From assembly GCA_045226015.1 (NCBI GenBank), contig JBGVBY010000004.1, positions 20,329-84,328 of the forward strand: a stretch of 64,000 bases of DNA. Reading direction: 5' to 3'. Of this stretch, positions 1 through 64,000 are shown piece after piece. Each line of letters opens with the position of its first letter. Position 1 is the first letter of the stretch. The notes under the pieces were generated by a model. It did not search any database, was not told the origin of the DNA, and worked only from the letters and a program-made list of their open reading frames with translations. A program made the translations under genes and the position numbers. This DNA comes from Bacilli bacterium. Its GTDB lineage: Bacteria > Bacillota_I > Bacilli_A > RFN20 > CAG-826.

Positions 1-71
1 AAAGAAAGATTGATGTTTTTAAGCACAAAGCGGTTGTTATATTTTTTAGATACATTTTTAAGGTCAATCAT
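1..71 (-). CDS. ABC transporter ATP-binding protein, N-terminal fragment (runs off window edge)
   Basis: Not in the ORF track. ATG at 71 overlaps the upstream stop (ATGA) and reads MIDLKNVSKKYNNRFVLKNINLS, a typical ABC ATPase N-terminus. Confidence 0.75.
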   Translation of the reverse strand, partial: MIDLKNVSKKYNNRFVLKNINLS

Positions 72-2167
72 ATAGTTTTCAGTTCTCCTTTTATCGAATG
101 TTTTTTTGACAAGAAAATTGGAAGAAGTGTAGCGATAAACGAAACTAAGAAAACACCTAACAGAATCAAAATAGGGAATAAAAAACGAATTCCTAAGTAC
201 TGTGAGTAAGGAATAAGAATCAAATCTTTTACATCCAAGTTATTATAGATAAGAGAATTAATGATTTTAGAAAACAAGAGCGAGGTAAGAGAAGAAATGG
301 CAATCGCAAAAACACCATTAATGATGGATTCTCCTAAATATATTGAAGAGATGTCTTCATTTGACGCTCCTAAAGAGGAAAGAATCGCGCTGTTTTTTCT
401 ATCTTCAGAATAACTAGTAAAAGAGATGATGCTTAAGATAAGAATAGAACCGATAAAGCAGATTATTAAAAAGAGAATGACCCCATATTCAGCAACTTCT
501 AAAAAAATAAATAACGAATTAGCAACTAATAAGGATTGATTAGAGTAAACGAGGTTACCACCAACATTAATCCCATTAAACAATAGGTCCTTTTTGCTTA
601 TATCCTTCAAAAACAATGAATAAGAATAGGAAGATAAAATGGAATGATCATCTGAAGTAAGCACTCTATCATACCATGATATATCTATGCCTTTGTAGGT
701 TGATAGATTTAGTAAAAGTAGCTCTTTTAAATATTCGCTTAATTTACTATAACTATAATAAATTTTAGGAGTTGATAAATACCTTAAATCTTTTACTACT
801 CCCGATATTTTTAAAGTTCTACTTATTCTAAACACATCAATGACTTCTAACTGTAATTCATCCATGTAAGATGTGATTAGTTCGTTCTTTATGGTTATAG
901 TCTCTCCAATTGGATTTCTATTTAAATCAGTAAGAAGATGGCTATATGCTTCTTCATTAATAAAAACCTCATCGAAATTATCTATTTCTGGCAATGAAGC
1001 ATATACTATTTGAGAGGCATCTACGTATCTAGCATTTAGAGAATATACAGGCGTGAAATTATAGTTATACAAAGATGTGTCTTTATATGAAATTTGAATA
1101 TTTGAAGGGATAATTGCCGAAAAATTAGGACAAATATGGAAATTTTCAGTCAAAAAGCTAATATCTTCAAGCTTGCTCAATTTAGGTCTACTACTCTTAG
1201 ATAAAGATAACAAACCGCTGCCAGATGTTTTCACTTCTTCTGATATTGTTCCAGAGCCAAATGCAAATTGCTTAGATGTTGCATCTTTAAGCGCTTTTGT
1301 CTTGTTATCACTAAACCCTAAAACCAGATATAGCAATGTTAAACTAATACTAAAAGCAAGCACACAAAAAATATTTCTTTTTATATGCTTTCGATAATTC
1401 GATAGAAGAAAAATATTGGTCCAAATAGATGATCTTTTTGTCTTTATTTCCTCAACTACTTTATTATTGCTTTCTTTGTTTTTAATGTAAGAGTCGCTTA
1501 CAACCTTACCGTCAGATAATTCAATAATTCTGTCCGAGTATGGTTTTGTTAGTTGTAGGTTGTGAGAAACTAGTATCACTAATCTACTTTTACTTATTTC
1601 TTTTAAGTATTCAATTACTGTTTTGGAATTAGAAGAATCTAAAGCACCAGTTGGCTCATCACAAAAAATTATTTTTGGATTATTTATTAACGCTCTAGCA
1701 ATACATACCCTCTGAGTTTCTCCTCCAGACAGATATTTAGCCTTCACGTTCCATAATTCTTCACTTATGTTGAATCTTTTTAATAACTCTTTAGCGGCTT
1801 TTACCGCCTTTTTTCTTTTTACTCCACTTATTAAAGCAGGGACTATAACATTTTGAATAACGTTAAGATTTGAAAACAAATGATATTCCTGATAAATGAT
1901 ACCTATACTTTTATTTCTGAATTTATTCTCTTTGTTTCCTCTAATTGAACTATAGCTCTTGTTGTTATAATACAAATCACCACTACTAGGCTTATCTAGT
2001 TTTGATAGAAGATTGATCAATGTCGACTTTCCACTTCCAGAATGGCCAGAGATAAGCACTAAACCTCTGTCATCAAAGGATAGATTTGTGGACTTCAAAG
2101 CGTAAAACTCTTGAGTTTTGTTGATCTGATATTTTTTAGAAATGTCTTTGGCAATTAATAGTTTCAT
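68..2167 (-). CDS. MacB/FtsX-like fused ABC ATPase-permease
   Basis: Walker A GHSGSGKS, signature LSGGETQR, Walker B IFCDEPTG, H-loop VSH; one TM helix, a large extracellular loop, then an FtsX-type C-terminal TM bundle. Confidence 0.9.
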   Translation of the reverse strand: MKLLIAKDISKKYQINKTQEFYALKSTNLSFDDRGLVLISGHSGSGKSTLINLLSKLDKPSSGDLYYNNKSYSSIRGNKENKFRNKSIGIIYQEYHLFSNLNVIQNVIVPALISGVKRKKAVKAAKELLKRFNISEELWNVKAKYLSGGETQRVCIARALINNPKIIFCDEPTGALDSSNSKTVIEYLKEISKSRLVILVSHNLQLTKPYSDRIIELSDGKVVSDSYIKNKESNNKVVEEIKTKRSSIWTNIFLLSNYRKHIKRNIFCVLAFSISLTLLYLVLGFSDNKTKALKDATSKQFAFGSGTISEEVKTSGSGLLSLSKSSRPKLSKLEDISFLTENFHICPNFSAIIPSNIQISYKDTSLYNYNFTPVYSLNARYVDASQIVYASLPEIDNFDEVFINEEAYSHLLTDLNRNPIGETITIKNELITSYMDELQLEVIDVFRISRTLKISGVVKDLRYLSTPKIYYSYSKLSEYLKELLLLNLSTYKGIDISWYDRVLTSDDHSILSSYSYSLFLKDISKKDLLFNGINVGGNLVYSNQSLLVANSLFIFLEVAEYGVILFLIICFIGSILILSIISFTSYSEDRKNSAILSSLGASNEDISSIYLGESIINGVFAIAISSLTSLLFSKIINSLIYNNLDVKDLILIPYSQYLGIRFLFPILILLGVFLVSFIATLLPIFLSKKHSIKGELKTI

Positions 2168-2175
2168 AGAAAAAC

Positions 2176-2214
2176 CCCCTCATTATTTAAATAGGGGGAT
2201 TTTTCAATTTTTTT
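2176..2214 (-). promoter_or_regulatory. Shared 39-bp motif, copy 1 (candidate alternative-sigma promoter or operator); also folds as a CCCCCT/AGGGGG hairpin plus T-run that could terminate fhs
   Basis: AAAAAAATTGAAAAATCCCCCTATTTAAATAATGAGGGG aligns without gaps to the copies at 10068-10106 and 12026-12064. Confidence 0.65.
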
Positions 2215-2225
2215 AAAAATTTTCT

Positions 2226-3830
2226 TTAATTATTTTCCATTTTGACTGCGGCAGGTACTTTTGGAAGGCCTGGCATAGTCATAATTGAACCAGTAAGAGG
2301 AACAATGAATCCCGCTCCACTAGATAGTCTAACTTCTCTAATTGTGATGTCAAAATCATCAGGTGCGCCTTGAATCTTTGCGTTATCTGTAAATGATAAT
2401 GGAGTCTTAGCAATACAAATAGGAGTCTTGTCGTACCCAATCTTTGTAAATGCTTCAATTTGTTCTAAAGCTTTATCGGTGTAAACAACATTTTTCGCTC
2501 TATAGATTTCTTTACAAATCTTTTCAATTTTAGCTTTGATTGGTTCATTAACATCATATAAAGGATGGTATTTACTTTCCTCTTTATCTAATGTTTCAAG
2601 CACTAAGTTTGCTAAAGCAACACCACCTTCTGCGCCTTTAGAGAAGGAATCGCAGAAAGCATATTTGTAATTTTGTTTTTTGCATAGCTCTTTAAGAGTT
2701 TCGGTTTCTTTTTCTGTATCGCTTTCAAAGTGATTGATACATACAACAGCAGGAACTCCATATTTAGCAATATTTTCCATATGTCTTTGAAGATTCTTAA
2801 AGCCAATAGTTAAAGCTTCAATATTTTCTTTTTCTAAATCATCATAAGATGACCCACCGTGGAGTTTGAGTGCTCTAATAGTAGCAACCATAACAACAGC
2901 GTTAGGAGTTAATCCTCCAACACGACATTTTATATCTAAGAACTTTTCTGCGCCTAAATCAGCACCAAAACCTGCCTCTGTAACAACAATTGGGGCAAGT
3001 TTAAGTGCCATCTTTGTGGCCATAATGGAATTACATCCATGAGCGATATTAGCAAATGGTCCTCCATGAATTAAGCATGGATTATCTTCTAGTGTTTGTA
3101 CAAGATTAGGATTAAACGCGTTTTTCATCAATTTATAAATAGCGTTATTGATATGTAACGAATCTAAATAAACAGGGTTACCATCTAAATCATAGGCCAC
3201 CATGATGTTTTTAATACGTTTAATAAAATCATCAGGATCTTTGGCTAAGCACAAGATCGCCATAAGTTCACTGGCAACCGTAATCACAAATTCATCATGA
3301 CGTGGTTCACTTTTCTTTTCATCTTGATTAACAGTGACAGATCTTAACGCTCTATCATTCATATCAAGAGCGCGTTTCCATAAGATTCTACTTGGGTCAA
3401 TTCTTAATTCGTTGCCTTGGAAGATATGGTTATCAATAATTGCGGAGATTAAGTTAATTGAACTAGTCAAAGCATGCATATCACCAGTAAAGTGAAGATT
3501 TATATCTTCAGATGGGATAACACTAGCCTTTCCTCCGCCTGTTGCCCCACCTTTTAGTCCAAAGACAGGACCTAAAGAAGGTTCTCTAAGACAGAGCAAG
3601 GAATTAACACCAACTTTTCTTAATCCGTCTTGAAGAGCAATAGATGTTGTTGTCTTTCCTTCTCCAGCTTTTGTAGGAGTAATAGCGGTAACTAAAACGA
3701 GTTTACCGTCTTTGTTATCTTTCAACTTTTCGTTAATCTTTAAATCAATTTTCGCTTTGTCATTACCATAAGGAATAACAAACTCCTTATCAATGTTTGC
3801 TTTTTTGGCAATTTCGAATATATCTAGCAT
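2226..3830 (-). CDS. fhs: Formate--tetrahydrofolate ligase
   Basis: TPTKAGEGKTT, GLKGGATGGG, HGGPFANIAHG and MTMPGLP motifs. Confidence 0.97.
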   Translation of the reverse strand: MLDIFEIAKKANIDKEFVIPYGNDKAKIDLKINEKLKDNKDGKLVLVTAITPTKAGEGKTTTSIALQDGLRKVGVNSLLCLREPSLGPVFGLKGGATGGGKASVIPSEDINLHFTGDMHALTSSINLISAIIDNHIFQGNELRIDPSRILWKRALDMNDRALRSVTVNQDEKKSEPRHDEFVITVASELMAILCLAKDPDDFIKRIKNIMVAYDLDGNPVYLDSLHINNAIYKLMKNAFNPNLVQTLEDNPCLIHGGPFANIAHGCNSIMATKMALKLAPIVVTEAGFGADLGAEKFLDIKCRVGGLTPNAVVMVATIRALKLHGGSSYDDLEKENIEALTIGFKNLQRHMENIAKYGVPAVVCINHFESDTEKETETLKELCKKQNYKYAFCDSFSKGAEGGVALANLVLETLDKEESKYHPLYDVNEPIKAKIEKICKEIYRAKNVVYTDKALEQIEAFTKIGYDKTPICIAKTPLSFTDNAKIQGAPDDFDITIREVRLSSGAGFIVPLTGSIMTMPGLPKVPAAVKMENN

Positions 3831-3834
3831 GGTT

Positions 3835-4707
3835 TTACTCCTTTATTGCATTTATTAATTCATCTATAGTTTTGTATTCTTCACTAACGAATTGGTTCTT
3901 GAAGAATGTTACCTGTCTTTTAGCGTAGTTTCTAGTCCTCTTTTGTATGGTACTTATTGCTTCTTGAATAGAGTAATTACTATGTAAGAACTCAATTATT
4001 TCTTTATATCCAATTCCCTGTTTAGCGGTTAATGATAGCTCATATTTATTAAGTAAATCTTTCACTTCTTCCACTAAACCTGAATCCACCATTTCTAGAA
4101 CTCTATCGTTAATATTTTGATATAACTCATCTCTATTTGGTGATAGATATAGAAGTCTAACATCTTTATATATCATTTCATGTTTTTGAGAATTGATACG
4201 TTCAGATTTACTGACACCACTATTACGAATCATAGATATCGCTCTTATAAGTCGTTTACGATTGTTGATATGAATCTTGCTAGCGCTCTCTTTATCTAAT
4301 GATAAAAGAGTTTGATACAATTCTTCATTAGTCAACTTTTCTAAGTCACTATTATCAACTTTATCTTCGATAGCAAACTCATAATCATATAACGTTGCTC
4401 TTAGATATAATCCCGTTCCACCGACAAGTATTACATCTTTATCTTTCTTCAGGCACTTATCTATCTCTTTTCTAGCGAGGTTTTGATATTCCATAACCGA
4501 GAATGTCTCGCTAGGAGAAACAATATCTAATAAATGATAACGTTTATAATGTGGATCCTTTTTATCGAGCTTAGAGGTTCCGATATCCATATCTTTATAG
4601 ATTTGAAATGCATCAAAATTAATCGCATCACAATTAAGGATGTCCATTAATTTATTAGTTGCAGTAGTTTTGCCACTGCAAGTTGGACCCATAATCACAT
4701 AAATCAT
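3835..4707 (-). CDS. miaA: tRNA dimethylallyltransferase
   Basis: GPTCSGKT, DAFQIYKDMDIGT, VGGTGLY, TRNYAKRQ. Start moved to ATG 4707. Confidence 0.95.
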   Translation of the reverse strand: MIYVIMGPTCSGKTTATNKLMDILNCDAINFDAFQIYKDMDIGTSKLDKKDPHYKRYHLLDIVSPSETFSVMEYQNLARKEIDKCLKKDKDVILVGGTGLYLRATLYDYEFAIEDKVDNSDLEKLTNEELYQTLLSLDKESASKIHINNRKRLIRAISMIRNSGVSKSERINSQKHEMIYKDVRLLYLSPNRDELYQNINDRVLEMVDSGLVEEVKDLLNKYELSLTAKQGIGYKEIIEFLHSNYSIQEAISTIQKRTRNYAKRQVTFFKNQFVSEEYKTIDELINAIKE

Positions 4708-4723
4708 AGAAACACTATATAAC

Positions 4724-4750
4724 AAAAAGAAGTGAAATTCATCACTTCTT
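4724..4750 (-). terminator. Intrinsic terminator after the miaB-ricA unit
   Basis: AAGAAGTGA-TGAATT-TCACTTCTT followed by a T-run on the minus strand. Confidence 0.6.
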
Positions 4751-5017
4751 ATTGATAATATCGCATATTTCTTTTAGATAGCTGGCAACTTCTTTTTCTA
4801 ATTCTTTAAGATTGACCACTAGAGGATCTGAATTATATTCAGTAAGTAGTTCCTTTTTTCTAGAAGGATTAGAAGAGGAACGCACGATATCTTTTTTAAG
4901 TTCTTGTAGTCTTTTAGAGCTTTCCACTAAAGACTTGGTTCGCTCATATTCAATAAATAGTGGCAACTCATCAATTTCTTTCTTTAACTCATGAGTCAAC
5001 TCAATCACTTTACTCAT
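4742..5017 (-). CDS. YlbF/YmcA (RicA-like) family protein, short form
   Basis: Helical 91-aa protein in the Bacilli rny-ymdB-miaB-ymcA position, with a P..v..l...e.e...yl.eI..iI C-terminal pattern. Confidence 0.6.
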   Translation of the reverse strand: MSKVIELTHELKKEIDELPLFIEYERTKSLVESSKRLQELKKDIVRSSSNPSRKKELLTEYNSDPLVVNLKELEKEVASYLKEICDIINKK

Positions 5018-6449
5018 TAACTAATTCTCCTAATAAAGAATAAGTATGACTTTCAGTAACTTTAACATTAACGATCTTACCAATTAAAGATTCATCACCT
5101 TTGAAATGAACAAGTTTATTGCTTTCAGTGTAACCACTTAGCATTGATTTATCAGTCTTACTGACAGTATCCACTAAAACCTTATATGTATTACCGATAT
5201 ATGATTTAGCGTCCTTTTCAATGTTAACCTCTAAATGCTTAACTAATTCTTTAAATCTTCTACTCTTATCACTGTAAGGGACATTATCCACCATTTTAGC
5301 GGCAGGAGTGCCTCTTCTAGGAGAATATATAAAGGTAAATGCGCTCTCATATTTAACTTCATCTACAAGAGATAAAGTGTCATTAAATTGTTCTTCGGTT
5401 TCATTAGGGAATCCAACAATAATATCAGTGCTTAAAGATAGGCCAGGAATTTTACTTCTCATCTCTTTAACTAATGATAAATAATGTTCGCGATTATAAC
5501 GTCTACCCATGAGGCGTAAAACTTCATCACTACCTGATTGAACAGGAAGGTGAATACACTTCATGATATTATCGTATTTTGCAATAATTTCTATCATTTT
5601 GCTGGAGAAATCCCAAGGATGTGAGGTTGTGAAGCGAATTCTAGGAATACCCATTTTTGCCGCTTCTTCAAGTACATCTGCAAAGTCATGTCCTTCATCT
5701 AAATCCTTGCCGTATGCATTAACATTTTGACCGAGGAAAGTGATCTCTTGATAATTCGCTTTTTTAAGTTCACGAACCTCATCCATAATATCAGCAAATT
5801 TACGGCTTCTTTCTTTTCCTCGAGTATATGGAACAATGCAATACGTACAGAATTTATTACATCCATAAATAATGTTCACAAACGCCTTGAATTCATTGTT
5901 TCTAGTGACTGGTAATTTCTCTACAACTTCGCCTTGCTTACTCTCGATAGAAATTAACCTATAATCGTTTGTAATTACTGTGTAAACCAAATCAAGTAAT
6001 TGATCGATTTCATGAGTGCCAAAATAGAGATTAACTTCAGGGAATTTGTCCTGAAGAACTTGAAGAATTTCTGGTTGCTCCACCATACATCCACAAATTG
6101 CTAATACTAACTCTTTGTTTGATTTACGGTATTTCTTTAAATTACCTATTTCTCCATATACTTTATCTTCAGCGTTTTCTCTAACTGCACAAGTGTTGAT
6201 GATAATGACACTGGCTTTGCTCGGATCGTCGGTTTTTGAATATCCAACGCTTTCAAGCATGCCTCTCATTGTCTCTTCGTCACGCACATTAGCCTGACAG
6301 CCATAAGTGTGGATATAGTAGAGTTTATTAGCTGCCAATGATTTAAGTTCTTCAAAATGTATTGTTTTAGTGTCAACGAAAACAGTATCGTGTTTTTCAC
6401 GATTATGAGCAGCTATTAAATCAGGATAATTAACAATCTTTGTCTTCAT
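5010..6449 (-). CDS. miaB: tRNA-2-methylthio-N6-dimethylallyladenosine synthase
   Basis: TYGCQAN, NTCAVRE, radical-SAM CNKFCTYC, C-terminal TRAM domain. Confidence 0.97.
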   Translation of the reverse strand: MKTKIVNYPDLIAAHNREKHDTVFVDTKTIHFEELKSLAANKLYYIHTYGCQANVRDEETMRGMLESVGYSKTDDPSKASVIIINTCAVRENAEDKVYGEIGNLKKYRKSNKELVLAICGCMVEQPEILQVLQDKFPEVNLYFGTHEIDQLLDLVYTVITNDYRLISIESKQGEVVEKLPVTRNNEFKAFVNIIYGCNKFCTYCIVPYTRGKERSRKFADIMDEVRELKKANYQEITFLGQNVNAYGKDLDEGHDFADVLEEAAKMGIPRIRFTTSHPWDFSSKMIEIIAKYDNIMKCIHLPVQSGSDEVLRLMGRRYNREHYLSLVKEMRSKIPGLSLSTDIIVGFPNETEEQFNDTLSLVDEVKYESAFTFIYSPRRGTPAAKMVDNVPYSDKSRRFKELVKHLEVNIEKDAKSYIGNTYKVLVDTVSKTDKSMLSGYTESNKLVHFKGDESLIGKIVNVKVTESHTYSLLGELVNE

Positions 6450-6450
6450 C

Positions 6451-7233
6451 TTATTTCTCTACAAAATATATTGGGAATATATCTTTACACTTACCGTTAA
6501 GTTCATCAACATCAAGCACTACTGCACTTAATAAGCCCTTTCCTTCACTAGGAATATCAAACCTAACGTTATTCCCATACATTAATTTATTAACAACAGT
6601 GTCTTTATCAAATCCTAATACACCATCAGCAAGTCCGGTCATACCGACATCACTAATAAATGCAGTGCCATTAGGCAAAATCTTATAGTCTCTAGTTTGT
6701 ACGTGTGTATGGGTACCAAGAACAGCTGTTACTTTTCCGTCTAAAGCCTGCGCTAAACACATCTTTTCTCCAGTTGCTTCCGCATGGAAATCAACGATAT
6801 GGATAGTCGTGTCTTCGTTATCCGCTAGATAATCAATTAAAGAATAATATGGATTATTTACTTCTTCGTTCAAAAACGCTGAACCAAGTAAGTTAGTAAT
6901 TCTTATCGATACTCCATTAACTTCAAAGACCAAACTTCCTTCTCCAGGAAAGTCATGTGTAAGATTAAGAGGACGAACGAGTCGATCAACTCGATCAATA
7001 TATCCTCTTATATCTTTTTTAGATTCATAATGGTTACCTAAAGTAACAACATCAACACCACTTTCAATTAATTCGAAATAGTGATGTCTAAGTAGTCCTT
7101 TACCATGACTTGTATTCTCCCCGTTAGCGATAACGAAATCAATCTCGTATTTATCGACTAAAGAAGGGAGATGGTCTTTAACCATGCGTCTACCAATACG
7201 GCCGACAACATCTCCAATAAATAATATTTTCAA
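6451..7233 (-). CDS. ymdB: YmdB-family metallophosphoesterase
   Basis: GDVVG, NGEN, TLGNH, DFHAEATGEK, GTHTHVQT, DVGMTG; located next to rny. Confidence 0.93.
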   Translation of the reverse strand: MKILFIGDVVGRIGRRMVKDHLPSLVDKYEIDFVIANGENTSHGKGLLRHHYFELIESGVDVVTLGNHYESKKDIRGYIDRVDRLVRPLNLTHDFPGEGSLVFEVNGVSIRITNLLGSAFLNEEVNNPYYSLIDYLADNEDTTIHIVDFHAEATGEKMCLAQALDGKVTAVLGTHTHVQTRDYKILPNGTAFISDVGMTGLADGVLGFDKDTVVNKLMYGNNVRFDIPSEGKGLLSAVVLDVDELNGKCKDIFPIYFVEK

Positions 7234-7258
7234 AATTTATCTTTCTAGAAGTAATTAA

Positions 7259-8821
7259 TTACTTCGCGGTTTCTACCGCACGATATTCTCTAATAACAGA
7301 GACTTTGATTTGACCAGGATAGGTCATCTCATTCTCAATGCGTTCTTTGATATCTTTAGCGAGTTTAAACGCTCCAATATCGTCAATCTTGTCTGGCATA
7401 ACCATAACTCTGAGTTCTCTACCAGATTGCATCGCGTAGCTTTGATAAACTCCATCGTAAGATTTACAAATCTCTTCGAGTTTTTCAATTCTTTGAATGT
7501 AGTTTTCAAGCATTTCACTTCTCGCTCCAGGTCTAGCAGCGCTTAATGTATCCGCAGCTTGGACTAAGTTAGAGATAACGAATTTAGCAGGAACGTCTCC
7601 ATGGTGAGATTCAATCGCATTAATAACAACTTCACCTTCACCATATTTTTTAGCAAGTCTAGAGCCAACTTCAACGTGGCTTCCATCAACTTCAAAGTCG
7701 CAACTCTTACCAATATCGTGTAAGAGACCTGCTCTTTTTGCTAAGTTTTGATCTAAACCAAGTTCAGCCGCCATAGCGCCTGCGAGTTGAGCAACTTCAA
7801 TAGAGTGTTCTAAGGCGTTTTGGCCATAAGAAGTACGGTATCTTAATCTACCAACATAGTCTAAGAGTTCACGATTAATTCTTGGTAATCCAAGTTTAAA
7901 GGCAACATCTTGACCAGTCTTATGGATTGTTTCTTCAACTTCCTGTTTACATTTTTCAACGATTTCTTCAATTCTTCCTGGTTGAATACGGCCATCTTTA
8001 ATTAAGGCTTCTAAGGCCATAGTGGCGATTTCTCTTCTAATTGGGTTAAAGCAAGAAATGGTAATAACTTCAGGAGTATCATCAATAATCAAGTCAACAC
8101 CTAAAAGTGTTTCAATGGTACGGATGTTTCTGCCTTCTCTACCAATGATTCTTCCTTTCATCTCATCTGTAGGAAGAGCAACAACTGAAACAGTCTTTTC
8201 AATTGTAGTTTCTTGAGCGTATTTGCTCATTGCTAAGCCCATAATTTCTTGAGCTTTTTGAGCAGCAGTTTCCTTAGCCTCGTCTTCTTTATTTTTCATA
8301 TAGATGGCGATTTCTTTAGAAACTTTAGATTCCACTCTTTTAAATAATTCGTCTTTTGCGTCTTGAGTAGACATTTGAGCAACGTTTTCTAATTCAACAA
8401 TAATGGAATCAATTTTCTCTTGAAGAACTTTTTCTTTCTTATCGACTTCTTTAAGACGTCTATTTAAGTTTTCATTCTTCTCGTCTAATGAGTTTTCTTT
8501 TTGAATTAACGCAGTGTCACGTCTATCAATACTTTGTTCTCTTTGTAAGAGCTTGTTTTCTTGAGCAGCAATTTCAATTTTTCTTTCTTTGATTTCTTTA
8601 TCTGCTTCAATCTTCATTTCATTAATGGTTTGTTTTCCGTCTAATTGAGCGTTCTTTAAAATGTGTTCCGCTTTGATTTCGGCTTCTCTAACAATTTTGC
8701 TTCCTTTGTTTTGATCTCTTTGTTTCTTAAAGAATGGCACAAAGAAAACTACAGCAGCGCCTAAAACAAAACAGACAAACGCGATGATAACTGGCAAACC
8801 ATATTGCATAAATGCATTCAT
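7259..8821 (-). CDS. rny: Ribonuclease Y
   Basis: N-terminal TM helix, coiled coil, KH domain ([13 protein letters not shown]), HD domain (LLHDIGK). Confidence 0.97.
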
Positions 8822-8848
8822 ACAATTTGTCCTTTCTAAAATAAATAC

Positions 8849-8992
8849 ATAGTCAAAGACTATTTACCTAGAATCCACCTAAAAATATTATTAAGTATGA
8901 TCTTTTATAAATAACAGGTTTCCCTGATAAAACAGTTTCTCTTTGGAGAATCTATAGGTAAGTATCTCTACGAAAGATACACGAATATTATA
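8849..8992 (-). promoter_or_regulatory. Putative rny promoter (-10 TATAAT at 8987-8992) and multi-hairpin 5' leader
   Basis: Stems GTATCT/AGATAC, TTACCTA/TAGGTAA, TTCTC/GAGAA, CAGG-GAAA-CCTG and ATAGTC/GACTAT. Confidence 0.5.
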
Positions 8993-9025
8993 TTTAATAT
9001 TGTTTTAAGATAAAAGAAGTTTTAT

Positions 9026-9053
9026 AGAAAAGGATGATTCAATGAACCATCCT
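9026..9053 (-). terminator. Intrinsic terminator of recA
   Basis: AGGATGGTTC-ATT-GAATCATCCT followed by TTTCT. Confidence 0.7.
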
Positions 9054-9059
9054 AATTCT

Positions 9060-10061
9060 TTATAACTTTTGATCTTTAATTTCCTTGATCTTCTTAAGGA
9101 GTTCTTCCTTAACATCTTCATTAGCTTTAATGTATTCTTTAGCGCTATCGCGGCCTTGAGCAATCTTGCTTCCGTTATATTCGAACCAAGCGCCACTCTT
9201 TTTGATGATACCAAGTTCAACAGCACGATCAAGAATCTCGGCTTCCTTAGAAATACCTTGGCCATAAATAATATCAATCTCGCATTGTTTAAATGGTGGG
9301 CTAACTTTGTTTTTAACAACCTTAATTCTACAAGTGTTACCAGTAACATCGCTTCCTGATTTAATGGCTTCGGTTCTACGAATATCAAGTCTAATAGAAG
9401 CATAGAATTTAAGCGCTCTACCACCACTTGTGGTTTCTGGATTACCGTACATAACACCAACCTTTTCTCTTAATTGGTTAATGAAGATAATCGCACATTC
9501 TTTTTTGTTAAGAATACCAGCAAGTTTTCTCATTGCTTTACTCATTAAGCGCGCTTGCATGCCAACAGAGTTATCGCCCATTTCACCATCAAGTTCAGCT
9601 TGAGGTACTAAAGCAGCGACGCTATCAACAATAAGAAGATCAATCGCGCCACTACTAACAAGCATCTCTGAAATCTCTAAAGCTTGTTCGCCGCTATCAG
9701 GTTGCGAAAGAATGAGTTCATCAATGTTAACTCCTAAATTCTTTGCGTAGATAGGATCAATCGCGTGCTCAGCGTCAATAAAAGCTGCACGTCCACCTTG
9801 TTTTTGACATTCTGCTATCGCGTGTAACGCAAGCGTAGTTTTACCACTACTCTCAGGGCCAAAAATTTCAATAATTCTTCCTCTAGGATATCCACCCACT
9901 CCAAGAGCTTCGTCTAAGAGAAGGGAACCGGAAGGAATTACAGAAACGTCTACAGCAGGTCTATCTCCTAAGACCATAACTGCACCTTTACCAAATGTTT
10001 TTTGGATTTCGTTTAGAACTGCGTCGAGTTCTTTTGAGTCAATTTGTTTTTTCTTTTCCAT
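9060..10061 (-). CDS. recA: Recombinase A
   Basis: [34 protein letters not shown]. Confidence 0.99.
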
Positions 10062-10067
10062 AAAAGT

Positions 10068-10106
10068 CTCCTCACTATTTAAATAGGAAGAAAATGCGAT
10101 TTTTTT
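10068..10106 (-). promoter_or_regulatory. Shared 39-bp motif, copy 2, fused to the recA ribosome-binding site
   Basis: AAAAAAATCGCATTTTCTTCCTATTTAAATAGTGAGGAG, 36/39 identical to 12026-12064. Confidence 0.7.
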
Positions 10107-10575
10107 AATTATTTTCTTGTAATTTTTTTTCTAAAATTTCACAAGCAATATTAATTGCTTGATTTTGTATACTTTTTCTATCCCCTTCAAGAAGATATGA
10201 AAATACTTGGCATTTATCATAGAAAGCAACGCCTATATAAACTTCTCCAACTTTCTTGTCTTCCATTGCAGTTGGACCAGCGTTTCCAGTAAAAGAAACA
10301 CAATAATCTACATTAAGAAGAACTTTAGCACGGCTCGCCATTTCTCCTGCAACTTCTTGAGATACAACTCCATATCTATCAATGATTGAATAAGGAATTC
10401 CTAATATGCGTGCCTTTTCTTCAGTCGCGTATGTAACTAATGAACCTTTAAAAAAATGAGAAGCACCGCTTATAGAAGTAATGGCGCTAGCAAAACTACC
10501 ACCAGTAAAAGATTCTACTGAACCAAGTGTTCTGCCTTTTTCTCTAAATAATCTATTAAGTTCTTCAACGGTCAT
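10105..10575 (-). CDS. cinA: CinA C-terminal domain protein (NMN deamidase, PncC-like)
   Basis: [37 protein letters not shown]; upstream of recA. Confidence 0.9.
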
Positions 10576-10576
10576 A

Positions 10577-11215
10577 TTATTTACTTTCTAAAAATGCTTT
10601 TCTATTTTGATAGACATAAATAACACCACTAATAAATGAAACTAATGTAGCGGCGTACACCAAGAATGATGTCACAGTTAAATATGGATATGGGTTATTT
10701 GGATACATATAGTGGAATGGGAAATCGTTAAGCAAAACACAAGCGATAGCAACCATTTGTAGGACAGTTTTTAACTTACCAAATATATTAGCGGCAATAA
10801 CCACTCCCTTTTGAGCAGCAATAAATCTTAAAGCGTCAACAACTGTATCTCTAGCAACCATAATAATGACGCACCAAATAGAAATATAGATAGTTTGTTC
10901 ATGAGCGTATAAAGAGGCTTCTCTACATGCTAAGAAGATAAGCATTGTGCTCACCAAAAGTTTATCTGCAACAGGATCTAAAAATTTCCCTAAATCAGTA
11001 ACTTGATTGTTTTTTCTAGCAAGCTTTCCATCTAAATGATCGGTGTAGCTAGCAATCACGAAAAACACGAAAATTACTAAAAATATCAAGTTTATGCGTG
11101 TATTTCCGAGAAGAGGAGTATTAAGTTCTGGATAAAACGAAAGAACAAATAGTGTGATAATCAACATCACAGTAGCAATGATTCTAGCGAATGTAATTTT
11201 TGTTGGAAGATTCAT
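10577..11215 (-). CDS. pgsA: CDP-diacylglycerol--glycerol-3-phosphate 3-phosphatidyltransferase
   Basis: DHLDGKLARKNNQVTDLGKFLDPVADK CDP-alcohol phosphotransferase motif. Confidence 0.95.
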   Translation of the reverse strand: MNLPTKITFARIIATVMLIITLFVLSFYPELNTPLLGNTRINLIFLVIFVFFVIASYTDHLDGKLARKNNQVTDLGKFLDPVADKLLVSTMLIFLACREASLYAHEQTIYISIWCVIIMVARDTVVDALRFIAAQKGVVIAANIFGKLKTVLQMVAIACVLLNDFPFHYMYPNNPYPYLTVTSFLVYAATLVSFISGVIYVYQNRKAFLESK

Positions 11216-11240
11216 AATTTCCTCTTTTCTTTTAGTGAGT

Positions 11241-11581
11241 CCTCGATCCTATAAGCCATGTTTTGTCTAGGATGATAATTTATCTAAGATTGCTCTTACT
11301 TGAATCGATTCAATTCTCTATCAAGTCTCCCCTACCAAATTTGGGTTTCTCACTTACGGGGTTTACCGCGTTCCACCTTATTCTTTCAAATAAGCTACGT
11401 CACTGTGGCACTTTCAGGAATTCTACCATGGATTGCTCTTTAGGTTAAATTCCGCCGTCACGTACTCCTACGTGCCTAGTGTTATTTTTTTCACTAGCGT
11501 AATCACTACAACCATCGCAGGCTGTATGAGCATGGACTTTCCTCTAACTAACTAGTAGTCAGCAATCATCCAGATCGAAGG
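11241..11581 (-). ncRNA. rnpB: RNase P RNA, bacterial type B
   Basis: Minus strand carries GAGGAAAGTCCATGC, AAAGTGCCACAG, GGTAAACCCC and ACAAAACATGGCTTAT; termini pair (P1); downstream of gpsB as in Bacilli. Confidence 0.95.
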
Positions 11582-11582
11582 T

Positions 11583-11939
11583 TTATTTAATTTCATCGGG
11601 ATTCATATTTAATTTTTCATAAATTATCTTCTCCAACTTCCCGATGCGTAGAAGAAGTTCGTAGTTATCAATATGGATGTTTTTATGGTCTTTGGAAATA
11701 TATTTCCATTTGTCCTTTTCGTTTTCTAATTCTGACCTAAGTTTAGCGTTCTCTTCTTTCAATGTTTTAACTTGTTCTAGTAAAGAGTTGTCAGAAATAG
11801 ACAAACTTTTTTCAAACGCTTCATAGTCACGAATAATCTTATCTAAATATTCATCAACCTCTAATGGGTTATATCCATTTACAGAAGTTGAGAACTTTTT
11901 ATTAAGTAATTCATCACTAGAGCAATTCAATTTATCCAT
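11583..11939 (-). CDS. gpsB: GpsB/DivIVA-domain protein
   Basis: KKFSTSVNGYNPLEVDEYLDKII N-terminal domain and NYELLLRIGKLEK C-terminal motif. Confidence 0.88.
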   Translation of the reverse strand: MDKLNCSSDELLNKKFSTSVNGYNPLEVDEYLDKIIRDYEAFEKSLSISDNSLLEQVKTLKEENAKLRSELENEKDKWKYISKDHKNIHIDNYELLLRIGKLEKIIYEKLNMNPDEIK

Positions 11940-12025
11940 ATCATTAATATTATGAATGAAAAAAGTTTATTTTTCATTAAAAAAATAAAAAAGTTTATAG
12001 ATATAAAAAAGTAAAATTTCTAACC

Positions 12026-12064
12026 AAAAAAATCGCGTTTTCTTCCTATTTAAATAATGAGGGG
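12026..12064 (+). promoter_or_regulatory. Shared 39-bp motif, copy 3
   Basis: AAAAAAATCGCGTTTTCTTCCTATTTAAATAATGAGGGG. Confidence 0.7.
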
Positions 12065-12195
12065 GCAAATATTGTTCCTTCTTCCAAAGGTCATGACTAG
12101 CAATCATGATTTGAGGAGTTTTCTTTGATAATTTCTTTTGTACTCAAGGCATGAATGCTAAGTCGTGTCTTTTGGAAAGTAGAGAGGAGGTGATG
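12059..12195 (+). ncRNA. Structured 5' leader of the small-peptide mRNA (two hairpins, then SD)
   Basis: 10-bp hairpin at 12059-12081. Long hairpin 12082-12115/12143-12177 with 31 pairs, three of them G-U that work only on the + strand. SD GAGGAGGTGA follows. Confidence 0.6.
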
Positions 12196-12201
12196 TAGAC
12201 A

Positions 12202-12273
12202 ATGGATTATCTAAGTCTAGTCTTAATCCTATTATGTATTTTCTTCTACATAATAAAAGATCACCGTAGATAG
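12202..12273 (+). CDS. 23-aa hydrophobic peptide MDYLSLVLILLCIFFYIIKDHRR, candidate type I toxin
   Basis: Near-perfect SD (GGAGGTGA at 12186-12193) 8 nt before the ATG; single hydrophobic helix with a charged C-terminus; too short for the ORF track. Confidence 0.65.
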   Translation: MDYLSLVLILLCIFFYIIKDHRR

Positions 12274-12280
12274 GTGACCT
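12252..12280 (-). terminator. Minus-strand intrinsic terminator overlapping the 3' end of the peptide ORF (candidate antitoxin 3' end)
   Basis: AGGTCACC-TATCTAC-GGTGATCT-TTTATT. The stem has a G-U pair on the minus strand but an A-C mismatch on the plus strand. Confidence 0.5.
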
Positions 12281-12408
12281 TACCTACTAATAAAGTAAAT
12301 TATCTGAGGATAGATTTCAATAGAAAGTTATTTTGACAATCAAAATTAAGTTAATACATATTATATATTCTTGAAAAGAAATACCTATGACTATAAACTA
12401 GTCATGAT

Positions 12409-13134
12409 ATGAAAAAAGTATTAAAAGCGTTTAAGGGTCATAAATATCTATGCTTCATGGATTTTGAAGGAACTCAATATTCTCATGAAATGATCGCCTA
12501 TGGAGCTGTGCTTGTAACCATTGATAAAAACGGCCACATTGTTAAAAGAAAACATCCTATAAAAAGATATGTTCGCGCTAAAAACGCAATTGGTAAATTT
12601 GTTGAAGGATTAACCGGCATTACTCAAACAGACTTAAATAAGTTTGGCATTACTTTTAGTGAAGGGATGAAAGAACTTAAGAAATATTGTGGATTAACAT
12701 TTAAAAAATGTTCATTCATCACTTTTGGAAATCATGACATGAGAATCTTGTCTCAATCAATGTCATATAACTTAGATAGCCCAAAAGAGTTGTGTGGAAT
12801 TATTAAAAGCAACTTTGTTGATTTCCAGGCCATTATCTCAGAATTCATAAAAGATGATAAAGGAAATGTCATGTCATTAGCGCACTACCTACAAACATTT
12901 GGAATCGAGTTTGATGGAGAGGCGCACGATCCAGAATATGACGCTATTAATCTAGCGAATTTATATGACGCTTTTATCACAAATAAAGAAGTTGTGCTAA
13001 ATGAATATCTTAAAAACCTTAAGAAATCTTCATTCCATCCAACTCCAATCGATAAAGTTGTTAAAAAATTACTTAATAACGAACCTATTACTCCTGAAGA
13101 ATTTATCACATATTTAAAAGACTATATTGCCTAA
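12409..13134 (+). CDS. DEDDh 3'-5' exonuclease (KapD/ERI-1-like)
   Basis: ExoI DFEGT, LTGITQ, ExoII FGNHD, ExoIII HDPEYDA. Confidence 0.8.
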   Translation: MKKVLKAFKGHKYLCFMDFEGTQYSHEMIAYGAVLVTIDKNGHIVKRKHPIKRYVRAKNAIGKFVEGLTGITQTDLNKFGITFSEGMKELKKYCGLTFKKCSFITFGNHDMRILSQSMSYNLDSPKELCGIIKSNFVDFQAIISEFIKDDKGNVMSLAHYLQTFGIEFDGEAHDPEYDAINLANLYDAFITNKEVVLNEYLKNLKKSSFHPTPIDKVVKKLLNNEPITPEEFITYLKDYIA

Positions 13135-13135
13135 G

Positions 13136-13723
13136 ATGAAATATCCAAACGGACAAGAATATAAACCAAATACATGTAGGAAGTCTCATAAAAGCAAAGC
13201 TGAGATATCTTTAAGTTCCGCTAATAGAGGGATGAATCTTGAAAGCGAAATTAACCTTTCAAACGCATATTACAAAGATAAAGATATTTGTCTAATTACC
13301 AAGAGACCAACTCCTATCAATATTGTTAAAGTTGATTATTCAAAAGGTGCTAAAATCACTCATGCATACTTCGAAGAACAATCCACTACCGACTATAACG
13401 GAGTGTACCGTTCTCGTTATATCGATTTTGAAGCAAAAAACACAAAGAACAAAACTTCCTTCCCATTAAGTAATATCACTCCAAATCAAATTGATCACTT
13501 AAAGAGAGTTATAGCGCACGGAGGAATCGCCTTTTTCATCGTAAGTTTTGAAAGTTTGAATAAGGTTTATTTGTTAGACGCTCAATATGTTATCGATTTT
13601 TATGAAAATGGGGAAAGAAAATCCATTCCAGTAGATTGCTTTAATGAAAATGGAATAGAAATAAAACAAGGGTTCAATCCTCGTTTAGATTATATAGACG
13701 CTGTTAATAAGAAATATTTCTAA
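13136..13723 (+). CDS. recU: Holliday junction resolvase RecU
   Basis: NRGMNLE, KRPTP, STTDYNGVY, DFEAKNT. Confidence 0.95.
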   Translation: MKYPNGQEYKPNTCRKSHKSKAEISLSSANRGMNLESEINLSNAYYKDKDICLITKRPTPINIVKVDYSKGAKITHAYFEEQSTTDYNGVYRSRYIDFEAKNTKNKTSFPLSNITPNQIDHLKRVIAHGGIAFFIVSFESLNKVYLLDAQYVIDFYENGERKSIPVDCFNENGIEIKQGFNPRLDYIDAVNKKYF

Positions 13724-14343
13724 TATTTACAAATATCTCTAAGAGCACATTCACTACATCTAGGTGACTTCGCTGTACAGAAATATCTTCCAAAGTGAAT
13801 TAGTTGATGATGAGTCTTAATCCAATTAGATTCAGGAATCAACTTTTTTAATTTTCTTTCTATATCGATAGGTTCGTCCTTTTTAGAAGCAATTCCTAAT
13901 CGATTTGAAATTCTAATGATATGGGTGTCCACAGGTAAATCAGGGATTTTAAACACTTCAATTCTTATAACTCCTGCGGATTTATTACCAATTCCAGGAA
14001 GGGTTTGTAATAAGTCTTTATCACTTGGTAATTTACCATCAAAATCATTAATGATTTTATGAGTAATGCCTTTAATGTTTTTAGCCTTATTTTTATATAA
14101 ACCTAACGACTTGATATGTTCTTCAATATCGTCTAACGAAGCATTATCAATGCTCTTTAATGTTGGATAATCAGAAAATAGTTTTTTAGTTACTTCGTTT
14201 ACTGCTTTATCAGTTGTTTGAGCGCTTAGCATTACCGCGATTACTAGTTCATAGTCTTGAGAATAAAAAAGTTCACATTTTGCATTTGGAAAAAGTGAGT
14301 CGACATAATTAGAGATTACTTGCATTTTCTCTACATTAATCAT
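13720..14343 (-). CDS. nth: Endonuclease III
   Basis: LSAQTTD, HhH LPGIGNK, PVDTH, and C-terminal CxxxxxxCxxCxxxxxC. Confidence 0.95.
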   Translation of the reverse strand: MINVEKMQVISNYVDSLFPNAKCELFYSQDYELVIAVMLSAQTTDKAVNEVTKKLFSDYPTLKSIDNASLDDIEEHIKSLGLYKNKAKNIKGITHKIINDFDGKLPSDKDLLQTLPGIGNKSAGVIRIEVFKIPDLPVDTHIIRISNRLGIASKKDEPIDIERKLKKLIPESNWIKTHHQLIHFGRYFCTAKSPRCSECALRDICKY

Positions 14344-14983
14344 CTTTTTTAACCCAAGGTATTTTAGCAATTCTAATGGTTTCTTCTAAGTTTTTATCCC
14401 ATTCATTTGATAACGGAGTGTGACCTTCGTTTTCTAAATCATCTCTTTGAGACCAAGTAAGAAGAATCTTATCGACACTTCTAAGAGTCTTCTTTCCTCT
14501 AGAAAGAGCTTCCTTAAGTGCATCGATAATGAGTTTATCGCTATAGCCGTAGCTTATCCATTCGTGAATCTTACTGATTTCTACAGGGGATAAGGCTCTA
14601 TTAAGAAGCTTTTCAAAGTTTGAATAGACGTTTTCAAGTTCTTCACTAATACGTTTAGAACTCTTTTCCTCTTCTTCTTTAGATAAAGAAAGTTGGAATT
14701 CACGATAGAGCTTCATTTTTAATGGCTCTAAAGTAGCGATGGTTTTTTTACCAACGGTTTTATATTCAAACATTCCTTTAGTGATGAGTTTAGCAAGGAT
14801 TTTATCTAATTCTTTAATGTCTAAAGACATTTTTAATGACAATAAATCAGTGGTAATAAATGGATTGCCTTGTCCGATTAAATGATCGATAACAAAAATA
14901 GTAGCAACTTCATTTTCATTTAGTTTGAGTTTCTTATAATTCTCAATTAATAAGTATCTAAAATCAATCGCTTCACTAATCAT
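14336..14983 (-). CDS. dnaD: DnaD-domain replication protein
   Basis: LLIENYKKLKLNENE, FEKLLNRALSPVE, VDKILLTW; upstream of nth as in Bacilli. Confidence 0.88.
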   Translation of the reverse strand: MISEAIDFRYLLIENYKKLKLNENEVATIFVIDHLIGQGNPFITTDLLSLKMSLDIKELDKILAKLITKGMFEYKTVGKKTIATLEPLKMKLYREFQLSLSKEEEEKSSKRISEELENVYSNFEKLLNRALSPVEISKIHEWISYGYSDKLIIDALKEALSRGKKTLRSVDKILLTWSQRDDLENEGHTPLSNEWDKNLEETIRIAKIPWVKKDD

Positions 14984-15032
14984 GGTATAAATACTTTATC
15001 ACTACAATTTATTTGTATCTACAAATATTGAA

Positions 15033-15674
15033 CTAATTTTGTTTCATCAAATCTAGTAGTTCTATTTGATGACTACTTTTATTAATTTCTTGTTTAATCT
15101 TGTCAGAGTTTAATTTTGATAATAAGTGAAGATTCTCTTTAAGTGTTTTGCTTAAGTTTTCTTCAATTTCAAAACCAGTCTCTAATTTAAATCGATATAT
15201 TCTTATAATTCTTAATGGGTCTTCTTTAATTCTAGTTAAAGGATCGCCAATCATTTTAATGATTCGGTTGGATAAATCGTTTTGTCCACCCACTAAATCA
15301 ATAACATTTAAATCTTTGTCCATATATAAAGCGTTTATAGTTATATCTCTACGCTTCACATCTTCTTCTAACGACTTAGTAAATGTAACTTTATTAGGAT
15401 GACGAGAATCAATATACCCGTCTTCTTTTCTTAATGTGGTTATATCAAACTTCACCCCTAAGACATTAACTTTAACACTTCCGTATTTTTCAAAAGTGTA
15501 ATCACCAACTAAAAAAGGTTTAAGTTCATCAGGTGTTGCTTCTGTAACAACATCCATGTCATCCAATTCTTTGTTTAACAAATAATCTCTAACCGTTCCT
15601 CCTACTAGATATAAAGAGTAATGGTGTCTAGAGAACAGATCTGCTAAATTTTGGAACGCCTTTATTTTATCCAT
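15033..15674 (-). CDS. cca: Class II tRNA nucleotidyltransferase (CCA-adding), catalytic core only
   Basis: VGGTVRD..DMD, RRDITINA and EDPLRIIR motifs; only 213 aa. Confidence 0.8.
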   Translation of the reverse strand: MDKIKAFQNLADLFSRHHYSLYLVGGTVRDYLLNKELDDMDVVTEATPDELKPFLVGDYTFEKYGSVKVNVLGVKFDITTLRKEDGYIDSRHPNKVTFTKSLEEDVKRRDITINALYMDKDLNVIDLVGGQNDLSNRIIKMIGDPLTRIKEDPLRIIRIYRFKLETGFEIEENLSKTLKENLHLLSKLNSDKIKQEINKSSHQIELLDLMKQN

Positions 15675-15704
15675 ACACTTATTTTATTAGATTTAATCGT
15701 AAAC

Positions 15705-15725
15705 AAAAAGACCTTGATAGGTCTA
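15705..15725 (-). terminator. Intrinsic terminator of the HU gene
   Basis: AGACCT-ATCA-AGGTCT-TTTT. Confidence 0.55.
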
Positions 15726-15731
15726 TTTGTA

Positions 15732-16019
15732 TTAGTCTTCGTTTAAGCGAGCTTTGAATTCTTTCGCTAAATGAATTGTGACTGTATTTTTTGGTTTGAT
15801 TTGAATGGCGGTGTGTTTTTTAGGATGGGTTCCTTTTCTACCTGATTTGGTTTTTGGTTCAAACACACAGAAATTCTTAATATTGACGCTTTGTCCATCA
15901 AGAAGTGAATCTTGAATTAATTCAAATGTCGCATCGATGACATTTTTCGCGTCAGCTTTTGAAACATGAGTTGCTTCTGCAACAATCTCAATGATTTCGT
16001 TCTTGTTGAGTTTCTCCAT
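15732..16019 (-). CDS. hup: HU-family DNA-binding protein
   Basis: NKNEIIEIVAE, VNIKNFCVF and RKGTHPK arm; a divergent HU. Confidence 0.85.
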   Translation of the reverse strand: MEKLNKNEIIEIVAEATHVSKADAKNVIDATFELIQDSLLDGQSVNIKNFCVFEPKTKSGRKGTHPKKHTAIQIKPKNTVTIHLAKEFKARLNED

Positions 16020-16076
16020 TATAATTCTCTCCTCTTCTTATTTTGGTATTATATCATTTTTTGGTTAAAGTATTCT

Positions 16077-17405
16077 CTATTTTTTACTGTCATCACTTTT
16101 AGAATGTCGTTTAAGGGAAAATTTGATTGGAGTGCCATCAAAATTAAAGGTATCTCTTAATCTATTTTCTAAATATCTTTGATATGAGAAATGCATAAAA
16201 TTAGGATCATTAACCACTAGGGTTATTGTAGGAGGACAAGTTAAAACTTGTGTTCCATAATAAATCTTAAGTCTACCTCCGTTAAAGTCTGGAGCTTGAT
16301 TCATCACTTGTGCTTCTTGAAGAACATCATTTAATACGGATGTTTTAATACGTGTATGATACGCTTCATGCACCATCACTAATGCATCAAATAGGGTATC
16401 AATTCTTTTTCTAGTTAAGGCACTTAAATACACAACAGGAGCGTAGTCTAAGAATTTGTATTCTTTTCTAATCTCTTTAGTAAATGAAGACATTGTATTT
16501 GTGTCCTTATCCACTAAATCCCATTTATTAACAACAATGATAATTGCTTTATGTAAATCAGTCGCGTATTGAATAACATGCTTATCCTGTTCAAGAATTC
16601 CTTCTTTACCATCAATAACAAGAAGAACAATCTCACTTCTTTCAATAGCTTTAAGTGCTCTAATAGCAGAGTATTTATCTATCGCTTCGTAGATCTTTCC
16701 TCTTTTCTTAAGTCCAGCAGTGTCAATAACAACATAATCCACTCCGTCTTTTCTAAAAGGAGTGTCTATAGAATCTCTAGTAGTTCCAGAGATATCACTA
16801 ACGATAACTCTTTCTTGAGAAAGAATCGCATTAGTCAGAGAAGATTTACCAACATTAGGTCTACCAATTAAAGAGAAGGTTATGACTTCGTCATTCGTCT
16901 CTTCTTTTTCATCTTTGATTTTATCAACAATGCGATTAAGTATTTCTCCAATACCCACTCCGTGAGCACCACTAACAGGGATAGGTTCTCCTAATCCTAA
17001 TGAATAGAACTCAGCAGCGTTACTTGCTTGAATACCTTCGTCAATTTTATTAACTGCTAAAATTATTGGTTTTTTGACTTTTCTAAGAATCTTACTCACC
17101 ATGATGTCATCACTAGTGACACCTACTTTTCCATCAGTCACAAAAATAATGATGTCTGCTTCATCAATAGCGATATTAGCTTGCATCCTTATTTGTTCTT
17201 GGAATGGACGGTTTTCCATCTCAATTCCACCAGTATCAATTAAAGTAAATGTTTTCTTAAGCCAACTTGCAGTAGCGTATAGTCTATCTCGAGTTATACC
17301 TGCCTCATCATCGACAATTGCGCGTCTATCTCCAACAATACGATTAAAAATCGTTGATTTACCAACGTTAGGAGATCCCACAATTGCAACGACTGTTCTA
17401 GGCAT
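16077..17405 (-). CDS. der: Ribosome biogenesis GTPase Der
   Basis: Two G domains (GSPNVGKS, GRPNVGKS) and a KH-like C-terminus. Confidence 0.97.
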   Translation of the reverse strand: MPRTVVAIVGSPNVGKSTIFNRIVGDRRAIVDDEAGITRDRLYATASWLKKTFTLIDTGGIEMENRPFQEQIRMQANIAIDEADIIIFVTDGKVGVTSDDIMVSKILRKVKKPIILAVNKIDEGIQASNAAEFYSLGLGEPIPVSGAHGVGIGEILNRIVDKIKDEKEETNDEVITFSLIGRPNVGKSSLTNAILSQERVIVSDISGTTRDSIDTPFRKDGVDYVVIDTAGLKKRGKIYEAIDKYSAIRALKAIERSEIVLLVIDGKEGILEQDKHVIQYATDLHKAIIIVVNKWDLVDKDTNTMSSFTKEIRKEYKFLDYAPVVYLSALTRKRIDTLFDALVMVHEAYHTRIKTSVLNDVLQEAQVMNQAPDFNGGRLKIYYGTQVLTCPPTITLVVNDPNFMHFSYQRYLENRLRDTFNFDGTPIKFSLKRHSKSDDSKK

Positions 17406-18072
17406 TTTCTTTTTCTTTCAATTTACGATTGATAATATCAATAATCGCATTCACCACTTCTTCAACTGTCATGAATGAAGTATCTAAAGTAATAGCGTCA
17501 GGAGCACATTTAAGAGGTGCGAAATCTCTATGGGAATCGATGTAGTCTCTTTTTCTTACATCGTTTTCAATTTCTTCTAAAGTACAAGGAATTCCTTTAG
17601 CGATGTTTTCGTCATAACGACGAACCGCGCGAGTTTCTACAGAGGCAATTTGGAAGATTTTTACATCAGCATCTGGAAGGACATAAGTGCCAATATCTCT
17701 ACCATCCATAATCACTGAATGTTTAGCAGCCATCTTTCTTTGTTGTTCCACTAAGAAAAGACGAATGTCTTTATAAGAGGCAATATAACTGACGTTACCG
17801 CTAACACGTGGTTCTCTGATTTCTCTAGTAATATCGATATCGTTACATAAAACGATTCCACTTGGTCTAAGTTTGATTGTTACTTCAGGAATTAACGCTA
17901 CACAAGCAGCTTCATTTTGACAATCAACACCTTTTTCCATCGCGTACCAAGTAAAAGCACGGTACATCGCTCCAGTATCAATATAGGTATAGCCTAAAAT
18001 CTCTGCTATCTTCTTAGCGACTGTACTTTTTCCAGCAGCAGCTGGACCATCAATTGCGATACTAATTTTCAT
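17398..18072 (-). CDS. cmk: Cytidylate kinase
   Basis: IDGPAAAGKST, IDTGAMYR, MDGRDIGT. Confidence 0.97.
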   Translation of the reverse strand: MKISIAIDGPAAAGKSTVAKKIAEILGYTYIDTGAMYRAFTWYAMEKGVDCQNEAACVALIPEVTIKLRPSGIVLCNDIDITREIREPRVSGNVSYIASYKDIRLFLVEQQRKMAAKHSVIMDGRDIGTYVLPDADVKIFQIASVETRAVRRYDENIAKGIPCTLEEIENDVRKRDYIDSHRDFAPLKCAPDAITLDTSFMTVEEVVNAIIDIINRKLKEKENA

Positions 18073-18084
18073 AAGAAATCACCT

Positions 18085-18312
18085 CTAAAAAACTTTTATT
18101 CCAAATACGATTAATAAAATTAAAATGACGACAACTATCGATAACAAGAAAACATTAACAACTGTATTTTTGTGTTGCATCTCTAGATATAATTGCATTT
18201 CACTAGATATATTTTCTTGATTTTTTGGGGACTTAAAAGACTTGCTCTTCTTTCCCTCTTTTGAGATTGAATCGCGGTAATCTTTAAATTTATCAACGCG
18301 AGACTCTTTCAT
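18085..18312 (-). CDS. Small hypothetical protein with a C-terminal TM helix
   Basis: Fills the lysS-cmk gap in the same orientation; basic N-terminus and hydrophobic tail. Confidence 0.65.
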   Translation of the reverse strand: MKESRVDKFKDYRDSISKEGKKSKSFKSPKNQENISSEMQLYLEMQHKNTVVNVFLLSIVVVILILLIVFGIKVF

Positions 18313-18313
18313 A

Positions 18314-19801
18314 TTAACGATCTTTCATCATTGGGAAGAGAATTACTTCTCTAATATTTTCTTGGTTGGTAAGAAGCATGACTAAACGGTCAATGCCCAT
18401 TCCAATACCACCCGCTGGAGGCATGCCGTATTCAAGCGCTTCAATGAAATCATTGTCCATTTCATTAGCTTCTTCATCGCCTAATTCCTTGGCAGCAAGT
18501 TGAGCAAGGAATCTTTGTTTTTGATCAAATGGATCATTTAGTTCGGTATACGCATTAGCGAGTTCTTTACCATTAACAAATAATTCAAATCTTTCAGTGA
18601 ATCTTGGGTCCTTTCCTTTTTTAGTTAAAGGAGAAACTTCAATTGGATAAGAATATACAAATGTTGGTTGAATGAGTTCTGCTTCGCAGAATTCTTCAAA
18701 GAATTCATTCATAACATGACCAACAGTGTTTTTATGTTTTTCAAGTTTGATACCTTTTTCATCCGCTAATTTTTTGGCTTCTGCAAAGTCATAAATATTA
18801 CGGAAATCGATACCAGTCTTTTCTAAAATAAGATCCGCCATAGAAACCCATCTGAATGGTTTATGGAAATCGATAACTTTATCTTGATAAGTAACGATAT
18901 CGCTACCAGTAACATCTTTAGCGGCTTTTCTAATCATGCCCTCAGCAAGTTTTCTCATACCTTGAAGGTCACTATATGCTTGATACGCTTCAATAGTAGT
19001 GAATTCTGGATTATGCGTTGCATCCATTCCTTCATTTCTGAATAAACGGCCGATTTCATAAACGCGTTCCATACCACCAACTAATAATCTTTTAAGATTA
19101 AGTTCGGTTGCGATTCTTAAATAGAAATCTTTATCTAAAGCGTTCATATGAGCCACGAATGGTCTAGCATTAGCGCCTCCTAAAATAGGAGAAAGAACAG
19201 CGGTCTCAACTTCAACGAATCCTTGTTCATCAAGGTAAGATTGGATACTTCTAATTAATCTTGGACGAGCAAAGGCAACATTACGGCTCTCATCATTAAC
19301 GATTAAGTCTAAATATCTTCTTCTGCTTCTCTCTTCGATATCCACTAAACCATGGAATTTTTCTGGAAGTGGATGTAAGCACTTTGTTAAGTGAGTGTAT
19401 TTCTCCGCTCTAATGGTGAGTTCACCACTTCTAGTTTTCATGACTCTGCCATAAACCCCAACGATATCTCCGATATCCGCGAGTTTAAAAAGTTCGTAAG
19501 CTTTCTTACCGACAACATCGATGCCCATATAGACTTGAATGTTTCCAGTTTTGTCCTGAATGTTCATAAAAGAGGCTTTGCCCATTCTTCTAATTGCCTT
19601 GATTCTTCCAGCAACAGAAACATATGGTTTGTTTTTCTCTAAAGAATTTGGACTCTTTTTGGAGAAGAGTTTTCTAATATCTTCAGAAGAGTGGCTTACT
19701 TTATAAGCTTTGCCAAATGGATCAACATGAAAAGATTGATATTTTTCAAGTTTCTCTCTTCTAACTAATTCTTGATCATTTAAATTTTGATTATTATCCA
19801 T
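18314..19801 (-). CDS. lysS: Lysine--tRNA ligase (class II)
   Basis: GGANARPF, YLRIATEL, FRNEG, HNPEFT, GIGMGIDR. Start moved to ATG 19801 after GGAGG. Confidence 0.98.
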   Translation of the reverse strand: MDNNQNLNDQELVRREKLEKYQSFHVDPFGKAYKVSHSSEDIRKLFSKKSPNSLEKNKPYVSVAGRIKAIRRMGKASFMNIQDKTGNIQVYMGIDVVGKKAYELFKLADIGDIVGVYGRVMKTRSGELTIRAEKYTHLTKCLHPLPEKFHGLVDIEERSRRRYLDLIVNDESRNVAFARPRLIRSIQSYLDEQGFVEVETAVLSPILGGANARPFVAHMNALDKDFYLRIATELNLKRLLVGGMERVYEIGRLFRNEGMDATHNPEFTTIEAYQAYSDLQGMRKLAEGMIRKAAKDVTGSDIVTYQDKVIDFHKPFRWVSMADLILEKTGIDFRNIYDFAEAKKLADEKGIKLEKHKNTVGHVMNEFFEEFCEAELIQPTFVYSYPIEVSPLTKKGKDPRFTERFELFVNGKELANAYTELNDPFDQKQRFLAQLAAKELGDEEANEMDNDFIEALEYGMPPAGGIGMGIDRLVMLLTNQENIREVILFPMMKDR

Positions 19802-19870
19802 AGATAATGCCTCCAAACATTCTCTAATAGTATATAGAAAAGTTGACTATTAAAAAAGTCAAAAATTACT

Positions 19871-20848
19871 TTATACGCAATTTTCCTTCAAGTAGTCTTC
19901 TAATATATTTTCTAAATCGCTGTATTTGACTAATTCAATGGACAAACGTGACTTAAGTTTTTTGCTATTTTTAAAACCGTCAAAGAACTTAGTAACTATA
20001 CCTCTAGCCACTCTCATTGCGGTTTCCTCGCCCTTCTCTTCAATCAAGAGTTTTGTAAGTTCTTTGCAATAATTAATTTGAGTTAACAAATCTGAAGATT
20101 CCGTCTCTTCATTATTAAAATAATGATTAAGGTTTTTAATTAATAAAGGATTGCCCACTCCGCCTCTAGCAATCATCACGGCGTCTGCGCCTGTAATTTC
20201 CATTGCTTTAATAGCGTCTTCAACAGTGAAAATGTTTCCACTTACCGCTAGAGGAATAGTCATTTCTTTTCTTAAATCTTTCACTAAGTCCCAGTGAGGT
20301 TGACCACCATACATCTCTTTCGCGGTTCTTGGGTGAATTGTTACAAGAGCGGCTCCAGCGTTAGTGACTTCTTTAATCACTTCTTTAAACGTGATGTGAT
20401 CTTTATCAAATCCTAATCTGATTTTTACAGTAATAGGTTTATCAGTAGATTCTTTCATCGCTCTTACGATATCGCCGCAAAGCTTAGGATTATTAAGAAG
20501 AGCGGAACCTGCTCCAGTAGAAGTAACTTTCTTCACTGGGCAGCCCATATTCACATCAAAAAAATCAATATTTGGATTAATACTTTCAGCGAGTTTGACT
20601 GCTTCTTTTAATGTTTCTGGATTACTTCCAAACAGTTGAATACATGTAGGAAGTCCACTCTTTTCAAATTTTAAGTAAGATAAGGTTTCTTTATTTCCAT
20701 AATGTAAACCCATGTCACTAATCATCTCGGTAACCGTGTAGCCTAGACCAAACTGAGACATGAATTTTCTATATCCAAAAGAAGTAATACCCGCCATAGG
20801 AGCAAGAATTACTCTATTATGAATTTCTATGTTTCCTATCTTAAACAT
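19871..20848 (-). CDS. dusB: tRNA-dihydrouridine synthase
   Basis: LAPMAG, QLFG, NMGCP, VKIRLG, IHPRT. The real start is MFKIGN at 20848. Confidence 0.93.
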   Translation of the reverse strand: MFKIGNIEIHNRVILAPMAGITSFGYRKFMSQFGLGYTVTEMISDMGLHYGNKETLSYLKFEKSGLPTCIQLFGSNPETLKEAVKLAESINPNIDFFDVNMGCPVKKVTSTGAGSALLNNPKLCGDIVRAMKESTDKPITVKIRLGFDKDHITFKEVIKEVTNAGAALVTIHPRTAKEMYGGQPHWDLVKDLRKEMTIPLAVSGNIFTVEDAIKAMEITGADAVMIARGGVGNPLLIKNLNHYFNNEETESSDLLTQINYCKELTKLLIEEKGEETAMRVARGIVTKFFDGFKNSKKLKSRLSIELVKYSDLENILEDYLKENCV

Positions 20849-20861
20849 AAGAAAAGGAGAA

Positions 20862-22991
20862 TTATTCTCCTTCCTTTTCTTCCTTCTTGGCTTCAGTTGC
20901 TTTAGCCTTTGAAGGAGCTTTTCTTTTTGGTTTTTCTTCTGCTTTTGGAGCATCTTCTTTTGGTTCATCACCTTTTAAATGACGATGCTCTAAGAGATAA
21001 TCAATCTCTTCTGCAGTAATTTGTTCATGTTCAATTAATGTTTGTGCAATTAATTCAACATCGTCTTTGTATTTACTGATTAACTTCACAGCTTGAGCGT
21101 GAGCGTCATTAATAATCTTAGTGACTTCACTATCAATCTTTTCAGCTGTTGCTAAAGAGAAGTTTTGTTGTGTAGAAGTATAATCTCTTCCTAAGAAGAC
21201 GCTACCAGTATCTCTTTCATATTGGATAGGTCCAAGAGAAGACATACCGAGCTCGGTAACCATCATTCTCGCAATACGAGTTGCCATTTCAATATCATTT
21301 TGAGCGCCACTAGAGACATCATCAAAGAAGACTTCTTCTGCTGATCTACCACCTAAATAGCCAACAATTCGAGCTTCGAGTTCTTTCTTGGTGAGAAGGA
21401 ATCTATCTTCTTCGGGCGTCATGCGGACATGTCCGCCAGTATTACCACGAGGAATAATTGTGATCTTTTGAACTTTATCAGAATGCTCAAGCTTAAGACC
21501 GATGATCGCGTGTCCAGCTTCGTGATGCGCGACAACATCGCGTTCGTGCTTGTTAAGAGCGCGTGATGTTTTAGCAGGTCCGGCAACACGACGATCAATT
21601 GCTTCGTCGATTTCCGCCATAGTAATACAGTCTTTCTTTCTTCTAACTGCTAAAATAGCAGCTTCATTCATGATATTTTCAATATCAGCGCCAGAGAATC
21701 CAACGGTTCTCTTAGCGATTTGAGCAAAATCAACATCCTTATCAAGTTTCTTGTTCTTAGAGTGAACTTTAAAGATTGCTTCTCTACCTTCTCTATCTGG
21801 AAGAGAGACAGTAATCTTTCTATCGAAACGTCCTGCTCTTAAAAGAGCTGGGTCAAGAACGTCATCACGGTTTGTAGCCGCCATAACGATAATACCTGAG
21901 TTATCAGAGAAACCATCCATCTCAACAAGCAATTGATTAAGAGTTTGTTCTCTTTCATCGTTACCACCACCTAAACCAGCGCCTCTTTGTCTACCAACAG
22001 CATCGATTTCATCGATAAACACTAAGCATGGAGCGTTTTGTTTGGCGGTTTTAAACATATCTCTAACTCTACCAGCACCGACACCAACGAACATTTCAAC
22101 GAAGTCAGAACCTGAGATAGAGAAGAAAGGAACACCTGCTTCTCCAGCGACGGCTTTAGCAAGTAAAGTTTTACCAGTACCTGGGCTACCAACTAGGAGA
22201 ATACCTTTAGGTAACTTAGCACCAAATTTTGTATATTTTTGTGGATCTTTGAGATATTCCACAATTTCTTCCATTTCTGCTTTTTCAGCATCACATCCAG
22301 CGACATCATTAAATCTAACTTTAGAGTCTTGTACTCTACGAGCTCTAGATTTATTAAAGTCCATGGCTTGTCTATTAGAACTATTAACAGAGCCAGCAAG
22401 TCTAGAAAATAAGAAGATGACAACAACTGCTGATCCAAGGAGCATTAATAATGTTGGTCCCCATTGATCCCACCATGATGTTTCATAGATATCAATTACA
22501 TTCACATTTTTAGCCAAATTACATTCTGTAATAATGTTTTCTAAGCTAGCGTTTGTAATAGTCAATTTGTTTGTACCAGCATCAATCATTTCTTTGGTGA
22601 CTTTATCCATGTGATAGGTAGTGCCATTTAAAACGACATCAACACTTCTATATAACTCAACACTTACTGTGTAAACATAATCATGACTATTGTAAGTAGC
22701 TTCAAAAACTTCAAATGTATATGCTTTATTAACGCCATCAACATTGATATATGTACCAGTAAAAGTGAGAAGTTCACTACCATCATGTCTAGTAACAGAA
22801 GCGTTTTGAACTCTACCATTTACAAGAGCGGTAACATAAGTGTTTCTATCGATATGATCACTTCTATCGATTCTAGAAACCCATCTATAAACAAAGAAGG
22901 AAATCAATCCAACTGTTAGAGCGATGATAAATATAAAACCAAACGATATTCTTCGTCTTGGTTGAATAGGTGTATTTGAGTTATTGTCCAT
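20862..22991 (-). CDS. ftsH: ATP-dependent zinc metalloprotease FtsH
   Basis: Two TM helices, GSPGTGKT, second region of homology, HEAGH. Confidence 0.98.
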
Positions 22992-23096
22992 GAAGATAAC
23001 CTCCTAACAAAAATATAATAAATAATCAAAATTGATATATTGATTATATTAGTTTTTAACTATATTTCAAAGCAAAACACATTTAATGTGCTTTGA

Positions 23097-24311
23097 TTAA
23101 TATTTTACGTAAAAGTTGGTGTCCTTATTTGGGACAAATTCTTTTTGATATCTAGGAATATATAAAGGATTGCCGTGTTTGTCTAGAATGATTGGCCATA
23201 CAAGTCGACATTCAAGAGGCATTTTCCAATCAATAAATAGACGTCTTGCTTGTACCTTATATCCTTTAATATAGGCAAAGTCTCCAGGTTTGATTTTTCT
23301 AATTGTAATAGGATAGTCATTATTTGATACGTTGCGATTTGATGTGTCTTTAGAAAAATCGGCATAAAAGAATGGGGTGTCTAAAATTGAGGGTTCACCC
23401 ATTGAGTATGAATAATCAATATCTTCTAATTTAATATCAGTAATTTTAAAAGAATCATAAGCACGATAAAGGTACAAGCGTCCTTTAATATGTGTAAAAC
23501 TGTTAGGTTTATCAGATCTTAGAACATTAATGATTTGTCCTACATTTTGCTTAGATAGAAATAATTTTTCATCAATCCGTTTCACTAATAAATTAAGAGC
23601 GTATTTTTGAGTTAATTCATCTAAAGAAAGAATATATTGAACATCATTTATCTTCTCATAATTGATAGATTCTAACAGAGTGGAAATTCTTGAGTTATCA
23701 TGATTGATTTTCGCAATTATTTCTTTTCGCTCTTTATTACTCATTTTAGCGACGATTTCATGACGAATATAGTTACGTTTTATACTAAGATCGAAGTTAC
23801 TTTTATCAATGGAGTAAGGAATATTATTCTTATTGCAAATATCTAACAAATCTTGCTTGCTATAATCTAGTAATGGCCTAATCACTTTAACCCCATTAAT
23901 TCTTGTTTCTCTTTGAATTCCATAAAAAATTGGACAGTTTTGCCTGTTTTTTTGCATTAAATATGTCTCAATTAAGTCATCTTGGTGATGGGCAACTAAT
24001 AAAGAATCAAAGCCATATTGATTAACTAAAACTTTAAAAAAACTGTATCTAATTTCTCGACATCTTGATTCAATGTTTCCGACATATTTTCCCTTATAAT
24101 CAAGAATGTAAACTTTAACGTCTTGTTTATTAGCGAATTCAACAAGACTAGCTACTTCAGAATCGCTCTCTTTTCTTAAGTGATAATTAACTATGGCACA
24201 GTCAAAATTATAGCCTTCTGTTAGTAGCATGTGAAAAAGCGCCATTGAGTCAGGACCAAAGGAACACGCTAATAGGTATTTTTGAGATTTATCAAGGGTT
24301 AACTTGCTCAT
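23097..24311 (-). CDS. tilS: tRNA(Ile)-lysidine synthetase
   Basis: SFGPDS PP-loop variant, [27 protein letters not shown]. Confidence 0.93.
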
Positions 24312-24528
24312 AACTAACCTTTTCTTTTTTACCTACAAGTTCAATTCTAGCGATTATATCAAATTTCTTTTCGCCGAACTTAATATTTAAGGTGTCTCCA
24401 TCTTTGATTTCTCTGCTAGGTTTAGCGGTTTTGCCGTTAACTAACACTAAACCACGGTCACAAAACTCTTTTGCGATCGTTCTACGCTTAATAATACGGC
24501 TTTCTTTAAGAAACAAATCTACTCTCAT
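24292..24528 (-). CDS. rqcP: S4-domain RNA-binding protein (YabO/RqcP-like)
   Basis: [29 protein letters not shown]; between mfd and tilS. Confidence 0.85.
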
Positions 24529-27500
24529 GCGACTTCAATCACTTTGTTGGTTTCAATAATTTTCACTAATGATTTTAATATATTCTCAAAATCATTTAAC
24601 CAATTTTGTTTCTTGGTCATTACAATTTTGAATTTATGATTAACATAGCTAACTTTAATAATGGACAGGTATGGAATTAAAGATTCAAACAAAATATTTC
24701 CTATGCCCTTAATACGTACAAAGTTATCACCCAAATTGATTTCTAAATTATACTTACTCTCTTTAACTGTATGAATGTCGCACTCTTTCACCATTAAATC
24801 GATATTACGTTTAATAAATAACTGCTCTACTTCAAGTGGCAACTTTCCATATATATCTCTGGTTTTATTTTTAATATCCATTAGTCTCTCGTGAGTGGAG
24901 CAAGACATAATATCGTGATATAGTTCAATCTTATCGCTATCAGTTGCGTATTCCTTTGGAATATAAGCATCATATTTAACATCTAAATTGAGATTATATT
25001 CTGGAATCTCTTCTTCTTTTTCTTCACCCATCTTTTCTTTAACTGCTTCATTAAGAAGCTTGATATACATATCTAAACCAATCGAATCAATAAATCCAGC
25101 TTGTTCAGGACCAAGAATATCTCCTGCTCCTCTTATCATCAAATCCCTTTGAGCAATACGATATCCACTACCTAAAGCAGTAAATTCTTGTAGTGTTCTT
25201 AGTCTTTTTTGAGCTTCTTCAGTTAAAGCCTTATTACCGTTATACATTAAATAAGCGTATGCGATACGATTTCCACGTCCTACTCGACCTTTAATTTGAT
25301 ATAGTTGCGCTAGTCCGTAATGATCACTATCATCAACAATAATCATATTCGCATTAGGAACGTCAATACCGTTTTCTATGATAGAGGTACACACTAAAAC
25401 TTGAACATCTCCACTATAAAATTTAAGCATCACATCTTCGATGTCGTTCTTATTCATTTTTCCGTGAGCGACAGCAATATTAACATCTGGAAGTTGCTTC
25501 TTTAATCTATTCGCGATTTCATAAATCGTTTCAATATTGTTGTGAAGATAGAATACTTGACCTTCTCTACCTAACTCTCTTTGAATCAGTTCTTTTACTA
25601 TATCCGCTCTAAAAGGAGTGACATAAGTTTGAATAGGCATTCTTTCTGTTGGAGGCGTATTAATTTGACTTAAAGACCTGACTCCTAAAAGCGAAATTTG
25701 TAATGTTCTAGGAATCGGGGTAGCGCTTAAAGTTAAGACATCTACGTTAGTCTTAAGCTCTTTAATCTTTTCTTTTTGTTCAACTCCAAAGCGTTGCTCT
25801 TCATCTACAACCAGTAACCCTAAATCTTTATAAACAATATCTTTAGATAAAAGTCTATGCGTGCCAATAATAATATGGATCTTCCCACTAGCGACGTCCT
25901 TTATATACTCTTTTTGTTTCTTTTCACTAATTAGACGTGAGAATATCGCGATTTTAATATCAAAACCCGCAAAGCGAGACATCGCTACTTCGTAATGTTG
26001 TCTGGCCAATAAAGTGGTTGGACAAAGTAAGGCAACTTGTTTACCGCTATTAATAGCCTTAAACATTGCCCTAAATGCAACCTCTGTCTTTCCAAATCCA
26101 ACATCACCACATAATAGTCTATCCATAGGATATGGTTTTTCCATATCAGCCTTAATATCATTAAGTGAATTAAGTTGATCTTTAGTTAATTCAAAATCGC
26201 AACTATCTTCAAATGCTTTTTGGAATTCATCGTCTTTAGCAAAGCTAAATCCTTCAATTTTACTTCTTTCAACATATAAATTAAGAAGACGATCCGCTAA
26301 ATCGTTAATACGTTTCTTTATCTTCTCTTTTTGCTTTTCCCAATCATTCGTGTGGAGTCTACTTAATCGTGGTCTTATACCTTCTTTACCAATATATTTT
26401 CTTATTAAGTTAAGTTGATTAAGAGGAACGTATAAAATTTCTCCTCCATAATAAGCAATCTTGAGATAGTCTTGATGTTTACCTTGCACTTCTAAAGTAA
26501 CAAGTTCTAAGAATTCTCCTATTCCTTGATATTCATGAACAACATAATCTCCAGGAGTTAAGTCTTCTCCACTTCTAAGAATAGTTGCCTCTTTAAATCT
26601 ATTATCAAATCGAGTAATACGAATCTTATGATTAAAGAGTTCTTTACTGGTTAAATAAACAACCTTTTCATCTTCTAAAATAAAGCCAATAGGAATAGAA
26701 GATAACGCGATACCTACATGTTTTTGATTGGAAAGTGATAGATAGTCCACCATTTCAAATGGAACATTATTAGAGTTAAGAAGATCAATTATATTTTCTA
26801 ATTCTTCTTTGTTCGCTAAAGAGATGTTCACATGATACCCAAGGTTTCGATATAGGTTGATGATGTTTAAAGAATCATTCTCTTTGTTCGTTTCATAAGG
26901 AATATCTTTGCAGTTAAATACAACATCACTTTCATATCTTTGTAAGGATGAGGTATTAATCAAATGTCCACGATTAATGTGAATAGATGAATAATCTTTA
27001 AATAAAGACAAGTCTGATATCGCTCTACCATTTTCAAATAGTTCGTATAAGAATGACGAAGACTCTTCAATTAAGATATTATTTGCTTCTTTAATAGAAT
27101 CGGAGTCAACAATCACAGTATTATAGTTAGAACAATAATCACTTAACGTTTGAGTTGATTGACTTATCTTAGAGAAGTAACGGTATAAATTAGGAGAATA
27201 ATTAAACTCCAGGATATCATAGATATCACTATCGACGACGTTTCTTAAATTCTCAAAATCACTAGGAGATATTCTTGATTTATCTTTTTCTAGTTGAGCA
27301 TGTAATATCTCGCTTGCCTTAAGGGATTCTTCTCCGCTAAATAAGAAATCGTTAGCAGGTAAAATTACTGCTTCTTTTAATTTATCGGTACTTACCTGAT
27401 TAGCGATATCAAAGTATCTAATTGATTCAATCTCATCATCAAATAGTTCGATTCTTATAGGATAATCGTAGTTAACTGAGTAGATATCTAGAATATCTCC

Positions 27501-28010
27501 ACGAGAAGCAAATTGAAGAGATTGATCAATCTTATTAACTTGCGAGTATCCAGCTTTCACAAGCCTCTTTTTAGTGGCAGTTAAATCGATCTTGTCACCA
27601 ACTTTGAATTTAAGGATTGAATTGATAAATGTTTCTTTGTTAGGAAGATAACGAGTAAAAGCAGCGAGATTAGTGATAACGATATCAACGTTATTATTAA
27701 TAATCTCATTCAATGTGTAGATACGGTTAGCCGCCATTTCTTTAGATAACGAAAGATTCTCAGCTCGAATGAGTTCGTCGTTCATAAACAAAGACACATT
27801 AGTGTCAGGTAATAGACTAGAGATTAATGAATATATCTTTTGAGCTTTATATAAATTTGAAGTAACTAATAAATATTTCTGTTTTTCTTCTTTGTATGAA
27901 GCGGCGGTTAATAATGAGATTCCTACTAAATCATTAACGACAAAATGCCCACTTCCAGAAAGGAAGGGGGGTATCGCTTTATTCGTTTTGATTAAATCAA
28001 ATAGATTCGT
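24525..28010 (-). CDS. mfd: Transcription-repair coupling factor, probable non-canonical ACG start at 28010
   Basis: CarD-like domain, [15 protein letters not shown] and TRCF domain. The frame stays open 71 codons upstream of the track's GTG, and AGGAGG lies 7 nt before the ACG. Confidence 0.93.
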
Positions 28011-28021
28011 TAATGATCCTC

Positions 28022-28573
28022 CTAATTGTATTTTGTCATCGCTTTATCGAAATTATCTTTAAGGATATCCTTAAGAGCGTTGCTCGCTTCTACAATTGCT
28101 TCATCAATTAAGACTTTTTCTTCTTTAGTAGGCTTAGAGAGAACATAATCAATCGTGTCATATGTTGGTTCTCCAATACCGACACGAATGCGTTTAATAT
28201 CACTAGTACCTAATTGATCAATGATATTTTGCATGCCTTTATGTCCACCGCTAGAACCTGATGGTCTAAGTCTAATCTTCCCTGGTGGCAAAGCCATGTC
28301 GTCAAAAACAACAATAATATCATCAATGTTGACTTTGAAATATGAAACAAATTCTCTAACCGATTCTCCAGAAAGGTTCATAAAAGTTTGGGGCTTAAGT
28401 AAATAAACATCCTCGTCAAACACTTTTCCACGTCCCACTAATCCTTTAAAAGATTCTTTATCAATATCAATTTGAGCGAGTTCACTAAAAAGATCGACAA
28501 CATCAAATCCCATGTTGTGTCGAGTGTGTTCATATTTACGACCCGGATTACCTAAACCAACAATCAATTTCAT
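28022..28573 (-). CDS. pth: Peptidyl-tRNA hydrolase
   Basis: GLGNPG, TRHNMG, KPQTFMNLSG, GGHKG. Confidence 0.97.
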   Translation of the reverse strand: MKLIVGLGNPGRKYEHTRHNMGFDVVDLFSELAQIDIDKESFKGLVGRGKVFDEDVYLLKPQTFMNLSGESVREFVSYFKVNIDDIIVVFDDMALPPGKIRLRPSGSSGGHKGMQNIIDQLGTSDIKRIRVGIGEPTYDTIDYVLSKPTKEEKVLIDEAIVEASNALKDILKDNFDKAMTKYN

Positions 28574-28654
28574 AACGTATATATGATATATTTTCTTTTT
28601 TTGTAAATCAAAAGAAGAAATGAGTATATACTATTTATGGTTTAGGAAACAAAT

Positions 28655-29587
28655 ATGAAAGATTGGCTTAAAAGATTACTAGCAGGTATGGGAATTGGAG
28701 TTGGAAGCGCTGTCCCAGGTGTTTCTGGTGGCACCATTGCCGTTATTTTAAAAATCTATGAAAAGATGATGTGGGCTATTTCCAATCTTTTCAAGAAATT
28801 CAAAGAAGCATTTATCTATCTTCTCCCTATATTAATCGGAGTCATTCTTGCATTAATCCCCACTATCTATTTAATGCATAAATCTTTAAACGGGTTCACA
28901 TTTGGAATCGTTTGTGTATTCGCAGGTTTCATTATCGGAAGTTTTCCTTCTGTTAAAGACGAAGTTAAAGGTGAGCCAGTAAAAAAGAGCTATATCATCG
29001 CCTTAGTAATCGCTCTTATCATTGCAGTTCTTTTAGGTATAGGCAGTGTCCTTATCAAAGCTGATGTTACCAGCATGTTAGAATCACCAAAATGGTGGAT
29101 GTATTTAGTCTTAATTTTAGTAGGTTTTGTAGCCTCAATTGCTCTAGTTGTTCCAGGCATTTCTGGAGGAATGATTTTACTCTTAATTGGATTCTATAAA
29201 CCATTGATAGACACAACAATTTATAAAATTAAAGCCGGTTTTGACGGAAATTGGACAGGAATTGGCACACAAATCGGTATTTTAGCATGTTTTGGAATTG
29301 GAGTTATTATCGGCTTTTTTGTGATCTCAAAAATCATGAATTTCTTATTACAAAAATATCGACTCATTACCTTCTATTCAATCATTGGTTTTATTATCGG
29401 AAGCCTTATCGCTTTGTTCTATAATTTTGAGATTGTTCAACACTATGAAATGTGGCAAAGAGGCGAATACATTTCCGTGCCATATTATTTTGAAATACCA
29501 ATTGGAATTGGATTATTAGTTATCGCTTGTGCGTTAGCGTATTACTTAGTGATATTACAAAGAAGAAATAAAGAAGGAACGAATTAA
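28655..29587 (+). CDS. DUF368 family membrane protein (putative polyprenyl-phosphate translocase)
   Basis: Duplicated VPGVSGGT / VPGISGG motifs and multiple TM helices. Confidence 0.88.
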   Translation: MKDWLKRLLAGMGIGVGSAVPGVSGGTIAVILKIYEKMMWAISNLFKKFKEAFIYLLPILIGVILALIPTIYLMHKSLNGFTFGIVCVFAGFIIGSFPSVKDEVKGEPVKKSYIIALVIALIIAVLLGIGSVLIKADVTSMLESPKWWMYLVLILVGFVASIALVVPGISGGMILLLIGFYKPLIDTTIYKIKAGFDGNWTGIGTQIGILACFGIGVIIGFFVISKIMNFLLQKYRLITFYSIIGFIIGSLIALFYNFEIVQHYEMWQRGEYISVPYYFEIPIGIGLLVIACALAYYLVILQRRNKEGTN

Positions 29588-29606
29588 TTCATCGTTCCTT
29601 TTCTTT
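29570..29606. terminator. Bidirectional terminator between convergent genes
   Basis: AAGGAACGA..TCGTTCCTT, flanked by A-rich and T-rich tails. Confidence 0.6.
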
Positions 29607-31704
29607 AATATTTAATAAATGCAATTGTCACTGAATCAGTTGTTTGTGATTCTATTTTGAATGACCAACCAAGATTGCTTTTACTGTTTAAGGTATAAAT
29701 ATTACCAGTATCTTCAAACACTTCGTTTCTTGGGAATTGCTTTCCGTACGCTGTCATACCAAACTCACATCCAGTAGTAAATAAATCAGCGTTTGATAAA
29801 TATGATGAGTATCTATAATCAACATATATGTTATTTCTAATAAGTTGCAATAGATTAAATTCAGCGTATCTCTTATCTGCTTTTGCTAACTTAGAGACAT
29901 GGTCCATGTTTTCTCCATATGACGTATTAGAGAAAGCATGAATAGAATTAGCAATTGTCGCATTACTATAAACATTGGTGGTATAACTTCCACCTGTATT
30001 TCTCGTTAATCTCGCGTCCACATGCCATAAACGAACGCCGTACATTGTTGCACCACTAGGATATTCGCCTTCATTAGCGGGTTGATATTTATATAAAGTA
30101 TCAAAAGTGTTTAATCCAGTAGGAGAATAATATTCAAGAATAAGATATTCATCAAAGACAGATTCGTATGAATTCCAACTAGGAGTAAGGATAATCATTT
30201 GATTAGATTCTTGGAAAGTATTTAATTTGATTCTACAAGAGCTTGTAGGAATAATTGGATCTGCCCAACCCAATGATAAAACAGAATATGGATCATGACC
30301 TCCAACATTACTATCCTGCATAGAGAATCCTCCAACAGGGTTATATGCATGGTTATAGTCGTAATAATCTTCTAAACCGAATAAATGTCCGGTTTCATGA
30401 ATATAAGTATGTGGATCTAATAATGAATAATTTGTTGTTCCTTTATAATATGGGGCTCCAGTTCTATTAAAAGCAGTGTTAGAACCATACATAAAATCAT
30501 AACTTGCCCACATATATGCGCGTGGACGAGGTGCCGAAACAGAAGGAACATTACTATGCCATGTGCAATAAGCCCACAAATTTGATAATGAACGATACGT
30601 GGCATTTACTCCAACTGAATAATAATCAGGAGCGGCATATATCAAAATCACTCCATCAAGATAACCATCACCATCAGAGTCATAGTTTGTTCTTAAGTCA
30701 CTTGTATTATTAAAATACCAATCTGTCGCGGATTGAATAACATCGTCAGTTCTAACTTGTCCGTTATTCGCATCCCCAATATCACTAACGTAGTAATTTG
30801 CGTTATACCAATCACTAACTGTACCAGTTAGTCTTAATTTATCTTTGCTTTCAAAGTTGTAATAAGACGCTACTGATTGCCAACCAGTAGAAGATGATTC
30901 TCCAACAAAGAAAACACTATTAATGTCTTCAATTATGTTATTACGTTTATCAATTGGTAAATAATCACCTGAATCCTTAAGCCAAATTGGTAATACTAAA
31001 AATTTAACATCTCCAACACTAGGAGAGTTTTGAGTGCTTAAGGTTTTATATGTTTGATTAATCGTGTGCTTACTAGCAGCGTCACTAACAGAAATACTAT
31101 TTGAATTCTCAACATAATGAGACTCAGAATCTAATGCTGAAACAGTTAATGTTTTAACTCCACTTTCTTCATAGTAGAACTTATATTCTCCACTATTTTC
31201 GCCGTGATCAATGACAAAGTCATCAGTGTTACTATAAATGTTTAAATCAACATTATAGTTACTAGGACTAACAGAAATGTTAAGCGTTTCAATATCCATT
31301 GTCCTTGTTGATAAATTACTAAGTGTAACATCAATAGATGTAGCAAATATCATCTCTTCATCGACGTGAATATTAATTGCGTTAGATATAATCGCTCCTG
31401 ATTTAACACATACTTGATATGTACCACCAGAAACAAAATTAGCGTATGGATTAGAGGCTACTCCATTTATGGACATGGTTAACTCAACTGCATTCTTATC
31501 AATCTCTGTCATTAATCCGTTTGAGTAGACTGCATACACTTCTAAATCATTCTTTTCATAGAAGGATGATTCTTTATAATAAGCATTACGGTGATCTTTA
31601 ATATATAGACCACTAACGGTAGTAAAGAAGTCCTGGAACTTACCACATCCAGGAAGTAATAATCCTAATAAACTAATAAGAACTAAAGTATTACGTTTCT
31701 TCAT
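29605..31704 (-). CDS. Lipoprotein M6-family (immune inhibitor A-like) metalloprotease
   Basis: Lipobox LPGC, Ig-like N-terminal modules, DSDGDGYLD, HETGHLFGLEDYYD, LGW motif. Confidence 0.85.
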   Translation of the reverse strand: MKKRNTLVLISLLGLLLPGCGKFQDFFTTVSGLYIKDHRNAYYKESSFYEKNDLEVYAVYSNGLMTEIDKNAVELTMSINGVASNPYANFVSGGTYQVCVKSGAIISNAINIHVDEEMIFATSIDVTLSNLSTRTMDIETLNISVSPSNYNVDLNIYSNTDDFVIDHGENSGEYKFYYEESGVKTLTVSALDSESHYVENSNSISVSDAASKHTINQTYKTLSTQNSPSVGDVKFLVLPIWLKDSGDYLPIDKRNNIIEDINSVFFVGESSSTGWQSVASYYNFESKDKLRLTGTVSDWYNANYYVSDIGDANNGQVRTDDVIQSATDWYFNNTSDLRTNYDSDGDGYLDGVILIYAAPDYYSVGVNATYRSLSNLWAYCTWHSNVPSVSAPRPRAYMWASYDFMYGSNTAFNRTGAPYYKGTTNYSLLDPHTYIHETGHLFGLEDYYDYNHAYNPVGGFSMQDSNVGGHDPYSVLSLGWADPIIPTSSCRIKLNTFQESNQMIILTPSWNSYESVFDEYLILEYYSPTGLNTFDTLYKYQPANEGEYPSGATMYGVRLWHVDARLTRNTGGSYTTNVYSNATIANSIHAFSNTSYGENMDHVSKLAKADKRYAEFNLLQLIRNNIYVDYRYSSYLSNADLFTTGCEFGMTAYGKQFPRNEVFEDTGNIYTLNSKSNLGWSFKIESQTTDSVTIAFIKY

Positions 31705-31744
31705 AGTTAAAATCATTTTATCGCAATTAGTTATTTATATAAAT

Positions 31745-31770
31745 AGAAAAGACCTTTTACAAGGTCCTTC
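31745..31770 (-). terminator. Intrinsic terminator of the clostripain-domain gene
   Basis: GGACCTT-GTAA-AAGGTCT-TTTCT. Confidence 0.6.
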
Positions 31771-31790
31771 CAGTTATATTGATGTAATAA

Positions 31791-34334
31791 TTAGCCTACT
31801 AAAGCATGCCACTTTGTGAAGTTTGTATCACTAGAGTTATACTCAACATAGTTATCTGTGCCATCAGTAAGAATTGGTAAGACAACACATAAGCCATTAC
31901 TTTCTCCGGCTTCGTCACCTTTCGCGTTATGTCCAATCAAATTAGAGAGAATAGCTAATAAGCCTTCAATATCGGTTTTAACAGTAGAGAATGAACTATT
32001 ATCATGTAATTGATTTAATAAATCAATAACATCAAATGTTCCATATTCATAATAACCATGCATTAGGTAATAACCTTGGGTGTATGTAAACCAGCTAGAT
32101 GGATATCCATAAGAAAGATATGTTTGATATGCACTTGAATCACACCATGTATCAGCGTAGTTCTTGACCTTATCTTTAGCAGCGCTTCTTAAAGCATCAG
32201 CTTTACCACTTAATTTACCAGCAAAGGTTTCCCACGCATTTTTATAAGATTCCATATAAGAGAGATTTAACCAGGATAATGTTTGATCGTTATCATATTG
32301 AGAACCATATTCATCTTCAAATGCTTGAATAAATCCATCACAACAAGCACTTAAGATAGTTTGTGTGTCTTTACCAGCATATAAATCGTCTAACCAAGTG
32401 TTATATGCCCAACCTTCACCAGCTTCGCTTTCTTCAGCGGCAATCATGTAATTGAAGTAATGACTGTTAAGTTCTGCGATATCTTGAACTTGCATTAAGC
32501 AGCAGTCATAACCAACCCATTCGAGTTTACCACTAATACTATTAGTGGAGAACGCAGAAGCAAATGCATTATTCGCTTCACTTGGTGTTAAACCATCATT
32601 GCTATATTTTTCATCAAAGCAGCATCCAGACATAGCGCCACCATGGTTCCAGAAGATAACAGCGGTCTTTTCAGCAGGATAATCTTTTAATCCCCAGTTA
32701 AGGAAACTCTTAAAGGTTTCTTCGTTACCCATAGAAGCCTTGGTTATTTCTTTCTTATTGGTGATTTGTTGATTTCTAATCTCAAATCTTGTTAAAGCGT
32801 TAGATGAAATACTATATTTCTTCCAGCTTGATGCTCCACCGGTTTCAACGATGATGTTAACATCATCTGGTTGACCAGAAACACTTAAAATTTCAGTTAA
32901 GTCAGCCGAAGCAAAACCGTTTTGGCTTTCTAAATCAGCACCGCACATATAAATCATAATGGTCCAAGCATCGAGTTTGGTTTCAACGATTGTAACCACT
33001 AATGAATCTTTAATGGATGTATCACTCTTTAATGTAGCGGTAATTGTCGCAGTTGCGCCAATTGAAGCAGTTGTAGAAGCGGTTAATAAACCACTACTAG
33101 AAACTGAGACAACAGATGAGTTACTACTTGACCAGGTAACATCTAAGTTTTGGTTAGCGTTACTTGGAGTGTAGCTAACATTTAATTGTTTTGTTTGACC
33201 ATTCATCATTTCTAAGTCACTACCAATACTAATCGCAGTTGGATCAGTAGGAACTTCAGGAATATCTAAGTGATAGAGTTGGAAGTTCTTAGTTTGACTT
33301 GATGAAGAAGAATAATTAGAAAATCTTGGAGAACTAGTATTGTAAAGTAATTCACAATATTCGTTATCAATAACAACGTTATTACCACTGAAAGAAATGC
33401 TCCATGTAGAATCTTCTTGAGAGTTCCATGCTAAATCATTTTTATAGTAATAAGTAAGAAGTCCATAACTTGATGTGAATGTCCAAGAATCTTCACTTCC
33501 ACCTAATGTAAATTGAACTGCACCGCTAGATAAGCTTGTGATCTTTCCACTACTAACGGTTTGGCTAACAGCAGATAAATATGTTGAACTAGTGCCTGTG
33601 ATATTACCGGCAACTTTACCAGCGGATTCATAAACGAATACGTACTTATCACCAGCTTTTAATTTGGAGGTGTCAGTAACTCTAACCCATTCATCGCCAG
33701 TTACAGGTGTTGAATCCTTAACTGTAATGTTACATGTAGCGGTTTTATTGCCGTCATTAGTTTTAACAGTAATGGTAGCGCTACCAGCTGCTTTAGCAGT
33801 AACTGTGCCATTACTAACAGTAGCAACAGTTGTATTACTACTTGACCATCTAACTGTTTTATCAGTCGCATTACTTGGTAAAACTGTTGCAGATAATGAA
33901 ACAGTTCCTCCAACATTCACTTCAGCGCTGCTCTTATTTAAAGAAACAGAATTAACATGAACTACATCGTTTGTAACAGTAACAGAGCATAACGCACTAA
34001 CGTCTTTATTAGAAACGCTTGTAGCGATGATACTAGCGGTACCAGCTTTATAACCAACAACTTTACCATTAACATATTTGGCAACAGTGGAATCCGAAGA
34101 ACTCCAAGTTACTTCTTTATTAGTAGCGTTAGAAGGTAAACATGTCGCAGTTAAATTTTTTGCTTCGCCGACAGCAACAGTGAGAGATGATGAAGATAAT
34201 GAAATTGATGTAACATCAACGGTTTGTCCTGGATCTACCGGATCAGTAGGTGTAGATGATGAATTACCACCAAAAGAACAACTAGAAATGGCCAGTAAAG
34301 CAGAGACAACAAAGATAGTTGCAAATTTTTTCAT
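31791..34334 (-). CDS. Lipoprotein with three Big_2 Ig-like repeats and a C-terminal clostripain (C11) peptidase
   Basis: Lipobox ISSC; PSNATNK.V.WSSS repeats; WTIMIYMCGADLES; catalytic NHGG and YDCCLM. Confidence 0.88.
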   Translation of the reverse strand: MKKFATIFVVSALLAISSCSFGGNSSSTPTDPVDPGQTVDVTSISLSSSSLTVAVGEAKNLTATCLPSNATNKEVTWSSSDSTVAKYVNGKVVGYKAGTASIIATSVSNKDVSALCSVTVTNDVVHVNSVSLNKSSAEVNVGGTVSLSATVLPSNATDKTVRWSSSNTTVATVSNGTVTAKAAGSATITVKTNDGNKTATCNITVKDSTPVTGDEWVRVTDTSKLKAGDKYVFVYESAGKVAGNITGTSSTYLSAVSQTVSSGKITSLSSGAVQFTLGGSEDSWTFTSSYGLLTYYYKNDLAWNSQEDSTWSISFSGNNVVIDNEYCELLYNTSSPRFSNYSSSSSQTKNFQLYHLDIPEVPTDPTAISIGSDLEMMNGQTKQLNVSYTPSNANQNLDVTWSSSNSSVVSVSSSGLLTASTTASIGATATITATLKSDTSIKDSLVVTIVETKLDAWTIMIYMCGADLESQNGFASADLTEILSVSGQPDDVNIIVETGGASSWKKYSISSNALTRFEIRNQQITNKKEITKASMGNEETFKSFLNWGLKDYPAEKTAVIFWNHGGAMSGCCFDEKYSNDGLTPSEANNAFASAFSTNSISGKLEWVGYDCCLMQVQDIAELNSHYFNYMIAAEESEAGEGWAYNTWLDDLYAGKDTQTILSACCDGFIQAFEDEYGSQYDNDQTLSWLNLSYMESYKNAWETFAGKLSGKADALRSAAKDKVKNYADTWCDSSAYQTYLSYGYPSSWFTYTQGYYLMHGYYEYGTFDVIDLLNQLHDNSSFSTVKTDIEGLLAILSNLIGHNAKGDEAGESNGLCVVLPILTDGTDNYVEYNSSDTNFTKWHALVG

Positions 34335-34477
34335 AATGTATATTCCTTTATAATAATATCTTACTTCTAAAGTAAGAGTTTATATTACACTTTTTTGAAT
34401 TTACGTGTAAGCGTTTTTTTAATTATTTTCGTACACGTATATTTTATATCGATTTAATCAAATAAAACTAAAACATA

Positions 34478-34506
34478 TAAAAAGAACCAAGTATTTGACT
34501 TGGTCC
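34478..34506 (-). terminator. Intrinsic terminator of oppBCDF
   Basis: GACCAAGT-CAAAT-ACTTGGTT-CTTTTT. Confidence 0.65.
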
Positions 34507-34513
34507 AATTCTT

Positions 34514-36022
34514 TTATTTAAGTTTTTCTTTGTATTTAGCAAGTTCTTCACTATTGGCAAGTACCCAGTGACCTGGAACAATCTCTACGAGTTTAGGAGC
34601 TTCTTTAGAGTAATCATGTTCTTTACTAGGAACATAAAGATATCTAACTCTCTTCTTTTCGGTAAGAGGATCTGGTTTAGGAATAGCAGAGAGAAGTGCA
34701 TGAGTATATGGGTGAAGTGGATGAGCGAATAGTTCATCACTACTAGCAAGTTCCACGATTTCTCCATAATACATAACCGCGATACGATCACAGAAGTATT
34801 TAACAACTGATAAATCGTGAGCGATAAAGAGCATTGTTAATCCCATCTCTTCTTTTAAATCATTAAGAAGATTAATAATTTGGGCTCTAATAGAAACGTC
34901 AAGAGCAGAGATAGGTTCGTCACAAATTAAGAATCTTGGATTCATAACGAGGGCTCTAGCAATACCAATACGTTGACGTTGTCCACCAGAGAATTCATGA
35001 GGATAACGAGAAGCATATTCGGGAAGTAATCCGACCTTGATAAGAACATCTCTAACCTTTTGAGAATTCTTGTATCTATTGTATTGACCTTGGATGTGGA
35101 GACCTTCTTGAATGATGTCTTCAACAGTCATACGTGGATCAAGAGAATCGACTGGGTCTTGGAAGATCATTTGCATACCGCTCATGAGCTTCTTATCAAC
35201 ATGACGATTGTCGTATTTGATTTGGGCAATAGCTTCGATTTGTTCCTTCTCAACTTCGCTAATATGATCCTTAATTTGTTTGATCTCATTAGCGTAGTTT
35301 TGTTTGATTTCTTCAATTTTTAGGCGGGTTTCGTCGCTAATTTCCGCTTTTTTGCTCTCTTTATACTGTTTTTTAAGTTCTTCTAATTGAGCGTGTAAAT
35401 TCTCAAGTTTGACCTTTCTAATTTCAGCTTCAGAAGAGAACTCGTTATTGATTTCTTCCATCTTACTTGAAAGAGCATTTTCATCGTTAATGTTATTCTC
35501 ATATTGGCTGACACGATCTTTATATTCGTTTTTAAGATCAACCATTTCTCTTTCAATTTTGTTCACTTCTTGAGTGATTTCTTCAATCTTAGAAATGGCA
35601 CCTGTAGTATCAAGGAGTTTAAGAATTTCGTCTTTCTCTTCTTTCTTTAATTCCTTAATTTTTCTACGGCCTTTAATCTTGCTCCACTTGATTTCTTTTT
35701 CATTCCATCTACTACCAGCAGAAGTTCTTCTACCTTCAAAGTAAACGGAACCGCTAGTGACGTTATAAAGTCTAATTAAAGAACGACCAGTTGTAGTTTT
35801 ACCACATCCAGATTCTCCAACTAAGCCGAAACATTCACCTTTTTTGATATCAAAGGAAACGTCATGAACAGCTTTAGTCTTAAAAGCACTACGGCCATGA
35901 CCAAATTTAAAGAATTGTTTTAAGTGTCTAACTGATAATTCAATATCATTATCAACTAGTTCTTGTCTAAAGGTAGGAGTTCTATGTTTGAATTTTGCTT
36001 TTACGCGATACACTAAATTCAT
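34514..36022 (-). CDS. oppF: Oligopeptide ABC ATPase with a coiled-coil insertion
   Basis: GESGCGKT, QMIFQDP, YPHEFSGGQRQR, HPYT. Confidence 0.92.
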   Translation of the reverse strand: MNLVYRVKAKFKHRTPTFRQELVDNDIELSVRHLKQFFKFGHGRSAFKTKAVHDVSFDIKKGECFGLVGESGCGKTTTGRSLIRLYNVTSGSVYFEGRRTSAGSRWNEKEIKWSKIKGRRKIKELKKEEKDEILKLLDTTGAISKIEEITQEVNKIEREMVDLKNEYKDRVSQYENNINDENALSSKMEEINNEFSSEAEIRKVKLENLHAQLEELKKQYKESKKAEISDETRLKIEEIKQNYANEIKQIKDHISEVEKEQIEAIAQIKYDNRHVDKKLMSGMQMIFQDPVDSLDPRMTVEDIIQEGLHIQGQYNRYKNSQKVRDVLIKVGLLPEYASRYPHEFSGGQRQRIGIARALVMNPRFLICDEPISALDVSIRAQIINLLNDLKEEMGLTMLFIAHDLSVVKYFCDRIAVMYYGEIVELASSDELFAHPLHPYTHALLSAIPKPDPLTEKKRVRYLYVPSKEHDYSKEAPKLVEIVPGHWVLANSEELAKYKEKLK

Positions 36023-37803
36023 TATTTCTTTCCTCCTTTATTCGCTTTTAAAGAAGCTTCAATACGAGCTTTAACAATCTTTGGCATTTCCACTTTTGGT
36101 GCACGAGGATCTAATAACCACGTAGCAGCATAGTGAGTATCACTAATCTTAAACATTGGTGGCTCTTTCTTAAAGTCAATCGCTAAAGCGTATTTAGAAC
36201 GTAAAGCGAAGGCATCACCAACAGGTGGATAAATCATGTTAGGTGGGGTACCAGGAATAGCTTCAAGTTTTTCTTTGCTATTAATATCTGGAATAGATGA
36301 TAATAAGGCCCATGTATATGGATGACGTGGATCATAGAAGATATCATCTTCTGTACCATATTCAACAATCTTACCAGCGTACATAACCGCAACACGGTCC
36401 GCCATATTAGCAACAACACCTAAATCGTGAGTAATAAAGATAACAGAAATGTTTCTCTCTTTCTTCAAGCGATTAATGAGTTCAAGGATTTGCGCTTGAA
36501 TGGTAACGTCTAGAGCGGTTGTTGGTTCATCACAAATAAGAATATCTGGGCTAGCAGTTAAAGCAATCGCAATAACGATTCTTTGTCTCATACCACCAGA
36601 GAATTCAAATGGGTATTGTCTAAATCTCTTTTCAGGATTAGAAATACCAACTTCTTTCATGATTTCAAGCGCTCTAGCTTTAGCTTCTGCTCTAGTAATC
36701 TTTTTAGAAGAAACATATTCTCTACGAGCATCTTTAAGTAACTTAGATTTCTCTTCAGCTGGTGCGTCACTATTATTAATTTCTGCACATTTAGAAAGAT
36801 ATTTTTCTTTAATATTCTTAGAATATTCTTTGACTTCCAGTTTTGCGGATTTACATCTCGCTTTATAAGCAGTCTTTGTTTCTTGAATTAAAGGAACATA
36901 TTTTGCTTTTAATTCATCCTTAGATGAAGAAGAATTGGTCTTAACATCATTAATGAGATTTTTATATTTCTCTTTAACTTCAAGTTTCTTGCCTTTAGAA
37001 GCAGCTTTATTTTCCTTATATTCTTTACGGATTTCTGCTTTATCAACCTTATATTGAGATTTGACTTCAAAGATTTTGTTATCTCTAAGAGCTTTTAAAG
37101 CATCAATCTTGTCATGAATCTCTTCCGCATTTAAAGATTCATCTTTACCAAGATTCTTTAATTCTTGTTTATAAGGTTTAACTTCTAATTTGTATTCATC
37201 TTTAGCCTCTAAAATCTTGCCATCTTTATCAAGTTTAAGAGTGTAGAATTTGCCGCTTTTAATCATGCTTGGCTCATTTTTAGTGTGCTCAAGATCTTTT
37301 TTACGTTCGCCTTTTAAGAATTCGATTCTTTCTTTAGCGGCGTTTCTTAAAGTACGATATTCAGTTTTCGCGTTCTTATAGGCCACCATTTCTGGAGCAA
37401 CTAAATCATCATAGACTTTTTTAAGTCTATTGTTATTGATGAGCATCGCTTCAGTAATTTGTTTACCAATACGAACGATCGGGTTAAGTGATGATAAAGG
37501 ATCTTGGAAGATCATACCAATCTTATGACCACGAATTCTATGGAATTCATCTTCACTAACTTTGGTTAAATCTTCACCTTCATACATGATAGAACCATTC
37601 ATGATTCTACCGTTTGCACTTAAAATACCCATGATGGTTTTACTAGTAACGGATTTACCACTACCAGATTCACCAACGATACATAAGGTTTCTCCTTTAT
37701 ATAAATCAAAGGAAACACCTCTAACAGCTTGTACATAACCGTGGTCTGTGGAGAAGTTGACCTTAAGATCTTTAACAGATAAAACAATTTCTTTATTTTC
37801 CAT
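36022..37803 (-). CDS. oppD: Oligopeptide ABC ATPase with a Lys/Glu-rich insertion
   Basis: GESGSGKS, FQDPLSSLNP, YPFEFSGGMRQR, HPYTW. Confidence 0.92.
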   Translation of the reverse strand: MENKEIVLSVKDLKVNFSTDHGYVQAVRGVSFDLYKGETLCIVGESGSGKSVTSKTIMGILSANGRIMNGSIMYEGEDLTKVSEDEFHRIRGHKIGMIFQDPLSSLNPIVRIGKQITEAMLINNNRLKKVYDDLVAPEMVAYKNAKTEYRTLRNAAKERIEFLKGERKKDLEHTKNEPSMIKSGKFYTLKLDKDGKILEAKDEYKLEVKPYKQELKNLGKDESLNAEEIHDKIDALKALRDNKIFEVKSQYKVDKAEIRKEYKENKAASKGKKLEVKEKYKNLINDVKTNSSSSKDELKAKYVPLIQETKTAYKARCKSAKLEVKEYSKNIKEKYLSKCAEINNSDAPAEEKSKLLKDARREYVSSKKITRAEAKARALEIMKEVGISNPEKRFRQYPFEFSGGMRQRIVIAIALTASPDILICDEPTTALDVTIQAQILELINRLKKERNISVIFITHDLGVVANMADRVAVMYAGKIVEYGTEDDIFYDPRHPYTWALLSSIPDINSKEKLEAIPGTPPNMIYPPVGDAFALRSKYALAIDFKKEPPMFKISDTHYAATWLLDPRAPKVEMPKIVKARIEASLKANKGGKK

Positions 37804-40040
37804 TATTCATCTTCTCCTTTCAAACTTGGGTTAATCGCATCACGTAATCCATTACCAAACAAGTTAAATGAAATCATCACAAGGGCAATAACTACAGATG
37901 GGAATAGTAATTGATATGGGTGATCAAATAGTTGTGATTGGTTATCTGACAAGATAACACCTAAACTACTCATTCCCTTAAATCCTAATCCTAAATAAGA
38001 GATGGTTGCTTCAGAGAAGATAACACTAGGAATCATTAAGACTGCACCAGTGATAATTGTACCCATCGCGTTAGGAAGGATGTGTTTTGCAATAAGTCGA
38101 GCGTCGCTCGCGCCTAATGTACGAGACGCAAGAACATATTCTCTACCTCTAAATCTATAGAACTGTGTACGAGTTGTACTAGCAGTGCCAATCCAACCAG
38201 TCAAACATAAGGCAATTGCAAATGTCACGAATGTTTGTCCAGCTTTTAATATGATAAGTGTCATTAAGACAATCCATGGTAAACCACTAAGAATATCAGT
38301 GATACGTTCCATAACTAAGTCGACAGTACCACCGAAGTAACCACTAATAGCACCATAGATTAAGCCGAAAACGAAGCAGACTGCGAAGGTAATAACACCA
38401 AGTAATAAGGAGTTTCTTAAACCTTCGAAGACATATTTGAACATGTCGTATCCACTATTATCAGTACCAAAGAGGAACTTTGGCATGCTGGTTCTACCAA
38501 GCATCTTATAGTTAAGAACAGATAACTTAATATCCCAAGATGTATAACCAATATCGGTAGTTTGACCAATAGATACATCATCTGGAGTTAATCCAACAAT
38601 TGAACTAACAATAATTGGGCATCTATCGTTATAAACAACAATGATATTGCCGTTATGTGCATCACAGAATTCATTCCATGCATCAACATCAACGATAGGA
38701 TCTTCAGCGGATTCATAATCAAGTACAATACCATAATCAATCCAACCATAAGCTTTCCAATCATCTAATGTTGATTCACCGATATAGGCAACTCTAGGTC
38801 CAAATGCAGCAGCATATGAATCATATTTAAATGAAGCATACACACATTTGCCAAGATAGACACCAGAGAAATATCTGTCACTTGGAGTTGTCCAATAACC
38901 GATATTTGTGTAAGTAAGCATCTCGGTTTTCATTGTGGTTTTACGAGATGTGAATTCCATAGCGTTATTAAAACTAATACCAACAATATCAACCATATCT
39001 CCAGACAAGGTTTCAACTTTAGTAATTTCACTAGAGAAGAAGGCTTGTTGTTTTATATCATCAGAGTTAGTTGTAATCTCTAAATTTCTAACAAGCGCAC
39101 AAATGTTCTTATCGGCGTCTAAATCACTATCAGGAATAACTCTTAATCTGAAATAGAAATCACTGATAATTCTTTCTTTTTTATCAGGATCTGGATCAGT
39201 GTTGTCTCTAATGATTTTACTGATATCAATTGGATCTGTTTCACTTGCGTCTAAACTTGGATCATTAACTCCAATGTTATGAGCTTGCTTATATTCAGTA
39301 ATTTCAAGAATTGTATCTTCGGTTTCACCAGGTTTATGGAAAACGAATTCAAGTGCAACTTTACCAATTGAGAAATTAACAGGTGCAGTTGCTCCTGGAG
39401 CGTATTCTTGAAGTTTTGCCAAATCAGCAGTATCAAACTTAGTTAAAAGAAGTTGATCAACATCAGCATCTAATGTGAATGAAACATAACTTAATTCAGC
39501 AGGAGAACAAGACTCCATAGTGGCTTCAGTGGCTTTATATTCAGAATAATAACCAAATTCAAGATAGCCATCTTTACCATATTTAGAAGGGTTGTTTGTC
39601 AACACTTCACCAGTATATTGAATGGTGTCTTGTTGAATACCTTCTAAAGTATAGTTATCTGGATCAGGAAGTCCTGTTTCAGTATCAATAGCAGCTTCTT
39701 TAACAAGCTTAGTGCCATCCCAGAATCCACCACCATCAAATAATTTTGGTTCGAGGTTTTTGTATTCAGGGGCTAAAGAACCACTAACTTTTTCACTACT
39801 GAAAATTGGGACAAAGATAGATAAGAGGACTAAGGCGCCTAAAATATAAGCAGCAACGACAGAACTCTTATTCTTTCTAAATCTCTTAAGGGAATCTTTA
39901 AAGAATGTTGTTGGCTTTGTTTGGAATTTTTGTTCGTGAATGGAATCGTCAGCGACCGCGAGAGTGAAATCTTCTTTTTTGATTTCAGGATCACGGGCTT
40001 CTTCTGGAAGTTCTACTAATTCAAAATCTTTGTCTTCCAT
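37803..40040 (-). CDS. oppC: Oligopeptide ABC permease with a very large extracellular insertion
   Basis: OppC_N (FRKNKSSV), FGTDNSGYD, EAA loop ASRTLGAS, FNLFGNGLRDA. Confidence 0.9.
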   Translation of the reverse strand: MEDKDFELVELPEEARDPEIKKEDFTLAVADDSIHEQKFQTKPTTFFKDSLKRFRKNKSSVVAAYILGALVLLSIFVPIFSSEKVSGSLAPEYKNLEPKLFDGGGFWDGTKLVKEAAIDTETGLPDPDNYTLEGIQQDTIQYTGEVLTNNPSKYGKDGYLEFGYYSEYKATEATMESCSPAELSYVSFTLDADVDQLLLTKFDTADLAKLQEYAPGATAPVNFSIGKVALEFVFHKPGETEDTILEITEYKQAHNIGVNDPSLDASETDPIDISKIIRDNTDPDPDKKERIISDFYFRLRVIPDSDLDADKNICALVRNLEITTNSDDIKQQAFFSSEITKVETLSGDMVDIVGISFNNAMEFTSRKTTMKTEMLTYTNIGYWTTPSDRYFSGVYLGKCVYASFKYDSYAAAFGPRVAYIGESTLDDWKAYGWIDYGIVLDYESAEDPIVDVDAWNEFCDAHNGNIIVVYNDRCPIIVSSIVGLTPDDVSIGQTTDIGYTSWDIKLSVLNYKMLGRTSMPKFLFGTDNSGYDMFKYVFEGLRNSLLLGVITFAVCFVFGLIYGAISGYFGGTVDLVMERITDILSGLPWIVLMTLIILKAGQTFVTFAIALCLTGWIGTASTTRTQFYRFRGREYVLASRTLGASDARLIAKHILPNAMGTIITGAVLMIPSVIFSEATISYLGLGFKGMSSLGVILSDNQSQLFDHPYQLLFPSVVIALVMISFNLFGNGLRDAINPSLKGEDE

Positions 40041-41086
40041 TATTTCTTTTCTCCCATTCTGATACGAGGATCAATAAAGCCATACGATAAGTCAAGGACG
40101 ATACCAGCGAGTAAGCCAACAGTAACGAAAATCGCCATATCAACCATTAACACGTTATAGTCTTTCGTGTTGATTGCTTGAATGTATAATCCACCGATTC
40201 CAGGAATGGAGTATAACTTTTCAAGAATCATAGAACCACCAAAGATACCAATAAATTCAGCAAGAATACTTGGTAAGATTGGAACGAATGCATTTTTTAA
40301 AGCGTGTCTCGTAATCGCTTGGTTTTTGGTTAAACCTTTTGTTCTAGCGAGTAAGAGATATTCTGAAGACATAACTTCACATAGCTCCGCTCTAACAAAA
40401 CGTGTGTAACCACAAATACTACCAAATGATAAAGACATCACCGGAATAATATAACCTAGGAATTTGTTCATAGATGTGTCTGCTGGAGACGGCCACTTAG
40501 GCGGTAGTAGCTCGTTCTGGAAGCAGAATATATACATAAGAAAGGAAATAACAACGAAGGAAGGAATGGAAATAAAGATCATAACCATTGTGGAAATAAA
40601 ATGGTCGATCCAGGTGTTTTTCTTTAAACCAGCAAGAATACCTAAACCAATACCGAGTGGAACTGAAACAATAACCGCGACGATATTGATATACATTGAT
40701 GTTGGTAATTTTCTAGCGATAATCTCTAGCGCTGAGCTTTCAGGTTCGATCTTAATAGAGATACCCCAGTCAAAACGAGTAAAAATATTTCCTAACCAAG
40801 AGAAATATTGTTCAAGAATTGGTCTTGCATAGAAATATTCATCCGCACCATAGTTATGGAACTCCGCCAGGATTTTTCCATACTTTGCCGGGTCTTGAGG
40901 CGTATTAAAACATACAACATATCCAAAATCTTGTTGCTGTAAGAAGAAAGCACGAATAACGTTCTCTTTACTTCCTGCGGCAGCGGCAGAAATTGGTAAC
41001 GACCTAACTAGCAAAAAGGTGAAAGATAAAATAATGAATGCAGTAACCAAAGCTAAGATAATTCTTTTAATTGAATACTTAAGCAT
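40040..41086 (-). CDS. oppB: Oligopeptide ABC permease
   Basis: MLKYSIKRI, ARTKGL..HALKNA, DLSYGFIDPRI. Confidence 0.93.
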   Translation of the reverse strand: MLKYSIKRIILALVTAFIILSFTFLLVRSLPISAAAAGSKENVIRAFFLQQQDFGYVVCFNTPQDPAKYGKILAEFHNYGADEYFYARPILEQYFSWLGNIFTRFDWGISIKIEPESSALEIIARKLPTSMYINIVAVIVSVPLGIGLGILAGLKKNTWIDHFISTMVMIFISIPSFVVISFLMYIFCFQNELLPPKWPSPADTSMNKFLGYIIPVMSLSFGSICGYTRFVRAELCEVMSSEYLLLARTKGLTKNQAITRHALKNAFVPILPSILAEFIGIFGGSMILEKLYSIPGIGGLYIQAINTKDYNVLMVDMAIFVTVGLLAGIVLDLSYGFIDPRIRMGEKK

Positions 41087-41134
41087 TATTCTTTCCTTCC
41101 TTTCCCATTTGTTTTATAAACAAATTGTTTGTCT

Positions 41135-41204
41135 ATTATATATTAGTAGGTTTTTATTATCAACAATTCGTTATAAATAAAAGATTTATAAAAACCTAAT
41201 AATA
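41135..41204 (-). promoter_or_regulatory. oppB sigma-A promoter (TTGATA-17-TATAAT) overlapped by a 16-bp inverted repeat
   Basis: -35 at 41158-41163, -10 at 41135-41140; repeat arms 41141-41156 and 41189-41204 match at 15/16. Confidence 0.55.
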
Positions 41205-41219
41205 ACACTATTGTAGTAT

Positions 41220-41246
41220 AAAAAAGACACTTCACGAGGAAGTGTC
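41220..41246 (-). terminator. Intrinsic terminator after the S8-oppA-lipoprotein operon
   Basis: GACACTTC-CTCGT-GAAGTGTC-TTTTTT. Confidence 0.75.
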
Positions 41247-41270
41247 AAATTTTTAGAATTATTCTTTCGA

Positions 41271-42491
41271 TTATAAATCAGAAATTGAATAGACTCTTTG
41301 ATATTGTTCTTTGACTGGGAAGTCGACTTCTTCGAGTGAATAATCATTCACTTGATCGAAGTATAATTGATATGAATAATTATCATCACCGACTTTATAG
41401 TCATAGCTAAGGTCAGTAATTTCTTTACTGAATAAGCCATCAACCCAGCTTTCTTGGAACGCTTCATATCCAGAAATTGGAGTTCCAGCAGGTGCTTCAA
41501 ACGCACTTTCATCTGCAGGACCTAAGGTTCCGAAGCTACCTTCTCTATATGAGAAATAGGTTAATGAACTAATATCTTTACCATTTTCAAGGTATTCACC
41601 TAAGAAAACATTTTGGAAACTACCATATTTCTTGAAATCGTTGAATTCATCACCGTTATATAAATATGTTCTATTGAAACCGGAATCATATACATCGGTG
41701 GCAATTTTTCTTCCTCTAGTGAAGAAGGCATCAAGCACCATGCATAAGATTTCATAACGGTCATATTTACCAGCGTAGACAGTTGTGTCTAATTCATGGA
41801 AACGATGTTTCACGTTATCATCGGCTTTGAAGATTGTACATTGATAATCTTCACCAATGCTGAATGCGTAATAAACATAAGAATAGTTGGAGAAGGATTC
41901 ACCTAAGACTCTAGTTTCAATTCTTTGAGATAAAGAGAAGAAACCATCTTTATGAGAAACTTCATAAACTGATTCAAGCATGTTGTAACGGAATTCATGA
42001 CCATTTTTAATAGTCGCGTATTTATTATTAGCAACTTGTTTAACAATCTCTGGTTCAGTCAAATTAGCATTTTGATAATTGATGATAGATTTTGTGAAAA
42101 CAGTTGCGTTATCTAAAGCGGCCTTTTTAGTGTTATTTAAAACACTTTGAACAACGATTGGGATTTCTTTAAAGACTTCATCTTCATAAGAAATAATCAA
42201 ATTAGTTCTACCAGCTTTAAGTCCTGTCACTGCCTTATTAGCGTATCTAGCAATAGAAGTATCTTCGACTTTAACATCAAACACACTACTACGCGCTTCG
42301 ATTGGCTTAATAACGTAACTAACGTCTGCAACTTGACCAGCACTAATAACAACACAATCGGTACTAGTTTTGATTTGTGTAGGACGATATTGATAAGGAG
42401 TGACATTACTAATCACGCTTGTGGTGGCACTACAGCCACCAGCAGCGAGAACAGTTGTTAATCCGATTAGTGAAAGAAATGTTTTTTTCAT
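41271..42491 (-). CDS. Hypothetical lipoprotein with an N-terminal Ig-like module
   Basis: Lipobox AGGC, Big_2-like VTGLKAGRT segment, Tyr-rich C-terminal region of unknown function. Confidence 0.75.
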   Translation of the reverse strand: MKKTFLSLIGLTTVLAAGGCSATTSVISNVTPYQYRPTQIKTSTDCVVISAGQVADVSYVIKPIEARSSVFDVKVEDTSIARYANKAVTGLKAGRTNLIISYEDEVFKEIPIVVQSVLNNTKKAALDNATVFTKSIINYQNANLTEPEIVKQVANNKYATIKNGHEFRYNMLESVYEVSHKDGFFSLSQRIETRVLGESFSNYSYVYYAFSIGEDYQCTIFKADDNVKHRFHELDTTVYAGKYDRYEILCMVLDAFFTRGRKIATDVYDSGFNRTYLYNGDEFNDFKKYGSFQNVFLGEYLENGKDISSLTYFSYREGSFGTLGPADESAFEAPAGTPISGYEAFQESWVDGLFSKEITDLSYDYKVGDDNYSYQLYFDQVNDYSLEEVDFPVKEQYQRVYSISDL

Positions 42492-42510
42492 ATATTACAT
42501 TCCTCCCAAA

Positions 42511-45500
42511 TTATTTTTGAGCAAAGTGAGCAGATAATGCTCTAGTTGGTTGTTGATCCTTACTCTTAGCAGCGGTAATGAAGTTTTCAACTGTATTACC
42601 TCCACCAATAACGTAAGAATAGTGAACATCAACATCCCAATAGATGCCATAGTTACCATAAGTAAAGAGGTGTCTTAATTCATCTTCTTTTCTTATGTAA
42701 TCTGGATCATCATAGTGACCAATGTATTGGTTTCTAAGTTGAGTGTATAAGACTTGAACAGATTGTAAATTGAAGAGGTCTTCATTAATTTGTTCGCAAA
42801 CACCTAATGATAAATCAAATTTTAATTCTTCAATATTACCTTGCGCGTCAAAGACTTTAATGATGTCTTCTCCAGTAATTTCTAAGCCTTCAGAACCAAG
42901 AATGTTAACTTGAATCTTTTCAACATTAAATTCAATTCCTAAACCTTCAACTTTAGCAAAGACAGTAGGAACACGGACTCTACCACCATTTCTTAAGTCA
43001 CCACCAACAAGAATTTCTTCTGTAGATGGATCAACAGGGTTAGTTAAGTAGCATTCGTTAACTGCTTTAGTTTCTTCTCCACCAGTAGCAATGACACCGT
43101 GATCACCAGCAGCCCATAAAGCATCGTAAGACCAGCTGCAGCCGTCATAGACGATTGGGTTGTTGTCATCAACTTTACTTGTATCAGCACCCCAGTTAAG
43201 GGTGAATCCACTAGAGTTGTTACTCTTAAGAACTTCTAAGAAGTTAAGAGGATTGAGAGTGTTACCACTAATAGCACCGAAGCCTAAGTCAAATCTACCG
43301 ATTTGTAAGTGTTGATCGTAAACTTCTTCCCAAAGGGTAACGTATGGGTTGTTAACTTTTAAGTTAACACCAAAGCTTGTACCAACAGCGTTAAAGGCTT
43401 TTTCCATGTAGTAAGCAATATCGATACCATATTCTTTTGGATCGGTAGAGCTCATCCACCAAATATCGATTTCAATAGTTGTTGGATTACTTGGAGTACC
43501 AACATCGATCTTACCACCATCGATTAATTCACGAATAGCGGTTCTAAAATAACTCTTAGCGTTATTTTCATCATAGCCGTATTTACCATCAGTTGGATCA
43601 ATACCAAATGATCTTAAAGCAGCAGCGTGATATTCGGTGTTGTTATAGCTTCTCTTAGTTGGATCTGGATTTGTTGGATCACTTAAATATGTATCCGCGA
43701 AATAGTTAACAGAAGGTTTAACACCTCTATTAGCAGCGAATGTTTTACGATCGATAGACCAGAATAAACCTTTTAAGAAGTTGAAGTTACTCATCCATGG
43801 TTTACATGAATAATATTCAACACCTGGTTTAACGGTTCCAGAAGGACCAAATAATTCATTCCATCTAGTTTGTGTAGCAGCGTTAACATTTAACTTAAAT
43901 GTTGAATCACCAACAGTTTCATAGTCTTTAGCGCCTGTTGTTGGATCGCCTTTACCAGCTTCCTCAATGTGTGATTTTGGAATACCAGTGGAATCGAGAA
44001 TACCAGTATTAAAGGTATTAAAGACGATATCACTATCCGCAGTTGGATCAAGGACAGTCATCATAACACCAGGAATACGATATGTTGTTGAGTTAACTTC
44101 GTACCAATCATCATTTCTTAAGAAGACAACTTCATTAGAAGCCCATTTAGAAAGGAAGAATGGACCGACATTAAGTACGTGAGCAGGAATTGACACGCCG
44201 GAAATGGTTCCGTATTTCTTACTTGCTTGTGGCCAGCCAGATAAACCTAAGCTACTTGCAAGCCATTCTAAGTAAGATTGTGGGAGTGGGGAATATAAGT
44301 TACTACTTAAAGTGTATTTAGCAGTAAATTGATCGATAGCATTAATAAATGTGAAATCGATATATGGTTCAGTATCACTTGCCCATCCAAGTTTGATACC
44401 AAGTTTACCGTTATCTGCGTGTTCGACGATACCAGTCCATTCATTGAACTTTTGGTCGATAGCAGCAGCAGATAAACCTTTAGTGGCCTTATTGAATTGG
44501 TTAGCGCCTCTAAATCCATAAGATGTATCGGTGGCTAATTCAGTACCACGAATTGTGTCAGATGTACCATTTAAAAGGTTCTTGAAGGCAAACATGTAGT
44601 CCATCGCTCTAATTGGCATACCATCATATTGAGTACTTGTTGCACTTCTATAGAAGATACCACCATTTTCTTTAGAAATTGGATTACCATTTTTGTCTTC
44701 ACCAACGTGGAGATACACTCTCCAAGTGTTATATAAACCTTTCGCATTTTCATCTACATAAATAGCTTCTGGTTCATTACGAGTTGCTAAAATTGGATAC
44801 CAATCATAGCCCTTCTTATTTGAAGATAATTTTGTTCCCCAGAATGAAGAAGTGATATAACCATTTAAATCACTAACTTGGCTACCTTGAGCAGTCCAAG
44901 CATTGATTGTAGAAGGGTCACTTGTCATTGAGGAAAGTAATAAGCTGCCATATTCGGCTGGAACTTTAGTGTTAACAGAAGTTAATCTACCTTCTCTTAA
45001 CAAACCAAATCCATAACCTGAAATATAGTTTGTGACTGGAAGATCAACACGGGAAGAATATCTAATCCAACCACCATTTTCGAATAATGGCATACCGGTT
45101 AAGAAGTTCTTCATCGCATATTCTTCAAGAGCACCAATGATTTTGGTCTTTTCAGTGTTATCATCAGAATAGTTCTTACCACCATCAAACTTTGTTGGTT
45201 TTGGAGCAATTGTAAGTGTTAAACCTGCGGTTTTGCCACTTTTTGTTTCTTTTGCAGATAATCTAACTGTGTGTTTTGCGTTATCAGGAACAGCATGAAC
45301 TGTAAAGTCACCAGTGTTCTTATTGATAGAAACAGCGTCTTCATTGTTTGAAGAGAATTCATAAGCTCTTCCTTCGTCAATGATTGTTGGAACAGCAACT
45401 AATCTATCGACATCGCCAACATATAATTTGTTGGTTGTTCCTCTAGTTTCAAATTTAAGAGTAAATGAGAATTGTACAGGAACGACAGGTATTTCAGAAT

Positions 45501-45579
45501 CAGCAGATCCACATGCAGTTGTGCCTAAGAGGACGGATGAACCGAGCATTAAGGCAATTTTGAATCCATGTTTTTTCAT
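42511..45579 (-). CDS. oppA: Large OppA-like (SBP family 5) lipoprotein with an Ig-like N-terminus
   Basis: Lipobox TTAC; PIRAMDY, VGPFFLSKW..LRNDDW and WSIDRK patterns resemble peptide-binding proteins; adjacent to oppBCDF. Confidence 0.75.
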   Translation of the reverse strand: MKKHGFKIALMLGSSVLLGTTACGSADSEIPVVPVQFSFTLKFETRGTTNKLYVGDVDRLVAVPTIIDEGRAYEFSSNNEDAVSINKNTGDFTVHAVPDNAKHTVRLSAKETKSGKTAGLTLTIAPKPTKFDGGKNYSDDNTEKTKIIGALEEYAMKNFLTGMPLFENGGWIRYSSRVDLPVTNYISGYGFGLLREGRLTSVNTKVPAEYGSLLLSSMTSDPSTINAWTAQGSQVSDLNGYITSSFWGTKLSSNKKGYDWYPILATRNEPEAIYVDENAKGLYNTWRVYLHVGEDKNGNPISKENGGIFYRSATSTQYDGMPIRAMDYMFAFKNLLNGTSDTIRGTELATDTSYGFRGANQFNKATKGLSAAAIDQKFNEWTGIVEHADNGKLGIKLGWASDTEPYIDFTFINAIDQFTAKYTLSSNLYSPLPQSYLEWLASSLGLSGWPQASKKYGTISGVSIPAHVLNVGPFFLSKWASNEVVFLRNDDWYEVNSTTYRIPGVMMTVLDPTADSDIVFNTFNTGILDSTGIPKSHIEEAGKGDPTTGAKDYETVGDSTFKLNVNAATQTRWNELFGPSGTVKPGVEYYSCKPWMSNFNFLKGLFWSIDRKTFAANRGVKPSVNYFADTYLSDPTNPDPTKRSYNNTEYHAAALRSFGIDPTDGKYGYDENNAKSYFRTAIRELIDGGKIDVGTPSNPTTIEIDIWWMSSTDPKEYGIDIAYYMEKAFNAVGTSFGVNLKVNNPYVTLWEEVYDQHLQIGRFDLGFGAISGNTLNPLNFLEVLKSNNSSGFTLNWGADTSKVDDNNPIVYDGCSWSYDALWAAGDHGVIATGGEETKAVNECYLTNPVDPSTEEILVGGDLRNGGRVRVPTVFAKVEGLGIEFNVEKIQVNILGSEGLEITGEDIIKVFDAQGNIEELKFDLSLGVCEQINEDLFNLQSVQVLYTQLRNQYIGHYDDPDYIRKEDELRHLFTYGNYGIYWDVDVHYSYVIGGGNTVENFITAAKSKDQQPTRALSAHFAQK

Positions 45580-45580
45580 A

Positions 45581-48500
45581 TTATTCTTGACCTCCGGTCT
45601 TTTTCTTTTTGTTTTTGATATAAGCTACGAGTATCAATGAAACAAAGGCAAATGATACTGTAGAGAGGATGACGCTTGTAGTAGCAACATTACCACCACA
45701 ACCTCCTCCTGTAATAATGACTGTGTAGTCAGATTGTCCGCTTCTAGTCACTTTCACGTAATCATCGATGGTGAATGGAGTAAGGTTTCCAAGTTCATCA
45801 ACTTTAACGAGTAAGACTGAAGTACCTAAATCTTCAAAGTCATCAGTAATCTCTAAGTCGCGGTGTTGTACAGCAGCATATTTAGAGAAGTTATATTCTG
45901 GATAATCATCTTCACCATAGATGACATTACCACTGGCGTCTTTAGCGGTATCAAATCTTAAGATAGCGTTATTAGATCCTGCGGCAATATCTTCGAGTTT
46001 AATGAATAAACGTCCAGATTCGAGTTCTTCGTTGAAACGATCATTAATCATGTCTCTTAATTCATCTTTAGAGAATTCGATATAACTATTTGTATCGCTT
46101 CCTTTAACAAAGTCATATTTTCTTCCGTTAAGAGCAAGAGATGTTAAGTTCGCATCTTTGAAGTTGAGTCTAACATTGTCTCCACTTACTTGAGCGTTAT
46201 CAAATACTGGAGATTCACTATCAATGTGGATTGTGTAATCTTTGCTAACCCAATTCATTGTGCCAGCTAATTGATAGTTGAATGATAATGTATAATCACC
46301 GCTGGCGAATGAGGCACCTGTAACAGTGTTATATAAAGGAATAATTGCGTACGCTCTATGGCACATAACGCCACCACCCATATATGATTGATCAACGTGT
46401 GATTTAAAGAGAGGATATCTCATCATGTCACTTGCTGAACCATAATATCTATCATAAACAGTATCGAGAAGTGCGCTACGGACAACAACTTCACCAGTCT
46501 TGTTATTAGTAAGGGTGAAGAAGTTATCATTAACAGAACGTAAGACGAATTGTGTTAAGACAATTGTGTTACTTGCTTTTGGATTACCAGCGAATAGATG
46601 TTCACCATCATACTTAGTAACTTCAGTAACATGTCCTTGTTCATCAACAACATTTTCTTTGTATTGGCCCATGAGATTGAGATTGGTGTTATCTTTACAA
46701 TCTTCTTTTAAGCCTTTGTCGTTATAGAAATATGGATCGAAGTTGAATTCTTTACCATCTTCTAAGTATGTTGAGACCATTGTGCTATGGAAGTCAGCGT
46801 TACCTTTACCCATTAAGGATTTGGTAATATCACTCACTAAATCAGATGGATAAACTTTGCCTTCTTCTTTTTCAAAGTCAAATGGTTCAACAACTGGCGC
46901 GGAATTGAAGTCTTTACCTGCTCCAGCGTAATAGCCTAGATATGGGATTGATAAGTCAATCTTCTTTTCAACTCCATCTGTAACTTCTTCTAAGGTCACA
47001 TAACCTTCGAGGTAGCAACCATATTCGAAGTATTGATTGATGAATTCTAATGCATCAGAGGAGATTTGATGTGAATCTAAATCGATTTGTTTGCTAAATT
47101 TAGCAGGAACTTCGATTTCTCCACATGAGACAGTTTCAATTAATGTATCTTGAGTGGATTGATATGGATAAACAGGAATGAGTTTCCATTTTTGGATGTC
47201 ATTACTTTCCGCGTCGTAATAGTAATTACCAGCTTTCCAAGTAGATAAGACATCATTTTTACAATCTTCTTCAGATGCATAGTATTCAAAGTCTCTTGTA
47301 ACTTTAACAACATCTTTATTAGAAACATTACCTTCGACTGTGTATAAGACATATTCGTAATGGTATCCTTGCTCGGATTCATCAGTCACAGTGTCTCTCT
47401 TCCAATAACTGAATCCTGTGAATTCTTCTTTGGAAGCAACTTCCACTAAGGATTCTTTGTTGTATTCAGTTGAGATGAAGTCGTTGGACCATTTCACTGC
47501 AGGTCTCATAATGGAGTAAGACACTCTATATTTATGAGCAACACTGTCAGTGTTATGAGCGATGAAACTTAATTGGACGTTACCAACGTTGATTTCATCA
47601 TTGTTTCTTAAGTTGATTTTGGATTTGCCAGTTGTTTTTCCTGTAGCAGAATCCATACCTTCAAGATAGACGTTAGTGTGGTAAGCACCGTCGAGGTTAA
47701 CCATACCAGCACCTTGAATTCTTGGAGATGAGATTTCTTTAACATTAGCAGCAGCTGTGTTTTTAGCAATCTCATATGCGTTTTCATATGTAAGTCCAGG
47801 TTGTTCTTTCATTAAGCCTAAAGCGTAATTATGTAAGATTTCTGGATTGGATTCATAATCGTTCATTGGTACAGCAGTACTCATTAAACGCATATCAATG
47901 GAATCTCTGAATGCTTTATATTCTGCGGTATCTCTACCTAAAGAAGTAGCAACCTTAGAAAGGACTAAAGCTTGTGATCCAGCGTAGTTAGGTGAACTCA
48001 TTGAAGTACCATCGATATATGTATAGGAATCATATGGGTGATTGAGTTTGTCATCCTTGGTTTGTGGAGGACATGCACCTCTAATGGAACTTCCTGGAGC
48101 GGTGATTTCTGGTTTGAGGTCTAAATCAAATGTTGGACCATCACTAGAGAATGTGGATAAAGTCTTTGCTCTATCTTCATCTTGAACGTGATCATCACCT
48201 AAGAAATTAAATGTTCCTTTTGGATTAGTATTGAAGTAATCCTTGTCTTTAAACAAACATAAGGCAATTGGCATTCCTGGATCTGTGACACTTCCTAAAG
48301 AAATATGGAAGTTGAAGTCAGTAGATGTTGGGTCGTTATTAATAATGACGAGACCAATCGCATTATGAGCGACAGCTTGATCTAATTTATCAGCGAATGA
48401 AGTTTGTCCACGGTTAACGATAACCACTTTTCCTTCAACGGATTCTTTATAGTCAGAAGCAACACCGAAACCTTTGAGGTAGGTGTATTCAACTTTAGTA

Positions 48501-49867
48501 CGTCCTTCAAGTAAATCTTCTAAGAGATATTCTTTGACGTAACTACCAGCGTAGAAACCATCAGTAACGATTTGATCTTCGTAAGGAATGATTCTACTAC
48601 CGAATTTAAATCCAGTTTTGAAATAGGATTTTAAACCATGAGCAGAAGCAACTGACATTGTGTTGTGGTTATTTGCGTATCCACCTAAGATACCAGTTTC
48701 TGCCATATCGGTTGTCCAGTTACCGTAAGCACCAGCGAAACTATAAGAAGTTTTACCAGCGTTACCAGCGGAAATAGCGGTTAAGATACCACTAGCGGAT
48801 AAATCTTGTAAGGTTTTGAGTGTGATGGAATCTAAGTCAAAGTCGTTAAGATCTGAACCTAATGACATGTTAATTCCGTCAACATGTAATTCCATACAGT
48901 CTTCTAAGGCTCTTAAAATTGGAAGATCGTAAGCACCTGTAGAACTACCTAAGCCGAGTTTTTCTTCAACTTCACTAGCTTTGAGGTTAGTGAAGACTTT
49001 CATACAAACGAGTTGTGCTTTTGGAGCGATACCTTTATATGTATCAGCGTTACCACTAGCAATACTAGCGACGTGACTTCCGTGGAAGGAGACATCACTA
49101 GAGACATCAAAGTCTTCAAAGAATTTGGAATTATCTGGTCTTTGTTCTCCACCATAATCGAAATAGAATGGAACTTTGTTATTTAAGTAACATGAACCTT
49201 CTGTACCAAGATTGTCATTGATCTTCGCACCAACTCTACTATTGGTTTTCGCGTAGGTTTCACTTAAATCTGGTCGAGTGGTAAATCTTACTTTTGTTCC
49301 AGCTGGCAATGGAGAGAATGTTTCATGTAACCAAGTTTGTTCACTATCATGAGCAGTTCTGAAATAGAATTCGTTATCTAAAATCGCGATAACGGTTCCT
49401 TCTCCTTCATTAGTGTCCTTACTCTTTTGCATTGTTGTAGCAGAGACGTTTTCATCCACGGTTGGGACTGGGTCTCTATTAATTGAACCTGGAGCATAGT
49501 CTGGTTCAGTTGGAACGCTTTGAGTAAAGATATGAAGTTTGTCTACGGTTACACTTTTAACACCAGGTAAAGTTTTGATTTGTTCGACATAGCTACTATT
49601 TACAGAGATAGCAAATGCGTTATTAAGATTCTTGAAGTGGTCAGTAACTTCGAAGTTTCTAGTAACGTTACTACGAATGGAATTGATAACAGCGTTTTGG
49701 GTGTTAAGAACTCCTTCTCTTGTTAAACTTGATAACGAACGATCAACTTCAACAATGATTCGTGTATCTCTTTCTAATGGAGCTAAACGAGGAGAAGCTT
49801 CACTTGCTGTATTAGCGCCCATAGCAAGTCCTGCGAATAGGGCAGCAAGTACTGTAGCTTTAATCAT
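45581..49867 (-). CDS. Cell-surface subtilisin-family (S8, lactocepin/C5a-peptidase-like) protease
   Basis: Signal peptide, I9 propeptide, catalytic triad ILDNE / HGSHVA / GTSMSSP, SAGN, PA domain, SPRIQGAG; C-terminal GGGCGG-TM-KKKK. Start ATG 49867 after GGAGG. Confidence 0.92.
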   Translation of the reverse strand: MIKATVLAALFAGLAMGANTASEASPRLAPLERDTRIIVEVDRSLSSLTREGVLNTQNAVINSIRSNVTRNFEVTDHFKNLNNAFAISVNSSYVEQIKTLPGVKSVTVDKLHIFTQSVPTEPDYAPGSINRDPVPTVDENVSATTMQKSKDTNEGEGTVIAILDNEFYFRTAHDSEQTWLHETFSPLPAGTKVRFTTRPDLSETYAKTNSRVGAKINDNLGTEGSCYLNNKVPFYFDYGGEQRPDNSKFFEDFDVSSDVSFHGSHVASIASGNADTYKGIAPKAQLVCMKVFTNLKASEVEEKLGLGSSTGAYDLPILRALEDCMELHVDGINMSLGSDLNDFDLDSITLKTLQDLSASGILTAISAGNAGKTSYSFAGAYGNWTTDMAETGILGGYANNHNTMSVASAHGLKSYFKTGFKFGSRIIPYEDQIVTDGFYAGSYVKEYLLEDLLEGRTKVEYTYLKGFGVASDYKESVEGKVVIVNRGQTSFADKLDQAVAHNAIGLVIINNDPTSTDFNFHISLGSVTDPGMPIALCLFKDKDYFNTNPKGTFNFLGDDHVQDEDRAKTLSTFSSDGPTFDLDLKPEITAPGSSIRGACPPQTKDDKLNHPYDSYTYIDGTSMSSPNYAGSQALVLSKVATSLGRDTAEYKAFRDSIDMRLMSTAVPMNDYESNPEILHNYALGLMKEQPGLTYENAYEIAKNTAAANVKEISSPRIQGAGMVNLDGAYHTNVYLEGMDSATGKTTGKSKINLRNNDEINVGNVQLSFIAHNTDSVAHKYRVSYSIMRPAVKWSNDFISTEYNKESLVEVASKEEFTGFSYWKRDTVTDESEQGYHYEYVLYTVEGNVSNKDVVKVTRDFEYYASEEDCKNDVLSTWKAGNYYYDAESNDIQKWKLIPVYPYQSTQDTLIETVSCGEIEVPAKFSKQIDLDSHQISSDALEFINQYFEYGCYLEGYVTLEEVTDGVEKKIDLSIPYLGYYAGAGKDFNSAPVVEPFDFEKEEGKVYPSDLVSDITKSLMGKGNADFHSTMVSTYLEDGKEFNFDPYFYNDKGLKEDCKDNTNLNLMGQYKENVVDEQGHVTEVTKYDGEHLFAGNPKASNTIVLTQFVLRSVNDNFFTLTNNKTGEVVVRSALLDTVYDRYYGSASDMMRYPLFKSHVDQSYMGGGVMCHRAYAIIPLYNTVTGASFASGDYTLSFNYQLAGTMNWVSKDYTIHIDSESPVFDNAQVSGDNVRLNFKDANLTSLALNGRKYDFVKGSDTNSYIEFSKDELRDMINDRFNEELESGRLFIKLEDIAAGSNNAILRFDTAKDASGNVIYGEDDYPEYNFSKYAAVQHRDLEITDDFEDLGTSVLLVKVDELGNLTPFTIDDYVKVTRSGQSDYTVIITGGGCGGNVATTSVILSTVSFAFVSLILVAYIKNKKKKTGGQE

Positions 49868-49954
49868 ATTGTTTTCCTCCTTTTCTTGTGCCCGTGTAGG
49901 CACATAAATGTGTATTTGTTTAATAATATATAATAAATCGTATGCGTAAGGCAA

Positions 49955-49986
49955 AGAAAAAAATGACTTTTTTCAGTCATCTTCTT
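49955..49986 (-). terminator. Intrinsic terminator after the DUF3899-like gene
   Basis: ATGACT-GAAAAA-AGTCAT-TTTTTT. Confidence 0.55.
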
Positions 49987-50014
49987 CTAAAAAATAGATA
50001 AATTTAGACCACTT

Positions 50015-50431
50015 TTACATCGATGCGTGATAGACAATTTCTAACGCAATTGTGGCGATGATAAATAGGACATCTACAAAGTAGGCCGCCATATAAACAC
50101 GTGGTCCAGAAGATCTTTTTTTGTTCTTTTCATCACGGTATTCAACATAGTCATGATACTTATTTGGATTTTTTGAAAACATTGAACTAAACATTTGTTG
50201 GAAACCATAAGAGAGGAAATCATACGCTCCATAGTTAGAGAGTAAGATCAAACAGCCTAAAAAGAAGAGCGCTAAAGCAGACCAACCAATACCATTCGTG
50301 GCGCCTTGAAGTGACTTATCTCCTAAATAGAAGAATAGTAAAAATATACCTACTCCAATAACCGCAAAAACCGCTCCATAGATGAGGTAAGCACGATAAT
50401 ATCTTTTAAAATTCTCAATAAACTTTTTCAT
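50015..50431 (-). CDS. DUF3899-like membrane protein
   Basis: Three TM helices with the GAYDFLSYGF motif; this family is commonly found beside opp loci. Confidence 0.7.
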   Translation of the reverse strand: MKKFIENFKRYYRAYLIYGAVFAVIGVGIFLLFFYLGDKSLQGATNGIGWSALALFFLGCLILLSNYGAYDFLSYGFQQMFSSMFSKNPNKYHDYVEYRDEKNKKRSSGPRVYMAAYFVDVLFIIATIALEIVYHASM

Positions 50432-50435
50432 AGGT

Positions 50436-51104
50436 TTATTTAATCATACCGATAATAGTCTCTAAGTCAACATCAAGAGTGACTTTAAAGTTATCTTTAT
50501 CTCCTGGAATATACTCCACTTCTACTTCGTTTTCTACCAGTCCAATATCATCAGAAAAAGAAAATTTCTTTTTACTTTCATGAGCAGCATAAATAATACC
50601 ATACTTAAACGATTGAGGAGTTTGGACATCATATTCTTCGTTACATAATGTAACTCTTCTTCCAGAATTAGAGACATTACTCATTCCATCAACGTGTTTA
50701 ATAATTGGACAAACCGCATCATATTTATCAAGCGCTTTAATGCTTTCATTAATGATAGATTGACTCACTAAAGGACGATCCCCATCATGAATTAACACTC
50801 TATCAAATTCACTACATCTATCTTTAAGAGATTCTAGTCCAAGTCTAACTGATTCTTGTCTAGTTGAACCTCCCACCACTACATCTTTAACTTTATTAAA
50901 CTTATAAAGAGTCACTAGTTTATTTGTTAAAAACAAATAATCTTTATGTGTTACTAAAACAATTTCATCAATAAATGGGTTACTTTCAAATTTCTCAATC
51001 GTATAAGTAACTAACTCTTTCCCATTTATTTTTACAAATTGTTTAGGAACACTGGAATTGATACGAGAACCTGTTCCCGCAAAGACGATAAGGGCGATAT
51101 TCAT
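50436..51104 (-). CDS. ispD: IspD/TarI-family cytidylyltransferase
   Basis: AGTGSR..PKQF, GGSTRQESV, IHDGDRP, VQTPQSF, NFKVT. Confidence 0.85.
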   Translation of the reverse strand: MNIALIVFAGTGSRINSSVPKQFVKINGKELVTYTIEKFESNPFIDEIVLVTHKDYLFLTNKLVTLYKFNKVKDVVVGGSTRQESVRLGLESLKDRCSEFDRVLIHDGDRPLVSQSIINESIKALDKYDAVCPIIKHVDGMSNVSNSGRRVTLCNEEYDVQTPQSFKYGIIYAAHESKKKFSFSDDIGLVENEVEVEYIPGDKDNFKVTLDVDLETIIGMIK

Positions 51105-51191
51105 ATAGATAATTTTAGTATTATTAATAATGTTTAGCAAAAAGAAGAGAGTAGATATATAATAACCACATAACCTAGGAGGTAAATATCA

Positions 51192-51371
51192 ATGGCTAAA
51201 AAGAAAGTCAGAGTCGATCAAAGCTTATGCATTGGTTGCGGATGTTGCGCAGGTACATACCCAGATGATTTCAAAATTGGTGATTCCGGTTTAGCAGAAG
51301 TCGTTAGCGGTGAAGGCGAAGAAGAAGCCGTTAGTGTCTGCCCAGTTGGTGCAATCTCTGTTGAAGAGTAA
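51192..51371 (+). CDS. Monocluster [4Fe-4S] ferredoxin, 59 aa
   Basis: Not in the ORF track. AGGAGG SD; MAKKKVRVDQSLCIGCGCCAGTYP...CPVGAISVEE (CxxCxxC...CP). Confidence 0.92.
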   Translation: MAKKKVRVDQSLCIGCGCCAGTYPDDFKIGDSGLAEVVSGEGEEEAVSVCPVGAISVEE

Positions 51372-51377
51372 TGATAT

Positions 51378-51417
51378 AAAAAAACCAGGTTCTCAAATTT
51401 AGAATCTGGTTTTTTTG
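51378..51417. terminator. Bidirectional terminator between ferredoxin and ribU
   Basis: A-run, CCAGGTTCT..AGAATCTGG, T-run. Confidence 0.75.
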
Positions 51418-51424
51418 TGCTTTT

Positions 51425-52189
51425 TTATTCCTGATTGTCAGGAACTACGTTTTCTTCTTCACTCTCTTCTTCCTCTTTAGTGAAGATATTTCCAACGAAC
51501 CATTTCTTAAAGAAATCACTTCTTCTCATAAAGGTAAAGATTAGTCTATTAAAGAGTAATTCATAAGCGAAGAAACATATTCCTGCCTTCATTAAGTTAA
51601 ATGGGATATAAACAAGGCATATCGCGCCTATATATGACCATCCGTTATAAACGGCTTCTTTATTTCCAGTGAGTTTAGCCGCGACTCGTTGAATCATGTC
51701 GTTATCAAAACAAGTTGAGAAATGAGGGTTATCTTTATCCATCATGATTGAGAAATATGAAGGAGTAATAAATAAAGCATTTAATACAGTCATCACAAAG
51801 GTCACTAATATAGCGATTGAAATATAAGTAATAATTCTAAATGTGATACCTTTTTTAAAAAATTTAAAAACGTGGCTGGTTAAATATAAACCAAGTAAAT
51901 ATAAACAAGATGTTACAAACGCGGTGATATCTCCGATACCAAGTCCACTTAATCCATGGACTGATAAATTAAGTAAAGTTTTGATTAAGGCAACTGCAGC
52001 TCCTCCAGGGAAACCATAAAGCGCATACGCGACAATTGTGACGATTTCACTGACTTCAATCTTAAGCCAAGGTGCTCCTGGATATGGGAATTGGGCAAAC
52101 GCCATTAGTACAAACCCTAAAGCAGATAAAACTGCAATCGTACTGATTCTAGTTAGAGTTTCACTAATGTTTCTTCGTTCACGTTTCAT
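51425..52189 (-). CDS. ribU: ECF transporter S component, riboflavin-specific
   Basis: AVLSALGFVLM, WLKIEVSEI, PFNLMK; preceded by an FMN riboswitch. Confidence 0.88.
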   Translation of the reverse strand: MKRERRNISETLTRISTIAVLSALGFVLMAFAQFPYPGAPWLKIEVSEIVTIVAYALYGFPGGAAVALIKTLLNLSVHGLSGLGIGDITAFVTSCLYLLGLYLTSHVFKFFKKGITFRIITYISIAILVTFVMTVLNALFITPSYFSIMMDKDNPHFSTCFDNDMIQRVAAKLTGNKEAVYNGWSYIGAICLVYIPFNLMKAGICFFAYELLFNRLIFTFMRRSDFFKKWFVGNIFTKEEEESEEENVVPDNQE

Positions 52190-52239
52190 AAAATAAAAAT
52201 CCTTAGAATAACTCCAAGGAAAACGAAATAGTATTACAT

Positions 52240-52343
52240 ACTTCTTTCATCCAGACTTTACTGTCGCCACTTGAATTACACAAGTTCCTGCATTTCTGCT
52301 CGCGGGGTATACCGCCGGTCGCGTTAATTCGCTGCCCTGAAGT
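52240..52343 (-). ncRNA. FMN riboswitch (variant aptamer)
   Basis: CTTCAGGGCAG..GACCGGCGGTATA..CCGCGAG..GTGTAATTC..CGACAGTAAAGTCTGGATGAAAGAAG; a downstream hairpin TCCTTGGA/TCTAAGGA plus T-run covers the ribU SD. Confidence 0.9.
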
Positions 52344-52362
52344 TAGTTTAATAATAAAACAA

Positions 52363-53055
52363 TTAAAGAGGTTTGTTAACAATATCCTTATACTCACGAG
52401 GATATTTTTTATTAGTAGCCTTTTTCTTACTAATCACGATATTGATTCTTTTCTCTTTAGAAATAGGTAAAGTAGCTTCGTTAATTTCACATATTTCAGC
52501 GTATAAACACGCAAGAGCCCGCTTGGATTGCTCTATTTCTTCATTTCCTTTAGCGCCTTTCATAGCGATAAAAACACCACCAACTTTGACTAAAGGAAGA
52601 CATAATTCTAATAGAACATTTAAAGAAGAAACTGCTCTAGCGATAACAACATCGAATTCTTCTCTATGAGCTTTTGCAAAGTCTTCCGCTCTAGCGTTTA
52701 CACCTTTAACATTCTTAATACCGTTATTACTAACATATTCATTTATGTGATCAATCTTCTTTTTTGTGGAATCAAGTAAAGTGAAATCACCTTTTGTGGA
52801 GACCGCTAAAGGTAAACCAGGATATCCTGCTCCTGTTCCAACATCTAAAACTTTCTTTCCGTCAAAATTAAAGAAAGATAAGGGTAATAAAGAATCATAA
52901 ATCATGAGTTCTCTAAAAGAATCTTCGTCTTTAATCGCTGTTAGATTAAATTTCTCATTAGTATCTAAAGTATCTTTTAATAGATTCTCAAAAACATCTA
53001 CATTAGTAGACACTCCTAATTCCAATAAATACTTTTGTAACTCTTCTTTAGTCAT
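52363..53055 (-). CDS. rsmG: 16S rRNA m7G527 methyltransferase
   Basis: NLTAI, DVGTGAGYPG, RAED, ARAV. Confidence 0.96.
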   Translation of the reverse strand: MTKEELQKYLLELGVSTNVDVFENLLKDTLDTNEKFNLTAIKDEDSFRELMIYDSLLPLSFFNFDGKKVLDVGTGAGYPGLPLAVSTKGDFTLLDSTKKKIDHINEYVSNNGIKNVKGVNARAEDFAKAHREEFDVVIARAVSSLNVLLELCLPLVKVGGVFIAMKGAKGNEEIEQSKRALACLYAEICEINEATLPISKEKRINIVISKKKATNKKYPREYKDIVNKPL

Positions 53056-54922
53056 GATTAAGGATCTTCTTGATATTCAATATTAACATAGAGATATCGC
53101 TAGGATTAACTCCTGCTACTCTACTAGCTTGACCAACAGTTAAAGGTCTAACCTTATTTAGTTTTTCTCTAGCTTCTAAACGTAATCCATTCATATTGAT
53201 ATAATCAATATCACTTGGAATCTTAAGTTCTTCTAGCTTAATAGAGTTTTGCATATCTCTCTTTTGTTTAACGATATAGCCTTCATATTTTTCAATGATT
53301 TCAATTTCATCAATTGTTTGTTCATCTAAATCATATTCATCTAATTGAGGAATGAATTTCTTTAGTTCAACAAGCTTAACTCCAGGTCTTTTAAGGAGTT
53401 CACTCGCTAAAATACCACCTTTGAGTTCATTAAAACCTAAAGATTGAACATATTCTTCAACATCTTTGCGCTTACCTAAATAAGTAGACTCTAAGATTTT
53501 AGTAACTTCTTCTATATTCTTTTTCTTATTTAAGAAGTATTTATATCTATCTTCAGAGATTAAACCAATATCATGGCCGATATCAGTTAGTCTAAGATCA
53601 GCATTATCGTGTCTAAGAAGTAAACGGAATTCCGCTCTTGAGGATAGAAGTCTATATGGTTCTTCTGTTCCCTTAGTAACTAAGTCATCAATCATGACTC
53701 CAATATAGGATTGGTCTCTTCTTAAAATAAGTGGCTCTTTATTTTGAATCTTTAAAGAGGCATTGATACCCGCCATAAGGCCTAATGCAGCGGCTTCTTC
53801 ATAACCTGATGTTCCGCATATTTGACCAGCGATATATAAACCCGACCATTTCTTTAATTCAAGTGTTGGTCCATATTCTTCAGTTTTGATTGCGTCATAT
53901 TCAATTGCATAAGCAAACTTAAGGAAAACAGCGTTCTCAAATCCAGGTAAAGATCTCACCATTAATTCTTGGACTTCTTCACTCATTGATGTTGAAAAAC
54001 CCTGCAAATACACGCTATCTGTATATCTACTCTCAGGTTCTAAGAAGAGTTGATGTCTCTCTTTATCCTTAAAAGTCATGATCTTACTTTCAATAGATGG
54101 ACAATATCTTGGACCCACTCCAACAATGTTTCCACTATATAAAGCAGCTTCATCTAAATGTTCACGAATAATGTCGTGTGTAGTTTTATTTGTGTAAATT
54201 AAATAACAGAGTTCTTGTTTCTCTAAAGGAATAAATTCCTTTGTCATAAAGGAGAATGCTAAATTACCAGGGGTGCCTGGTTCAACTTTTGCTTTAGAGA
54301 AATCAATTGAATCACATTTAATTCTAGGAGGTGTACCAGTTTTTAGTCGATATGTTTCAACTCCCATTTGTCTTAAACATTCGCTTAATCCGATAGAAGG
54401 ATTTTGTCCATCTGGTCCTTCTTGAATCTTTTTGTGACCTCTGAAAATATAACTATCCATATACGTTCCTGTCGCTAAAATAACGGCATTACTCGTATAT
54501 TTTTCGCCATTTTCAAGGATAACACCTGTAACTTTAGACTCATCATGGAGTAATCCAGTAACATGTCCTTGAAGTACAGTTAAGTTAGGAGTTGAGTCTG
54601 CTAATGTTTGTAAATATTCAGGATATTCAAGTTTGTCTTGTTGTGCTCTTAAACATTGAACTCCTGGCCCTTTACCGGTATTAAGCATCTTCATTTGTAA
54701 ATAATGATGATCAGCCGCAATACCCATCATGCCACCTAGAGCATCAATTTCTCTAACAACAATGCCCTTAGCACTTCCTCCAATAGAAGGATTGCAAGGC
54801 ATGTTACCCATCATTTTCTTATTTATTGAAATTAAAAGAGTTTTCATGCCCATATGAGCACTACTAAAAGCAGCTTCTAAGCCAGCATGTCCTCCTCCAA
54901 CAACAATAATTTGATAGTCCAT
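53048..54922 (-). CDS. mnmG: tRNA uridine-5-carboxymethylaminomethyl modification enzyme
   Basis: GGGHAG, CNPSIGG, KTGTPPR, GPRYCPSIE, GYEEAA. Confidence 0.98.
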   Translation of the reverse strand: MDYQIIVVGGGHAGLEAAFSSAHMGMKTLLISINKKMMGNMPCNPSIGGSAKGIVVREIDALGGMMGIAADHHYLQMKMLNTGKGPGVQCLRAQQDKLEYPEYLQTLADSTPNLTVLQGHVTGLLHDESKVTGVILENGEKYTSNAVILATGTYMDSYIFRGHKKIQEGPDGQNPSIGLSECLRQMGVETYRLKTGTPPRIKCDSIDFSKAKVEPGTPGNLAFSFMTKEFIPLEKQELCYLIYTNKTTHDIIREHLDEAALYSGNIVGVGPRYCPSIESKIMTFKDKERHQLFLEPESRYTDSVYLQGFSTSMSEEVQELMVRSLPGFENAVFLKFAYAIEYDAIKTEEYGPTLELKKWSGLYIAGQICGTSGYEEAAALGLMAGINASLKIQNKEPLILRRDQSYIGVMIDDLVTKGTEEPYRLLSSRAEFRLLLRHDNADLRLTDIGHDIGLISEDRYKYFLNKKKNIEEVTKILESTYLGKRKDVEEYVQSLGFNELKGGILASELLKRPGVKLVELKKFIPQLDEYDLDEQTIDEIEIIEKYEGYIVKQKRDMQNSIKLEELKIPSDIDYINMNGLRLEAREKLNKVRPLTVGQASRVAGVNPSDISMLILNIKKILNHD

Positions 54923-54924
54923 GA

Positions 54925-56322
54925 TTATCCTACACTACCTTCCATGTCCATTTTAATTAATTGGTTTAATTCAACTGCATATTCCATAGGTAATTCCCTA
55001 GAAAATGGTTCAATAAAGCCCATAATAATCATTTGAGTGGCGTCTTTTTCAGAAATCCCTCTACTCATAAGATAGAATAATTGATCTTCATTAATTTTAC
55101 TGACTGTAGCTTCGTGTTCAATGTATGAAGAATTGTTTCTAACATCATTATTTGGAATTGTGTCACTCTTTGATAAGTGATCAAGGATTAAAGTATCACA
55201 TTCAACGTGTGATCTACAGTTCTTAGCATTCTCTTTATGTCTAACAGTGCCACGATAGTTAGCGACACCACCATTTTTAACAATTGATTTAGAAATAATG
55301 GTACTAGTTGTATCATCTGCTTCATGAATCATGCGGGCTCCAGCGTCTTGGAATTGACCCTTACCAGCAACGGCAATTGAGATACAAGTTCCCTTAGCAC
55401 CTCTGCCTTTTAAAATACAGGCTGGATACTTCATATTTACTTGGCTTCCGATGTTACCATCAATCCACTCCATTTGAGCATTTTCATAGCAAATCGCGCG
55501 TTTTGTTACTAAATTTACAATATTTGTGGACCAATTTTGTACAGTTGAGTATCTGCACTTTCCACCTGCTAAAACGATAATTTCGACTACAGCGGCGTGT
55601 AAAGATTCTTTTGAGTAAGTAGGGGCAGTACAGCCTTCAACATAATGGACATCCGCACCTTCATCAACAATGATTAAGGTACGTTCAAATTGACCACTCT
55701 TTTCATTATTAATTCTGAAATAAGATTGCAATGGTTTATCTAAATGAACACCTTTTGGAACATAGATAAATGAGCCACCGCTCCAAACAGCTCCATTAAG
55801 AGCAGAAAACTTATTATCAGCAACTGGAATAACGGTAGAGAAGTACTTTTTAAAGAGATCTGGATATAGTTTTAAGGCCATATCAGTAGAAAGGAAGATA
55901 ACTCCCTTGTCTTCTATCTCTTTTAGCATGTTATGATAAACGACTTCAGACTCATATTGAGTAGAGACACCACTCAAATACTTTTGTTCAGCTTCAGGAA
56001 TACCTAATTTATTAAAAGTATTCTTAATAGTCTCAGGAACTTCATCCCAATTCTTAACCTCTTTTTCACTAGGTCTAGTAAAATAAGTGAATGAATCAAA
56101 ATCTAATCCTTTTAAGTCTGGTCCATAGTTAGGAAGAGGCATAGCTTTGAAGCTTTTCAAAGCATTTAAACGGAATTCAAGCATCCATTCAGGCTCATTT
56201 TTGTACTTTGAAATTTGACGAATAGTTTCTTCTGTTAATCCCCTTTCAGTTTTAAGGATAGAAACATCTTCGTCTTTAAAGCCGTATTTATAATCTTCTT
56301 GGAACTTGATGTCGTCCGTCAT
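54925..56322 (-). CDS. sufB: Fe-S cluster assembly protein SufB
   Basis: [34 protein letters not shown]. Confidence 0.97.
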
Positions 56323-56756
56323 TATTTATTCTCCTCTTTAAGGATAGAATTAGCAGCGTTCCATCCAATTGTGGCGCATCTAATTCTTGCAGCTTGTTTA
56401 CTTGTATTAACAAACACAATTGCTTCATCAAGAACGTCATCATCAAATGGTTCTTCGTGCATCATGTGATTGTATTGTTCAATCATATATAAAGCTTGTT
56501 CTTTGGTTTTTCCCTTCATTAAATCACACATGATATCAGTGCTACTTAAGGAGATTGTGCATGCAATTCCTTCAAAACAAGCGTCTTTTACCATATTATT
56601 TTCGATTTTGAGGTAGATATCTAAATCATCAATACAGTTATCAGAGTGCATATGAACTTTAGTGTATCCTTCTCCAGTAGGAACGTGTTTATTAGTTGGA
56701 TTAGAAGAATGATCCATGATGATTGCTCTCATCATTTCATTAGTCAAAGTATGCAT
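56322..56756 (-). CDS. sufU: SUF system sulfur-transfer protein SufU
   Basis: IIMDHSSNP; three cysteines (NCID, ACTIS, RCA); operon position. Confidence 0.9.
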
Positions 56757-57972
56757 CTAAAATATCTCCCCCCTCATTAATAGCATTTACAAAAGCGTCT
56801 ATATCTTCTTTTGAAGTGTATAGATAAGTAGACATTCTAACTGTCGCGATTGTGTTGATAACGTTATCAATCATCTTTGCGCAGTGTTGTCCACTTCTAA
56901 CAGCAATGCCTTTAGAATTTAATAGAGTTGCCTCGTCTTGAGCGAACACGCCTTTAATATTAAAGGCGATAATCCCATTACGCGCATCCTTATTATATAT
57001 TTCAATATTGTTATTATCTTTTAATTTACTTAAAGCATAATCAAATAATTCTTGATCATGTTTTTGAATGTTGTCCATTCCTAAAGATTCAAGATATTCT
57101 ACCGCTGCTTTAAATCCCATAATCGCAGATAGATTAAGAGTTCCGGCTTCAAATTTGGCTGGAGCGGGTAATGGCTCTACTTCTTGTTTATTATTAAAGA
57201 CAACGTTCATACCTCCTCCAGTATGGAATGTATCCATTTTTTGGAGTAAATCATATTTACCAATTAAACAGCCAATTCCAGTAGGACCACACATCTTATG
57301 AGCAGAAAACGCGAGGAAATCGGCGTCTAAATCTTTAAAATCGGTTTTAATATGTGGAACGGATTGCGCTCCATCAACTACTAAAACAGCATTATGCTCA
57401 TGAGCGACTTTTGCTATTTCTTTAATAGGTGCTTCGTATCCCAATACGTTACCAATATGCGCTAAAGAAACAATTTTGATATCTTTGTCTTTATTAAATG
57501 CATTCTTAACTGCATCAACAGTAATCCTGTTATCAATTACATCAACAAACGCTACTTTAGCACCTGTTAATTCACAAATACGATACCAAGGAATGACATT
57601 AGACGCATGTTCTACTTCAGAAAGAAGAATCTTGTCGCCTTTCTTTAAGAACTTTAAGGCATAGCCATAGGCTACTAAGTTAATAGCTTCTGTATCTCCC
57701 GAAGTGAAAACTACTTCGTTTTCATCACAGTTAACGAATTTTGCGATACTTTGTCTTGTTTTAAGGACTTCAACATCCATGTTATAGCAAAGATCATAGT
57801 CACCACGATGACTATTCGCATTCATTTCTAAATAATATTTATTAATCGCATCTATAACACATTGAGGTTTGAATGTAGTTGAGGCGTTATCTAAATAAAC
57901 AAGGTCTTTTCCTTGCATCTTTTTGCCATTTAACATTGGAAAGTCTTTTCTAATCTTATAAACGTCGTACAT
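56740..57972 (-). CDS. sufS: Cysteine desulfurase SufS
   Basis: YLDNAST, EHASN, SAHKMCGPTG, RSGQHCA. Confidence 0.96.
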   Translation of the reverse strand: MYDVYKIRKDFPMLNGKKMQGKDLVYLDNASTTFKPQCVIDAINKYYLEMNANSHRGDYDLCYNMDVEVLKTRQSIAKFVNCDENEVVFTSGDTEAINLVAYGYALKFLKKGDKILLSEVEHASNVIPWYRICELTGAKVAFVDVIDNRITVDAVKNAFNKDKDIKIVSLAHIGNVLGYEAPIKEIAKVAHEHNAVLVVDGAQSVPHIKTDFKDLDADFLAFSAHKMCGPTGIGCLIGKYDLLQKMDTFHTGGGMNVVFNNKQEVEPLPAPAKFEAGTLNLSAIMGFKAAVEYLESLGMDNIQKHDQELFDYALSKLKDNNNIEIYNKDARNGIIAFNIKGVFAQDEATLLNSKGIAVRSGQHCAKMIDNVINTIATVRMSTYLYTSKEDIDAFVNAINEGGDILDAYFD

Positions 57973-58739
57973 TATATTCTTTCCTCGATGTTCTTATTAA
58001 TTTCATTAGCGGTCACTTCATCAAAGCCCTTTAAAATTGGCTTTAAATAACCAAGGGTAATGAGCAATTTTGCTTCATCCACAGTTAAACCTCTAGAGGT
58101 TAAATAGAAAATGTGGTCATCACTCACTTTTCCTACCACTGCCGCGTGACTTGCCTCAATATCATTTTCATCAATTTTAAGGATTGGTTTAGCAATAGCT
58201 TTACAGTCATTATCAAAGACAACAATTTTAGCGTTTTGATGACTCTTTGAATGGTGACAACCATTTAAAATATGGGATATTCCAGAGAAGATAAGTTTAG
58301 AAGTATCTTTACACACTCCATAGTTATCAATCTTACCAAAAGTATTTGGATGATTATGGAAAATAGACACTGCAATTTGTTTATCGTCTGTCTTGTCTGA
58401 AAGCGAGGCTAAGTGCCACTCGCAAGTCGCGTTATCTTTATTTAAATTAATAGCTGCTTCTAAATGATTAACATCTTTACTAAAATCAGCAAAATAGACG
58501 ATAATTTTAGAATTTTCTCCAATATTTGCCGTAAATTTCAGGTTTTTAACTGGTTTATTAGCAAACATCGCTAATCTTACAAATGAGTTATCTTTTACAT
58601 AAATATTGATCTCATTTACACTTTCAAAATTAGAGAGATTAAGTTCAACATCTTTATTAGACTCAACATCAAAAACAGTAGATACTTCTTCTACATTAAA
58701 TTGATAAGATAAGTTCTCTCTAACAATGATGCTTTTCAT
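57972..58739 (-). CDS. sufD: SufD (short form)
   Basis: PILKIDENDIEASHAAVVG, FYLTSRG. Confidence 0.9.
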   Translation of the reverse strand: MKSIIVRENLSYQFNVEEVSTVFDVESNKDVELNLSNFESVNEINIYVKDNSFVRLAMFANKPVKNLKFTANIGENSKIIVYFADFSKDVNHLEAAINLNKDNATCEWHLASLSDKTDDKQIAVSIFHNHPNTFGKIDNYGVCKDTSKLIFSGISHILNGCHHSKSHQNAKIVVFDNDCKAIAKPILKIDENDIEASHAAVVGKVSDDHIFYLTSRGLTVDEAKLLITLGYLKPILKGFDEVTANEINKNIEERI

Positions 58740-58751
58740 ATAGATATTCTT

Positions 58752-59570
58752 TTATTTAATTGATTCTTTAACAGCGCAAGTACCAATAGAAACTTCATTC
58801 ATACTTGCTTCTTCTTTTTCAATATTAATTCCAAGCTCAGTTTTGATAAATTCATAACCGTTTTGATCAATTCTCTTAATTAAGGATTTGTCACCATCTA
58901 AAACGATACGTCCATTAATCATAACAATCGCTCTTGTAGGTTGGATTAAGTCAAATAATCTAGCATAGTGAGAGATGACTAAAAATCCCATTCCTTTATC
59001 TTCTTGTTTGTTGATTGCGTCAGCGACAATTTGAATCGCATCAACATCTAATCCAGAGTCAATTTCATCTAACATTGCAATTCTTGGATTGAGTAAAAGA
59101 AGTTGAAGAATCTCATTTCTCTTCTTTTCTCCTCCACTGAAGCCTTCATTTAAGCTTCTTGTAGCTAAATCAAATGGCATCTTAAGTTCTTTAGTTGCTC
59201 CATCAAGCATTTTATAGAACTTATATGTAGAAATTTTCTCTTCGCTTGTAGCGTTTACCGCTGCTCTAAGAAAATCTGAATTAATAACACCAGGTACTTC
59301 AGCAGGGTTTTGTAATGCTAAAAATAGACCAGCTTTTGCTCTTTCATCGGTAGATAAATTGGTGAGATCTAAATCGTCTAAATATATGGTTCCAGAAGTA
59401 ATTTTGTATCTTGGATGACCCATGATAACGTTTAAAAGAGTGGATTTACCATGTCCATTAGGACCTAATAAAGCAACTGTTTCGCCTTCTTTAATTTCGG
59501 TAGTTACACCTTTTAATATTTCTTTTCCATCTACAGAAACATGGAGATCTTTGATTTTTAATGTAGCCAT
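58752..59570 (-). CDS. sufC: Fe-S cluster assembly ATPase SufC
   Basis: GPNGHGKST, NEGFSGGEKKR, LDEIDSGLD. Start ATG 59570 after GAGG. Confidence 0.96.
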   Translation of the reverse strand: MATLKIKDLHVSVDGKEILKGVTTEIKEGETVALLGPNGHGKSTLLNVIMGHPRYKITSGTIYLDDLDLTNLSTDERAKAGLFLALQNPAEVPGVINSDFLRAAVNATSEEKISTYKFYKMLDGATKELKMPFDLATRSLNEGFSGGEKKRNEILQLLLLNPRIAMLDEIDSGLDVDAIQIVADAINKQEDKGMGFLVISHYARLFDLIQPTRAIVMINGRIVLDGDKSLIKRIDQNGYEFIKTELGINIEKEEASMNEVSIGTCAVKESIK

Positions 59571-59690
59571 ATTTTCTACCTCAACGCCGTAATATTTTAA
59601 TTCCCTGTGTAGGACAATATCAAACAATATGATAAAAGAAATTACGTTTTATGCTCCTGCGTATAGCGTATGAAATAATTAAAATTATTA

Positions 59691-59719
59691 TTGCACGCGC
59701 AATTCAATATAAGTAAAAT
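59691..59719 (+). promoter_or_regulatory. Sigma-A promoter of the lipoprotein pair
   Basis: TTGCAC-17-TAAAAT, then AAGGAG SD before ATG 59758. Confidence 0.6.
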
Positions 59720-59757
59720 ATACACGCTATGTATTTTAGAAAAGGAGAAAAAACAAG

Positions 59758-61881
59758 ATGAAAAAAAGCAAACTATCACTTGGTTTAGTTACTAGTTTCA
59801 TCGGTGCACTCGCTTTAACATCTTGTGGAAGTGACGATACAAGATATTACATTTCCCCAAGCCTTACCTCCATCGTAGACTTTATCGGTTATAATAGCGC
59901 AACTGATAAACTCACAGTCGATGTTGATAAGTTCTATAGCGAGTACGGCGATAGCGAAGTTGGCACAAACTTATTCTATAACGCTGTCCTTGAATCATTA
60001 ATCCGCTACGAATACAAAGGATTAAGTGAAGATCACTCGGACTTAAAAGCCTATGCCACTATTGAAAAAGAGGCTAATGAAAAAGTTATTGCTCAACAAG
60101 ACATTGCCTTAGCAAACGCCGGATCAGACGGCGATTACGAAACCGAATTGGCGAAGATTTTCAAATCATTCAATGTTGAAAACATTCAAGGCCTCAAAGA
60201 ACATTTCGTTTACGAACTTGAGAAAGAAGCTCTCAGCGATTGGTATTTAAAGACATCGATGCCTGAAGTAAAAGATCAATACCTTGGTATTGAATCAGTT
60301 TCAGTCACAGATGACCAAAACAATACTGTCACTCACTGGGATCCAATTGAACAAGGCGCAGATAAAGAATACGCTTCTGTATTCCCATATCACATTCAAC
60401 ACATTTTAGTTAACTTAGGCGCTGATGCTAATGATTACACTAGAGCAACCATTACTGAAGCTGAAGCCAAAAAACTCTACGAAGTTGTCCGTAAATTAAT
60501 TTCCGGAAAATATAGCTTCGAAGAAGTCGCCTTCAAACACAGTGATGATTCAAGCAAATCCAGCTTTGGTGACGCTGGTATCATGTCTACACAAACTAAC
60601 TTTGTTAATGAATTCAAACTTGGTATTTATGCTTACGACGCTATCTTAAGTGGCGTTAACAGCGAATTACCAGCAGAAGATGATCAAGGAACAAAGTTCC
60701 ATGATTCAACTGAAGCAATCTACAAAGCCTTTGGCTTAGATGCAGATGCTCAAATCAAAGTTGGAACAACTGTTACTGATGATCACCACGTTGAAAACAA
60801 ATATAAAAACGTTCAAGCCGCTATTAAATCTGAAATGAGAGATAACGTTAAAACTGCTATCACAGGTTATATTGATGATCAAAGCAAATTTGATGTTCTC
60901 CCAACCGTCCCATGGGATGTCTTCAGAAAATTAAATGACTACGCTGAAGAAAGTGAAACCGAATATAAATTCGAATCCTCTTCTGCTAGCTACCCACGTA
61001 ACGTTTTATTCAACCAATTCCTCAACTTCCGTTCCCCATTCATCATTACAAATGAGGATTTAGGATCATTTGATGGAGTTGATGATAAAATCACAACTTC
61101 TGTCCACGATTTCCAAGACGATCAAAGTGACCTCTACCTTGAAAGTGATAACTTCAAAGGTAAAGATGTTACCGGTATCAATTTAGGCACAATCGGTGGA
61201 GATGAAGTTAAAGCCTTAACCACCTCTAACAACGATGTTGTTATCGGAGTCCGTTCCACATATGGAATTCACTTCATGGTCATGAGAAAATCCGTTTTCA
61301 AAGGCACCAATGAAAAATCCACATATATCGGAAAAGACGAACAAGGACAAGCTGTTGTTAAGACCAAAGACAATATCACCTTACAAGATTACTACACAAC
61401 TGATACACCAGACGCTCACAATTACCCAGAATCAACATACGTTAACTGGGCAACAAGCGATGATCCTTCCTACTATACAAAAAGAGCAGATACTATCAAA
61501 AACAAACTCAAAGGTTCTGATTCAGGCGATGTCTTTGATGCCGCTTATGACTACAGAATCTACACCATGCTCTTAGAAGCAATTGGAGAAGATAAGATTA
61601 CCTTCTTTGATTCCTCTAAAGGTGATGTTGTTAGTAAAAATATCAAAGATAAGATTGATAACTTAAGAGCGAATAAGTTTGATTCTAACGAAACCACACT
61701 TAATCAATCTTGGGAAGACTATCTTACCCAATTAGCAAAACAAAACTACTTCAGAGGACTCTTAAATAAAGATGTTAAGTTATTACCATCTAAGTGTGTC
61801 TTCTTATGGGGTAAAGCAAACGCAGGCGAAGAAACCGCTCAAAAAGCATTCGAAGAAGGAGGAGATTGTTATGCCAAGTAA
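59758..61881 (+). CDS. Large lipoprotein with an interrupted parvulin/PrsA-like PPIase domain
   Basis: Lipobox LTSC; QHILV, SFEEVAFKHSDDSSKSSFGDAG, FVNEF and a distal VRSTYGIHF. Confidence 0.7.
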   Translation: MKKSKLSLGLVTSFIGALALTSCGSDDTRYYISPSLTSIVDFIGYNSATDKLTVDVDKFYSEYGDSEVGTNLFYNAVLESLIRYEYKGLSEDHSDLKAYATIEKEANEKVIAQQDIALANAGSDGDYETELAKIFKSFNVENIQGLKEHFVYELEKEALSDWYLKTSMPEVKDQYLGIESVSVTDDQNNTVTHWDPIEQGADKEYASVFPYHIQHILVNLGADANDYTRATITEAEAKKLYEVVRKLISGKYSFEEVAFKHSDDSSKSSFGDAGIMSTQTNFVNEFKLGIYAYDAILSGVNSELPAEDDQGTKFHDSTEAIYKAFGLDADAQIKVGTTVTDDHHVENKYKNVQAAIKSEMRDNVKTAITGYIDDQSKFDVLPTVPWDVFRKLNDYAEESETEYKFESSSASYPRNVLFNQFLNFRSPFIITNEDLGSFDGVDDKITTSVHDFQDDQSDLYLESDNFKGKDVTGINLGTIGGDEVKALTTSNNDVVIGVRSTYGIHFMVMRKSVFKGTNEKSTYIGKDEQGQAVVKTKDNITLQDYYTTDTPDAHNYPESTYVNWATSDDPSYYTKRADTIKNKLKGSDSGDVFDAAYDYRIYTMLLEAIGEDKITFFDSSKGDVVSKNIKDKIDNLRANKFDSNETTLNQSWEDYLTQLAKQNYFRGLLNKDVKLLPSKCVFLWGKANAGEETAQKAFEEGGDCYAK

Positions 61882-63943
61882 GAAATTTGCTAAATTAGCA
61901 GTACTCTCCTTATTAGGAGTCTTAAGCTTAGCGAGCTGTAGTTCAGATGAATCATCTGATGAAATCATCGCTAAACCATCTACATATTGGAACCCAATCG
62001 TTCAAATTGAAGATGGAGAAGGTAAATCTCATGGATTAGATATTTGGAATAATATCCAAAAGATCGTCTATGACGCAATGCGCGAAGGTGACTTAAAGAG
62101 TGAAGTCATGAAAAAAGTCATGTACATGTATGCTGAAAGCATCTATGGTTCATATGACGCCTATACCGCTAAAGATTATGGAAATGACTACATTACCTTA
62201 AAAGCGGCTGTTGAAGATGCTAAAACATCAACTCACACAGAAGCTGACAAATTCATTAGAGCCCACCGTGTCTATTGGAGAAAAGACGCTGATGGCAAAC
62301 ACATCGACGATCAAGGTAATCCAGTTAATGATTCTTTACCAAACTGGGAAGTCTCTAACTTTGAAAGAGAAACCTTAATCGCTAAATATGATGGTATTGA
62401 ATTACGTATTAAAGAAGCGATGTATAACAAAGCAACTACATCTGCTCAAACCGCGAACCACTATTTTGATGAATATGAATTCGTGAAGAGCTTACACAAA
62501 GATGCCAAATCAGTTGACTGGGATGCCGCTAACAAATACGTTCCAAATGATGCAAACGATCCAAGTGCAGGCACACACCCATATATCAAAGACAAACTCG
62601 TCTTAGTGGATTACATGCTTGAAAAAGAAGATGTCTTCGTTGATACCACTTTAGTGCCAGATGATCCTGATGATCCAGATGGACCAAAACATCAAAAGAA
62701 TCCAAATGGTTTACTCCACAGAGAGTTATACCAAAACGATGCAAAAGGTATCACATACATTCAAGATGAAATTCTTGAAGGTGTCTATGGCGACCTCTTA
62801 ATCGAACAATACTTATTAGATGAAGAAATCGCTGTTGTTAGAGATAGCCGTGCTAGAAGAATCAATGTCTTAAAAATTGAAAAATATGATGGCTTCTCCA
62901 ATAACGCTGACGCATTAAAAGATGATTTATTAAATCAAATCTATCATGCAGCAGACGTCGTACCAACCGTTGCCTCTGGCTTAAGAACTGATGTAGAAAA
63001 GATTAACGATTACTACACTGAATTATTTGAAGCTTATGCGACAGTAAATAAAGGTATGTATAACGAAATTAGTCAAGCTCCACTTGGTTCATTAGTGGCG
63101 GATATCATGAGTAGAATTTCTACTGATACTGATATTTACGAAAAGAACGAATCTGGAGATTACTATAACCACACTTCCTATGGTGATTTAATGGAAGAAT
63201 ATGGTAAATACGAAGAAATGCTTGATCCAGCAAATGAAAAAGACTTCGATAAGACCTTATACAACAAATTCACCGATGAAGGAAAAATCTCTTCTGAAGA
63301 AGGTTTAAGAAGAAAAGTTACTGATCTTGATCAAAATCAAACTATCACTAAAGGATGGTATGTCCAAAACTCACAACCAACTTTAGATGGAAGTGGTAAG
63401 ATCAATTCTCGTTTATTCACTATGACCGTCGCTAATGAAAAGATGGAAATTGGTGATTTAGAACCAAACTCAGTGTCTTCTGAAAACTACGAAAGAATGG
63501 CAAGACTTGATAGATTCCAACTCAACGAAGCTGGAGATGCTTACGAATTAAGAGACGAACTTAGTTCTGAAGAAAGTAAATATCTCTGTTCTATTAACGG
63601 AGCCTACTTCCTTAAATTCGATAACAAGTCTGAAAGTGACTATCAAAAATATCCATATGGAGGAGACATCATCCTTGAAGATGATAACGCCTACTATGTC
63701 GTTCTTGTCTTAGAAGCTGTTAAAGATAGTAAACTCAGAAGTAAAGGTGATGCATCTTATGCTTCTAGTAGAGGAACTGATATCTTAACAAACATCATTG
63801 ATGAAGTTTGTAAGAAATCCGCAGAAACTGGTAGCTATGCTTCCTTAAGTAAGGAATACTGGCTCAAGAAGATGAAACTCTACTACCATGATGATGCAGT
63901 CATGAGTTACTTCTTCGATAACTATCCAAATACATTCAATTAA
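61871..63943 (+). CDS. Large acidic lipoprotein, possible degenerate PrsA-like paralog
   Basis: Start ATG 61871 after AGGAGG, lipobox LASC, translationally coupled to the upstream gene. Confidence 0.75.
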   Translation: MPSKKFAKLAVLSLLGVLSLASCSSDESSDEIIAKPSTYWNPIVQIEDGEGKSHGLDIWNNIQKIVYDAMREGDLKSEVMKKVMYMYAESIYGSYDAYTAKDYGNDYITLKAAVEDAKTSTHTEADKFIRAHRVYWRKDADGKHIDDQGNPVNDSLPNWEVSNFERETLIAKYDGIELRIKEAMYNKATTSAQTANHYFDEYEFVKSLHKDAKSVDWDAANKYVPNDANDPSAGTHPYIKDKLVLVDYMLEKEDVFVDTTLVPDDPDDPDGPKHQKNPNGLLHRELYQNDAKGITYIQDEILEGVYGDLLIEQYLLDEEIAVVRDSRARRINVLKIEKYDGFSNNADALKDDLLNQIYHAADVVPTVASGLRTDVEKINDYYTELFEAYATVNKGMYNEISQAPLGSLVADIMSRISTDTDIYEKNESGDYYNHTSYGDLMEEYGKYEEMLDPANEKDFDKTLYNKFTDEGKISSEEGLRRKVTDLDQNQTITKGWYVQNSQPTLDGSGKINSRLFTMTVANEKMEIGDLEPNSVSSENYERMARLDRFQLNEAGDAYELRDELSSEESKYLCSINGAYFLKFDNKSESDYQKYPYGGDIILEDDNAYYVVLVLEAVKDSKLRSKGDASYASSRGTDILTNIIDEVCKKSAETGSYASLSKEYWLKKMKLYYHDDAVMSYFFDNYPNTFN

Positions 63944-63952
63944 TAGACAATT

Positions 63953-63981
63953 AACCAGGTAGAACTTCTATCTGGTTTTTT
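63953..63981 (+). terminator. Intrinsic terminator of the lipoprotein pair
   Basis: AACCAGGTAGA-ACT-TCTATCTGGTT-TTTT. Confidence 0.8.
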
Positions 63982-64000
63982 GTTTACCCTTAATTGAAAA

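Follow-up and report, generated by a model that had tools for sequence, protein, structure and literature searches.

Does the short gap between gpsB and a putative exonuclease gene in the genome of an uncultured rumen Bacilli bacterium hold a type I toxin-antitoxin-like locus, and, if so, to which regulon does it belong? We addressed this question in a stretch of 64,000 nucleotides (here referred to as the window) on contig 4 of a 1.17-Mb genome that comprises 22 contigs and is 95% complete. On the minus strand, the gap is flanked by recA (9060-10061), a CinA-domain gene identified with Pfam (10105-10575), an ORF of 212 residues that is pgsA-like by eye only (10577-11215), a class B RNase P RNA (11247-11577; 271 bits), and gpsB (11583-11939), whose NCBIfam match of 67 bits is below the cut-off of 91. 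On the plus strand follow a gene with a weak match to KapD-like exonucleases (12409-13134; 36.5 bits against a cut-off of 169) and recU (13127-13723). The GpsB and weak KapD-like matches agree with the flanks named in the original prediction, which had also placed the locus in a core-genome position free of mobile genes; indeed, the neighbors are housekeeping genes, and transposase or phage genes are absent within 3.5 kb.

The gap contains an ORF at 12202-12273 of the plus strand, with an ATG start and a TAG stop, that encodes a 23-residue apolar peptide (MDYLSLVLILLCIFFYIIKDHRR), the candidate toxin. A strong Shine-Dalgarno (SD) sequence (GGAGGTGAT, 12186-12194) lies 7 nt before the ATG, so that both elements are present as claimed. 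The peptide had been described as hydrophobic with a charged tail; 16 of its 23 residues are apolar, and the pattern of its family is an apolar stretch followed by IK and a polar tail. It matches none of the catalogued toxin models in Pfam and NCBIfam (Fst/Ldr, Hok, TisB, TxpA/BsrG, and others). NCBIfam yielded no family for any of six peptides at an E value of ≤10, Pfam gave sub-threshold chance matches alone (DUF6728 at 14.4 bits against a cut-off of 27, and TMD0_ABC), and the best result of a PDB profile search with the peptide was a rhomboid membrane segment (E = 2.5), with no family.

The locus had been taken for a single one; instead, the genome holds nine paralogous modules. Searching the genome with the gap by blastn gave many partial matches, which alignment resolved into two nested things, a full module and a shorter box. 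A module profile (nhmmer) identified nine copies, with E values from 1.8e-70 to 1.2e-10. Besides the window copy, contigs 7 and 10 carry two copies each, contigs 8 and 14 a single copy each, and contig 21 a tandem pair. Where blastn aligns them, the copies are 69-88% identical to the window copy, and their neighbors, named by eye, include metK-like, aldolase-like, ktr-like, and ribosomal protein genes. The copies have an AGGAGG-type SD and an apolar ORF of 19-25 residues ending in I-K-K or I-K-D plus a few polar residues; their 3′ part comprises an A-run, a hairpin at the stop codon, and the conserved motif ATAAAGTAAA or a variant of it.

Among 40 relatives, blastn with the gap found the box alone and no module. 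A profile made from the nine peptides, run in six frames, led on inspection to complete modules in relatives. A larger profile of 25 peptides detected the family, at E ≤ 0.001, in 15 of the genus's 22 other species, most of which have one to five copies; five of these species (G003, G012, G013, G015, and G017) had contributed no peptide to the profile. Matches in a sample of the order came from 6 of 201 genomes, in 2 of 51 genera; the 24-position apolar profile is a weak probe, and the counts apply to the genomes searched. We collected 43 modules, nine from the genome itself, 33 from the rest of the genus, and one from another genus (G099, in which a second tandem copy was seen later and is outside the 43). 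All 43 encode an apolar peptide of 19-28 residues that ends in I-K plus a polar tail; across paralogues and kin, such counts are non-independent. In an alignment of 25 peptides, the common pattern is M-xx-(apolar x8)-LCxLVY-x-IK followed by a polar tail, and the I and K never vary; peptides of relatives include MSEIIFVLILLCYLAYIIKDQSR, MNDFIIVLALLCYLVYIIKKH, and METLLILFLLCLLASIIKGPNPKG. Conservation of the ORF and SD in relatives had been proposed as a check, and both are kept in 42 of 43 modules despite diverged DNA: an ATG, an SD core (GGAG, GAGG, or AAGG, 4-17 nt before the ATG), and an open frame of 19-28 codons. The exception, G003b, is a tandem partial copy in which no ATG start was found.

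A motif shared with recA was central to the original prediction, and it is real: positions 12026-12062 are 95% identical to 10070-10106 of the minus strand. The motif is part of the box, a putative promoter/5′-untranslated-region cassette of about 60 nt, which precedes the module at 12004-12065 (plus strand; 53.4 bits with nhmmer), recA at 10067-10125, between the CinA-domain gene and recA (minus strand; 42.6 bits), and a gene for a fused ABC ATPase/FtsX-type permease (68-2167; Pfam ABC_tran and FtsX) at 2175-2236 (minus strand; 44.3 bits). It is made up of blocks: an A-run that ends in ATCG, an arm rich in C, an AT-rich 11-mer, and an SD-like GAGGGGG. The box profile finds 18 sites in the genome, scoring 24.5-56.8 bits, with the next best at 13.4 bits and noise below. 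Eight of the 18 head toxin modules; the tandem modules of contig 21 (L015, 8300-9100) carry a box on the first copy and none on the second. Besides recA, and with downstream genes named through Pfam, the box heads dprA-topA-xerC-like, comEA-comEC-holA, a pilus-type operon with an MG284/MPN403-family protein first and a T2SSE ATPase inside, a gene for a 59-residue peptide followed by radC, rpsF-ssb-rpsR, a thioredoxin-like gene followed by pcrA-ligA, a Peptidase_C39 protein gene, and a region with a DEAD-box helicase 2 kb downstream. We take the first six of these units (those with recA, dprA, comEA, the pilus-type genes, radC, and ssb) to represent hallmark competence genes of streptococci and Bacillus. 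As is characteristic of a competence regulon, one motif stands before DNA-uptake and recombination genes alike.

The same association recurs in relatives, where the box precedes recA in 4/4 cases found, dprA in 10/10, and comEA in 3/3 found, and where the species-specific spelling of the box is the same before the toxin modules and before recA, dprA, and comEA of that species. Of 36 regions upstream of toxin modules, a profile built from 22 competence-gene boxes alone recovered 24 at E ≤ 0.001 and, with the limit relaxed to E < 0.05, 31, the other five modules being without a box by this profile; the window box scores E = 1.8e-14. In G099, two tandem modules are located directly upstream of dprA, and all three units carry near-identical boxes. 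From these distribution patterns, we conclude that the toxin modules and the competence-type regulon probably have a common regulator.

Upstream of the ORF lies a structured leader, estimated at about 140 nt in the original prediction and spanning 146 nt from 12056 to the ATG. The region 12040-12300 folds at −83 kcal/mol, compared with −53.8 ± 4.6 kcal/mol for 200 dinucleotide shuffles, none of which was as good (z = −6.31), and an RNAalifold consensus of eight copies has 28 pairs, 10 of them compensated by changes on both sides. A 5′ hairpin (12059-12081, plus strand) pairs the SD-like GAGGGGGCA of the box with a CU-rich candidate anti-SD, TGTTCCTTC; it corresponds to RNAalifold columns 4-12 with 36-44, with double changes at columns 8, 10, and 11. 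Next comes a long leader hairpin (12082-12177, plus strand) with an outer stem (12082-12098 with 12161-12177), an inner stem (12112-12115 with 12143-12146), and a CU-rich apical loop that is more conserved than the stems. In the fold of 12040-12300, a further hairpin lies within the ORF (12230-12255, plus strand; TATTATGTA, an 8-nt loop, and TACATAATA) and survives two paired changes in the nearest paralogue. The predicted probability that the SD of the ORF is unpaired has a median of 0.21, compared with 0.35 in shuffles, and is the lower of the two in 24 of the 30 modules with a placeable box, with a predicted pairing partner that differs between modules (the apical loop or the early ORF). 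The competence-gene boxes hint at a similar arrangement: at least four of six SD bases pair in 9 of the 11 that were located among the 22 (median z = −1.9), which is suggestive of a predicted SD-burying hairpin in the third block of the box.

No Rfam family matches this structure. An Rfam E-value scan of 10500-13500 returned RNase P and sub-threshold matches alone (e.g., mir-5470 at 26 bits against a gathering threshold of 98), and a scan of 17 module loci at the gathering threshold returned one tRNA and no antitoxin or toxin-leader family. A covariance model of the leader (R1), built from seven copies, scored the seven closest copies in the genome at 99-144 bits, missed both copies on contig 21, and found no real copy outside the host genome among 23 genomes of the genus; the leader therefore evolves fast. 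Two weak R1 matches in relatives are inside coding sequence and hence false.

One feature of this RNA probably links its two ends. Loop element X (GATAATTT-CTTT, 12127-12138, plus strand) is complementary to tail element X′ (AAAG-T-AAATTATC, 12292-12304, plus strand), 19-31 nt behind the stop codon. Across 36 modules, 79.9% of X/X′ cells pair, compared with 33-48% when the partner is slid; there are 44 double-change cells versus 10-21, the covariation score is 0.279 versus 0.04-0.11, and none of 500 shuffles reaches the observed value. The count excludes seven modules: five whose leaders are truncated at a contig end, one that is identical to another row, and G003b. The two elements change together by subfamily, as in GTGGTTT/AAACCAC, GTGGCTT/AAGTCAC, ATCAGTT/AACTGAT, and CCTAGTT/AACTAGG. 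We read this covariation as a probable pairing between distant parts of the toxin mRNA.

The 3′ end of the module also carries what appears to be a convergent antisense unit. The stop-codon hairpin (12257-12281) was identified in a terminator scan; because a U-rich run (12247-12256) follows it on that strand, with none on the plus strand, it reads as the terminator of an antisense RNA. All 43 modules have a minus-strand hairpin of −6.7 to −17.3 kcal/mol with a T-run, despite very different stem sequences. Facing it is a minus-strand promoter pattern (12292-12320) with a −35 element TTGAAA (12320..12315), a 17-nt spacer, and a −10 element TACTTT (12297..12292). The pattern TTGNNN-N16-18-TANNNT occurs on the minus strand in 34 of 43 modules, compared with 401 of 5,000 random 85-nt windows of the genome (8%), and in the other nine modules these hexamers can be discerned by eye, either spaced by 19 nt or with a −10 element that lacks its last T. 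The minus-strand −10 element overlaps X′, and one constraint could therefore mimic the other; the −35 element alone is independent. Placing its ends by this promoter and terminator, we predict an antisense (antitoxin) RNA of about 37 nt (12248-12285, minus strand), little more than the complement of the stop-codon hairpin and, to our knowledge, shorter than any known antitoxin RNA. Among the sequencing runs listed as containing the sequence, none is recorded as RNA. In run X2, labelled metatranscriptomic, no contig covers 12008-12511, which is uninformative either way for a repeated 300-nt element; the depth over the RNase P RNA (11247-11577) is 1,000-4,000, compared with 9-37 in neighboring genes, and suggests that the run is really RNA.

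How does this arrangement compare with known systems? The Gram-positive type I layout, as outlined in T1TAdb (PMC8594479), combines a toxin of 20-60 residues, an mRNA of 150-400 nt, and a 3′-side antisense RNA that overlaps the ORF. The 23-residue apolar peptide falls within the type I size range (20-60 residues, hydrophobic, short mRNA), with a predicted mRNA of about 250-300 nt whose ends are inferred. Like Fst/RNAII (the par system of Enterococcus pAD1), TxpA/RatA, BsrG/SR4, and SprG/SprF, as these are outlined in the same source (PMC8594479), the module pairs a small apolar toxin candidate with a putative convergent 3′ antisense unit overlapping the end of the ORF. Unlike them, its predicted antisense RNA has only about 37 nt and shows, by eye, no par-like 5′ repeats complementary to the translation start, its toxin promoter would be the regulon box, and it matches no Pfam, NCBIfam, or Rfam family. 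In par, the two RNAs first touch at the terminator stem-loop that they share, and the layout of the module appears closest to par among the Gram-positive type I systems.

The loop-tail pairing brings to mind other systems. In the fold-back inhibition of hok/sok and the 5′-3′ lock of AapA/IsoA, a 3′ element pairs with the 5′ part and would keep the full-length mRNA inert. The module resembles these locks, as far as they are treated in PMC6733600, in that a 3′ element of its putative toxin mRNA pairs with the 5′ part. It differs in that the partner of the tail is the apical loop of a 5′ hairpin, which gives a pseudoknot-like geometry, and in its Gram-positive-type host, its lack of Hok homology, and a predicted antisense RNA at the 3′ rather than the 5′ end. 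Since none of the protein and RNA models that we tested was matched, the module is a member of none of par, hok, and tisB. The peptide, the loop-tail pairing, and the antisense signals are kept across 16 species, and we consider it rather likely that window positions 12004-12320 belong, as one copy, to a family of type I toxin-antitoxin-like modules that has not been described before. The original type I reading had cited the short apolar ORF, the SD, and the structured leader, which stand, and had not seen the convergent minus-strand promoter and terminator that now join them; the growth-arrest role that it proposed stays a prediction from sequence.

The modules could instead encode a small membrane protein that does no harm and belongs to the competence-type regulon, for example, as an accessory or regulatory subunit of the uptake machinery; RNA structure and a cis-antisense RNA would control it tightly, yet it would be no toxin. 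The evidence on expression and co-regulation fits such a protein equally well, toxicity itself being a prediction. We nonetheless regard this alternative as unlikely, given nine diverged paralogues in a 1.17-Mb genome, the predicted occlusion of the SD, and a putative dedicated, convergent antisense unit in 43 of 43 modules, a combination that constitutes the type I toxin signature in the descriptions of T1TAdb (PMC8594479). An accessory subunit, moreover, would not be expected in one to nine fast-evolving copies.

The very strong RNA structure and its covariation could also point to a noncoding structured RNA, or to a cis-regulatory leader of the downstream exonuclease-recU genes, with an incidental ORF. 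We saw no plus-strand terminator between the module and those genes (12305-12408, that is, before 12409), and the downstream gene has the same direction as the module in three of eight places in the genome; however, it is convergent in four of the eight, the eighth being at a contig end, and no Rfam family was matched. The ORF itself argues further against this reading, with its ATG, SD core, and open frame kept in 42 of 43 modules (the exception again being G003b) and with length differences among the 25 aligned peptides, at the N terminus, that are whole codons. In 13 close pairs, differences at codon positions 1, 2, and 3 number 26, 31, and 54, so that third positions are enriched (54/111), and the changed codons include 42 synonymous and 46 nonsynonymous ones. 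This skew suggests a coding signal of moderate strength, and the RNA hairpins inside the ORF could account for part of the peptide conservation. Overall, we find an incidental ORF improbable.

A selfish repeat of the miniature inverted-repeat transposable element (MITE) type, carrying a promoter by chance and serving no host function, would explain the multicopy, intergenic occurrence of the modules, and the box cassette does look copied from gene starts, with an SD-like GAGG and then a short upstream ORF (uORF). Against it, the copies are 69-88% identical rather than near-identical, no terminal repeats are noticeable by eye, no transposase is nearby, and the peptide, pairing, and antisense signals are kept across the 16 species, all of which make this explanation very improbable.

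Links between type I toxins and the SOS response are established, and the membrane peptide toxin of TisB/IstR-1 in Escherichia coli belongs to a DNA-transaction regulon together with recA. An SOS (LexA)-controlled analogue of tisB, as originally proposed, scarcely deserves credence here in spite of the motif common to recA and the module, because that motif also precedes dprA, comEA-comEC, radC, and the pilus-type operon, because the best match to the LexA DNA-binding domain (LexA_DNA_bind) reaches 14.4 bits against a cut-off of 23.7 in a genome whose 95% completeness leaves room for a missed gene, and because no Pfam or NCBIfam family, TisB included, was matched. The module differs from TisB/IstR-1 further in its predicted antisense RNA, which is 3′-convergent rather than divergent and upstream, and it shares no sequence similarity with it. 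The proposed co-regulation with recA accordingly keeps its basis, a common box, and loses its SOS part, and the tisB analogy holds as logic alone, that of a toxin wired into a DNA-transaction regulon. Given the competence-type genes that carry the box and the lack of LexA at the cut-off, the peptide looks co-regulated with a competence-type regulon rather than with SOS.

Which factor might read the box, which may be a sigma promoter, an activator site, or an RNA element? The sigma factors that we found are sigma-A, a 174-residue Sigma70_r2 protein, and a weak third candidate beside a transposase. The gene for the 174-residue protein, assigned only at the superfamily level, is flanked by a SpoU methylase gene on one side and an ABC gene on the other, and cysS adjoins this group; sigH occupies this position in Bacillus. 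Dedicated motifs before recA and DNA-uptake or recombination genes are also seen in the streptococcal SigX (ComX) box, given as TACGAATA in PMC6328492, and in the promoter TTGTCA-N18/19-ATTWAT of the sigma-20 (MG428) recombination regulon of Mycoplasma genitalium (PMC4446450). A further point of likeness is the MG284/MPN403-family protein encoded by the first gene of the boxed pilus-type operon. The middle block of our box, which reads ATCGAAAA, TTCGAAAA, or TTCGAATT depending on the species, resembles the SigX box in part; neither the SigX nor the sigma-20 consensus is matched in full, and, unlike those promoters, the box is longer, with three blocks that include an SD. As for the readings that we rejected, no hexamer pair at a spacing of 16-18 nt fits the conserved blocks by eye, as a sigma-A promoter would require, and the box does not have the consensus of an M. 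genitalium sigma-20 promoter.

Toxins under a competence regulator have been described for ToxTA of Haemophilus influenzae, a type II system, and for hokD of E. coli, which is induced by Sxy (PMC11951105 and PMC6957337). In the portion of a 2025 review that we consulted (PMC11951105), competence-linked toxin-antitoxin systems are type II systems plus one hok copy (hokD), in Proteobacteria only. Unlike these systems, type II or a single hok and under CRP-Sxy control, the modules described here would form a type I-like battery in a reduced Bacillota genome, under a box that also precedes recA, dprA, and comEA. The literature that we searched contained no type I toxin in the SigX or sigma-20 regulons or tied to ComX, competence, or antisense RNA.

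We propose the following working model. Expression would start at the plus-strand box, which is shared with DNA-uptake and recombination genes and which may be a promoter read by an alternative sigma factor or an activator, driving a transcript of roughly 250-300 nt by its presumed ends. This transcript would comprise the long 5′ hairpin, the mostly paired SD, the ORF for the 23-residue membrane peptide, the stop-codon hairpin, and the tail, and pairing of the tail with the apical loop would probably lock it in a compact, poorly translated form. From the minus-strand promoter behind the module would come the RNA of about 37 nt, an exact complement of the stop-codon hairpin, which would probably meet that hairpin by loop-loop contact and form a duplex that spans the stop and the seven codons before it. 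If Gram-positive type I systems are a guide, the duplex might lead to cleavage or 3′ decay, or block the completion of translation. When the competence-type regulon fires, the toxin mRNA would outrun the antisense RNA, and the peptide might enter the membrane and cause growth arrest or lysis during DNA uptake. Taken as a whole, we advance only tentatively, as a possibility, that these uncultured rumen Bacilli embed a type I toxin battery in a natural-transformation programme, through a box common to recA, dprA, and comEA-comEC, with a pseudoknot lock and an antitoxin RNA of about 37 nt, and with either arrest and depolarization or kin-feeding lysis as the outcome.

If this model is true, membrane toxins would be tied to natural transformation in Gram-positive-type bacteria by a type I-like family with a competence box, and there would be a testable way for competent cells to halt their growth or come by donor DNA. 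For an uncultured rumen lineage, sequence by itself defines a candidate competence regulon together with its promoter box, and the module would be a compact RNA system, made up of a 5′ hairpin loop, a 3′ tail, and a minimal antisense hairpin, with natural covariation data.

Several further observations concern the surroundings of the modules and the other boxed genes. In the tandem pair on contig 21, the minus-strand promoter region of the first module abuts the leader of the second. A short uORF (12072-12128, plus strand) lies right behind the SD-like GAGG of the box, with 18 codons from a TTG in the window copy; it starts with ATG or TTG in three close paralogues, is a start-stop pair in two others, and has five codons in G099, and its sequence after the box is not conserved among copies. 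It may be left over from the copying of a gene start or may serve for coupling, as mok does in hok/sok. Downstream of the module, read-through from the box could bring the exonuclease gene and recU into the same regulon, and a sigma-A-like TTGACA-N18-CATATT begins at 12333.

The boxed pilus-type operon (contig 6, L017, 78-4420, minus strand) encodes the MG284/MPN403 protein, two unknown proteins, a VirB11/TadA-like ATPase, two membrane proteins, and a small pilin-like protein, and is a candidate for a transformation pilus that is not of the ComG type. The boxed 59-residue peptide (contig 13, L018, 259-438, plus strand) has one membrane helix and no family match, and its gene directly precedes radC. 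Finally, a 268-nt contig from another study (run X3, record 24) carries the module, corresponding to window positions 12045-12311, with 21 differences and four gaps; it shows the pattern of a contig 7 paralogue, and the family therefore occurs in other samples.
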